Assembly (NCBI GenBank): GCA_009914755.4
Contig: CP068257.2
Span: 22,528,001 to 22,592,000 of the forward strand
Reading direction: 5' to 3'
DNA: 64,000 nucleotides
From: the human T2T-CHM13v2.0 reference genome, Homo sapiens
The notes under the pieces are model-generated. The model had not been told where the DNA came from. It saw only the letters and a list, made by a program, of their open reading frames with translations, and ran no database searches. Shown here one piece after another: positions 1-64,000 of the stretch (positions are counted from its first letter, which is position 1; each line of letters begins with the position of its first letter). The position numbers and the translations under genes are program-made.

Positions 1-656
1 CAGAAGAATTATTAAACTTGTGATCTACCAGCGGAAGACTAAATTTGGGATCATGAAAATGGGAAAAAATATAGGGCATTGTTTAAATGGAATGACTTTT
101 CCAGTGTAGATGAGTAGAAAGAAAACATTAAAAGTATTTTACAGATAAAATGAATATTTCAGGTGATGAATTAATGTGGGATTTTAGAAATAAGTTGATG
201 TAAAGCATGAGTCCTAGATACGTGCCTTGATAATAAAAGTGTAACCTCTCTTACAGAATATTTTTTTCATAACTTGGAAAAGGTGAGCAGAAATCATGTG
301 AAATATATTTAACTCTCCAATATTCTATGAAGTTTTTACCTAAGTGGATCCATAAAAACTGCTATGGACACTTAAGAGTATAGTTTATATAAATGTATTT
401 GTAACGTACAAACTGAAAATAGAAATAGAATTATGGATTGTTGTTGTAATTGTATTTTGAGTTATATTCAGAAATTCATTATGAATATTTTGAATGCCCT
501 GTTTATTGAACTTCTAGGAATTTTGTGTCCTTATTAAGGTCTAGAATTGTATTTGAACTCATTTAAATAACTTTCATCTGACTTGCTTTTTATACTAATA
601 ACTTCAATTCTAGCCATAAACTTTTATTGTCAATCATTCCCAGTTTTTATTTTCAG

Positions 657-1090
<434 letters not shown>

Positions 1091-1633
1091 TGAATGTGCC
1101 AATTTCATATCAAGTAGGTATTCAAAAACTCCAGCAGCATGTAGGATTACAGTTATTATAATTGATAAACCAAATGGAACCTGAACTCTTTGGGTGTGGA
1201 GAACATCTCCATCTCCAGAGCCTGGAACAATGTCTTATACATAATAGGTTTACATATAATAGTTTACACACAATATTTTAGAAAACTGTTTACCTGATAT
1301 AGTGGGCATGACTTGTCCTGCCCTTAAACTAGAAGAAAGAACTCAAATTTCCAGGCTTCCTTGCAACTAAAATTCAGGGATGTGGCCTAAGTTCTAAATG
1401 AAACTTTTATTTGAAAGTTGGTAACATAAGGGAACAATCTCTGCAAAAGATAGCTTTTACTAGAGGAGATAATGGCAGAGATACCTGGGAGGTTGTTACG
1501 AGGCTAACATAGAAGAGGGAATGGTAGTTGTTACGAGGCTGAGTGTTAGTGTTCATGGTGAACTTGGGTTCAGGACATGAAGTTCACGCCATAACTGTTA
1601 CACAGGAGCAGTGGCATCTTCTCATGAGGCCAT

Positions 1634-1678
1634 TTTTTTTTTAAATTTCTTTCTCTCTCTCTCTCTTTTTTTTTTTTG
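1634..1678. repeat. Poly-T/(CT)n simple repeat
   Basis: tttttttttaaatttctttctctctctctctctttttttttttt. Confidence 0.8.
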
Positions 1679-3547
1679 GCAAGCTTTTCTGATTTGAACT
1701 GCAAGACTGTATCTCTGGATTTTCCAATGATTGTGGATGCTATCAACCATTCCATTAATTTAATCATCAAATATTTTCTGAGCATCTACTATGAGCCAAG
1801 TTAATTGGCAACAGGATAAGCAAAGACTAGAAGTACGCAGTCTTTGTATTTACAGATTCTAATCATGGATGCACGTGACCAATAACAAGCAAAAAATTAC
1901 AGTTTTCATGTGATAAGTGCTCCAAATAAATCCCCATACATGTCGATAGAAACATGCAAAAAGACAACTAATCTAGTCTTATGGGATCAAAGTAAGCTTC
2001 CTCAGAAAGGCAAATCTGAACTAATCTCAGAGCAGGGCTTGCCAAGCTGTGGTTGCAGACCATCTGCATCAGAAACTCCGGGGATATTTACAGTACAGAA
2101 TTCTTTACCACCCTCTAGATTTACTGATTCAAAATTTATGAGATTTTACACAAGAATCTGCAATTGTATTAAACATCACACATACCAAAAAATAAAAATC
2201 TAACATAGCAAATGAAAATGGGTTGACTGAGAGAAGAGAATGGATCTAGAATTTAAGTATCAGGGGGAAAAAAAAAAGACTGTTTGAATGATTACTGTCC
2301 AATGATCGAAGCACTTGCAGGGATAGATACTATCAAGTGTCTGTATATTAACACATTTTTATACTGAGAGAAAAAGCCACAGTTTAGGGTCAAAGAGATA
2401 TTGATTGAATCTTACATTTCCCACTTAACCCATTGGCTAATTTGTGTAGCTTTGAATCTCAATATCTTCATTCAAACATCAAGGAGTGATTATAATGTCA
2501 TGAGAAGATAGCTAAGACTAAGTAAAACAAAGTTGTATAAAGGCAATAACCAGCAATAAATGTTGGTTTCCTTTTCTTTGTGCACACATTTTTTTAATCT
2601 AGAAGAGTTGCCTATGGATGGCATATGTTTAGTAGTTATGAGCGCTGATATTATCAACACATAAAAGAGTATCAAGGAAATCAGCTGTTAAGTAGAAACT
2701 TACCAATGGCTTTTACTAATTGCCTTAATATAAGCTCAATGGCATGTTTATAGTGCACATTACAGTTCACTTAGGAGCACATTATTTTTAGTTGAAATAT
2801 ATTATCGTATTGGATGAATAGACATAAGGGTATGTATTCCCTTATGATCAGATGTTGTCTCTGATCTAGCTTGCCAAAAATATGAATAGCAAAAGAAAAC
2901 AAAAGGTCACATTTGGTCAAAACTCAAAGAAAGGTATTTTAAATTTATTAAGAGTATCTTATGAATTTTCTAATGTTTAGCATTATTTATAGTGAAATGT
3001 AATGTTGGCACAGTACTATCACTCAGATCTAAAGTCCTTTCTTCTAAGAGTGTAAAACAGTATTTTCTCTTTTTATTATTAGCATTTGCTGTCAATTTAA
3101 CATAGAGATTATGGACCAAAAAATTATACTGGAAATTACTTCTTTTTGTGCGTTTTTAATTTCATGATACTCTTGATATGTTTTTGTTGTTTTGCTTTTC
3201 AATGCAATCAAATATTATGTTCTCATTATGGCAACTCAGTAACAGTTGAGCTGAATTTCCATGGTACTAAGGTTAGTAAACAAGGTATTCTTGATTCTAG
3301 CAGATGTGTCTGATTTGAAACCTCTGTTTTTAAGGTGGGGATACTCAAGCCAGACACATGACAACAAACCCAGGAACTACATGTTAAGAACTTAGTAGCC
3401 TCAGGATAGAAACATCTCTCTTAGCACTCTTCTTTTTCCATCAACCATGCTGATTATATGGTCATTTATACTGAAACAGTTTTCCCTTTCTTCTCTCTTA
3501 TACATTAATGCATAATTCTTGATATGCAATACAGTTGCATTGTAATG

Positions 3548-3567
3548 TATATATATATATATATATC
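3548..3567. repeat. (TA)10 dinucleotide repeat
   Basis: An atatatatatatatatatat run. Confidence 0.8.
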
Positions 3568-3724
3568 TTTATATGACAGGGCTCTAAAATTTTCAATGCA
3601 GTTCAACATCACAAAGTTCACCAGTTTGTACTTCCTCACATATTTACAGTAGTTTCTGTGGTCCAACATCCAAAAAAAAACCTACATGTTCTCACCAATA
3701 TGTGTTAGAATCTGTATTTAGAGA

Positions 3725-3726
3725 TG

Positions 3727-3780
<54 letters not shown>

Positions 3781-3930
3781 TAGATAGATAGGTATAGATA
3801 GATGACAGAGAGGTGTAGATTTTAGAAAGATGGTAGATAGATGTAGATTTTAGAAAGCTGATAGAGGGATAGACTGATATTTTATATGATAGATAGATGG
3901 ATAGATAGATACATAGATACATAGATGATG
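3725..3930. repeat. Compound (GATA)n/(GACA)n tetranucleotide microsatellite with degenerate higher-order units
   Basis: About 10 perfect GATA units are followed by (GACA)3 and GATA runs. These are interrupted by a twice-repeated 'gtagattttagaaag' block. The ORF at 3692-3922 is an artefact of the repeat. Confidence 0.9.
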
Positions 3931-4325
3931 TAGATTTTTCTCTTCTCTGAGATTTTGGGGTTATGTTTTGGTGTTTTAGTTTTTTTTAAACTCATGCTTC
4001 CCAGAATAAAGTAATGATTTCCATACTATGCAAAGTGTTTCATATTTTGTTTCTTCTAATATTTTAAATTTATCTTATATTACACCCTTTTAATACACTG
4101 TACTCCAACTTAAGTTGTAAATCTAAAACACTAAAATGTCTCCTAGGACAAGACTTTACTTTCTTATGTTTTTAATTACTTTTTATTTTTTCCTGTTATA
4201 TTCTGCTTTCATATTTCTAAAAGCCTAGACTTAAATAACATTTTAAATGCTTTCCCTTTTTGATCAATAGGTGGACAAGTACTGCTTTGTTTTAGCTTCT
4301 ACAGAGATGTTCCCTTGGACATTGG

Positions 4326-4715
4326 TTTTTGTTTCTCATTGCTGCTGTAACAATTTTTCAGGGGGCTTAAGCAATCCAAATTTATTATTTTAGAATTCTG
4401 TAGGTGAGAAGTCCAACTGGGGTCTTACTGGACTAACATGAAGATGTTGGCAGTACTGTATTCCTTTCTACTCTAGGAAAGAATTGCCTCCTTAATGTTT
4501 TTGGGTTCTAGAGGTTTCTTTGGCTCCTGGGCCTATTCTCCTACTTCAAAGCTAGAAAAGGTGAGTTGAGTTTTTCTCACACTGCATCTCTGAGACCTTG
4601 CAGACATCATTATATCTTTCTCTGACTCTCCCCTAAATCTCTCTTCCACTCCCTCTTCCCTGTGATTACATTAAGGCTTACCTGGATAACCAGGACACCC
4701 TCTCCTTTGATAGTT
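4326..4715 (-). mobile_element. MaLR/ERVL-type solo LTR (MST/MLT-like), 3'-truncated copy
   Basis: It begins tgtttctcattgctgctgtaacaa..tttattattttagaattctgtaggtgagaagtccaa, the reverse complement of the LTR terminus (...ttgttacagcagcaatgagaaactaataca). Downstream there is similarity to the ...cctgtgattacattaaggc..ggataaccagga segment. The family name is uncertain. Confidence 0.6.
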
Positions 4716-5792
4716 TATTTTAAGCTAAGTGGTAAGTTTAAATATATACTATTCTTTGTTACAGCTTTTAGCTAAAATTAAATAGAAACTTTTAATTTTT
4801 AAGCTTTTAACATTTTAAAAATTACTATGATTATTTTTCTTTGTGACTCCTCTGTTATAAAAACACACACATGTAAACATACCCACAAAATACTTTCCTC
4901 CTGAGGCAGTTAATCTAACCCCACTAATCAGAAGAAAAATCACATGAACTATCTTAATAAAATATTTCTATAATTCTTATTAATTATTTAGTTACTTTTG
5001 CAGATGTTTTTACATCCTCATAAAGTTCTTTAGAGGAGGACATGTGTTTTAATCTTCTTTCTTTGCATTATAATTTTGAAAAAATAATTTGATGCGTGAA
5101 TATATAAAAATAACATTTGAAACTCTTACTAATCTAGTCAAGGGAAAATACATCAACTGGAATTACAGAGCACTGTTTATTCTTTGAATCTTACATGGCT
5201 GTAAGATTCTAAAATCAATGTTGTATAAAAATTTCTTATTGTAAAACTATCCTTGAAAGACATCCAGTCTCCTGGAAAATGCAACACATTTGATCTCTCA
5301 GTAAATCTAGCATTTCTTTTAAAAGCTGAAGTATTGGACCAGATCAGTGTTCCATCTGCTGAATGTCAGTGAAGTAACTGGCTTGGATTTTGATGTCAGT
5401 GGCACAAACATAATGCAAGTTTTAACATCCCACTGAACCCAATGAGATGCTCACATGAGTGGATGCCTGAGGGCCTAAAAATAGCTTTTCAGACCTCCCC
5501 AAAATAAAATAATGCATCCTTAAGTCCATTATTTTTTTTCACTCCACATACTCTTCAGCAAGAAATCAAGTTGGATCTTTTAAAATACCGAATAGCCATA
5601 ATCAAACCATGCCTTCTGCTCATTGCCTCTAGCCTGGTCTAACTCATCAGCATCATCTATTGTCTTAGCAGCAGTAGTCTTCTAACTGGTCTTTCTATCC
5701 CTTTACTTACACAGTCTGTTTTCAATCTGTTCTTTTAAAACTCTGAACAGATGATATCACTTTCTTTGCAGATTTCTTTCTTTTTTTTTTTT

Positions 5793-6155
5793 GTGACTAT
5801 ATTACTCTGTTTTCACAATGCTATAATGACAGATTGGGTAATTTATAAAGAAAAGAGGTTTAATTGACTCACATGGCCGGGGAGGCCTCAGTAAACTTAT
5901 AATCCTGGTGGAAGGGGAAGCAGTCACATCTTACATGGCGGCAGGAGAGAGGGTTAGCAAGAGCAGGGAAAACTGCCTCATGAAACCATTAGATCTTGTG
6001 AGAACTCACTCACTATCATGAGAACAGCATGGGTGAAACCACCCATGTGATCCCATCACCTCCCTCCAATGACAGTGGGGATTACAGCTCCCTGCCTCAA
6101 CACGTGAGGATTTGGAGATGAGATTTGGGGGTGGGCACAGAGCCAAACTGTATCA
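5793..6155 (-). mobile_element. THE1-like MaLR solo LTR, near full length
   Basis: The copy runs from tgtgactatattactctgttttcacaatgctataatgacagattgggtaatttataaagaaaagaggtttaattgactcaca through tcactcactatcatgagaacagcatggg to gagatttgggggtgggcacagagccaaactgtatca. That is the reverse complement of the THE1 consensus (TGATATGGTTTGGCTGTGTCCCCACCCAAATCTC...ACTAATACA). Confidence 0.8.
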
Positions 6156-7165
6156 GTGACCCTCTGTTTTACCCAGAGTAAAAACAATATTCCTTTGGCC
6201 AATGATGCTGTTCACCTTGAAAATATAGTTGGTATCTTTGTTACTATTTATATTTGAAATGTGATATATGCATATTTCTATATTCTTAGATTTGAGTGGA
6301 AAATGTTTGCTTTTAGGTTTTCTGGATTTCAGAACTGTAGATAAGAATCAGAAGGTCTATCTTTTTGAATATGGCAAAAATGCTAGCCTATGGTTCCCTT
6401 TTTATGAATATTTCAGCCACCCTTTAGAATTACCTATGAGGAAAGAAAAAGAATCTCAGTAGCTGTAATCTTTAATAAAACTTATGTGCTATATAAAATA
6501 TAGTAAAGAAGAGATGTCCTTCCCTGAGAATAGCACCTGTTCCATAGGTAGTTGGATTTGGTCCTGTCCCAGAAATTTACCCCCTGGCTTAAAACAAAAT
6601 GGCTGGAAACGAGAATTTATATCATTGACTAGGCACACAATAGAATAAGTTTGCTGAGCTAAAGCACAGTATATCTGAGCAGGAAAAGCAGTGTGAAGGG
6701 CCAGCCTGTGTAATTTTACTCAGAACTCAATTTTGTAGCTGGGTTTCTTAAGTAGTTTTCAGCATGTGTGTTAAAGTAGTCTCCAGTTTAGGAGGGTCAC
6801 AAAAATGTCACTATATTCAGAGTAACTAGAACCAGCAGTAAAACAGAATTCTGTAGAGACTACAAACTTAAAATGAAAACTTTTTCCCCCCAGCCCCATT
6901 TATACTACTGATAATTTAACAGCATGAAATGTGCTTAGTTCCCCTCTTCAGTGGTGAATGCATGCTAATGCTGCAGACAAGTTACGGGCCTTAGTTCCAA
7001 AACCTTTAAAATCATATTTTGTGGTTTTTACATTCTACTCATCATTTTCTTATTTAAAATATGAATAGAAGATATGTAAATAAATAGAAAGATAGAAACA
7101 TATAATTTAATTTTTTGACATCTGAATGAAAGTAAAAATTTCCTTTATGGGCTATTTTGGAATGA

Positions 7166-7467
<302 letters not shown>

Positions 7468-9744
7468 TGACTTTGAATTTGATAACATGTCTTATCCTTG
7501 TGGTTTAAGTTTTCTTTATTAATATTTATATTTGAAATTTAATATGCACATACTTATTTGCTCATAGGTTTGAGTTTGGTACTGAATGTAAACTATGAAA
7601 GAAGCCAAAATCTAACAGAAATTTAGTAAAATTTCCAGAGAAATTATTTTTGTTCCATAGACTTTCTTTAATTGTTTGGTCAAGGAGTTTTATGGAAACT
7701 TAAAAAATTATGATCTTCTTTCCATCCTTTTTGCTTTCTTTCTACTTTATGTAATTTATTGATCAATTGCTTTTAAAACTCAATGTACTGAAAACATTGT
7801 TATTCCAGGTTGCCTGCATTCAATTTCAAATTGAAAAATAAAATTAATGAAAATATTCATTTGTCAAAAATTTAAAAATACACTTTTTATGAAAATATGA
7901 ACATTGTATACTACTTGTATTAAGATCTCGCTTGTATTCTTTCCAATCATTTGATCCAAACATATTAATAAATTAAAAGTTGCAGTCTATAGTAGGGTAA
8001 AGATTGAGTTTTTTTGTATTACTTAAATATTTTAAACATTTGAACTCATCAGCCATGCTGATGCTGCTTTATGAATTTAATTAATTTGTAAAAAAATACT
8101 TTCTAGGAGCTCTTCAAATGGATCTAGTATTGAAAAACATGTTATATAACAAAATTTGCTTTTCATTCTGTCATAAATGTATAATGAGATAAAATAATCT
8201 TGAGGATTCAATGCTATAGAAAATGAGTCATTCCAGATATCAAGAAAAATGAAGCATCTAATTTTTGAATCTCAAAAATAGCCTCTCAGAAAAGAGAGCA
8301 ATATACAGAAGTGTTCTGATGATAAAGAGGAAAAATAAAGTTGTAAGAATTTTCTAGCAGTAGTGTTTTCCCAAGACATACAATTGAAATTATGAATAAA
8401 AAGCATTAATAGTTGTCATCCAGTGATCTAGTAGTTTTATTTAAACTTGAGGTTTTTTCTTAATTCTAAAAACTCTAAAAGACCATCATAGAAATTGAAA
8501 TATTTCAGTCTGACACAGTTTCACATACACAGAATAATCAAATATCATTTAATTTCTACATAAAAGAAAACTAGAGGTAGTTAAAGTGGTAAAACTGGAT
8601 TTTATTCAGGAACTATTGCAATGGGGAAAAGAGGCCTCTGTGTAAACCTGGCCTCAATTCTGAGTACAGCATAGACAAGTCAGGAATGTACAAGGAGTAG
8701 AGTAGGAGGGTCTGTGCATGTAAAATTACTAAGAGGAAACATCAGCCGTAAAGGGCAATTCAGGAAATCAATGTCATAAGAAAAGTAGCCGAGTGTTTGC
8801 AGTCCCAGATGTACTGGTTTCTTAGTAGGAATAACTCTGAACATTTTAAAATAAAATATAAAAATATTTGAATGATCAAATCAAACATTATTCTTATACA
8901 AGAATAACCAATACAATGTCAAGTGTTTTAAATACATATAATGAATGTGAACCATTAATACGATCAGTCTATCTTTTGAGTAACATAAATGAAGTGTTAT
9001 TTGACCAATTAATTTAGACTTACAATTCTTAAGTTGATGGGAGACCAAGTTTATGAATACTGCTGCAATAGTCAGTGAACTTAAGTTTCACTATATTTGT
9101 AAATCTGCCGGATTTATGATAATTACTTAAGAAATTTTGAAAATGTATATGTATCTACATAAATGTATTAGGCAACAGGGGTATGATTTTGAACAGAACC
9201 TAGACTAGTAGCAGAGTGATTGTGTAAGTCAGGTTTGGAAAAGATGATGGGTAAGTGAGGAATGGTCAAGGGATGTCTTAATTAAGCTGATATTTATTTA
9301 AAATATTTGTTCTTTTCACCCCTCATTCATGCCTTGGTAGAAAAGAACATCATTTGTATTTCCAAACCAAAACTGACTCAGAAGTCTCATAACAGCCTAA
9401 ATCAAGGGCCTCTTTTTATAGCCCAGGCTTATATGAGTTCTCTAATTTGTGTTGGAAACCTTTTCCTTCCTTGACCTCTGAAAAATGTCTTTGTGTTGGC
9501 CCTCTTCTTGCTTTCTGGGTGTCCATCTTTGGACTTCTGTTTTGATCCCTCTTACTTTCACAGTCCTTCACTGCTGCTCCTCAAGTTGGTCTTCGTTGGT
9601 TCTTCTCCACCATGGGCCCAGGTGACCTCATCCTAGAGTTTTAATCATAATCTTTTTGCTGATGATTCAAAAGTCTTTCCTAATATCTGAGTCTCTTAGC
9701 TTATTTGTTCACTCATTTAATAGTACTGATTTAACAATCAACAA

Positions 9745-10748
9745 GTAGATTCTGGATATTAGCCCTTTGTCAGATGAGTAGATTGCAAAAATTTTCTCCC
9801 ATTCTGTAGGTTGCCTGTTCACTCTGACGGTAGTTTCTTTTGCTGTGCAGAAGCTCTTTAGTTTAATTAGATCAAACAAATTTACAAGAAAAAAACAAAC
9901 AACCCCATCAACAAGTGGGCGAAGGATATGAACAGACAGGTCTCAAAAGAAGACATTTATCCAGCCAACAGACACATGAAAAAATGCTCATCATCACTGG
10001 CCATCAGAGAAATGCAACTCAAAACCACAATGAGATACCATCTCACACCAGTTAGAATGGCGATCATTTAAGTCAGGAAACAACAGGTGCTGGAGAGGAT
10101 GTGGAGAAATAGGAACACTTTTACACTGGTGGTGGGACGGTAAACTAGTTCAACCATTGTGGAAGTCAGTGTGGAGATTCCTCAGGGATCTAGAACTAGA
10201 AATACCATTTGACCCAGCCATCCCATTACTGGGTATATACCCAAAGGATTATAAAACATGCTGCTATAAAGACACATGCACACGTATGTTTATTGCGGCA
10301 CTATTCACAATAGCAAAGACTTGGAACCAACCCAAATGTCCAACAATGACAGACTGGACTAAGAAAATGTGGCACAAATACACCATGGAATACTATGCAG
10401 CCATAAAAATTGATGAGTTCATGTCCTTTACAGAGACATGGATGAAGCTGGAAACCATCATTCTCAGCAAACTATCGCAAGGACAAAAAACCAAACACCG
10501 CATGTTCTCACTCATAGGTGGGAATTGAACAATGAGAACACATGGACACAGGAAGGGGAACATCACACACCGGGGACTGTTGTGGGGTGGGGGGAGGGGG
10601 GAGGGATAGCATTAGGAGATATACCTAATGTAATGATGAGTTAATGGGTGCAGCACACCAACATGGCACATGTATACATATGTAACAAACCTGCACATTG
10701 TGCACATGTACCCTAGAACCTAAAGCATAATAAAAAAAAAATTTAAAA
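9745..10748 (+). mobile_element. L1PA-type LINE-1 3' end (about 1 kb) with 5' inverted segment (twin-priming structure) and poly-A
   Basis: Positions 9874-10748 match the sense-strand L1 ORF2 C-terminus plus 3'UTR, ending ...ccctagaacctaaagcataataaaaaaaaa. Positions 9745-9873 are antisense L1 (gattctggatattagccctttgtcagatgagtagattgcaaaaattttctcccattctgtaggttgcc...ctttagtttaattagatc). In L1 coordinates this piece lies directly upstream of the sense piece, with a deletion of about 16 nt at the junction. A 12-bp TSD, aatcaacaagta, sits at 9735-9746 and about 10751-10762. Confidence 0.9.
9874..10528 (+). pseudogene. L1 ORF2 C-terminal remnant (reverse transcriptase/C-domain tail), non-functional fragment
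   Basis: The track ORF 10157-10528 translates to ...LELEIPFDPAIPLLGIYPKDYK...MWHKYTMEYYAAIKIDEFMSFTETWMKLETIILSKLSQGQKTKHRMFSLIGGN*. This is the recognisable L1 ORF2p C-terminus. It is 5'-truncated, so it is a fragment only. Confidence 0.85.
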
Positions 10749-11330
10749 AAATCAACAAGTATTTTTTCAACTAGATCTCCTCAACATTTCTGCCTAGATC
10801 TTCCCCAAGAACTATACATTCAATTTGTTTCACAATGGCCCCACTTTTTACCAGTAATTACAGTTACCTTTATGTAATTATTATATTATTTTATGCATTG
10901 TTATCAGTGTCTCCCACTTATGTTTGAAATTTTTAGGGTTTTCCTGAGTTTCTTCCTTTTCTTCATACACTAAGTCCAATCAACTTCGATATTATTCAGG
11001 CTTCTACTTTGGAAAACTCATTAGTCCCTTTATTCACTAGCTCAAAAACCTGAACTTGTTTCAATAGTTACATCTGTTACATTTCATTAACAAATACTAA
11101 AAGTTACTTGATTAACAAGGCAGAAACAAGAGGAATTATGAATGTTATTGAACATGTGTGGAGTTCAAGGTTCAACATTTACTCTTAAATAGTAAGTTTA
11201 CTAAATGTACAAGAAATTAATGAGGACTTTTCAGTATTCTAAAGCATAATTTGGAAGTTTCTATAGTATATCTAAGGATGACTAAGTACAAATGAAAAAC
11301 TACCACAACAGCAAAAGCTACTATTTGAAC

Positions 11331-11921
11331 TTTTTTTTTTTATTTCAATTTTGTTTTTTATTATTTAAGTTCTGGGGTACATGTGCAGAACATGCAGGTT
11401 TGTTACATACGTATACACCTGCCATGGTGGTTTGCTGCACCCATCAACCCATCATCTACATTAGGTATTTCTCCTAATGCTATCCCTACCCAGCCCACCA
11501 CCCCCCCACCCCCCTACCCTCTACCACCCGACAGGCCCCAGTGTGTGATGTTCCCCTCCCTGTGTCCATGTGTTCTCATAGTTCAACTCCGACTTATGAG
11601 TGAAAACATGCGGTGTTTGTTTTTCTGTTCTTGTGTTAGCTTGCTGAGAATGATGGTAGAACTAGAATTGCCATTTGATCCAGCAATCCTATTACTGGGT
11701 ATCTACCCAAAGGATTATAGATCATTCTACTATAAAGACATATGCACATGTGTGTTTATTGTGGCACTGTTCACCATAGCAAAGACTTGGAGCCAACTCA
11801 AATGCCCATCAATGATAGACTGGATAAAGAAAATGTGGCACATATACACCATGCAATACTGTGCAGCCATAAAAAAGGATGAGTTCATGCCTTTTGCAGG
11901 GACGTGAATGAAACTGGAAGC
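11331..11921 (-). mobile_element. L1PA-type LINE-1 3' end on minus strand with twin-priming inversion
   Basis: Positions 11331-11657 are poly-T plus antisense L1 3'UTR (ttatttaagttctggggtacatgtgcagaacatgcaggtttgttacatacgtatacacctgccatggtgg...ttgctgagaatgatggt). Positions 11658-11921 are sense L1 ORF2 end (agaactagaattgccatttgatccagcaatcctattactgggtatctacccaaaggattat...gatgagttcatgccttttgcagggacgtgaatgaaactggaagc). The two blocks are contiguous in L1 coordinates (..ggaagc | catcattctcagcaa..). Read on the minus strand this is 5'-inverted piece-sense 3' end-polyA. The flanking TSD is about 10 bp, ctatttgaac / ctgtttgaac. The track ORF 11383-11907 spans the junction and is an artefact. Confidence 0.85.
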
Positions 11922-13954
11922 TGTTTGAACTTTGAATTCGTGTTTCAGAAAACCTTTCAGAGGTCCCATTATCTAATGTAAAGGGCCCTCAAAGTCAGAT
12001 TTGTTGAAAGTGATAAGATTATACAAGAGATAGAACATTTATGACATCATATCACTGTCAAAGGACTTATTTTAAAACATCTCAAACGAATTGATTAATG
12101 AAGAATTTAAAATCTGATTGTGGCTAATCATGCCAGGCTACATGGCCTCTATCCTTGAACTTCTGAAAAAAGAGGTTACCTTTTATATAAAATCAACTGA
12201 GTTAGAAATCACATGCTTATTCAAATGCATGTATTTTATGATTTAATTATTTTTCATTTCTTAGACCGCTTAAGGAAAAATATAATGACTATGAGATATT
12301 AGGGCCTATGAAAACGTGGGATGTATTTTTCAAACATGCCAAACATATCTATGAGACTGTACCCTTTGCTTAAATTTCTCTATATCTAAAATTTCTGCTT
12401 AAATTGTGCATATCTCTTAGTAAGAAATGTATGTCACTCACTTTGTAAGCCTTATCCTGACATACTATCTAAACTTGATAACCCATTATTCCCTTATCTG
12501 TGTTTTCACAAAACTTTATTTGTACTTATTCTATTTATCAGTGTTAAAACAGTATACAATTAATTAAATATATATCTGCTAATCACTTTCAAAGCCCTCC
12601 CACCTATCTACTAAAGTGTGAGTTTTTAAAATCAAGGTACATTACCTCTCCAGATTTATATTATCTATTATCAAGTGGCATAATGCCTTAAATAAAATAA
12701 CTATGCGGGAGTTATTTCTGTGCTTCATGATATTAGTTTTATGTTACACAATAATAGTTTAATTCTCAGAAATACTACCTTGGATTTTTGATTTAGAGTT
12801 TCAATCGGTCTTTGGTCTGTGCTCAGCCAAATTTTATACCTTGGTGTCATTCTACTTGTAAGACTAAAAAAATAATAATAAGAGAGAAAACAAGCCATTA
12901 TATGTAAGTATATTCTGTTATTGTCATAAAACACCTACCTTATATATAATTGTTATTTATTATGATCATTTATTAACTACACCAGACAAAATCAACAAAA
13001 AATATGTAGAAATTACCTATGCAGAAGGAAGGGAAAACATGTTTTCATATAATCCTGCTATAGAGTTATTCTCCATACAAAACTCACTAGGCTTTTTCCT
13101 TTAATAACCAACATTCCATCCTTTTTCTATACAGAGAAGCCTTTAGGTTGATTAAAGTTCACATTGGCATAAATGTTTTCAACATAGTGAATGAATTCCA
13201 GGGAAAAAGCAGCTGCTATGTAAGTTATGTTAATGGCTGGGTTTTCCTTCACACAAAATTGTATACTGCTCCCCCTACCTCTGACACAGAAATCACCTCT
13301 TGTGGGCTGTAGTGCATTTTTTTTTTAGGTCTAGAAATTGGAAACATGGATATTTATTGCAGTTAAGGAACTAAGAATTTTAAAGAGGCAATTTCTGGAA
13401 GCTGGCTGAAAAATGACCTCATTCTCCTTCAAGTTTATTGTCCACACAGTGCTGTGCTGGCATTCCAAGATGCACGACGTGGTTAAAGTCTTTCTGCACA
13501 GGCTTCAGGGGCATGATTCTCAATAACAAATTGTGCCCGAATGCCTGATTTTACTTGTTTCCTAAAGAATGCTCATTTTATAATTCATTCCAGTAGGAAA
13601 ACAACACTATAAACATTTCAAAATATTTATAATTTAAAATATTAAATAACATTTTCTATGCTTTGATAGTTTAGAATGAGTCAAACATTTTAACCTCTTA
13701 AAAGTGACAGATTGGAGTCTACTAGGTAAAAGTTCCACATTTTCAGTTTCCTGAATTACCAGTTTAAGATATCATTTGACCAGCTTGAAGTATGATCTAT
13801 GGAATGATGATGATACATGAAATAATTATTATCAATTACAGACAAGATCACTATGAAAATCGAGATGAAGCATAGAATGTAAGAATTTCGGCAGATTAAG
13901 TTTATGTCTAATAAATCTAACAATTAAAAACATGATTTGTACTTGTAGTCCTCC

Positions 13955-13992
13955 TTTTTTATTTTTATTTTTATTTATTTTTATTTTTATAT
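13955..13992. repeat. (TTTTA)n pentanucleotide repeat
   Basis: ttttttatttttatttttatttatttttatttttat. Confidence 0.8.
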
Positions 13993-15108
13993 ATACTTTG
14001 CTGAAGCTTAAGATTGGGACATATTAGGAAAAAATGATTTTTCACTATAGATAGTTTGAGAAGCATTGAATTCTAGAAAAGCAGTTTTCAAGATTTGTTT
14101 GAAATATTATGTAGAGGCTCCGTCCTTGAAACAGTAAATATGGAGCTTGTCTGTTTAAAGTATATACAGAGATGAAATGCAGCTCCACTTTCCCCACTGG
14201 GGCAGAAATAGGGAATCTCGGGGGCAGAGAAATTACATCAAGAACAAGAAGCACTTACTTGTATGCAACAAAACACAGCATGGAAAGTGGATAAAAACTT
14301 CAATGATGGTAAGTGATATTTGCATGATTATAGACAACAAAAATTATAAACATAACTTAAAATTTAAAAGATTAAATAAATGCTCAAACAATAACCTTGA
14401 TCTAATGTGGCTTAATGTATGTACTGTTCTTAGTTATTTGACTTATAGAGAATAAAACAACCTCTGGCCCTCATGAAACTTATATTCTAGCAAGAACTGC
14501 AATTCTTAGTTTCATAAAACCAACATTTAAACATCTGAAAGCAGATAGAACATATTAATAAATCACGGTATAAGGTATTCCTGGTAAGAATAATTTTGAA
14601 AAAATTACCAATAACTAAAGGAGGGTATTAAGAATTAAAAACTTTTCATCAGTTAAAAATTAGAACAAAGCAAGTTGTATCTGTCTTGTAGCAGAAACAT
14701 CAAATTAATCAGCTTATTTATGTTTCTTTAAAATGAACAATTTGGCTGTACATTACCTCTCTGTATTTAGTATTTATGCTAAGTTTTTCTCACAGTATCA
14801 TAAAGTGATGGCAAAATTAACTACCTGTTTTAATAGAGATGCTGAATATTCTTTGAAATGATGGTGTGGGAGACCGGAATACACCACCCTAAGATATATT
14901 AATACTTCTTTGGCATAAGAATTGTTGACCTGAAGGTGATTAGAAAGAAGCAGATGCAGGAAAGTTCTCTGCCCTATCTCTATTTGCCCAAAAGCGAAAC
15001 ATAAATTTGCAAAAGCAAAAGATACTCCACTTCTCCTCTCTACCAGGAAGGCCAAAGGATAACCACTGAAGAAAACTTTAGACTGTGATCAGTCTGGAGA
15101 CGGTATCT

Positions 15109-15480
15109 GTTGTGGTTTAAATGTTTGTGTCTCTTCCAAAATTCATGTGTTGAAACTGAATTTGCAAATATGATAGCAGTAAGAGGTTGTGCCCTTAGGA
15201 GGTAATTAAGTAATGGAGTGGAGCCCTAGTAAATGGGATTAAGGCCTGTATAAAAGACGTTTGACTATGTTCGACCCTCTTGCTCTTTCGCCTTCCCCCA
15301 CGCCAGGACACAGAAACAAGACATCTTGGAATCAAACAGCAGCCCTCAGTAGACACCAATGCTAGTGGCTTAATCTTGGACTTCCCAGCCTCCAGAACAT
15401 TAAAAAAAAATAAATTTCTGTTTTTTATAAATTACTCAGTCTGTTGTATTTTCTTCTATCAGCATGAAAAGACTAAGACA
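15109..15480 (+). mobile_element. MST-like MaLR solo LTR
   Basis: It starts tgtggtttaaatgtttgtgtctcttccaaaattcatgtgttgaaa, continues through ..ggaggtaattaagtaatggagtggagccctagtaaatgggattaaggcc.. and ..cttggacttcccagcctccagaac.., and ends ..ataaattactcagtctgttgtattttcttctatcagcatgaaaagactaagaca. Confidence 0.8.
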
Positions 15481-16041
15481 ATACCAGAGGAATCCACATT
15501 AACAAACATTACTACATAACCTTTATCTGCTATTTATTTGCATTTCTTCAGGTTGCTGCCCCTAGAGGCTCAAAGCTCCTTTCCTTTATCTTGTCACTTC
15601 TCTAAAATTTTCTATTCTTTTTGATGATGTAATATAAGCTGAAATTCAAAACCACCTTTGTGAAAATTACTCATCTTCTATGTGTTTCTGGGTGAAATAC
15701 ACATATAAATCAATTTTTGGTTTTTCTCTTGTTAATCTGTCTTATGTATCAGGGGTCCATTTTAACCTCTGAGGCATGCTACAGCAGGGCTTTTGACCTA
15801 CAGAACTAGGAGATAATATACAGGTGTTATTTCAATCCATTCAATCTAAAGTAAATTTTTACAGCAGCAATTAGAAATTAATATCATATTCTTTCCGAAA
15901 AGGAAGGCACTTGTATTGGATCATTGTGGATCTAACGCCTTCCCTGAAAACAAAACTAAAGTGCCTACTTTACTGGTTGGATAGTATTCTGGTTTCTGAC
16001 CCTTGCTTAGCTCATGTATCACTTGTGAAATATTACAACTA

Positions 16042-16329
16042 GGCCAGGCGCAGTGGCTCACATCTGTAATCCGAGGAATTTGGGAGGCCAAGGCAGAAAG
16101 ATTGCTTGAGCCAAGGAGCTCCAGATGAGCCTGGGCAACATAGTGAGACTTCATCACTACAAAACACAAAAATGAGTAGGATGCTGTGGCACATACCCGT
16201 AGTCCCAGCTACTCAGGAGGCTGAGGTGGGAGGATCACTTGAGCCAGGTGGTGGAGGCTGCAGTGGGCCATGATCACACCACTGCACTCCCGCTAGGGTG
16301 AGAGGGTGAGACTGCATTAAAAAAAAAAA
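16042..16329 (+). mobile_element. Alu SINE, full-length, plus orientation
   Basis: The copy runs from ggccaggcgcagtggctcacatctgtaatcc through ..gcctgggcaacatagtgagac.. to ..ccactgcactcccgctagggtgagagggtgagactgc, followed by poly-A at 16319-16329. The ORF at 15921-16169 is Alu-derived. Confidence 0.92.
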
Positions 16330-18229
16330 TCACTACTAGTTGGCAAACATAAGAAGTTTTGCATAAATACAATGCCCATAATTGTATCAATTTGAGTAAT
16401 TTCATTTTTTTCAATTTTTACTGGATTTTTTTTGTTATTAAGAACTTATTTTGTATCAGGCTCTCTACCAAGCACTTTAGCTACCTCACCTCATTAAAGA
16501 TGCTCTACATTTTTAATAGTACTGGAGGAAACTGGGGCTGGAAAACAACAGAAAATTAGACAAAAACTCTAGTCTACATAACTATTAAGATTGAATCTCA
16601 TAACTTTAACCACTCTTTCTTTGACTGGGGATGTCTAGTTATATTCTCTGCAGTAAACTTTGTCTTTTAGTGGCAAAAAAATGGAGAGGATTGCAGAAAC
16701 AAATAAATAAAAAGATTTCAGTTCCATTACCTTTTCTTCCTACAACTATTCAAAGAAAACAGTTTCCTTCCTCAGTTCCTGGGGCAGCTAAACTCACCAA
16801 TTAAGTTATTCAGTAGAATCAATAAGCAGACAGATTTTGAATATTTAGATCTATTTTACTGAAAGATTTAACAAACATATCTTTGAAAGCAAAATGACAA
16901 GAGAGAGTAAAAATATCTATATTCACTAAAAATCCTTGCTATATTTATTCATTGAGAAATCTTTTTTTGAATTACAGGTGGTAACCTTTATGTGTATTTC
17001 ATGTAGGTCAATAATCACAAAACTAATCCACCTAGTTGGTTTGGGATATTCTGGGCAGCTTCTTTTGTATTGAAGTAGCCTTTTTTTTTTTTTTTTTTAC
17101 CCTGTTAAAATGAGGATTGAGCATCTCATAGAATCTTGGGGGCTGCAAGATAGAAATTCAAATTACTAGTGCTAGATTAAAAATTACCCCACAAGTTGCT
17201 GGCATGAGGTAACAACAACTGAATTTGCTTAGGGGTTCTCTGAATCAGAAACTTAGGTAAAGAATGGCAGGGATGGCATTTCTGAGCGCCACAGTGTCTT
17301 TGGCCAGAGCTGGAAGATTTGAGGCTGGATACTGGACTCATCAGAAGCTCACTCACCAACATGTACACCAGCTGATGTTGGCTGTTGGATGGAACACCTA
17401 TGTGTGGCTTCTTCATGTGGTCTGAACTTCACTTCAACATGATGTTCTAGTTCAAAGGGCAAGCAACACAAGAAGAAAAATGAGTCAAGTGGAGGCTTTT
17501 CACCCTTTTTTGACCTAGACTTGAAGGTCATATAGCATCATTTCTTTCACAATCTGAGGGTTAAGGAAGTCACAGTTGTCTGTCCAGGTTCAAGAAGTAT
17601 CAATATCACATTGATACAAAGAATGTCAATATCACTTTGTAAGAAGACCATGTGCAATGAGATATATATTTGAGCTGTCTTTTGAAAACACTGTCTGATG
17701 CAGTGAGGGAAATATATGCATAACAGATGTGTTGGAGACACAATGAAAAGGAGAAGGATTTTTAACAAATACACTATATTAGGTAATTTTTAAAAAAAAC
17801 CAACACAAAAAAGCACCAGATACATTTATTAATATAAAATTCCATCATGAAATTATTCTCCCACACCTCTTTCTCATTGCAATGCTCAGTTTGCTATACT
17901 GACTTGGCTAGGTTTTACTCTCCAGTTATTCATCAAACACTAATCTAGTTACTTCAATAAACACATTGGTAGATATCATCAAAGTCCATAATCAGTTCTC
18001 ATTCAGTTAAAAGGCTCTAAGTTTGGAACTGAGATTTAGATGAAGAAGAAGTTCTGTTTTGTCTCATGGCCAAGAATTCCAGCCTGTCCTTCTGACAGCC
18101 TGCCCTATGGATTTCACCTTTCCCAGCGAGAGCCCACAAAAGTGTAAGCCAGTTTCTTGTAATTAAGCTCTTAATACAGATCTAACACTGGTTTTCTTTC
18201 TCTGGTTGGTCCCTAAATGATAAAATCAT

Positions 18230-18900
18230 CAAAAGCATTTATCTCCATTTAGGATATTTGACATTTATTCTAGAAACTGTAAGTTTAACAATGAATAATG
18301 TTGAGTTTCGGAAAATAATACCCCAAAATATGGTGCTTTGACATACTAAAATAAAGAAGTAGTCTTAAGGTTGCTGTGGTCTTACCCCACCCCTTCTGTC
18401 TCTCAACTCTCTATCTGTCCCAAAGCACAGAACACAGCTGTTCTCTGAAATTCTTTTATCTACCTAGAAACCAAACCTGCCAAAAAGGAACACAGTTGCC
18501 TTCAATCCGCTCCCTGAAATTTTATTAACCAGAGAAGATTAGAACTCATGTCACAGAGGAAGAGAATTACAATTAAATACTAAAACCTGGAGCCCCGACA
18601 AACTCTGTTCTCTAGTCCCATTTCATTTCCAAATAAAATTGTTTCTTAACCATAATCAGAGCACTGTCTCCATTCATCTGTCCAAAAACCTCTTTACTGT
18701 ACCTAAAAAATAGTCACATTTCTCCCACTTCTCCTTCTCCTATAAGGAAGGGCTAATAACATCTGGACCTCATGAGTTATTGGGTAATCATTCTCACGTA
18801 TCTCCCTCATGCTTGTTCATGTTCAAAAAATCCACGTGTCTTCCATTAATCTGTCCACTGTTAGTTCCTTTTCAGCAAATCTTTAAAGAGTAGAGGGGCT
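18230..18900 (+). repeat. Copy A of an unclassified diverged duplicated segment of about 660 bp (see 22810-23465)
   Basis: Long stretches align with 22810-23465 at roughly 70-80% identity judged by eye. Examples are ..ctctctatctgtcccaaagcacagaa..tctctgaaattcttttatctacctagaaaccaaa..ggaacacagttgcc..ctgaaattttattaacc.., ctgttctctagtcccatttcatttccaaa and ccattcatctgtcc. Confidence 0.6.
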
Positions 18901-19496
18901 GCAACGGATTTGGTTTTACAAGTGGGACAAACCAAATCCACTCTGCTCTTCTGGAAACTGCTATAAAAGGAACCCAGAACCTGACCATGGCTGGGCATGG
19001 GGGGAGATTTCTTACTTGTTAGACTCCTGTGTGTCTCAGTGGAAACTGACAGAGGATATAATAAAAATTTGTTTTTCTTTTTTTTTTCCAAATTAAGATT
19101 GACAGGAGTTAAGTATTTCAACTCTCAGTATCCATAGAAAGATCAAATTTAAAGGGGGATACAAATGAAATATAGCAACTACCTAAACTACCCTTGAAGA
19201 GATTAAACATCAGAAATCAGATTTAAGACAAAGTTAAAATCATTTGATCTCTCCAACTGCCTGCCTTGGATGCTCTACAGGATTTGTTAAAAAGGTGCTC
19301 CAGACTGTGGTCTCCTGGCTGGGATCTAACACTTTCACCATTGTGACCCGGTTTTACTCTTATCTGTGGCACCAGTCACTTGGATAAGTAAATCTTTTGA
19401 CTCAGGAGAAAACATTTCTAAAACTTATTTTAGTAAGTTTCTTTTGATTTAAACAAAAAGTTTGCTGCTTAACCTATACGAATACCTAATAATAAG

Positions 19497-19680
19497 ATTT
19501 TTTAATACTTTAATTTTAAGTTCAGGGGTACATGTGTAGGTTTGTTACTTAGGTAAACTTGTGTCATGAGGATTTGTTGTACAGTTAATTTCATCACCCA
19601 GTTATTAAGCCTAGTATCCATTAGTTATTTTTCCTGATCCTCTCTCTCCTCTCACCCTCCATCCTCCCATGGGCCCCAGT
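19497..19680 (-). mobile_element. Older L1 (L1PB/L1M-like) 3'UTR fragment, minus orientation
   Basis: tttaatactttaattttaagttcaggggtacatgtgtaggtttgttacttaggtaaacttgtgtcatgagg...ccctccatcctcccatgggccccagt is antisense to the L1 3' end and is more diverged than the copies at 9.7-11.9 kb. Confidence 0.7.
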
Positions 19681-20941
19681 ATAAAAAAAAGAAGAGAGAT
19701 TTGAAATAATTTTTTAACAGCTCTATGATCAAAAGTTGGAAACTTTTAATGAAAAACTAATATTCAAGCTACAGTTATAAGGGCTTCTCTATTTTTTATT
19801 TCTGTTGGATTTTTCTTCAGAAACATTTTAGTTAACTGAAACTTTTATTCTCCCAAATCTTTGCTAACTAAAACTTCACTGGTCTTTTTTAAAAAACAAA
19901 TGACTTATTTCATAATTTTCTGTGATGCTATTTTGATCAAGAGTTTAAACTTTATTCTTGACAAAGTTCTAAAAAATCAGATTTAATATTTTCGAGCTCA
20001 AAGTAACTTTTTGATGTTTCAGAGGTTCCCTAAAGCATCCAACAGAGAAAGAATAAGCTAATCAAGCTTACTTCATGTTAATTTTATAGAGTACATTGTT
20101 AAATAAGAACTAATATTTAATCTTCTTTGAGCTATATTTGTATGAATGTTATTAATACTAACATATATTTGAAAATTATATAAGATTTCTAAAATTCTGA
20201 CATGTCTTGGTATATGTTATCAGTTATAATTATTGCTATCATGTTAAATTCTTGTGGGCCACAGAAAATGATCAAATTTTCTTGTCAATTGCATCTTTAT
20301 GCCCATTTTAAGCCTTTTTGTCCCGAGTTACTTGCTTTATTCTTATGCTTTTGTTTTGAAAGCTCCTTACAAATGCCAAAGTGTTGCATCTTCAAGAAAA
20401 TTCATAGGAAAGACTGCAACAAGTACTCTTAAATACAAGCTTCTGGCAACTTTAAGACCAAACTATTAAATTGAGTATAAAAAAAATCTGAACTCATAAA
20501 ATTTCTAACACAACATCAACCAGAATAAGAATTAATTATATAGAACTAAACTGATAAAGACAATTTTTTATTACTTTGGTTCAAAACATTGATGATTATT
20601 TTTATGTTTTGTTTTCCAGATTTAAGAATTCTTTTTCTTTTAAACTATTTATGGCTTGCAAGATTTTGGTAGAATATTCCGTGAGCAAAATTGAAGCATG
20701 TTTTCACTCTGCAACTGATCTTCCAGAATTGAGAAACTATTTGTGAGTATTGTTTTCTTATGGCAATATAGTTATTTCATAAGTCCAATAAGAAACTGTT
20801 TTATTCTGTAACAGGACACGATTGGAGATTCTGGTAATTGTATCAAGGCTCTGACTAGAATGTCATATTCTGACATGACAAGACAGTTTTGAAAGATTGA
20901 CATTTACTTCTTTTTTCTTTATTTCTTCTTAAAAAAATAAA

Positions 20942-21485
20942 AGGATACACGTGCAGAACGTGCAGGTTTGTTACACAGGTATACATGTGCTATGGTGGTT
21001 TGCTGCACCTATTGTCCCATCCTCTAAGCTCCCTCCCCTCACCAGGCCCTGGTATGTGATATTCTCCTCTCTGCGTCCATGTATTCTCATTGTTCAGCTC
21101 CCACTTATGAGTGATAACGTGTGGTGTTTAGTTTTCTGTTCCTGTGTTAGTGAAGACATTTATGCTGCCAACAAACATATGAAAAAAAGCTCAACATCAC
21201 TGATTATCAGAGAAATGAAAATTTAATCTACAATGAGATATTATCTCACACCAGTCAGAAAGGTGATTATTAAAAAGTCAGGAAACAATAGATGCTGGGG
21301 AGGCTGTGGAGAAATAGGAACACTTTTACGCTGTTGGTGGAAAAGTAAATTAGTTCAACCACTGTGGAAGACAGTATGGCGATTCCTCAAGGATCTGGAA
21401 TGAGAAATACCATCAGACCCAGGAATCTCATTACCCGGTATATACCCAAAGGATTATAAATCATTCTACTATAAAGACACATGAC
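20942..21485 (-). mobile_element. L1PA/L1PB-type 3' end on minus strand with inverted arrangement (antisense 3'UTR followed by sense ORF2 piece)
   Basis: Positions 20942-21151 are antisense L1 3'UTR (ggatacacgtgcagaacgtgcaggtttgttacacaggtatacatgtgctatggtgg...cctgtgttagt). Positions 21152-21485 are sense L1 ORF2 (gaagacatttatgctgccaacaaacatatgaaaaaaagctcaacatcactgattatcagagaaatg...ccaaaggattataaatcattctactataaagacacatg). In L1 coordinates about 200 bp is missing at the junction, and the 3' terminus and tail are ragged. Confidence 0.7.
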
Positions 21486-22319
21486 ATTGACTTTTATGAA
21501 AACAACAAAAATCCTCCTGGAAAAATTGACCTGATAACTCAAATACATGATTCCTGTGTTTGCCTTTAGAGGTGGATAGAGAATGTCACTTCTTGACAGG
21601 CTGAGAAACCTCAGGATATTTTGAGGACCTAAAGGAGAGAGGAACTCACCAAATTTGTTCTGATATTATAGACCTCCAAGGCCACAGCAGCTTTACAAAT
21701 GCCTAATCTGATGTTTCTTACCAAAAGTTTCAACAAAGTCTACTTAAAAAGAACCTATGTAATCAATCACTATTCTTGCTGCACTTTATGCAAATAATCA
21801 GGCCAAGATAATGAGACTAAACTTATTTTGCAAAAAAATTAATTTTATCATAAGTAACTGTTGAAAATGGGGATGAATGTAAGGAAGAAAAATTATGTAT
21901 CAGAAAAAAAAACTATAGTGCACCTGTTATTAGATTCTAGACCCGTCCACCAATTTTGAGATTTTTATTATCTGGACTAAATTCTGAAATTTAGTTCTCT
22001 CTAGTATTTGGCCATGACTCTCCAAACTGTTCCCAATTTTTTCTGCCAAATTTTTGATTTCAAATCACTAGAAATTAAAAGTTTTTTTTAAACTGAGGCC
22101 CTACAAGCTGAACCTAGTTAACTTGTCACTGAAGAAAAATCATTGCAACTGCTTATATTTGGACAAACCTTGTGACATACAACTACAGTCCAAGCAAATA
22201 TGACAGATTGCCACTGTCTCTCTGGCTCCAACTTCGGTATTTCAGCTCATATGTGAAAATCTTTTTAATAGACTTCCCTCCAGACTCAGGGGCTAGGTTA
22301 CAGACTACTTCCGACATTA

Positions 22320-22764
<445 letters not shown>

Positions 22765-22809
22765 CTACTTTAGTAGAATCCTTTGGCACTCAGCTACTAA
22801 CTTGAATTT

Positions 22810-23465
22810 TCTCTCCAGAGCCACCAACTCAGCTGTTAATGTGTATAACCTCTAGTAAAGTTTCAGACAGGGGAATGTTAGGGCTCAAAAAATGATACAT
22901 CGAAATATGTCACTTTGAAATATTGAACTGAAGAAGCAGCCTCAAGATCTCTTACCTCTCACCTCTCCTCTCTCTCAACCCTCTGTCTCTCCCAAAGTAC
23001 AGAAGAAGATGGCTTTTCTCTGAAATTCTCTTATCTCCCTAGAAACCAAATATGCCCAAGAGGAACACATTTGCTCTCGATCCCTCTCTAAAATTTCATT
23101 AACCTTAGAAGATGAAAACTCATAAAGGAAGAGAACGAAAAGTAAACACCACACCTGAAGCCCAGATGAACACTGTTCTCTGGTCCCATTCAATTCCCAA
23201 AGAAAACTTATTAATCAGTGTCTGCATATTGACTCCATTCATCTCTCCTAAAAATAATTGACTACCCTTCAAAAATCATCTTATTTCTCCCACCTCCCCT
23301 TCTCCAATGAAGAAAGGTATATGAACACCTGGATGTGACTGTGTTATTGTGTATTCATCCTCATGCAGTTCTCTCATACTTACGTATGTTAAATCAATCT
23401 GAATGCCCTTTCTTCTATGAATTCTATTGTCAGTTTATTTTCTGTAAACCTTCAGAGAACAGAGG
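22810..23465 (+). repeat. Copy B of the diverged duplicated segment of about 660 bp (pairs with 18230-18900)
   Basis: ..ccctctgtctctcccaaagtacagaagaag..tctctgaaattctcttatctccctagaaaccaaatatgcccaagaggaacacatttgc..ctaaaatttcattaacc..ctgttctctggtcccattcaattcccaaag..ccattcatctctcc.. is collinear with 18230-18900. Confidence 0.6.
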
Positions 23466-24805
23466 AAAGGCTTTCCTTTGACCCCTGCAATAGCAATTTC
23501 ATACCAATGTTTAGTAACTGGAACTACAGAGAATTAGTCAGTTTCCATCTGGTTTTACTCATTTAGCGAAAATGATTAATAGCACTTGCCTCCAATATTA
23601 TAGGACTAAGTAAGCACTTTTTTGAGTGCCATCTATGAACAATGTGCTGTTGTTCAAATTAGTTGTGTACAAGAGAATAGAATAAATTAAAAGTTACATG
23701 TTGTCCTTTTATTCCATATTGTGGGATAGCATTGGCTTTTATAAAAAGTCCAATTTCACTAAATCTTTGAACTTTTTAGGTACCAAATATCAAGGATTTT
23801 GAGTAATAAGCACTCCTATTAAGACTTTAGAAACTTGTGTCTAAAACTTCGTTGCTATTTCTGAACTTGCAGCAATCCGAACGTGAAATCTGAATGAGCC
23901 TGTAAGAAAAAAAATGAAATATTCAAAGCTGTACATTAACCCTTGAAGTCCATAGCTGAATTTTTCAAAAAGAAATGAATAGAAGAAAATTAAACCTCAA
24001 TTGAAACATGAGAGAATAGTGCTGTAACATAAACAGTATCTCTTTTTTGTGGCACCAGTTTTTCAGTGATTCAAAGGAAGAATGTTTCTAGCGAAAAAAA
24101 ATGGTTGCTATGGAGTTAAGAGTTGAGTTAATACCAACAAGGCAGAAATGCTGTGGGTTAATAATTACATTTGAATAGATTAGCTTGATTCTTTGCAAGA
24201 ATATTTTTATTGCTGTGTCCATATCTTTACTTATTTATATTAAATAAGTTATAACTTTTATCTTGTGAAGAAACTCACCATGGGTGCACTATAAAGCATT
24301 TATTAATTGCTTAAGAGATTTTATGCCATTTTAGTGATATTTGAGGCAGGAATTTTCTGTGGATTTTTACATATCTATACAATTACTGTATTTCATTAAT
24401 TGATATAGCTGCTAATGTATCAAACACAGCAGGACTGAAAATACAGGGAAATGAAGTAAAGTTGCTGGCATAGTCTGATAAAGGTTTGTGCATCAGTAGA
24501 TAATTTCTTTAAATGACATTATCTAGAATTTGTGAAAAGATAGTTTTTTTTTTTAAGACAGACATAAGTACAAAATGTCTGCTTCTCACAGGGCACGTTT
24601 GCTTTCAGTGCACAATAAAGCTCAAATTTAAATCTTCACTTACATTTACTGCAGCCACATTGCCTTTTTCTTGATTTCCAATGACTCTTTGTTAAAAAAA
24701 TAATTTTGATGCCAATATTGTACGCATTCTGCATTCCATATATCACTTATTGCTTCTTTATTTCTGTTACTAACGACTGTGCTCCAACGTTTACCTCTTT
24801 ACTCA

Positions 24806-25201
<396 letters not shown>

Positions 25202-26626
25202 TTACAGTTTCATCTGAAAACTCAGAGATATAGATCTCTACGATTAACAAATTCTTACATTTCATTCTATATAAAAGTTACTTCATTTTCAAATTCCCTA
25301 ACTTCTTTTTAATCATAGAGGTATTAGTATCTATTTGCAACAATAACTAACATTGTCAGAGATCACTTTTTTCCCCTTTCAAGAATTTTGCCCATTTTTG
25401 CCCTCTTGGACGCTGACTAGCTAGCTCAGGCTTTAAGATGAAGAAAAGACCTAGTTCACATGATGTCAAGTGGCAGGAGTGATTGGGTCATTAACTTTTA
25501 AAATGTTTGTGTTTCTATCTGAGTATATTTCTGCAGGAATGCTACAAAACAGCTGTGTGATATTAAGTAGGACATTACAATGTAATGTATAAATATATGT
25601 ATACTCCTGGAAAAGATTCTTTTCTTCACCATATTTTAGTTAGTTTTCTGAACCTTCTTCTAGGCCTCTCCGTGTACTATTTTGTAAAATCCAGTTTTAG
25701 CAAAGAACCCCGCTGTATTAATTTAACAGGAACCTACCTCTCCATCCTTGATATCTGATCCCCCTCAATATCTTGTTAGATTCTTCATTCTCTACCATCT
25801 TCTAGATGATGTCTGATTACCCTGGCCCATCTTCAGCAAGAATATTGCTAGGATGATTTAGTCAGAATCTCCTTTACCCCTGAATTTACTCTTAGAGATT
25901 TTCCATCCTGTGACACCCACCCTGCTCTTTGGCTATGAATACTCATTTGACCATGTTTTATTTGGAGTTGTGTCCAACCTCTTTTTCCCATTGAAAATCT
26001 CATTTCAGTGACTCATATACTGATCCCAACGGTCTTGAGTATAGGTATCCTTATTGTGCTTTAATTGAATAATTTTAATTGAATAATTTTTTGATACTAT
26101 ATTGTACAGTACAATAGGAAAATAAGAATAATTTTCTGGCTTTCTACTAAGATAATGTTGAGGATTAAATTAAGTAATACTTTAAAAAGTTGGCTAAAGA
26201 TCAATAACTTAAATATTTGTAAAACATGAATTTGGAAGATGATAAGTAATTTCTTCTAAGTACAACATATAAGAATTTTTTGTCTCAATCCACTTAATGT
26301 TACAGATTCTATTTTAAAAATAATATAAGCAAGTGAAAAAAGTAACTAAAACCTGGTTTATTTAAATCCATTTACACCATAATTTGGATAATTATTACAT
26401 CTTAGTTATTTGTAAAAGAACCATGCCAGGGAGATATGGCTGTAAGTCTTCTCTGTAATTGTGTGCCCAAACCTATTAATAAATTTAATGATTCTCAATT
26501 TTTCCATCTGAGAAATATAGAGAATGACCTTGTGGCATGTTCTAATAATTAGAAAAATAATTAGTAAAAAGGTATTTTGCGTTTAGTTAATGCTCAACAA
26601 ACCATTATTTTCATTTAGGCTATAAT

Positions 26627-26658
26627 TTCTTCCCTCCCTCTCTCTCTCTCTCTCTTTT

Positions 26659-26710
<52 letters not shown>

Positions 26711-26779
26711 ACTTTCTTTCTTTCTTACTTTCTTCCTTCCTTCCCTTCCTTCCTTCCTTCCTCCCTCCCTCCCTCTCTC

Positions 26780-26817
<38 letters not shown>

Positions 26818-26840
26818 CTCTTTCTTTATTCTTTCTTTCA
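26627..26840. repeat. (TTTC)n/(TCCC)n/(CT)n microsatellite (expanded A-tail of adjacent minus-strand Alu)
   Basis: ttcttccctccctctctctctctctctctttttctttctttctttc... runs for about 210 bp and directly abuts the 3' end of the minus-strand Alu at 26841. The ORF at 26615-26851 (KERKKERKK...) is a repeat artefact. Confidence 0.9.
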
Positions 26841-27124
26841 CACAGTTTCACTCTGTCACCCAGGTTAGAGTGCAGTGGAGCAATCCCAGCTCACTACATC
26901 CTCTGCCTCCCAGTCCCAGGTTCAAGCGATTCTCATGTTTCAGCCTCCCAAGTAGCCTGGATTACAGGCGCCCACCACCACGCCTGGCTAATTTTTGTAT
27001 TATTAGTAGAGATGGGATTTCACCATGTTTACCAGGCTGGTCTCGAACTCCCGACCTCAATTGATTCGCTGGCTTCAGCCTCCCAAAGTTCTGGGATTGC
27101 AGGTGTGAGCCACCATGTCTGGCC
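26841..27124 (-). mobile_element. Alu SINE, minus orientation
   Basis: The copy starts cacacagtttcactctgtcacccaggttagagtgcagtggagcaatc, runs through ..ggattacaggcgcccaccaccacgcctggctaatttttgtatt.., and ends ..gggattgcaggtgtgagccaccatgtctggcc. Confidence 0.92.
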
Positions 27125-29087
27125 ATTTATGCTATAATATTTCTTAAAATTAACTGAGCTTAAATTATGTTTATATTTTATTTTATAAAATTAAAAAAAT
27201 GCTGACCAAATATTAGTGCTTTTATTCAACTAGTTATTACTTATTCTAACTTGATAATTTTCGCTAGCATTTTGTCATTAAGATCAGATTTGTAAAAATT
27301 ACAATTTCTTTTCTTGCTATGCTTATTCACACTCTACTATGATTTATCTTTCCTAAGACCATTGTGGAGACGTTGAGTGGCATTTGAAGACACTCGTAAC
27401 AGCATCTTTCAGAGACGTATAGCACTTAGCCTGTCAGAGTTAGCCTGTCAAATTTATTCTTAAAAGTAGACAAAAGTAGGATATCTTTAGACCTCAGGCC
27501 TTATGGTTGGTTAAATTTAAAGCATCTTATAAACTAGTTTCAGTTTCATTATACTAATGCCTACGTTAATGATTTACATCTTCTTAGCTCTGACAGGAGA
27601 CAATAAAATAAATTAAGTGGTCATGTTGAGTCTAAAGTAACCTTTTATCAATTGACAGTAATTATTTGTTTGAACTTTTATTTCATTTAAACTTGCATGA
27701 ACTTTTAAATAATTATCCATATAGTCTTTCTTGACAGATAAACTTTAAAAAATAAATAGCTAGAAAGTCTTACCTGGCTTTCTTGTGTGATTGACAGTTA
27801 AAATTTTAAAATGTAGCATTTACTTTACAGAAGGAAAATACTTAAAACTTTAATAATATCAATGTATAGTCTTTGCATTTGCTATAGTTTGAGTGTGTCC
27901 TCCATATTTCCTGTTGGAAACTTAATTCCCAATGTGGTAATGAAAGGTGGGGCCTTTAAGAGGTGATTTGATCATGAGCGCTCTGCTGTCATGAATAAAT
28001 TAACCATAACTCAGCATAATAAATTAAATATAAACTCAGCATGATGGTTTTCAGGAATTTGGAATATTATGAACATGCTGGAATATGTATTTGTCAAGAG
28101 GTAGTAGAAGATATGGTAAGAATGTTGAGCTGGAAAAAGATCTGATGTCAACATACTTTCTGTAAAAGGCAAAAGAATAAATATTGAGGCATTTCAGGCC
28201 ACACACTCTGTATCACAACTGCTCAACTTTGTTATATAAACAAATGGATGGGTTGTATTTAAATAAAACTTTATTTACACAAACAGGCTAGAGGCAGGAT
28301 TAAGCTTGAGGCTATAGTTTTCTGATTCCAGTGCTAGGTAATTGCACATATGTATATACCACTGCAGATATTATTTTTGAATTGTATTTTACATTTTATT
28401 TCTATTTTTTTCTATTTCAGCCCTTGACCTAAATCACATATCTTATTGAATTAAAAAAAGTTTTAAGTTTAAAATTTTAAAATCATTTTTAAAACGTTCT
28501 ACTTGAATTTTATGTTTCAATTGAACAAAAAACAAATAAAACATGCTAAGATGGCAATGGATGAGGACATAGTCTCTCAATTTGTATTTTTTCCACACCT
28601 AAAACATTCGAGTGTTTCAGGTAAAAATAAAAAAGTTTAGAAGTTCCTTAAGCCAGATTTTCAATTTATTTTATTTTATTTATGCTAAAGTTTTAAAAAA
28701 TAATGTTACAAAACAACAGATAAAATTTGTGTTCCTTTTAACTCTTCCACAATATTTATTGTTTTTTATTGCCTTCTTCTCTTGGGTTTAATATATATTT
28801 CACGTCCAACATTTCTATTTTTAATATACGGGTCAACATTATGTATATATATCACATGTGTTACATATATATATAAGTTACATATATATTACTTTATGAT
28901 CAATGTATAGTATAGATATGTGAAGTTTGAGACATATAAATCTTACATTAATCTTTCTCTTTATTCCTTCAACTTCATATTTATGTTTATAGACAAATAT
29001 TTTTTTCTCATTTATGATCTTATTTTATGTCTTAATAGTATATTTTCTTTTGTTTTCAACTTTAATTATCTTTAAATTATTTATTAT

Positions 29088-29369
29088 TATTTTTTGAGAC
29101 AAGGTGAAATGGTACGATCATGGCTCACTGCAGCCTCTACTTCCTGCCTCAAGGGATCCTCCCACTTCAGCCTCTGGAGTAGCTGGGACTAGAGGCATGC
29201 ACCATTACGACCTGCTAATTTTTAATTTTTTTATTTTTACTTTTTATTTTGTGTAGCTACAGGGTCTCCCTTTGTTTCCCAGACTAATCTTGAACTCGAG
29301 GGCTCAGGCAATACTCTCCTCTCAGCCTCCCACGATGCTGGGATTACAAGCGTGAAAAAAAACACCTGG
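29088..29369 (-). mobile_element. Alu SINE, older diverged copy (AluJ-like), minus orientation
   Basis: ttttttgagacaaggtgaaatggtacgatcatggctcactgcagcctctacttcctgcctcaagggatcctcccacttcagcctctggagtagctgggactagaggcatgcacc...cctcccacgatgctgggattacaagcgtg. The copy is more diverged from the consensus than the other Alus. Confidence 0.85.
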
Positions 29370-30024
29370 CTATTAATTTTTTATTTATTGTTTTCATTTT
29401 TTAGTGAAACTTTAGAAATTACACATTGGAATTCCACTTTTTATGTGAATATACTTTAAAAATATTTTATTACTCAACGTTATCTAAAATGTAGCAGTAT
29501 ATCTTTCATTTCAGCAATTCAAGTAATAAAATGTTAAGTATCTTAGAGTGTACTCAGTCTAGATAAAATCCATCTACTTTTCATTTTATTTATCTACAAT
29601 TTCTACACATTTTTATCTCATTTTAACACCCTCCAAGTTTGTTGTCTACATCACTTCATCATGATTATTTTTATCAATTATTTTTATAATAAGTACATAT
29701 TTAACACACCAAAATATTTAAAATTCCTTAGATAAACCTTAATACTTCTATATCATTTTTTCCTCAAAATCTTCCATTCTAAAATTGAAAAACCATTGAT
29801 TTTTCAGTAAGAATCTGTGAAAAGTAACTCCGTTTTTATTTCCTACTCTATTTCATTGTCTTGAAAAGATTCTCTCTTATTAGGGATTTTTATATTGATA
29901 ATATTTTTTTTTAGCGTTTGAAAGGCATTATTCCATTTCATCTTATTATATATTTTACAATAGTGGCCTGATTATTAGTCCTTTTTAAGAAAACTGTGTT
30001 TTTTTAATATATATTTTCTTAATT

Positions 30025-30420
30025 GTTATGGTCTGAATTATGCCCCTCACCACAAATTCCTGTGTTGAAGTTCTAACCCCAGGGTCTCAGAATCTGACTG
30101 TGTTTGGATATAGCGCCCATAAGAGGTAATTATGTTAAAATTAGGGCATTACGGTGGACCTTAATGCAATATGACTGGTGTCCTTATAAGAAGAAAAAAT
30201 TCTGACATACAAAGAGACACCAGGGCTAAGTGTGTAGAGAGAAAAGACCATGGGAAAACACAGAGACAAGGAAGCCATCTGCAAGCCATAGAGAGAGGCT
30301 TCTGAATGAAATCAACCCTGTCCACACCTTGATCTTTCAGTTTCAGCCTTCACAACTGTGAGAAAATCAATTTCTGCTGCCTGTTGTACTTTGTTATGAC
30401 AGCCCTAGCAATACAATAAA
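30025..30420 (+). mobile_element. MST-like MaLR solo LTR
   Basis: It starts tgttatggtctgaattatgcccctcaccacaaattcctgtgttgaagttctaaccccagggtctcagaat. It continues through ..gaggtaattatgttaaaattagggcattacggtggacc..gtccttataagaag..acaccagggctaagtg..ccatctgcaagccatagagagaggcttc..ccttcacaactgtgagaaaatcaatttctgctgcc. The 3' terminus is degraded. Confidence 0.75.
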
Positions 30421-30752
30421 TGTGACTGTTTTCCTCCAACTTCCGAAGGTCTACAACCATTTTATTGAGATGCCTCTAAGTGCAGTATTTTTATTAGATG
30501 TGTGAGGGGCTTCTTACCCTTTTCTGCATAGATTATAATTTGTCTCACACATATATCTCATGTATTATCTCTCTTCCACGGACTCTCTAAGGTTTTCTCA
30601 TTTCCATCTTCTAATTGACTTGATTTTCGCTTTTGTATATGTATATTTAGTAACCAATATACTATTTAAACATGTCCTCTGAGTTTTATTTCGGTGGCTA
30701 CATTTTGTCGTTTCTAGAATTGCTATTCTGGTTCTGTTTCAAATGTATTTTC

Positions 30753-31002
<250 letters not shown>

Positions 31003-31450
31003 GTGTTTTTTCCATGATATACTATTTGTACCCTATGGAGTACCTGTTTTTCTACTTAGTTTTGAGGACTAAGACTGAGTATTTAAAATTGCCATTCATA
31101 TTACTCTATTGTGAGTTCTTGCAGTGCATAATCTGACATTCATTACATCTACTGACTCTCATAGCAATTAGCTTCTTTATGTATGTAAGTACGCATGTGT
31201 GTGTGTACTTTTCTCTGTGAGCTTTTCTTCAGAGGTGATTGTTTTCCTATAGGAGCCATAGCTACCTGAGGTAGAAATGTGTACTTATGAAGTGATGACT
31301 GTTGTGTACTATAGAAGATCAAAATAATTTTGTAATTAAAGAGCAGTTATGTTAACTTCTCAGCTCCAGGATGATCAACATCACAGATAACAAGACTTGG
31401 TACCTAACACTAACTTGGGACATGGGCATGGGGTTTGGGGTTTCATGGTA

Positions 31451-31527
31451 ATTCCTTTTCTACCCACGACCCCAAGTGGATAGCTAACGATTCCTTTTCT
31501 ACCCACTACCCCAAGTGGATAGCTAAC
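31451..31527. repeat. 39-bp tandem duplication (2 copies plus partial third)
   Basis: attccttttctacccacgaccccaagtggatagctaacg is followed by attccttttctacccactaccccaagtggatagctaac. A third gattcctt start occurs at about 31537. Confidence 0.85.
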
Positions 31528-32286
31528 TTACATAATGATTCCTTAGACTGGTGAACAGGATATTCAAATCCCCACTTCACAGATAGAATGAACTTCATGG
31601 ATTATTCAAGGACATTCAATATTTTCACTGGGCTTGGGCACAAAATAATTCACTCTCATGTGGACATTAAAATGTCAGTAACCAGGCCCTAAGGGCTGTA
31701 TCCAGTATGGCTGCCCCAAGGTTATGTGTCTTTGGTGTCCTCTACCGGCTTTGATTTGGAGGGTTCTCCTAATTCTGATACCTAAATATTACCTTTATTT
31801 TACTTTGTACTAACACTTGTTCTAGAATGCAAAATGCTATGCTTTGTGAATTTTTATATTTTTGAAGCTGAATTTCTCATATCGGCTCACCCTACCATAG
31901 GAATAAAAATTTTCTTTTTAAACTATCAGTGAGGAAATAGGTTTCAGACGAATTATACTTAATGGCAATTAAAAATCAGATTTTCTACTATGACTTAATA
32001 GGAAGTATTTTTCCAGAATAATAAGTTGAAGGAGACTTCCTTCTATAGTTTCTAAAAGTCATAGCTAATTGCTATTTATTAGTGAAGATCCTTATAATTG
32101 TAAACATTTCCTCCAAAAAGAAATTTGAAAATCATTTGGAAACTACTAATGAAATACCACAAAATTACAACAAAGAATGTTTCCTCTCGAACCACAAATT
32201 AAGGAGGAGGGAACAGAATACTGAGTCACAATGGAATATAGAGTAGAAATGCTACCTACAAATTTATATTAAGGAGAAAAAAATGA

Positions 32287-32678
<392 letters not shown>

Positions 32679-33343
32679 CTTCTTGTGTAAATTTTTAATT
32701 CAAGATTTTTTCACATTATATTGTGTTTGAAACTAAAACTATCAAAATACTCACTAAAGTGACATTTTAAAATAATAAAATTAGGGTAGATTTTAGTTTT
32801 CTAAAATGTCTATATTACTCTACTAATTTTGTAGTAAAAATAAAATTTATGAATTTAAATTCTGTATATCTTAGATTCTTATTTGACCTGAAAGGATAGC
32901 AAGGAATTAAAGAGGACTAAAATGTCAGACTGCCTCTCTAGAGAGAGTATGTCTTAAATGAGTTCATACACTGAATTGATATTAAAAATACAAAGAGAAG
33001 AAATAGAAAAAGGCTAATGACCGGCCACAGAGAACTTGCTATGAGATGATGAGCTTGGCTTTTTCAGCCTCACGTATAACTTTCTATTGCAAAGTTACTA
33101 AATGTACAGATATGACAAATATCAGAGAGAATTAATGTAATCTAGTCAGCTTAGTGTCACATGATATTAAAGACAGTATCAAAAACAGACATGAACCGAA
33201 AATTCATGCTTGTGTCAGAGGGCAAAACCAACCAACCAACAAACAAAAATAAATCTGTCCTTCACGGGTTTCTAAGAAGTTGGTAATTAAGGAAGTAATT
33301 TATTGGGTAAATTTTATTTCTTTCAAAAACAGATGTTTCTATC

Positions 33344-33982
33344 TATGATGGTTAATTTCATGTGTCCATTTGACTGAACCACAGCACCCAGACATTTGGT
33401 CAAACATTATTCTGAATTTTCTTTGTGGGAGTTTTTGAATGAAGGATACATTTAAATCAGTGGACTTTTGAGTAGAGCAGATTGCCCTTCCTATGTGAGT
33501 GGGCTTTCTTCCTTCAGTTGAAAGTCCAAATAGAACCAAAAGGCAGACCTCCTCTGAGCATGAGAGAATTAGGTTAACATATATACATATATATATATAT
33601 ACACGCACACACACATACACACACACACATATATATACACACACATATATACATATATATACATGTGTATATATATACACATATGTGTATGTGTATATAT
33701 ATGTGTGTGTATATATATGTGTGTATATATAAACATACACATATATACACATATATATATACACACTATATATGTATATATACACATATGTATATATATT
33801 TGTATATATGTATATATAACCATATGTATATATATTTGTGTATATGTGTGTATATAAATATATATGTGTGTGTATATATATATTCTCCAGAGAAACAGAA
33901 CCCATAGCATATATATACACATATATGTGTATATATATATGTGTGTGTGTATGTATATTCTCCAGAGAAACAGAACCCATAG

Positions 33983-34022
<40 letters not shown>

Positions 34023-34086
34023 ATATATATTTTATATATATATATGCGCTATGGGTTCTGTTTCTCTGGAGAACCCTAACTAATAC
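33344..34086 (+). mobile_element. MaLR-type solo LTR (TGTGATGG...CTAATACA family) whose internal (TA)n microsatellite has expanded to about 500 bp
   Basis: The 5' part, 33344-33575, reads tatgatggttaatttcatgtgtccatttgactgaacc..cccagacatttggtcaaacattattctg..agtagagcagattgcccttcctatgtgagtgggc..aatagaaccaaaaggcagacc. The 3' terminus, 34045-34086, reads gcgctatgggttctgtttctctggagaaccctaactaataca. The normally short internal (TA)n block is replaced by 33577-34047. Confidence 0.7.
33577..34047. repeat. Hyper-expanded compound (TA)n/(CA)n/(TG)n microsatellite with embedded inverted copies of the LTR terminus
   Basis: Interleaved atatat/acacac/tgtgtg runs. ttctccagagaaacagaacccatagc occurs at 33884-33909 and 33958-33983, 74 bp apart, and is the exact reverse complement of 34048-34073. 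(CA)17-18 lies at 33991-34020. All 200-aa-class ORFs at 33339-34095 (CVCVC.../YIYIY...) are low-complexity artefacts. Confidence 0.9.
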
Positions 34087-36290
34087 AGTTCTCACAGCTT
34101 CCTCACTTCTTATTTTCAGGGCTAAAATCTATGCTCGATCTCTCATTCCATTTATCTAAGACTGTAAAGGGTAAAATGCTATGAATTTTTGCACAGTCCA
34201 GTTAAATTAAAAAAAGACGAAAACAAAAATGATAGTCCATAAACAACGTTATGTTAAGAGTAGTGTTTTCACAGTCATATTTTCATTTTTTAGATAACAT
34301 ATTTTTGGATCTAACAGATTTATGTTTTAATTATTTTGAAATTACATCTATTCTAAAATACACATTCATTCCCAACTTTAATGTATTTTGCATTTTTTAA
34401 GTTGTTTGGTTGAAATTTTGGAAACATAATCCAAAACTAAGATGTTTAATATAATAAAATTCCCAAATGAGAAATGTCAGTTCAAATGCCAAATTAAAAA
34501 TCTTTTAAAGTTGTATTTTTCTGTTCATATAGATTTTTAAAAAATTTTCCAAACTGTCCCTTTGTATTTTCAAATATGTGTTATCTGTAATAGTCTTTCA
34601 ACAAATATTCATCACCCAACAATCGTGTGTATGGCTCTGGGAATATAGATGGGAAAATGGAATAAAAAATAAATTTCTACTTAGACCTTAATATTATTTA
34701 TTAAGAACAACGGGCTCTGGTGTCAAGCAAGCACGAGCTCGAATAACATGTGTTCGTTATATGGCTGCGGGCCTGGTGCTTCATCTAATAAACTTCAATT
34801 TCCACATTGCAAACCAGAGATGATAATGATATATACATACAGAGCCTCTAGGAAAATTAATAACGACAATGTGCTTAGTGTGCTCAGCCTGGCATCTGGC
34901 AAAGTATGCCTGCATCAGTGTTAACAATTATAAGTATGTTTCCTGTCTCTAAAGCTGGTGCTCATTGCACCATCCAATAAATGACTCGATTTTATCTACT
35001 ACCTGGCTTTGTCCATGCTGTTGTCATTTCTACTTTGTATAAATATCTATTCTGGAGATTACTGAGTTTTTAACAGCTTGTCAAAATCAATATTAAAATA
35101 ATAGCTTCCATATTTTATGAAGATTAGGGATAAATGGAAGACAATCTACTTTATCCTCAGTTAGACAGGATTTTACTTAAGTCCCTCAAAGAAAAAAATC
35201 AATTTTAATCTTTATCTCTGTAGTGTCTCCTGCTAATATTTTATCAACTCTTAGAAATCCCTACCAGATCTTGTCTACATTTATATGTTACTCATCACTC
35301 TTCATTCTGCATGATTGGGCTTAGTGGAGGCCACCGGGTTATCATCAGTGACAAAGGAGCTGTTATGTATTATATAATACAATTTGTCTTCTCAATATTG
35401 TCACACCCAGAATATTCCTTTTTTCATTGCATTTCTTTATCACTAATTTTAAAACGAATTCCATTGCTTTCTCCAGAACTCTCTTTACATTTCCCAAAGA
35501 AGCACTGATTTTGATTAGGAAAACAAGTCAAGGCACAACTGAATACAACATAAGAATTACCTCATGGTTTCTCAGTGCCTGTCTCCTATTTAGAAATTCA
35601 GCACTGTGTTTGCTTTCTCCAGAGCTGTATCACTCATGGCTAGATTCTTATCTACTATGACACTTAGCTATTCTTTGGCCATATTTGCATTTCTCATATT
35701 TTTGCATTGAAAATTTATGTTTCTCTTCAAACATACTACCCTCATCTTATCTTGATTGCATTTCTTCCATGTATTTTTTCATTTTCCAAGTTCACGTTAA
35801 AGGTGGTGATTTTATCTTCTGCATTTGTAGCCACCTTCTTGTCCTCTCTTGTTTTTTAATGTTATCTTTGGCGTTAATGAGTACAGAGAATATTCCATCA
35901 CCCTGTTTTCATAATGTATTCTGTTAAATAATTCATGGATTAACATTAACCACACATTTCTACTAAGAACTTTATTAATGCAATGGTTATTTCAATTAAC
36001 TTTAATTGACTAAACTGAGCATGAATCCTAAGCTCTTGGTTTTGACATCCTTCCAGTGATGATTACTTTGCATTAACTCTCCACTTACTAAAAAATCTGT
36101 GTTTAATTATACACCCTAATTTTCAGCACTGTCTGTTACTTGATTCTAACGTGATTTGAATGTTATCTTCCTTTATTTTTAGAAAGTATAAATATTATGT
36201 ATAAGAATGAAGACACAACTGTGGTTGGCTGGTGGGGAAATGGAGTAAAAACGGTAGGAGCAGCAACAGAAACATGTCACATTACTTATT

Positions 36291-36597
36291 TGCTACCGTC
36301 TGAATGTTTGTGTTCCCCCAAAGTGTAAATGTTGAAATCTAACCCCCGGTATAACGATATCAGAAGGTGGAGCCTTTGGGAGGTGGTAAGGCCATGAGGG
36401 CAGAGCACTAATGAAGGAGCTTAGCGGCCTTATAAACTCCTGAGGACAGCCATTTATAAATTAAAAAGTGGGCTCTTTTCGTACACTGTTGGCACCTTGG
36501 TCTTCCCAGTCTTCACGACTTTGAGAAATAAATGATTGTTGGTTTACGCACAACATGTCTATAGTACATTTTTATTAGTCCCAGTAAACTAAGACAA
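36291..36597 (+). mobile_element. MST-like MaLR solo LTR with internal deletion
   Basis: It starts tgctaccgtctgaatgtttgtgttcccccaaagtgtaaatgttgaaatctaacccccggtataacgatatcagaaggtggagcctttgggaggtggtaaggccatgagggcagagc. It continues ..cttataaac..cttggtcttcccagtcttcacgactttgagaaataaatgattgttggtttacgc and ends ..cagtaaactaagacaat. Confidence 0.75.
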
Positions 36598-36863
36598 TAT
36601 TATTTTATTCTTTCAGGCTTATTAATACATTGTACAATGGATTGGAGATTCAAAGGTAAACAATGTAGGAGAGACTATGGGGTTGTAAAGATTTTATTTG
36701 AGAGATAAATTATTAGCAATGCAAATAAATAAAGATGTGATATGCTCACTCATGGGGGCATGGGTTCAGAAGAGCCCATACAAATGGCTTCTATTACAGA
36801 AAAGTATGGAGAGAGCATTCAGGAAAACTTGACCTGGGAACTGATGAATGAATAGAATTGAGT

Positions 36864-36866
<3 letters not shown>

Positions 36867-36914
<48 letters not shown>
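36867..36914. repeat. (GT)24 dinucleotide microsatellite
   Basis: An uninterrupted gtgtgt... run of about 48 bp. The ORFs at 36766-36991 (THTHTH) are artefacts. Confidence 0.95.
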
Positions 36915-36915
<1 letters not shown>

Positions 36916-37959
36916 TGTCTGGAGCAAGGGGCCAAGAAAAGGTGGTGTTAGGCAGAGGAGAAACTTGGAGAAAGAACTGCTGACCAAACAAATGTGAATC
37001 TTACAAAAAAGGACAGAATTAAATTTTGTGTAGATGCTGGGGCATGGCTTGGGGTGTTGTTTGAAAGGGAGACAGGTGTAAGCTCTTGAAATGCCTTGTA
37101 AGCTGGGTTGAACAGTACCAATAGTGTCCTAATTTTGGACAATTTTGCCATCTACTGAGATCAGAAATCAATAACAGGTGCTTTGGTGAGCAATATGATA
37201 CTTCATTCGGTTTTGGGCAAGCTGAAATGGAGAAACATATTGTAGTTTCAACAAGAGACATCAAGTATATAGTAGGTTTTAGAAATTTAAAATTTGAGAG
37301 AGGAATTGAAGAATTCAGCCTGAAACTATCAATGTGCAATTTGTCAAAAAAGGTGGTGGATGAAGCCATGATAGCATCCAGCTCATCTAAAAATGAGCCT
37401 ACAACAGAGATTGTCATGAGCAGTAGCAGTGTAAGAGCATGGTAAAGAATATGAAACAAAACATGTATTTTTATAATGGAAAGAGTGCTCAGTTCTGTTC
37501 AGTGTGTTGATATTGCAAAAGTGTCTACTCTGCTATCGGGGGATGTTGGTATGAGACTTGGGAAAGCGCAGTTTAAGTACAGAAGTGGCATCATAAATCC
37601 AAATAGAATCAATAGAAGAATAAATAGTGAAATATTAATAATAGAGACACTGAGTAAAGACAGTTATTTCAGTAAGTTTGATCTTCAGAAAATGGAAAAA
37701 TCTCAAAGTCAAAATATCCTTGAGATGTAAGAAGAATTTTATATTGTCAAGTACAGGATGATGAATCCTATTTAAATGCTGAAATGAAGTAAGCTATTGC
37801 TACGGTTTGAACATTTATGCACCTATCAACATTTATGTTGAAACATAATTCCCACTGTGGTGGTATCAAGAGGCAGGGCCTTCTGGGACATGATTAATTC
37901 ATGGGGGCTCTGCCCTTAAGAATGGATTAGTGCCTTATAAAACGGCCAGTAGGAAATAA

Positions 37960-39316
37960 TGTAGGAACTTTTTTGTCTTTCCCCCCTTCTGTGACCGGAA
38001 TTGGTGGGTTCTTGGTCTCTCTGACTTCACCAATGAAGCCGCAGACCCTCGCGTGAGTGTTACAGTTCTTAAGGCGGCACGTCTGGAGATGTTCTTCCTG
38101 CCAGTGGGTTTATGGTCTCGCTGGCCTCAGGAGTGAAGCTGCACACCTTCTTATAAAGTCAGCGTGGACCCAAAGAGCAAGCATCAGCAAGATTTATTGC
38201 AAAGAGGAAAAGAACAAACCCTCCACGATACAGAAGGGAACCTGAGCCAGTTGCCTTTGCTGGCTCAGGCAGCCTGCTTTTATTCCCTTATCTGACCCCA
38301 CCCACATCCTGCTGATTGGTCCATTTTACAGAGAGCTGATTGGCTCATTTTACAGAGAGCTGAGTGGTCCGTTTTGACAGGGTGCTGATTGGTGCATTTA
38401 GGGACCTTGAGCTAGACACAAAAGTTCTTCAAGTCCCCACTAGATTAGCTAGACACAGAGCACTGATAGGTGCGTGTATAAACCTTGAGGTAGACACAGG
38501 GTGCTGATTGGTACATTTACAATCCTTTAGCTAGACACAAAAGTTCTCCAAGTCCCCACTAGATTAGCTAGATACAGAGTGCTGATTGGTGCATCCACAA
38601 ACCCCGAGCTAGACACAGAGTGCTGATTGGTGCATATACAATCCTCTAGCTAGACATGAAAGTTCTCCAAGTCCCCACCCTACTCAGGAGCCCAGCTGGC
38701 TTCTTCCCCTAGTGGATCTTCCGCCGGTCCATGGGCGGAGCTGCCCGCCAGTCCTGCACTGCAGCGCCGGCAGTCCTTAGCCCTTGGGCGGTGGAAGGGA
38801 CCAGGCCCCGCGGAGCAGGGGAGGCTTGGGCCGCGAGGGAGCCCACGGCGGGGTTGGGGGAGGGCTCGGGCATGGGGGGCTGCAGGTCCCGAGCCCTGCC
38901 CCACAGGAAGGCGGCTGAGCCTCGGAGAGAATTTCAGCACGACGCGGGAGGACTGGCAGTGCTGGAGGACACGGCCCACCCTCCGCAGCTGCTGGCCCGG
39001 GTGCTAAGTCCCCTCACTGCGCAGGGCCAGCGGTGCAAGCCGGCCGCTTGCAGTGCGGGACCCGCTGAGCCCGCGCCCACCCGGAACTCGCGCTGTCCCG
39101 CCAGCGCAGCGCGCAGCCCGGGTTCCCACCCGCGCCTGTCCCTCTACACCTCCCCGCAAGCGAGGGAGCCGGCCCCAGCCTCGCCAGCCCAGAGAGGGGC
39201 CCCACAGCTCAGTGGCGGGCTGAAGGCCTCCTCGAGCATGGCCAGAGTGGACACCGAGGCCGAGGAGACGCGGAGAGCCAGCGAGGGCTGCTATTGTCAC
39301 CTCTCATTTCCATCAG
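37960..39316 (+). mobile_element. LTR12-family (HERV9) solo LTR, about 1.36 kb, probably 3'-truncated
   Basis: It starts tgtaggaacttttttgtctttccccccttctgtgaccggaattggtgggttcttggtctctctgacttcaccaatgaagccgcagaccctcgcgtgagtgttacagttcttaagg, with a second gtggg..tctcgctggcctcaggagtgaagctgcacacc block. The unit gcaagatttattgcaaagag is followed by a CTGATTGGT tandem-repeat array. A GC-rich segment then begins ..agcccagctggcttc..ctgcaggtcccgagccctgcccc..gccggcc..cctccgcagctgctggcccgggtgctaag. All of this matches the LTR12 architecture I know. The ORFs at 38680-39351 on both strands are GC-rich LTR artefacts. Confidence 0.85.
38311..38679 (+). promoter_or_regulatory. LTR12 U3 tandem-repeat enhancer block with about 8 inverted CCAAT (ATTGG) motifs
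   Basis: The motif ctgattggtccatttt / ctgattggctcatttt / ctgagtggtccgtttt / ctgattggtgcattta..agctagacac..agttcttcaagtccccac is repeated with a period of about 40-80 bp. CTGATTGG is the reverse complement of the CCAAT box. In LTR12 elements this array is the known NF-Y-bound promoter/enhancer. Function of this particular copy is an inference. Confidence 0.5.
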
Positions 39317-39442
39317 GTAAGGCCGTAGCGTTTCCACCTTTTGTCATGTGAGGATGTAGCAGGAAGGTCCTCAACAGATACCAAATGCTAGTGCCTTGGT
39401 TTTAGACTGCTCAGCCTCTAAAACTACAAGAAGTAAATTTAA

Positions 39443-39724
<282 letters not shown>

Positions 39725-41449
39725 AATAAAATACGGAGGCTCGGGTATTTTCTTATAGTCGTACAAATGGACTAAGACAATTGTGATGAGTTAGAATTTA
39801 AAGAGAAGAAATAAAAAGAGCAAAAACCTCTGAAAAGGCAAGATGTCCTGAAATACAGAGATTATTTCAAAAAGACATGATACACCTTATCTTCATAAGA
39901 AGAGAGAATTGGGGGAGAAAAGAGAAATCAGTACAAGTAGGCCTGTGTATTCGACAGCAGGAAGTTGAAATATTTCCTTCCTTTTATTTTGTTGACAAAA
40001 TAACAACATGTCAATCTGTAAGACAGAAGTAAGTGCAAAAAGGTTTGGATACTGAATTGGTATGAGAAGCTCTGAAAAACGTACAGTGAGGAATGGGAGA
40101 GAACACTGATTAAGGAACAATAGAATGATTGCTGCATAAACTTGGTGCCTCCATTAAATAAATGAGAGAGGAAACCAATTACTCTATGTAGATGGACACT
40201 TCATAGACAAGAGTACAATAGTTTTCAAGGAAACAGCAGCAATTGCAAACGTTTTTAAATTATATAGTATTTATCTTTGGGTTCGGGGAGTAGTGTGTTC
40301 CTGGGGGTTCCAGTATGTTTAAGAAAGACTTTTAGAATGAACAAGAGATTGACAAGATTATTAAGTCCCAAGAGGAAATACGGATTAGACAAGCATCCTA
40401 ACCTCCGTGAACTGCTCCAGGCCTGACAGGAAGAAGAATAACTGTAATGTACTAACAATCACAAATATAGTAGCTAAGATATATATGTCATACGTTGTCA
40501 TGACAAATTGTCTATGCAAATTATCTCATATCATCATCTCTGCAAAGTTATACAATAAAATTATCATTTTCTCCATTATGCAGATAAAACAAAACAAAAC
40601 AGAAGCAATGGCAGAAACACAGGATAAGGCCTCCAAGTCAGGGCATTCTGGGATGTTTTAGTTTATTGGATATAACGATGATATTTGTATTAACGTAAGC
40701 TTAGGGGCATTAAGTTTGCTGACTGTATCTTGCTTACCATACATAAAACCCAATCATCTCCTCCTCAAGGGAGATAGCACAAATTGACCTAAGCAGTTAG
40801 TTTTCCAGCTTAAAATTCAAAATTGGTTTTCACATTAGGTTTACATAATCTCCTTGTAAACTGACAACCAATCAACTAAAATTGAAGTTACCCTAGGACA
40901 TCAAATATACGACACGGGAAAAAGAACTAAAAGCCAAAACTAAAACTTTAATTTGGAAAAGAAAGATTAAGACACCTACTGTATTTATTGACCCAAGGAA
41001 ATTATCAAATCTCCCAGGTGGAAGGAGTGAAAACTCTCTCCTCCGGCTGTAAGGTTAATTTCTTAACTAGTCCATCTGCTATAGTCTTATTCTATGCTGG
41101 TATGACTCTTTTGTCCAATGTGCTTTATGGTCCCTAACTTTGTTCCCTGGAGGACTTTTGCTTATATATTTCATTGGTAAACTAGAGTAAAAGGAAGCTT
41201 GGGAAAAACTTAAGAGATTGTACTCATCTAGGGATGATGGTGATAGCAAGTGTCAAAATGAAGAGATTGATTTCTCTGACAAAAATATTAATTGACAAAT
41301 TGTGAGGTTCTGTTGGAAATTACTGTCAAAGGAGCACAATATTTTAAAAATTACTTCTAAGATTTAAACAAACCATGTAGTAGAATAGCAATGACACCAA
41401 AAGTAACAGAGCTTTTTTACCTCTCCTCTGAAGAAATTAGTCTGTCCAG

Positions 41450-42850
41450 CAGCACAATGTGAGAAAACAATGGTACTCCAGAAATAAATTTGAACTTAGA
41501 TTATTAACTGTGATTAATATACTTAAGTAATCAAAACTACTATGATCTAAATGTAAAACACAAAACTGTAAAACTCCTAGAAGTTACCACAGGAGAAAAT
41601 CTAGATGACCTAGGGTTTGGTGAAGACTTTTTAGGTACAACACTACAGGCACAATCTATGAAAGAAATAATTGAAAAGCTGTACTTCATTAAAATTAACA
41701 GTTTCTGCTATACAAAAGACAATGAGAAGAGAATAAAAATAGAATCTACAGACTAGGAGATAATATTTGCAAAAGACATATTTGAAAAATAACTGTTTCC
41801 CAAAATACACAACATTTAAAACTCAACAGTAAGGAAACAAACTACCCAATTAAAAAATGGGCTAAAGTTCTTAACAGATATGTCAGCAAGGAAGATAGAC
41901 ATATGGCAAATAAATGTAGTAATTGATTATCCACATTATGCCTCATCAATGTAATGGAAAAATAATAAAACAAAGAAATATGATTACACACCTGTTAGAA
42001 TATCTAAAATCCACAGCACTGACAACATCAAATGCTTGTGAGGATGTCGAGCAACAGGAACTCTCCTCCATTGCTGATAGAAATAGAAAGTGATATAGCC
42101 ACTTTGGAAGACAGTTGGCATTTCTTACATAATTCAACTTACTCTTCCCATAAGATCCAACGATCGCTCTTGTTGGTATTTACCCAAAGGAGTTGAAAAT
42201 TTATATCAACAAGAAAACTTACATACAGATATTTGTAATGGCTTTATTCATAACTGCCAAAACTTGAAAGCAACCAAGATATCCTTCAGTAGGTAAAAGG
42301 ATAAACTGTGCTAAATGCAGCCTATGAAATGTTATTCAAACCTAACAAGAAATGAATTACAGAGTCATGAGAAGACATGGAACAAAACTTAATGAACATT
42401 TTTAAGTGAAAGAAACCAGTCTTAAAGGCTACGTACTTCATGATTCCAGCTATATGACAGTCTGGAAAAGGCACAACTATGAAGACAGTAAAAAGATCAG
42501 TGGTTGCTGGGGTGTTGGTGTGGGGAGGGAAAGATGATCGGCAGAGCACAAGGAATTTTTAGGGAAGTGAAGCAACTCTGTGTGATACTACAACGATGGA
42601 TACATGGCATTATAAATTTGCCCAATTCTATACAGTGTACAAGACCAAGAGTGAAGCCTTATATTAACTATATCCTTGGATAATAATTTATTAATATTGA
42701 TTGTTCCTTTGCAACAAATGCAGCACTCTGGTGGGGGATGTTGATAATAGGGGAGGCTACAGATGTGTGGAGGCAGGGGGTATATGAGAAATCTGTGTAC
42801 CTTCTGCTCAATTTTGCTGTGAACCTAAAACTTCTTTAAAAAAATGAAGT
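41450..42850 (+). mobile_element. Older L1 (L1M/L1PB-like) ORF2 C-terminus plus 3'UTR, plus orientation
   Basis: ..aaaactcctagaagttaccacaggagaaaatctagatgacctagggtttgg..ttctgctatacaaaagacaatgagaagagaataaaaatagaatctacagactaggagataatatttgcaaaagacat..aaaatgggctaaag..cacacctgttagaatatctaaaatcc..ttggtatttacccaaaggagttgaaaatttatatc.. runs on to a 3'UTR ending cctaaaacttctttaaaaaaa. The 5' boundary is approximate. Confidence 0.75.
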
Positions 42851-43475
42851 CTTTTACAATGTTGGTGAGAGTGTAAGTTAGTTCAACCATTGTGGAAGAC
42901 AGTGTGGCGATTCCTCAAGGTTCTAGAACTAGAAATACCATTTGACCCAGCCATCCCATTACTGGGCATATACCCAAAGGATTATAAACCATTCTACTAT
43001 AAAGACACATGCACACATATATTTATTGTGGCACTGCTCGAAATAGCAAAGACTTAGAACCAACCCAAATGCCCATCAGTGATAGACTCGATAAAGAAAA
43101 TATGACACATATACACCATGAAACACTATGCAGCCATAAAAACGATTGATTGAGTTCATGTCCTTGGCAGGGAAATGGATGATACAGGAAATCATCATTC
43201 TCAGCAAATTAACACAAGAACAGAAAACCAAACACTGCATGTTCTCACTCATAAGTGGGAGCTGATCAATGAGAACACCTGGACACAGGGAGGGGAACAT
43301 CACACACTGGGGCCTGTCGGGGGATGGGGGACTAGGGGAGGGATAGCATTAGGAGAAATACCTAATGTAGATTACGTGTTGATAGGTGCAGCAAACCACC
43401 ATGGCACGTGTGTACCTGTATAAAAAACCTGCATGTTCTGTACATATAGCCCAGAACTTAAAGTATAAAAAAATT
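42851..43475 (+). mobile_element. Young L1PA-type 3' end (about 625 bp, 5'-truncated, no inversion) inserted at the A-tail of the older L1
   Basis: cttttacaatgttggtgagagtgtaagttagttcaaccattgtggaagacagtgtggcgattcctcaaggttctagaactagaaataccatttgacccagccatcccattactgggcatatacccaaaggattataaacc.. continues to ..cctgcatgttctgtacatatagcccagaacttaaagtataaaaaaatt. A 13-bp TSD, aaaaaaatgaagt (42838-42850) / aaaaacatgaagt (43476-43488), flanks it. The ORFs at 43076-43423 are L1-derived. Confidence 0.88.
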
Positions 43476-44654
43476 AAAAACATGAAGTATATTAAGCATG
43501 TAAAAAATGCTACTATAATCTTAAATATGTTACAATAACGTGTCTATAAAATATGAGCCGAGCACACTTCCACAGTGTAACTCTTCTAGCTCATATGAAT
43601 AAAGTATGTGTATGTGTGCATGCATTCACATGCAACTTGCAAAGCCAACAAATGAATTCTGAAATTAAGACTTTGGCTGATGGTGTCTTGAATGTTATTT
43701 CTCAAATGACTATGCAATACTTACCAATTTAAACTCCATTTATAATTTTTCCTAATTCTTTGTCAACAAACAATATTATTGATTCTCTTTTATTTGTGCA
43801 TACTGTAATGTCCCTTTCTGATATATTTGTGAGATCTATTCATTAGCACTGGGAATAACTATGCCCCTCCTTGTTTTCTGTGCTAGTACACTCTACGTTA
43901 TTTGTTTCCCTATTCAATTACAGATGTTAGACATTTGTATACTTTATGGTCCGGTTAACTCAATTAAGTTTCCAGCTGGTTGGTTTACCTATCCCTTCGT
44001 ATCATGAAACTTTTATAACTATATTTGGATTCCCATCACAGAGTGACATTACCTGCTTGAATAAACTTAAGAACGTGATTAAATCATTGCAATTGTATGG
44101 ATTGTTGATTCTGTTTGTAAGTAAGGTTACGTATTTTTCCCTTTTCTCTCAATATTTCTCTCTCTTTTCTATTATGCATTTAGGCCTACTGTGTTCTGTG
44201 ATCACTGGTTCTGGGAATGGGTGTGACTCTGAAGAAAGCAGGAAAGAACCATTAATAACCTTATAGAGATTTTCATGCCCCAGAGTTATAAATAATACAC
44301 CCAATGTCGCTCATGCCCTGAAGCCTGACATGGGAATAACAGTTATTCTCCTGTGAAAAATAGCCATCATGCAAAAGGATCAGATTAGTGGCAGCCCACA
44401 CCGATGAGTGAGGAAGTCTCAGAGGGCTCCCATGTGCACAAGCTATTTGAAGGAGAAATGGAACTATGACATTGCAGTCATGTTCCAGACTATTGATAAC
44501 TGGGGCGGGGGTGGGGGGGAAGAAAGGAATCCTGTTGTTTAATTTGAGTGTGATCACCCTAGAAGAATGGGGGTTCAAATTATAGTTTAACTTGAGTTAT
44601 GAAAAATGTATATATTTAAAATATTTAAGTTTAAGGTTTCTCATCTGTTGTGAA

Positions 44655-44876
44655 ATAAAAAACAAAAGAAAGGGAGGGAGGAAGGAAGGAAGGAAAGGGG
44701 GAGGGAGGGACTGAGGGAAAGAGATAAAGAGAAAGAAAGAGAAGGAGGGAGAGAGAAAGAGAAAGGGAGGGAGGGAGGAAGTAAGAAAGGAAAGAAGGAA
44801 GGGAGGAAGGAGAGAAGAAGCAAGGAAAGAAAAGAGAGAAGGGGGAGGGAGGGAAGAAAGGAAGGGAGAGAAGAGG
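44655..44876. repeat. Polypurine (GGAA/GA/GGGA)n tract, about 220 bp
   Basis: aaaaaacaaaagaaagggagggaggaaggaaggaaggaaagggggagggagggactgagggaaagagataaagagaaagaaagagaaggagggagagagaaagag... is almost exclusively A/G on the plus strand with a few C/T interruptions. The ORFs at 44597-44908 (LPPS/FLPS repeats) are artefacts. Confidence 0.9.
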
Positions 44877-46136
44877 CCCTCAGTTATTAGTCTTATCCTC
44901 ATTCTCATATTTTAGCTGTTATATATTTGACTTGTTGATTCACTATTCATTGAAATAATCTAGCAATAATAGTATTCAACTGTGTACATGAGCTTAATAG
45001 GTGATGCAAATAAGTGAGGCTAGCAGGCCATGAAGAATTACTTTTTAATTTTATTTTTATTGTTTTCAATCCTGCTTCTTCTGTAGAGAATTTTAAGTGA
45101 CAGCAATGCTGGAAGGGACGGGAGGAGGGCAAAGATTGAAAATCCTTTTTAATGGAGACTATAGTTTCTTTGTTCTAGCTAGTTATTGCATTATGAAAAT
45201 GCAAGCCATATATAACTAGATGTTTTTTCAGAATAAGCTGGAAATGCTCTTTCTTTATTCCTAAATTGACAATATTGAAAACACTGTACAAGAAAAAACA
45301 TACCGTGTCTATAGTTTTCATCCTGCTTTTGTATCCCATTTTGTGTTCTCTGCCTTTAGAGTATTTATTTTCCAACTTACATACAGCATGGAAAATCTGT
45401 CATATATATTACGAGGTTGCCAAATAAATAGAATAACCAGGAATCTTCTGGTTGAAGTGCTGAAAGGGAAGTGAGTGTTCCCACGTCCCACACCTTTCTT
45501 TCCACCATGGGTGCCTTCAAAGAACAGAAATTCAAGGTCACAGGCCAAAAGAATTCCATGTTGTTGTTTCTAGAAAAGCCAAATGAATAAACTATTAGAG
45601 TAAACAGCTCTCAAATCAAGAGATTAAAAAAGCATTTATGTAGAAACTTGGGCATCCAGTAGCTTCAATGCTACTAGTGAACTTTCAAATACTTTAAGCT
45701 ATTTAATAGACAAACATACTTTAAAAAATATTGGGACTGTGGAATCCTATCAAAATTCTTAAAAATCACTGTGCAAAGCAGTGTAGAAGTGATATTTTGC
45801 TTTATTTTGACACTTAAGTAAGTCCCTTCATTATTTTTAGAAGACCTTGCCCTGTATTTTATAGTTTACCTTTTCTAACATGTGTTATTCCCTTTTCCAA
45901 TTTAATCATCACCACATCCTGAGGGGTAAGACAAAAATCCTTACTGACACTTCATTTTTAGCATTCTTTTTTCTCATTTGCCTTTGTCCAGGGGCACTAG
46001 AAACTTCACAATTCCCTGCACTCAATGAGAAGCTCATAGTTCCTTTTTTACTCAGCATTCACATTCAAAAAGTCTGTGCAGTTTCTATGAACTGGAAAAT
46101 TGGCTATCCTTGATTTCACTATCTTAGAACCGAATA

Positions 46137-46215
46137 TATTAATTACATATTAAATAGCATGTTAACTCTTAACTGAATTTATTAATTACATATTAAATAG
46201 CATATTAACTCTTAC
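46137..46215. repeat. 43-bp tandem duplication (2 copies)
   Basis: tattaattacatattaaatagcatgttaactcttaactgaatt is followed by tattaattacatattaaatagcatattaactcttacaaataaatt. Confidence 0.85.
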
Positions 46216-48160
46216 AAATAAATTACTGTGATTTTAGAAGCTACTGCTTATCATATTGTCTCTGCAGCCTTTTAGAGGCAATGATACTACAATCTATGTA
46301 TTAGTAACACCAATGGCAAGGATTTCAAGATGTGGCCAGCTAGAGGGCATATTGCTTAAAAGTCCAGGATTTTAGCTTACTTCAGACAGTGCTACGTAGA
46401 TGACACACAGTCAGTATAACCTGATCTTAGCTCTGAACTCCAGACAACTCCATGGAAAAGAAGCTAATGTCCTTGCTGTAACAGATCAAAAACTGCGATC
46501 TCTGAAGGATGTCTAAACCGTCACAGCAAGTCATAGGGGGAATATTCTCTTGGGTCTGTTAGCTGTTTTAATTTTAATAATTCAAGTAAATGTTAAGATT
46601 TACAGGATTGAGCTAAAACAGTTTGCTTACTGTAGCTTCTAGTGTTTCCGAATATGGAAAATATATTGTCAAAATATATTTCTTTCTTTCACATTGTAAA
46701 TTATATGGATGGCTCACCATACCATAATTTATTTGCAAACCTAATTAGTTTTTAGAATTTACATCAAATATACATTGCTTAAAAACATGGCTAGTGGATC
46801 TAACTATTTCACATAGATATTATGCCAGAAGGCATATTATAAAAAACATTTAAACACTCCAATCTGGATAACAGTGAAAAGTTTTCTACTTAAAATTTAT
46901 CTTATAATATCCTTAAATTATCTAATCTTCCATCATAAGAATGGCTTAGCTTTACTAGTTCAAGGGCTATGTAAGATAATATAAGAGGCAAGCTTCATCT
47001 TTAGTTTATATTCTTCTTCATTTGTCATTAAACATCTTATAAGCCTGCCATTTTTATCTGGCTTTAAACAGTAAGTGGAGATGTCAGAAAATACGAATAA
47101 TATATACAATTTCAGATTCAAATATTGAAAACAGAATGTCATTTTTTTCTTTTTCTCCTGTGGAATTATTATTCAGAAAACACTTCAGGTATTAGGCAAT
47201 CATCCATTAATTACTTAGTGGTTATTATTAACAAAATGCCGTTTTTTTTCCTAAAGAAACTATTGATTTTGTGAAAGCATGTTAAACGTTTAACACATCC
47301 TTTCATTCCTGGATTCAAAAGTATTTATTGAGTGTTCACTATATGCCAATCACTGACTATTGTCAAACCATGTCCGTATGAGGAGGAATGAATCACCATC
47401 CCTAACCTCAAGAAAATTATTCCCTGGTGAAGGAGACAAATATATGCACATTATAGCACAGCATTCTTGGTGCCAAAAGGAGTATGAGTGTAGTGGTATG
47501 GTTGCTCTATGAGAAAAAAATGCTGACATTTGCCTTGGGAATTACTGTTAATAATAGAATAGAAATCGGCCAGTGGGCAAAGTGGTGAAAAGCATTCCAT
47601 ATAGATTAAAGACACAAAACAATTAAAGATCATTGAGAATTCAGAGAACTGTGAGCACTTAAGTATTCCTCAGGTGCAGCATGTAAGGCTAGAAAGCTAA
47701 GTGGAGTTATATTTTAATAGCCTTGTGAGTCAAGCCACATTTTATGTTGTAGGTAATAGCAGGCCATTACACTAGTGACTCCTAATCTAGAGTGTGCATT
47801 TATTTACCTTCTAAGTTGAGAGAGAGAGAGAGATAAAACACCTAAATTGAGATTCTACTTTAGTAAGGCTGGAATAGTAGTGTTTGGGAACCAGTATTGA
47901 TCATTATCATTATTATTTTAATAACCTTCATCAGGGGTCCTGACTTGGGCTGCTGGCTAAAACTCACATCATTTAAGGGTTTTATGACAAGGGAGTAGCA
48001 TAATTAGATGCTTATTTTATAAAGCTTATTTTGGTATCTGTATCAACAATGTATCATAGGGGAAGTAAGCATAAAGACCAAAAGACCAAATAGAAAGCTA
48101 TTGTACCTGTACAGGTGAGAAGTTATAAGTATCAATCAAAGTCTATGAACAGGAATTGGA

Positions 48161-48497
48161 GGATGGGTGTGGTGGCTCAGGCCTGTAATCCCAGCACTTT
48201 GGGAGGCAGAGGCAGGCAGATCACGTGAGGTCGGGAGTTTGAGACCAGCCTGAAAAACATGGTGAAACCCCGTCTCTACTAAAAATACAAAAGTTAGCCG
48301 GGCATGGTGGTGCACGCCTGTAATTCCAGCTACTTTGGAAGCTGAGTCAGGAGAATCGCTTGAATCTGGGAAGCGGAGGTTGCAGGAGAACCGCTTGAAC
48401 CTGGGGACTGGAGGTTGCAGTGAGCCAAGATTGCACCATTGCACTCCAGCCTTGGCAACAAGAGCAAACTCCATCTCAAAAAAAAAAAAAAAAAAAG
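48161..48497 (+). mobile_element. Alu SINE, plus orientation, with an internal duplication of about 31 bp
   Basis: The copy starts ggatgggtgtggtggctcaggcctgtaatcccagcactttgggaggcagaggcaggcagatcacgtgaggtcgggagtttgagacc. In it, ..gagaatcgcttgaatctgggaagcggaggttgcag is immediately repeated as gagaaccgcttgaacctggggactggaggttgcagtgagcc. A poly-A at 48479-48497 follows. The ORFs at 48136-48474 are Alu-derived. Confidence 0.9.
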
Positions 48498-48540
48498 AAT
48501 TGAAAATTAAGGAGGCTCACAAAGATAGTACCTATTTTTT

Positions 48541-48705
48541 ATACATATATATATTCCCATTTATAAATATATATAATATATATTTATATATTTATTTTCT
48601 GACACACATATATTACATATATGTAATTTCTGACGCATATATATTATATATAGTATATATTATATATATAATATGTGTAAATATATATATTTACAAATGG
48701 GAATG
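48541..48705. repeat. AT-rich low-complexity block bounded by a 20-bp inverted repeat
   Basis: cccatttataaatatatata at 48556-48575 pairs with tatatatatttacaaatggg at 48681-48700 (19/20 complementary). About 105 bp of TA-rich sequence lies between them. Confidence 0.75.
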
Positions 48706-49185
48706 TGTGAGAGTGCTTATTTAAGGCAATTCTAAATTTCTGATAGAGACAGCTGGAAAATTAAGTGTACAATAAATTTAACTTGGAAATCATTCATTAA
48801 TTAGAAGTTGGCATTTTAAAAGACCTCGTTTCTGTTATATACTACATGTGTGTGTTTGACACCAGTTATAAATAGAAATTATTAACTAGAGGTTTTATTT
48901 GAAAAATAAAAGGAGTCTGAAGTCCCAAAACAATTAATAATTATCTGATATTCAATTATATTGTTTATTTGGTGAAATCTAGATTCTTCTATCAGCATGA
49001 CTCACTGTATTGGACAGTCATTTGATTGAGTACAGGATCTGATACCAGGTTAGAGAACAAGGAGGAAAACAGAACTGTTAGTAATAGCATCTGTCCTAAC
49101 TACTTAATGGGAAAAGACACAGATTCGCAGCCTGTTTATTAATGACATACATGTAGTCTATCTTCAAGAACTCAAGAACTGAGGG

Positions 49186-49345
49186 TCAGATGTGGTGGTC
49201 TGCACCTGCAGTCCTAGCTGCTAGGGATGCTGAGGCAGGAGGATGGCTTGTGCCCAGGAGATGGAGGCTACAGTGAGTTGTGATTGTGCCACTGACTGAA
49301 GCCTGAGTGAGAGAGCAAGGTTCTGTCTCTTACGACAACAACAAC
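49186..49345 (+). mobile_element. Free right Alu monomer-like fragment (FRAM-like) with A-rich tail
   Basis: ggtcagatgtggtggtctgcacctgcagtcctagctgctagggatgctgaggcaggaggatggcttgtgcccaggagatggaggctacagtgagttgtgattgtgccactgactgaagcctgagtgagagagcaaggttctgtctc is followed by ttacgacaacaacaacaataaag. It matches only the right half of Alu. Confidence 0.7.
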
Positions 49346-52300
49346 AATAAAGAACTAAGAAATTGTAATCTGGTGAGGTAGCCATTTCCGTTTGAGGAAG
49401 GGAGTGCTTGGGAATCCCATCATCCACAGCCAGTATTACCTAATATAACTCTTTTCACAATAACTCTTCTAGATAATCTCTGGGCAGTGGCTTGCTCATC
49501 AAGAGCCAGCATTCTTGCCATGGCTGATGTTTCTCCAATCTCTACCAAAGGCTTTTCCATTATTTTACTGTTCTTAAATCTATATTTTACTTCAGTAAGC
49601 TAAGGCTTTTCAAATACGAATCTAATTGGCTAAATAATTGCCTCCCTAGTCAATTCTTACTTGTTCTATCCCAAGGAGATAAATGTGATTTAAAATATCA
49701 TAGAGTGCAAATACTAAGAAATACATTTCAGAATAATTCCATATAGTCTCTTTGCCTTTTGTAACACTTTTTTTCACTCTCCTAGGAAACTTCTTTTTTT
49801 ACAAATAAGAGGCATACTTCTTTTTCCTTTTTCTACTGTGGTGTTAAATATAATGGGGTTGGATGCAAAATATATAAATAAAATATTTTTTCCTGTTATT
49901 ATTGCTTCATAAAATTCTAATATGTTATTATACCTAAAAGTCAGTTTTCTAATGGTAGTATGTTATGTAGTTTAGATATGCTGAATGAAAACTTAAGATG
50001 ATATATACATTATTCAGTGTATGGGATTTAAAAACATGCCATGTCTAAATAATTTAGAAGCCTCATTCTTGTAGCGTTTTGAATTAAAATATAAGAAACA
50101 TCCCCAACATAATTTAATAGTGCATTTTTAAATTCAAGATCTAAATTCAACAAAAGTTAGAAAAATATAAAAAAGATTTCTATTAAAAAGTAGACTAACC
50201 AGTTAATAATCCAGAAGGGTAATTCTAACATCAATCAATTAAAAATAGTATTCTCCATGAATCATATCTAGGTCATTTTCCTCCAAAAATTTCATATATA
50301 TATGTATTTGTGTGTATATATATAATAAATTTGTGTATATATATAATATATTTGTGTATTGTATATGTTTTTATATACACCAAACTTTGCATAGCAAAAA
50401 TTTTAAAATATGCAGTGTGTACACATTTTTCCTAATGCCTGAAGGCACTGAGATAGAAACCTCACATTACCCATAGATTTATCTTTCTATGATGAATTAT
50501 TGACTATCACAGATTTGCGTTAAACATGGGAAAATCTAAAACAAGATTCATAACAATGCCACATACTTACTGCATTTTTGCTACAGTAAGTTTAATGAAT
50601 GAATCTCAGACTCTCTGCAGGAGGCAAGTGTTTCAACTCCTCCATGTCTTTCTGAGAATGGCTTAATCTCAATAAAAGAACCAAATTGCAGGCAGGCACA
50701 TCTGGCATGAAACAACACATGCACTACAGCCCTCAGTACAGTAAATCACTTCACACTGGGCACTGGCATGAGTCAGGTGTTGACAAGAGTTCTTGCAAAG
50801 CGTATACTAATACAATGAACAGTTATTATCAGAGTTAGATAATCTTCAGACATATAAGCAGTATGCACGAGAAGTATTACTGCTAACTTTCATTGATGTT
50901 GCAATGTCTACAAAAACTGTAATCAAGTTAAAGCTGTTCACACCCTCCCCTAAAAGTGTATCTTTTAAGTCTTCTTTACAATTGTTGTGTTGTATTCCAG
51001 GATTCTAGATCTCACGTCTAATTTTGGACAGATTTTAGTTCATTATACAAAGCATTAATGTGAATTGCTTCTGTGTTCCCTTGATTTATAATACATGGCT
51101 TTATATTAACAGATGTAGAGAACTCTGAAAATCAAACAAGGCAAAAATAATATATGGAACTTGGTGGATTTAGTTGGGGAAAAGTACGTATGTTTCTGTT
51201 TTTTATTTGCAATATACACATAATGTTTCTAACTTACCTGTATCAGTTGACTCTAGTTGTCTTCCAGCCTGCCCATCTCAACAATTGTATTATATATATT
51301 CTTATCCTAAAGTAATTATATTCTATTTTTATCCTAAAATATATTCTATATCGAATACATTCTTTATCTCTATCTAAAATATATTCTTATCCTAAAATAA
51401 TTAACACATAGTGTAAACAAAATGTTTACAGTGCTGTAAAAATGTGAGAATCAGAAGTGTTTTAAAATTATGTTCAATGTTTTATCAATATGCCACTATT
51501 TTAAAAGTATCATTTATATTTGTATTATATTTTATATGTATTTACAAGACCACACAAAGTGAAGAGTGTTTTGAATGGATCCCAAATAATTATTTTAAAA
51601 CTTTTGTTTTTATGCTTAAATAGACAAATCAGAACACATGTTATTTGGTCAAATATATAATAGGACACATGTAATTACTAAAGTAAACAGGGCTTTAGAA
51701 ATCTTATTTTTTTTTTCCTTTTGTAGCTAATGCCTGGATTCAGTATTTCAAAACTTTGGGAAAATTGTTTAATTTTACATAATATACTTGGAAATACTTG
51801 TAATATAATAGTAAATACCTGTAAGAGCTAGTTTCCTGTTTTTGTATTCATGACAATCGCTGCTTAGTATCATAGTTGTTATGAAAAATGCAACACATTT
51901 TTGTTTCTTCTTTATTATTAATGTATTTAACACTATAGAGTTTTGAGTTGAACACAAACCAGTAACTTTGAAAGAATGTAAATATAACAGAACAACAAAA
52001 TGCCTTAAACATAAGCTTTATAAAGTCAAACTGGTGATAACATTCTGTATTTGTTTTTTACCCACATCACCTTCTAAGGAAAACCATTCATTATTCTCTC
52101 CCCTATTCTACATGGGCAGCATCCTCAATGGCCAATTTTATATCATTTAATCCATATCTTCTCTTTTATGGTCATAATGATCAGACCAGAAAGTGGATAC
52201 ATTACTAAGTTTATGGACATATTGAAAATGTATTGAAAATGCTGTCATCATTAGATAAAAGATACCATGTATGTGGATTTTCGTACTTAACGATTTATAC

Positions 52301-54478
52301 TAAGAACATGTGAGGAATTTGCCTCCCAGTGGTGCAGAATCTTCTGCAGAGTCATGAGTTAGAAAAATAAAGACAATTATGGAGCATATGTCCCTGCAGG
52401 GTGGGAAACCACCTTGCCACCTGTTTGGTTTCTGAGTGGCGTTGGCATTTTGAGGTCAGGGATGTCAAATGAGGGTAGGTTGAACAGAGCGGCTTCAAAG
52501 AGAAATTTTTCTGGTACAATCAGTGAAACAACTGCTGCCTAGATAAACTCTATTCCTTATGAGTGATCTAATGCTATAAAGATTGATACAGTCACATCCA
52601 GTTAAATTTGATGATCATTAGTTTGCGCTGAAGTAAATCCAAAGTGACCCACTGCTCATCAGACCAACTTAAGGTCTCAGAACAAAAAATGCCAGCCTCA
52701 GGTATAAGTGAAATTCTATGGAGAAGCATCGTCTTACAGAGTAGCTCTCCGGCAGGCAGAATCCTAAAAAATCAGATGTGTTATCTAAAGAACTTAATAT
52801 ACTGTAACACACACACACACACACCAAAAACAAATGAATAAACAAAATGGAAGAAAACAAGAGAGGGAGGAAGGAAGGAAAAAGAGAGAAAGCCCATGTA
52901 ACTGACTGCTTTACTACATACTTTATCTTGACAGATGGTTATTTTAGAGAGACGGCCAGAGCTTTGTGCTGTAAGCTGTCCTTTATCTCCTTCCCTAAAA
53001 AGGAACTGCTTCTGCAGTCTTGCTGCTCTTTTCTAATTATTTCATATGGTAGTGTTATTGGTGTTAACATTCGCTATTTATTTCATAGGCTGCCAATAAT
53101 TAGAAAAGATGTCTAAATATAACTCATGTGAGCTACGAAACTATGAACTATGAAAATGGTGAATATGACTTGAACTTCTGGGGCTCTAAAATTTAAAACA
53201 CTTCAAATGGCTGTGACACTTTATATCCGTATATATTCCTCACTTTTTCTTGAAAAAGGGATATGTATGTCTTTGGTGGTATGCATGGCGGTGAGATCAA
53301 CATTTAGGTAGAAGTATATTGGTAATTAGAAAATAAAAGTGTACATAATAATGATTAAAAGTTAAAATGTTTTGAATTAATCTCAACCTCATTCATACAC
53401 CTCCCTAATGTAAAGTTTTTGAGCCCCTACTCCTTTAACTAGATAGTCACAGTTTTAAACATGTCATCCTAGCACCAGAATAAACAATAAAGGGCAATCA
53501 ATCTGAAGACTACCCAATCATATATATGGACTCTGTCACCTTTCTTACAAAATGATATAGCTTAATTATTCACAATGTTTTTTCCAAACTAAGAAACAGA
53601 TATATTATGGCAGTGTGTTGCTGGAGTTATAGCAAACAGACTATGAGGATGCAGTGAAAGCAGAATGCCCTGATGAGCCAGGTGCAAATTAAAGCAATGT
53701 GGGGAAAGTGTTGTGCAGTGAGGCACAAAAGCTGAAAGTGAACTAAGTTGTGAAAAGAAAAAAGAGCATGCGGGTTATAGCTGGGTCATGCAGACCAAGA
53801 AAAACGGAATTTCATGGGTTCTGGTTGTCCAGTTGCTATAGTTGCTTTGAAAACCAGAAGTAGCTGCACTGTTAATCTCTATGAGGCCAGGCTCACTATG
53901 AGTAATGTTCTGGAATAGGCATAAGAGCTGCCTCTTCCTTATTTAGCATTATGCAATCCAAACAACAAAACCTGTTAGTCACTATTTCTTGAAACTAAAA
54001 AATAATAGTAATAAGTAAATAAAAGCAAATTGAGGCAAGTATGCTGTAGAGTGAATTCACAACTGATTTATGATTATTAGTAGGTAGGAAACAAATCAAT
54101 GAGACAGTGATATTTGAGATGAGTCAAGTAAAGATGGTAGAGATAGTCAAGGCAAAGAAAACAGTCCAAGTAAATTTATATAGCATTCTGAAGTTTAGGG
54201 AATTAAAATTACTTTAGTGTAGCTGAGGTACAAAGTTCTAGATACAGCTATTTGAAAGATGTGCTTAGAGATAGAACCAGGGGTCAGATGATGGAGGGGA
54301 TTATATTCCATTCTCTGGAGTTTGTATTTGATGTCTAAAGTAGGGATTATTCACATCTCATACAGGCAAGTGATCTGTCTAAATATGCACTGGAGAAAGA
54401 CACTTTGAAGAGCCCAGTGAAAAATCCAGAAAGGTCACTCTATTCTCTTATAGTACTCCAGGTTATAGATGGATATAT

Positions 54479-54532
54479 TAGGTAGGTGCAAAAGTAATTG
54501 CAGTTTTTTGCCATTAAATGTAATGGCAAAAG
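54479..54532 (+). mobile_element. MADE1/Hsmar1 mariner terminal inverted repeat fragment (5' half)
   Basis: ttaggtaggtgcaaaagtaattgcagttttttgccattaaatgtaatggcaaaag compares with the MADE1 consensus ttaggttggtgcaaaagtaattgcggtttttgccattaaaagtaatggcaaaaacc... It is preceded by TA. The second palindrome half is absent. Confidence 0.8.
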
Positions 54533-57111
54533 AAGTTAGAATTAGCAGACTGAGTAACTGGCTAGATGTGAGAAGTAGAGTAAATAGCGGGCCTAGAATG
54601 ATATTCAGGTTTTGCAGTTGACTGAATAGAGCGGCTGTGCTCAAAGATTGCGAGTAGAGAAAATTTGTTTGGGAGGGAACCAGGTCAAGCAGTAACAGGT
54701 ATGAGTTTGGCCATGTTCCAGTTGTGGTGCAATACACTTAATTCCAAGTGGAATTAAGCTCAGTTACAGCAAACGTTCTGCTTGGCATTTCCACTGAGAT
54801 ATCTGATACACATCACCATACCCTGTTCACAGCTGAATCCTCATTCTGCTTATTTTCTCATTACCCTAAATGGATATAATATCCATGCAAATAAGGGCTG
54901 CATTTGCTTTGTGGACCACTCTATTATCTGCCAAGCATTGTACCAAAGCCCCAAATATCCATATAATAAATCTTTAAATGATAAGTGCATAAAAGAGATA
55001 AAGGCTGAAATTAGAAAGTTGATTGTCACCAGGCTAGAGATGGAAGCTAAAACTTTAGGTGTAAATGAGATTGTTCAGGAATTAAGAATAGTGTGTTCTG
55101 TCTATGTAAAAAATAATATTGTTACATTTCTTTTCCTCCTAGAATACCTGGAATGTAAATCCTAAAGTTAAGGATTCATGAGAATAGGATATTGAAACAT
55201 GTATCTAATGAGCATCAGACAGTGTGCTAGCCACTTTACATATATATGACCCTCACATAAGGTCTCCAAGAGCCTCATCATGTTTTCTTTGATTAATTCA
55301 TACAAATTTTAGAAAAAAATCAGTATTAAAACTTGAATGTATTAATATAAATTTTCTTACAGGACAATGGAAATATATCACATGCAAGTATACAATCTGC
55401 ACCTGATTCAAAAAATAGCTACATCTATTTCAGCAAAAGAGTAAAATAATTTGTTTTGGGAAAGGTTTTGTTTTTAAGTACATTAAGCACTAAAATTTAC
55501 ATCATGTTAAATTTACATGTTTTGCATAAGCCTGGGTTTGACTAGCAATAAAAAACAAAATCCTGCTGTTACAATATCTGAAAAACAATTGTCATAAGAA
55601 AATTTGTAACTGATATTCATGCTTCCATTGCAAAGACATCACTAACAGAATGCAAAGCTGATAGCATAGCTGTATCTCGTATTCAGTTTTGTTCTTGTGA
55701 TATATGATGCTACCTTGCTATGAATCATACTGTGACTCAGACATTACCAATGTGACTACTATTTAGTTTTATATAAGGCTGTATTTTTTTTTCCTTCTAG
55801 TTTTGGTGTGGCCTTTATTTTGCTTATGGCATCCTTTTTTCTAGCTTTACTGAAGTATAATTAAAAAGTAAAGAAATTGTACATATTTTAAGTTGTATCA
55901 AATGATTTGGTATACTTTTACATTGTGAAATGGCTACCACAATCAAACTAATAAGTACATCTATCACCTCACGTACTTTAACTTTTTGTGTGTGTGCCTG
56001 TTGTGAGAACACTCGAGAGCCATTCGCTTAGCAAATTTCATATATAAAATGCATTATTAATTAACTATAGTGACCATAATATACATTAGATTCTCCAAAC
56101 TGATTCGTCTTATTACTGAAATTTTGTACTGTTTGAGCAAAATCTCCCAGTTTCCCGCACACCTTGGCCACTGGCAACACCATTCTGTTTGTGAGTCTGA
56201 CTATTTTAGATTCGATACATAAGTGAGCTCATACAATGTTTATCTTTTTCTGTCTGACTTATTTCGCTTAGCATAACTTTCTCCAGTTTAATCCACCTTG
56301 TCATAAATTACAGGATTTTCTTCATTTTAAATGGTGAATAATACTCCACTGTGCATGCGCGCACACGAGTGTGTGTGTGTACAATTTTAACAATGTATTC
56401 ATACATGGACAGACATGTTTCCATATTTTGGCTGTGGTAAATAAAGAAAATGGTAGTGCACATAACTCATCTTGTTACTAATTTCTTTGCCTTTGGATAT
56501 ATACCTGGAAAGTGTATTGCTGGATTATATGAATATTCTATTCTTAATTTTTTTGAGGAAACTCAATACTGTTTTTCATAATAACTGTGATAATTTACAT
56601 TTCCAACAGCAGTGTATAAGGGTTCTCTTTTCTCCACACTCTTGACAATATTTGTAACTTTTTTTCTTTTTGATAATAATCCTAACAGGTGTGAGGTGAT
56701 ATCTTATGCTTTTGATTTGCATTTCCCTGATGATTAGTGATGTTGAGCAACATTTCTTGTATTTGTTGGTTATTTGTATGTCTTCTTTGAAAAAAATGTC
56801 AACTCAGGTCCTTTGCCTTTTTTTTTTTAATTTCATCACCTCAAATATTTATCATTTCTGTGTTGTGAAAACATTTAAAATCCTCTGTTTTACTACTTTG
56901 AAATATATAAGACCTCATTATTAACCATAGTCACCATGTTTTCCAATACATACCAGAACGTACTACTTACATGTAACTGAAACTCTGTGCCCATTGACCA
57001 ATGTGTCCCTTTTCTACATCTACCTTCACTGCTGGCACCCCACACCATTTTCAATCACGTAAATTACTTTATCACTGTTGAGTTTTATGTCTGTCTTATA
57101 TATTTTAAATA

Positions 57112-57244
57112 TTAGCTCCTTATCATGGTTTACCCCTATTGTATGGTTTATTTTGTCTCTATTATATGTTATATTTGCCCCTTATTATATGGTTTGCTCC
57201 TATTATATGGTTTATAATATATTAGCCCTGATATATGGTTTGAA
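57112..57244. repeat. About 18-22-bp minisatellite (about 6 units) inside the old L1
   Basis: ctccttatcatggtttac / ccctattgtatggtttat / tttgtctctattatatgttat / atttgccccttattatatggtttg / ctcctattatatggtttat / aatatattagccctgatatatggtttg. The ORF at 57078-57266 is an artefact. Confidence 0.7.
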
Positions 57245-58653
57245 AACACTTTGTCTCATTGTGTAGGCTGTATTTTTACTTCGTTGTTTCCTTTGCTGTG
57301 CAGAAGCCTTTTCATTTGATGTAGTTCATTTGTTTATTTTTGTTTTGTTGCCTGTGCTTTTGATGTCATATTAAAAAAAATTGCCAAGACTTCAAGGAGC
57401 TTTTACATTTAAATTTTTAATCCATTTCAATTAATTTCTGTGTATGGCGTAAGGTAAGGGCACAATTTTGTTCTTTGACATGTAGCTATCCAATTTTCCT
57501 GGCATAATTCATTGAAGAGACTATCATTTTCCCATTTGGTTTTCGTGATACCCTTGTTAAAGATTAATTTACCATATATGAGGGGAGGCTTTGTTTCTAT
57601 CTATTTTGTTCTATTGGTCTATTTATCTGTTCTTCTGTCAGAACCATACTGTTTTGATTATTATCATTTCATAATATAGTTTAAAGTGAGGATGTTTCTC
57701 CAGCTTTGTTTCTTTATTCAAAATGCTTTGACTATTCATGGTCTTTTGTGGTTCCACAAATGTTTTAGAATTGCTTTTTCTATTTTTGTGAAAAATGCTG
57801 TTAGAGTTTGGATAGGGATTGCATTGAATCCGTAGATTGTTTTGGGTAATACAGACATTTTAACATTATCAGTTCTTCTAGTCCATGTACACAGAATAAC
57901 TTTCCATTAATTTTTGTTTTCTTAAATTTCTTTCATCTTTTTTTGTAGTTTTCAGTTCACAGATCTTTCACTTTGTTGGTTAAATGTGTGCCTAAGTATT
58001 TTATTGTTTTATTAATGCTATTAGGAATAGGATTGTTTTCTTAATTTCTGTTTTGGATAGTTTGCTGTTATGTATAGAAAAACAACATATTTTTTATGTT
58101 GACTTTTTATCCCTCTATTTTATGAATTCTTTTATTCTAAAAGTATTTTGGTAGCATGTTTAGAATTTTTGATATTTAAAATAATATGCTTTGCAAACCA
58201 GAACATTTAACTTCTTCCTTTCTGATTTGGATGTCTTTTTTTTTTTATCTTGCACAGTTGTTCTAAGACTTTCTGTACTATGTTGAATAGAGGTGGTGAG
58301 AGTGGGCATACTTGCCTTGCTCTTGATTTTTGAAGAAAGCTTCTGGCAATTCACCATTAGGTATGATGCTAGTTGTGAGCTTGTCATTGTGGCCTTTATT
58401 ATGTTGAAGTGCATTCCTTTTAAAAATAACTTGCTGAGTTTTTTTTTCATAAAAGATTGTTGAATTTTGAATGTTTTTTTCTGCATCTTTTGATTGAGAT
58501 GATCAATTTTATTATCCGTTCTGTTAAAAAGGTGTATCTTATTTATTGATTTACATATGTTGAACCATCCTTAAATTTCATAGATATGTCCCACTTTATC
58601 ATGGTACATTATTACCTTGTAATAATTTTTTGAATTGAGTTTCCTAGTATTTG

Positions 58654-59237
58654 TGGCTTCTTCACTCCCCTAGTTTGACGAGTGAGAGGGAGTGTTACAG
58701 TTCTTCCACTCTCATAGTTCAGCAAACAGGAGGGAGTGTTACCATCTTTTCACTCCACACGTTCGGCCAGTTCCAAGTTCTTGTGTCACAACCAAGAAGA
58801 ATGAGGGACGTGGACACCAGAAAGTGCATGAGGCAGAGTAGAATTTTATTAAGCAACAGAAAGAAAGCTCTCAGCAATGAGAGACGACCTGAAAGAGGGT
58901 TGCCAGTTGCCAGGCTGAGTCCAGGATTTCTATGGGCTTGGAATGGGGAAATGAGTGCTGATTGATTTATGAGTAGGCTTAGAAAAAGTGCCATTCAGAA
59001 AGAGGAACGATAGTGTAAAGAACCAAGCAGAGACTGAAGTGGAGGCTTGGCCAGGACCCTGGCCTGGGGCCAATCAGGAGCCGAGTAGGAATATAAGTTC
59101 TCACTCCAGTCTGCGGATTCTATCTGGAATTGGTAGTTTGGTTTTCAGGCTTCAGGATGTTGCTGGCTTGAAGGTTGAGTTTTGCCAGGGACCCATCACA
59201 ATCTGCCTAGGAATTTGTCTGCCTCTGATTGCTGTCA
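58654..59237 (+). mobile_element. ERV (class I-like) solo LTR, about 584 bp, TG...CA termini, inserted in the old L1 with a 5-bp TSD
   Basis: It starts tggcttcttcactcccctagtttgacgagtgagagggagtgttacagttcttccactctcatagttcagcaaacaggagggagtgttaccatcttttcactcc... The segment ..gaattttattaagcaacagaaagaaagctctcagcaatgagag..gggttgccagttgccaggctgagtcc..gtgctgattgatttatgag.. has an architecture like LTR12 (duplicated gagtgttacag block, 'gattttattgcaaagag', gggttgcc..ctgctgattgg). It ends ..tgattgctgtca. The L1 flanks duplicate atttg (58649-58653) / ttttg (59238-59242). The family name is uncertain. Confidence 0.65.
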
Positions 59238-62200
59238 TTTTGTTGAGGTATATTGCATCTATGTTCACCAAGAATATCAACTTTTAACTTTTTTTTTTTG
59301 TGGTATCCTTACGTTGCTTTGTAATAGGATAATAACAGCTCGGAAAAATCAGTTTGCATGCATCCTTTCCTTTTCAATTTTTTGGAAGAGTTGAAAAGTA
59401 TTTGTGTTAGTTCTTTAAATGGAAGAATTAACCTGTGAATTCACTGTGAACATTCACTTGGTCATGGATTTTTTGTTGTTGTTGTTAGAAGGATTTTTAT
59501 TAAACCTTTAATCTTCTTACTTAATTTTTACTTCAGATTTTCTATTTCTTTATGATTCAGTCTTAGTAGGTAGTATGTTTTAAGAATTTATCTATTTCTT
59601 CTAGGTTATTCAATTATTGGATTATAATTGTTCATAGTAGTTTTTATGATCCTTTGTATTTCTCTGTTATCAGTTGTAAGTTCTCCGTTTTCTTTTATGA
59701 TTTTGAGTCTTCTCTCTTTTCTTAATACAGACATTAAAAGCTATGTACTTCCTTCTTATAACTGCTCTTGATGCATCCAGAAAGTTTTGCTATGTTGTAT
59801 TTCTATTTTTGTCTGTAGATACATTTTGATTTTATTTTTGATTTCTTCTTTAACCTATTGTTTTTCAAGAATATGTTGTTTAATTTCCACATATTTGTGA
59901 AATTTCCAATTTTCCTCCTGTTAACCTATCTCTAGTTTCAAAACATTGTAGAGAAAATTTACCTGATACTACGTTATTCTTCTTAAATTTGTTAATACTT
60001 GCTTTGTGGCCTGCCTACTATTCCTTATTTAGAATCAAAAGCGTTCTTATTTTATCCAAAACCTTCCATATGTATATTTCTGAATTTAAAAAATTGCAAT
60101 AGTAGTTCATTATTCATTGAAATTCTTCAGAGTGTATCAGTAATTAAAGTCTTAAATATTTTTGTAAAAGTAAATAAATCAACATAAGAATGCTATAAAT
60201 GTAGGAGATTCTGGAAATTGTATTCACTGTATGATAATGTTTAACTTTATGTCCACCTATGTTTCTCACACTTAGAGGGAAAAAGCAAGTCTTCTGTTAT
60301 AAAGGTTTCCAAATGCATAAGCTTAGATAATTATTTTTCTTGAGTCTAAAACTTGTTTTTTTACAGATAAATTATTATACAAAAGAGTTGAGGTTTATAA
60401 TTGAAGAACAAGATAGGTTTCAATTCAATTCAAGAGAAATTTTGTTATTTTATTTAGGCTTAGATTGTTATGTGTGTGTGAATATATTTATATAAAAAAA
60501 CTTGAAAATATTATAAAATATACCATCTAAAACACACACAAAAATTGTAATCACGATGTCTAAATGACTCTTTATTTTTAAAAAAAGTATCCAGGAGTCC
60601 AGAGTTTTCCTTTTTTTTTTTTTTTGGTAAGGAGTCAGATACCAAATAATTTAGGCCTTTTAGAAAATATGCTCTTTCTTATGACTGCTTAGCTCTACTG
60701 TTGCAGTTTAAAAGTAGTTAAAACTATTGGCAAATAGAAGGAGTCAACTATGTTTCAATGAATGCATTTAGAGAAACAGACAGCAAGACAGATTTGCCTG
60801 GTGAGTACTATTTTGCTGACCTGTGCTCTAGGATTAGAAATATTTTCTTTTATAGGATGAAAAAACCGAGCATCATATAAATAAAATAAAATGCTTAATG
60901 CATACAACTAGCTAAGTAATGGGAGGCTATGTCAAATCAGTACAGATGATCTCTAGCACATTATAGAGTATTAAAACTCATTTTTCTTTTCACTGCTCCA
61001 TATCTGTGTTAAATTTTATGATGAATAACCTAACTTACATTAAGATGTGCAAATATTTTCTTCCATCGTGTAGCTATACTTCTGGCCCTTGGACTTTTTA
61101 TCTGCAGGATTAAAGACTAGAGACTAGAAAATGCTGCATAAAACAGAAGGTTTCTCTTTTCTTTTATTGTGAGCCATATAACCTTAAATGGAATGTGAAG
61201 AACTCTAAGGTGTTTCATAAAAGCAAATATATTTTATAAGAGATATGGAAAATATGATATACAGAAAGTTCTAAGAATCGGGACAGTTTTGTCTAGAGGA
61301 AAAAGGGCTTACACTGATTTAATTGCAATCTTCAGCATATGAAAATATGTTCTTATTAGAATAGATTCTAGATTTCTTTACGTAGTAGAAATTTTCAAAA
61401 ATGGATTTTGAAAGTTTCAACTAGCAATCACTGTCTCCTTTTAAATATGGGTTTTTAAGAAAATCATTATATTTTATTTTTTTCATCAAATTTTAAGAGA
61501 ATAATATTAGTATATATTAGACATAATACAAAACTGGAAAAAATGCGGTATAGTTCTGATTTTATATCTAACTAGAAATGAAAATTGTGCAAGCTAATTC
61601 ATTGGTGTATTGTTTCTTATTCAGAAAACAGCATCTGTGAGCCAGGTTTTCTCGTTGAATCTAAAATATAATTGTTTCAAAAACTTCTCAGCTAAATACA
61701 GCAAGAAAATATATGTCTTCACTAACACACACAGACACACACATACATACACACACAGTTCAATAAATTCTCTGTAACCATATTCATTTATAAAAAGCTA
61801 AAAAGCTAAATATGAGTTCATACTGATGCCTTCACCTCAAATCCATTACCATATTGACTATTCTGGACAACTTCTTTGCTCGTATTTGTAATATATGTTC
61901 TTAGTCCAATAGTAAGAACCCTGGCTCCCACATCTGCCATCCATTAATTCAATTGTTCAGTTCCAGTATATATGTTTATTGATGTAAGAATTTTTAACCC
62001 ATACCTCTATTGGAAAAATGTTATCAACTAGAGAACAGTACATATGTATTACAAACTAAAATTCATTTCCAAAGTTGCGTAAGATGGCAACTTTTCCCTC
62101 CACTCCCTTCACTGAGGTTGTTTAATACATTTGAAGTGCAGTTATATTCTCTTGTCACAATCTGCATTCCTTCCAAGATCCCATGTTTTTCCAATTATTT

Positions 62201-62786
62201 TTAAATGTTGCATAGATTATTGTTTACTCTTTTTGCTATAGTTTTGTAAGTTTTGACAAATACAAAACTTCTTATATGCAATATTAAAGAATTATACAGA
62301 TTATTTTAACTGCTTTCAAAATCTCTTGCACGTCATCTATTCAGCCTTCCTCCCTTTCTCCTGAATGTATGCCAACCACTGTTACTTCTACCGTTTCTGT
62401 ATTTTTTTCCTTTTCTAGAACACTATATAATTGGAGGTGTATAGTGTGTAGCATTTACACACTGGCTTTCTTCTCATAGCAAATATCCGTTGGTTTCACT
62501 CATTCTTTTCTTGGTTTAATAGCTCATTTATTTTTTCCCTGAAAAACCTTCCATTGAATGAATGGATTGACCACAGTTGGTTTATTCATTAATCTACTGA
62601 AAGACATTTCAGCAAATTCGAATTTTGGACTCTTATAAATAAAGCTGCTATATGCTTTCATATAAAGTGTCTTTATTTGCTTGTTTTTGCTTTGATATTT
62701 CTTGGTTTTGTAGATGTAGGCTTGCAAATTAATAAATACCTGGAAGTGTAATTTTTGGATATTATAGTAAAACTATATTTGGTTTT

Positions 62787-63185
62787 TGTCTTAGTTCATT
62801 TTCTGTTGCTATAACAAAATATCATGGCCTGGGTAATTTGAAAATAAAACAAATTTACTTTCTAAACGTTTGGAAGCTGGGAAGTCCAAGAACATGGTGC
62901 TAGCATCTGCTGAGAGCCTTCTTACTTTGTTATAGTGTGGCAAAAATGCAAGCGAGCATGCAAGAGAGAAAGATTAAATTGGGCCAAATTCCTCTTTCTC
63001 ATGAGCCCTCTTTATTATGAGCTCACTCCCACAATAACTAACCCACTCCTAAGATGGCAGCATTAATGTATTCATGAGATAGAAGCCTTCACAATCTAAC
63101 GACTTCTTAAAGGCTCCACCTCTTCATGCTGTTACGTTGGCAGTTACATTTTAATATGAGTTTTGGAAGAGACATTCAAATCATA
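62787..63185 (-). mobile_element. MaLR solo LTR (THE1/MST-like, older), minus orientation
   Basis: tgtcttagttcattttctgttgctataacaaaatatcatggcctgggtaatttgaaaataaaacaaatttactttc..ggaagtccaagaacatggtgctagcatctgctgagagcc..gcaagagagaaag.. ends at ..gagacattcaaatcata. This is the reverse complement of the ...ttgttatagcagc..ggactaagaca terminus. Confidence 0.75.
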
Positions 63186-63349
63186 GTATCTTTGTAAGAA
63201 ACTGCCACTCTCTTCTAAATTGACTGTACATTTCACTTTCCCACCATCAAGGAATGGAAGTTCATGTCACTCTACATCCTTGACAGCAGTTAATATGGTC
63301 AGTTCTTTGGATTTTAGCTAATCTAATATGTGTGCAGTAATATGTTAAT

Positions 63350-64000
63350 GCTGTGTTACATTGCAATGCTTTGTTGACAAGTGATATTAAACGTATTTTC
63401 ATATGCTTATTTTCAATCTGGATTTTTTTTTCTGGTTAAGTGTGTGTTCATATCTTTTGCCCATAGTGTAATTGTGTTGTTTGATTCTTTATTACTGAGC
63501 TTTCAGAGTTCTTTGAATATTTTTGATATATATTTTTATCTTTTATGTTTTGCAAATGTTTCCCCTTAGTCTGTGATTTGTCTTATCATTTTCTTTACAG
63601 TTTCCTATGCAGAGAGGCAGAGAGTAAACTTTTCATTTTAATAGTGCAATTTACAATTTTTAGTTTCATGGGATAGAGTGTTTGCTGTTATATCTAGAAA
63701 TTCATTACAAAGCCCAAGGTCACCTAGAGCTTCTCCTAGATTTTCTTACAGAAGTTTGATACTTTTGCATTTTGCATTTAGGTCTGAGATCAACCTCACT
63801 TTAATTTTTATAAGAGGTAAATTCTATGTCTGGATTCATTTATTTCTGCATATGAATGTATAATCATTTTAGCATCATTTTTGTAAAGATTATTTTTTCT
63901 CCAATGAATTGGATTTGTTCATTTTCCAACATTTACCCAAATATATTTCTGTGGCCATATGTTTTAGTTTTATGTTCTGTTTCATTGTTCTAGGTGTGTA
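63350..64000 (-). mobile_element. Old L1 ORF2 fragment, minus orientation, runs off the window end
   Basis: ..catatcttttgcccatagtgtaattgtgttgtttgattctttattactgagctttcagagttctttgaatatttttgatatatatt.. and ..ttacaaagcccaaggtcacctagagcttctcctagattttcttacagaagtttgatacttttgcattttgcatttaggtctgagatcaacctcactttaatttttataagaggtaaattc.. are collinear with antisense L1 ORF2. Confidence 0.75.

What the first reader, a model, noticed from the sequence alone, without database searches (positions are those of the whole stretch)
33344..34086. MaLR LTR with a 500-bp expanded microsatellite carrying two inverted copies of the LTR's own 3' terminus (perfect 26-bp hairpin arms)
The LTR's small internal (TA)n block has grown into about 470 bp of interleaved (TA)/(CA)/(TG). 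Inside it, ttctccagagaaacagaacccatagc occurs twice, 74 bp apart (33884, 33958), in the opposite orientation to the native terminus gctatgggttctgtttctctggagaa (34048-34073). The last inverted copy and the native end form a perfect 26-bp inverted repeat across a 64-bp (CA)n/(TA)n spacer. This points to template-switch or fold-back replication within the microsatellite and then tandem duplication of the 74-bp unit. AT-rich palindromes of this kind are known to be length-unstable and cruciform-prone.
Basis: seen in the sequence. Interest (0 to 1): 0.55.

Follow-up and report, generated by a model that had tools for sequence, protein, structure and literature searches.

The report
Inverted LTR-end copies inside a microsatellite
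An ancient retrovirus-like LTR in a primate genome carries a 470-bp dinucleotide repeat. Into that repeat, 26 bases of the LTR's own end were copied backwards and then duplicated, which is a real but ordinary scar of DNA copying errors and not a fragile palindrome.

Summary
TTCTCCAGAGAAACAGAACCCATAGC occurs at 33883-33908 and 33958-33983. The spacing is 75 bp, not 74. It is the exact reverse complement of the native LTR terminus at 34048-34073, and 64 nt separate the nearer copy from that terminus.

I recovered 109 distinct relatives of this MaLR (MLT1-type) LTR end from mammalian contamination in metagenomes. They show that both inverted copies share two substitutions private to this LTR: G at -6 (0/107 relatives) and G at -1 (2/107). 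The copies were therefore made from this terminus long after the LTR inserted. The LTR is about 20% diverged from its family, while the three 26-mers are identical. No relative carries such an arrangement.

The inner end of each copy runs into self-complementary (TA)n. This fits hairpin-primed (fold-back, template-switch or snap-back) synthesis followed by a 75-bp tandem duplication.

- **LTR interior.** The LTR also lost about 130-250 bp of its interior.
- **Cruciform analogy.** The analogy with AT-rich palindromes fails. The arms are 26-33 bp at 46% GC, the spacer is an asymmetric 48-64 nt, and the longest pure (TA) run is 7 units.

I could not obtain orthologues or population alleles. This is a new member of a known kind, and interest is low.

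The parts
33344..33570 (+). 5' part of a solo MaLR (MLT1-type) LTR. It starts TATGATGGTTAATTT (family: TGTGATGGTTAATTT). Homology to relatives ends at ...GAGCATGAGAGAATT.
   Evidence: blastn against 118 family loci gives 19 hits at 67-74% identity over up to 237 nt, plus a few short ones at 77-89%. The window copy is 79.5% identical to a rough majority consensus.
33571..33578 (+). 8 nt (AGGTTAAC) of unassigned origin between the LTR 5' part and the repeat block. This is where about 130-250 bp of LTR interior is missing.
   Evidence: In the alignment with 11 relatives, the window lacks ...CTGGGTCTCCAGCCTGC...CCATAATCATGTGAGCCAATTCCTTATAATAAATC.
33579..33882 (.). Compound, heavily interrupted (TA)/(CA)/(TG) microsatellite, left part. 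It contains no further copy of the terminus.
   Evidence: TRF and the repeat finder. The best local alignment of the 26-mer here scores 11, against a null mean of 10.1, p = 0.31.
33883..33908 (-). Inverted copy 1 of the LTR terminus segment, 26 nt and exact.
33909..33957 (.). 49-nt (TA)/(CA)/(TG) stretch between the two inverted copies. It comprises the end of duplication unit 1 and the start of unit 2.
33958..33983 (-). Inverted copy 2 of the LTR terminus segment, 26 nt and exact. It forms the left arm of the tighter hairpin.
33858..33996 (.). 75-bp tandem duplication, 1.9 copies. Each unit holds one inverted copy plus its microsatellite flanks.
   Evidence: TRF reports period 75, 95% matches, score 257. 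At offset 75, 35 of 38 flank positions match, and both copies have identical boundaries.
33984..34047 (.). 64-nt asymmetric spacer: ATATAT(AC)15ATAATATATATTTTATATATATATATGC. Its outer 7 + 9 nt can extend the stem around a GC bulge.
34048..34073 (+). Native LTR terminus segment GCTATGGGTTCTGTTTCTCTGGAGAA, the donor of the inverted copies. It carries two private substitutions, G at -6 and G at -1 relative to GGTTCTG.
   Evidence: Family profile: C 80/107 and G 0/107 at -6; T 99/107 and G 2/107 at -1.
34074..34087 (+). Last 14 nt of the LTR, CCCTAACTAATACA. This stretch is not included in the inverted copies.
   Evidence: One mismatch to CTGGAGAACCCTGACTAATACA.

Best explanation
This is a neutral mutational scar, not a functional element.

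An ancient solo MaLR (MLT1-type) LTR has a simple-repeat slot just 5' of its conserved terminus. In this copy the slot became a long compound (TA)/(CA)/(TG) microsatellite, and the LTR interior was lost.

Much later, a DNA strand that had just copied the terminus and run into the self-complementary (TA)n tract folded back, or switched to the opposite strand. The (TA)n primed synthesis, which re-copied the terminus in reverse-complement orientation as far as ...GGAGAA. The strand then rejoined the (TA)n tract with 0-1 nt of microhomology. This is a short template-switch event of type 1-4-3-2. The product is the same whether it arose at a stalled fork or at a resected double-strand break (snap-back synthesis). 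The result was [inverted terminus]-(TA)n-[native terminus].

The inverted copy and its flanks were then duplicated in tandem as a 75-bp unit, by slippage or unequal exchange between the flanking dinucleotide tracts. Later microsatellite changes made the spacer asymmetric: (AC)15 expanded, and AT changed to GC next to the native end.

**Shown:** the exact copies, their local origin, their youth relative to the LTR, and the identical boundaries of the two copies.
**Inferred:** the order of events and the enzymology.
For: 1. There are exact 26-nt reverse-complement copies at 33883 and 33958 of 34048-34073, with none expected by chance.
2. Both copies carry the two substitutions private to this LTR's terminus: G at -6 (0/107 relatives) and G at -1 (2/107). 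The donor is therefore this LTR after it had diverged.
3. The LTR is about 20% from its family consensus (JC 0.24). That predicts about 10 differences between two 26-mers as old as the LTR, and 0 are seen.
4. Read in native orientation, the 6 nt beyond each copy are ATATAT, which equals the family consensus. The native end now has ATATGC. Homology therefore originally ran into (TA)n, the only place where a strand can prime on itself. The DNA fold gives a 33-bp stem with a GC bulge, -29.4 kcal/mol, z = -14.
5. Both copies start and end at the same nucleotides. Their flanks match at the odd offset of 75 at 35/38 positions, and TRF gives 95% over 1.9 units. This points to one copying event followed by a duplication.
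6. None of 109 distinct relatives has an inverted terminus nearby; 85 of them have at least 200 nt upstream. The arrangement is therefore locus-specific and not a family feature.
7. The slot is a microsatellite nursery. 23 of 97 relatives have a perfect tandem run of 12 nt or more there, with varied units. Two porpoise STR markers lie in the same slot (PMC12427282).
8. The kind of event is established. Type 1-4-3-2 creates an inverted repeat and makes up 31% of human-chimp events (PMC5453318). The median copied length is 12 nt and the maximum 128, 65% of events lengthen the sequence, and events are enriched in AT-rich DNA (PMC7954356).
Against: - No outgroup or second haplotype could be obtained, so the pre-event state was never observed.
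- The outer junction has only 0-1 nt of microhomology, which is weak for a polymerase return step.
- The present spacer is not symmetric, because (AC)15 has no (GT)15 partner. A pure fold-back therefore needs later expansion.
- Identity of the three 26-mers could in principle be maintained by gene conversion rather than youth.
- The flank match at offset 75 is only slightly better than at offsets 73 and 77 (32-33 of 38), because the flanks are low-complexity.
- The name MLT1 rests on my memory of the Repbase consensus, not on a Dfam or RepeatMasker run.
Confidence: 0.8

Rival explanations
1. The product is the same but the context is specifically double-strand-break repair. A break in the (TA)n tract was resected, and the 3' tail ending in (TA)n snapped back on itself. 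Pol theta-type synthesis copied the terminus, and the end was joined to the other side with minimal microhomology (SD-MMEJ / TMEJ templated insertion). This is a sub-variant of the best explanation, and its confidence is conditional on that explanation.
For: The outer junction TATATA|TTCTCC has only 0-1 nt of microhomology, which is typical of end joining. The inner edge lies in self-complementary (TA)n, which suits snap-back priming. Snap-back templated extension by Pol theta and SD-MMEJ at structure-forming sequences are documented (PMC4912351, PMC5728401, PMC2943611; titles and abstracts only).
Against: The sequence shows nothing that distinguishes repair from replication. To my knowledge, a 26-33 nt templated tract is at the long end of reported TMEJ insertions. 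There is no accompanying deletion signature that can be recognised inside a microsatellite.
Confidence: 0.35
2. Two independent template-switch events each copied the terminus into the microsatellite, rather than one event followed by a 75-bp tandem duplication.
For: The flanks are low-complexity, so their similarity at offset 75 (35/38) is only a little better than at offsets 73 and 77. The last 11 nt of a strict 75-bp unit do not match.
Against: Both copies have exactly the same outer and inner boundaries and the same first 7 nt after the copy. TRF scores the pair as a 1.9-copy tandem repeat at 95% identity. Two events sharing both breakpoints to the nucleotide is improbable.
Confidence: 0.06
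3. Assembly or sequencing artefact: a chimeric or fold-back read, or a misassembly, placed inverted sequence inside a hard-to-assemble microsatellite.
For: Long dinucleotide repeats are error-prone to assemble. No independent copy of the locus could be retrieved.
Against: The two units have diverged from each other in their microsatellite flanks, with 3 mismatches and (AC)2 against (AC)15. The native side has changed AT to GC since the copy was made. This is a history of successive mutations that an artefact would not produce.
Confidence: 0.05
4. The inverted 26-mers are remnants of one or two other MLT1 LTRs that inserted in the opposite orientation.
For: MaLR LTRs are abundant. The 20-mer GGTTCTGTTTCTCTGGAGAA is conserved in many copies.
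Against: The copies share G at -6 (0/107 relatives) and G at -1 (2/107) with the adjacent native end. They lack the last 14 nt of the LTR and everything upstream. They are identical to each other and to the native end, although the LTR is about 20% diverged.
Confidence: 0.01
5. The hairpin is maintained because it does something, for example as a transcribed long hairpin giving small RNAs or as a protein-binding cruciform.
For: The stem is perfect at 26 bp (33 bp with a bulge), with a strong fold (z = -14). Template switching is known to create RNA hairpins and de novo miRNAs (PMC8794818, PMC10710096).
Against: A 48-64 nt loop is unlike a pre-miRNA. There is no Rfam family match in the window. 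The locus lies in AT-rich, CpG-poor sequence. No conservation data are available. Perfect identity is explained by youth.
Confidence: 0.03

Closest known systems
Short template-switch mutations (four-point model, type 1-4-3-2 / 3-2-1-4; Loytynoja & Goldman 2017, Walker et al. 2021)
   Same: A nearby segment is copied in reverse complement, which creates a perfect inverted repeat and a net insertion. The context is AT-rich. The resulting hairpin is stable.
   Different: The copied tract is 26-33 nt, against a median of 12 and a maximum of 128. It lies inside a microsatellite, a class of sequence that those scans deliberately excluded ('complex and unique regions'). It was subsequently duplicated in tandem. 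The ancestral state has not been observed here.
Snap-back / synthesis-dependent MMEJ templated insertions (Pol theta-mediated end joining)
   Same: Synthesis is hairpin-primed from a self-complementary stretch near the end. The insertion is an inverted copy of flanking sequence. The final junction has minimal microhomology.
   Different: There is no evidence of a break. The insert is long for this class. This sequence cannot distinguish it from replicative template switching.
Palindromic AT-rich repeats (PATRR11/17/22)
   Same: The region is AT-rich and has an inverted-repeat component.
   Different: PATRRs are 190-600 bp near-perfect palindromes with central symmetry, and a 9-nt central spacer greatly reduces extrusion (PMC1851657). 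Here the arms are 26-33 bp and 46% GC, with an asymmetric 48-64 nt spacer.
Structure-forming (AT)n repeats such as Flex1 of FRA16D, and expanded TA repeats in MSI tumours
   Same: TA dinucleotide repeats are present.
   Different: Fragility needs uninterrupted tracts of about 23 units or more, and (AT)14 is inert (PMC12972899). The longest pure TA run here is 7 units.
Transposon-born microsatellites (the simple-repeat slot of MLT1-type LTRs)
   Same: The repeat sits in the slot that carries (AC)n, (ATCC)n, (CT)n, (ATCT)n or (AT)n in 23 of 97 relatives. Two porpoise STR markers lie in the same slot.
   Different: At 469 bp it is unusually long. It is coupled to loss of the LTR interior and contains non-repeat inserts.

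Membership tests
MaLR (MLT1-type) LTR | Sequence homology of the 5' part (TGTGATGGTTAATTT... onward) to other family copies | tested here: met
   19 of 118 retrieved loci align to 33340-33578, mostly at 67-74% identity, each upstream of its own terminus and in the same orientation.
MaLR (MLT1-type) LTR | Conserved 3' terminus ...CCTATTGGTTCTGTTTCTCTGGAGAACCCTGACTAATACA | tested here: met
   34042-34087 matches the family profile except at -8, -7, -6, -1 and one G>A in the tail.
MaLR (MLT1-type) LTR | Complete LTR interior | tested here: not met
   About 130-250 bp present in relatives is absent. This is a truncated copy, which does not argue against membership.
MaLR (MLT1-type) LTR | Target-site duplication flanking the LTR | tested here: inconclusive
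   The flanks are ...GATGTTTCTATC| and |GTTCTCACAGC. Only a loose GTT(T)CT resemblance is seen, offset by 3 nt. This is expected for an old element.
MaLR (MLT1-type) LTR | Assignment to a named Repbase/Dfam subfamily | not testable with these tools
   No Dfam or RepeatMasker is available. The name MLT1 is from memory. Repbase lists MLT1 subfamilies under MaLR (PMC5753468).
Short template-switch mutation, type 1-4-3-2 | A tract of 14 nt or more identical to the reverse complement of nearby sequence | tested here: met
   26 nt exact, 64 and 139 nt from the donor. The 14-nt threshold comes from PMC5453318.
Short template-switch mutation, type 1-4-3-2 | The donor is the adjacent sequence itself | tested here: met
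   The private substitutions at -6 and -1 are shared.
Short template-switch mutation, type 1-4-3-2 | An ancestral or sister sequence lacks the copy | not testable with these tools
   No primate genome or population data are reachable. Look-ups and protein searches found nothing.
PATRR-like cruciform-prone palindrome | Long (about 200-600 bp) near-perfect AT-rich arms | tested here: not met
   The arms are 26 nt exact, or 33 with a bulge, and the 26-mer is 46% GC.
PATRR-like cruciform-prone palindrome | Central symmetry with no or minimal spacer | tested here: not met
   The spacer is 64 nt (a 48-nt loop after stem extension) and is dominated by non-self-complementary (AC)15.
Structure-forming (AT)n repeat | Uninterrupted (AT)n of about 23 units or more | tested here: not met
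   The longest perfect TA run is 7 units. The longest run of any unit is (AC)15.

The most novel reading that the evidence does not exclude
The template-switch-born 75-bp unit is an active, hairpin-driven instability hotspot. Its copy number (1, 2, 3 or more) and the spacer length would vary among haplotypes well beyond ordinary dinucleotide slippage. That would show that a fold-back event inside a microsatellite can seed a new minisatellite or VNTR. Alternatively, the transcribed 33-bp hairpin may feed a small-RNA pathway.
Probability: 0.1. Interest if true: 0.4.

Novelty: new member of a known kind. Interest (0 to 1): 0.17.

Why it matters
It is a clean, well-anchored example of reverse-complement (template-switch or snap-back) copying inside a microsatellite. 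Genome-wide scans for such events exclude this sequence class. It also shows how such an event can be amplified into a 75-bp higher-order unit.

The private substitutions give an internal clock and donor assignment without any outgroup.

Beyond that it is an ordinary neutral scar in AT-rich non-coding DNA.

Tried and rejected
**Attempts to retrieve the same locus from other assemblies**
- Exact-product look-ups of ORFs spanning or flanking the region found nothing on record.
- A protein search with the 109-aa ORF covering all three 26-mers returned only three weak, irrelevant hits.
- The viral-contig scan gave 0 hits.
- The GTDB scan gave 1 hit in a Clostridiales MAG. By my own arithmetic a 20-mer in 596 Gb is expected to match by chance about once.
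- The metagenome scan gave 118 mammalian-contaminant LTR ends, but none is this locus.

**Other negative searches**
- Rfam found no family in the window.
- A third, degenerate inverted copy in 33579-33882 (for example AACCATATG at 33818) is not significant, p = 0.31.

**Ideas considered and dropped**
- Large-scale mirror symmetry of the microsatellite, with CA-rich left and TG-rich right arms at 70-79% complementarity. I do not treat this as evidence of inversion. (TA)n is self-complementary, and TA>CA and TA>TG are both single transitions (inference).
- The outer boundary coincides with the end of the mini-palindrome TTCTC-TG-GAGAA. A 2-nt loop is sterically too tight, so I treat this as coincidence.
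- Deletion of the LTR interior between two AATT(C) motifs. The 8 nt AGGTTAAC do not align convincingly, so this is left open.
- A target-site duplication was inconclusive.
- A literature search for the sequence itself returned only porpoise STR markers in the same LTR slot.

Full report
**What is in the sequence.** The window is primate DNA. Four Alu 5' heads are present against 0 expected. The region is AT-rich at 30-36% GC.

At 33344 a MaLR-type LTR begins (TATGATGGTTAATTT...). Its recognisable 5' part ends at 33570. Eight unassigned bases follow, and then a 469-bp block (33579-34047) of interrupted (TA)/(CA)/(TG) repeats. The LTR resumes at 34048 with GCTATGGGTTCTGTTTCTCTGGAGAACCCTAACTAATACA and ends at 34087.

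Inside the repeat block, TTCTCCAGAGAAACAGAACCCATAGC occurs at 33883-33908 and 33958-33983. It is the exact reverse complement of 34048-34073. The 64-nt spacer is correct.

A 21-mer search allowing three mismatches finds only these three sites in 64 kb, with 0.00 expected. They are the only complex perfect inverted repeats of 20 nt or more within 1 kb anywhere in the window.

**Bringing in relatives.** No tool here holds primate genomes. I therefore scanned the metagenome collection for the conserved 20-mer GGTTCTGTTTCTCTGGAGAA. This recovered 118 stretches (109 distinct) that are plainly mammalian contamination carrying the same LTR end.

Their profile just upstream of the 20-mer is ATA(T/C)ATCCTATT, and the tail is CCCTGACTAATACA. 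The window's native end reads ATATGCGCTATG.
- G at -6 occurs in 0 of 107 relatives.
- G at -1 occurs in 2 of 107 relatives.
- Both fall inside the 26-mer, and both are present in both inverted copies.

The copies were therefore made from this very terminus after it had acquired private mutations. They are not leftovers of other LTRs.

None of the 109 relatives has an inverted terminus nearby, apart from one weak 4-mismatch match 386 nt away in a single locus seen three times. 85 of the relatives have at least 200 nt of upstream sequence. The arrangement is therefore specific to this locus.

**Age.** The LTR is 79.5% identical to a rough majority consensus (JC distance 0.24). If the copies were as old as the LTR, two 26-mers would differ at about 10 positions, and they differ at none. 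Zero differences in a 26-nt pair bounds per-lineage divergence since copying at about 5.5% (P = 0.057). This places the event within primate evolution and probably much more recently, unless conversion keeps the copies identical.

**How far the LTR is altered.** Alignment with 11 relatives shows that the window copy lacks the whole interior between ...GAGAATT and the simple-repeat slot. That interior is about 130-250 bp and includes ...CTGGGTCTCCAGCCTGC...CCATAATCATGTGAGCCAATTCCTTATAATAAATC.

The microsatellite sits exactly where relatives carry a short and very variable simple repeat. 23 of 97 have a perfect tandem run of 12 nt or more there, with units AC, ATCC, CT, ATCT, AT and others. Two tetranucleotide STR markers of the finless porpoise lie in the same slot of the same LTR family (PMC12427282).

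**Anatomy of the copying event.** Read in native orientation, the six bases beyond each inverted copy are ATATAT. That equals the family consensus at -12 to -7. The native end now reads ATATGC there. The simplest reading has two parts.
- Homology between copy and donor originally continued into the (TA)n tract.
- The native side later changed AT to GC, either by a GC slippage or by two transitions.

Folding 33958-34073 as single-stranded DNA gives a 33-bp stem with a 2-nt GC bulge and a 48-nt loop. The energy is -29.4 kcal/mol, against -4.2 +/- 1.8 for shuffles, z = -14.

The inner edge of the copy therefore lies in the one kind of sequence on which a strand can prime itself, since (TA)n is its own reverse complement. 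The outer edge is sharp: TATATA|TTCTCC, where the donor would read GGG|TTCTCC. That leaves 0-1 nt of microhomology.

This is what hairpin-primed copying predicts. A strand that has copied the terminus and entered (TA)n folds back or switches strands. It re-copies the terminus up to GGAGAA and rejoins the (TA)n.

[quoted passage not shown] Great-ape events have a median copied length of 12 nt (maximum 128). 65% lengthen the sequence, and they are enriched in AT-rich DNA (PMC7954356).

The same product would arise from snap-back synthesis on a resected break (SD-MMEJ / Pol theta). The sequence cannot separate these two contexts.

**Two copies.** TRF reports a period-75 repeat with 1.9 copies and 95% matches at 33858-33996. 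At offset 75 the flanks match at 35 of 38 positions. Both copies share identical boundaries and the same 7 nt after the copy.

Because the flanks are low-complexity, offsets 73 and 77 score nearly as well. The argument therefore rests mainly on the identical breakpoints. One copying event followed by a 75-bp tandem duplication is far more likely than two independent events.

After the duplication, (AC)2 in unit 1 corresponds to (AC)15 in the spacer. This explains the present asymmetry of the spacer. A search for a third, degenerate copy was negative.

**Is it a cruciform-prone AT-rich palindrome?** No.
- The arms are 26-33 bp and 46% GC.
- The spacer is 48-64 nt and mostly (AC)15, which cannot pair with itself.
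- The longest uninterrupted TA run in the whole block is 7 units.

The literature sets much higher thresholds.
- Cruciform extrusion of PATRRs depends on length and central symmetry. A 9-nt spacer greatly reduces extrusion of the roughly 600-bp PATRR22, and the 190-bp PATRR17 barely extrudes (PMC1851657).
- Alu inverted repeats stall eukaryotic forks with a 12-bp spacer but not with a 52-bp spacer (PMC7999016).
- (AT)14 behaves like a control, and only 23 or more units are structure-forming (PMC12972899).

A hairpin in single-stranded DNA is plausible. A PATRR-like hazard is not. The block is surely length-polymorphic, as any long dinucleotide repeat is, but that does not depend on the inverted copies.

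**What could not be done.** I could not obtain an orthologue or a second haplotype. The pre-event state, the lineage in which the event happened, and any polymorphism are therefore untested. An assembly artefact is unlikely, because the units and the donor have accumulated separate later mutations, but it is not formally excluded. The subfamily name (MLT1) is from memory. Repbase lists MLT1 under MaLR (PMC5753468).

**Verdict.** This is a real, locus-specific reverse-complement copy of 26-33 nt of the LTR's own end. It was primed in (TA)n and then duplicated as a 75-bp unit. It is a neutral scar of a known mutational process in an unusual setting. It is a new member of a known kind, and interest is low (0.17).

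Noticed in passing
window 10454-10739 and 11349-11657: An inverted pair about 290 nt long, 83-86% complementary, with arms about 610 nt apart. By eye the sequence looks like L1 3'-end sequence (for example AGGGATAGCATTAGGAGA and TATGTAACAAACCTGCA). It is probably two L1 3' ends in opposite orientation.
   Followed up: partly
window 38750-39250: A 500-bp block with 73.5% GC and CpG observed/expected 0.64, set in an otherwise 30-36% GC window. It meets the usual CpG-island criteria and lies about 4.7 kb downstream of the LTR. Long GC-rich ORFs on both strands (38680-39351) are probably spurious. No gene was identified.
   Followed up: partly
window 26640-26850: A long (CTTT)n/(CCTT)n/(CT)n compound polypyrimidine microsatellite. 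It reads as a [12 protein letters not shown] ORF on the minus strand. It is adjacent to what looks like an Alu end (CACAGTTTCACTCTGTCACC).
   Followed up: no
window 942, 7449, 16042, 32661: Alu 5' heads with 2-3 mismatches to GGCCGGGCGCGGTGGCTCA. They mark the window as primate. The one at 32661 lies about 680 bp upstream of the LTR.
   Followed up: no
loci L002-L119 (metagenome contigs, e.g. ERZ1033861, OUNP01, OJNM01, Ga0126362): Public metagenome assemblies contain many low-coverage mammalian contigs. Some loci recur in several assemblies, for example L008/L058/L089/L100 and L017/L021/L067/L107. This makes the collection usable as an ad hoc sample of mammalian repeat families.
   Followed up: partly
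window 34062-34073: The outer boundary of the copied segment coincides with the end of a mini-palindrome, TTCTC-TG-GAGAA. The 2-nt loop is too tight to fold, so this is probably coincidence.
   Followed up: no
window 33571-33578: Eight bases (AGGTTAAC, containing the palindrome GTTAAC) lie between the LTR 5' part and the microsatellite and align to nothing in the family. They mark the junction of the interior deletion, whose mechanism is unresolved.
   Followed up: partly
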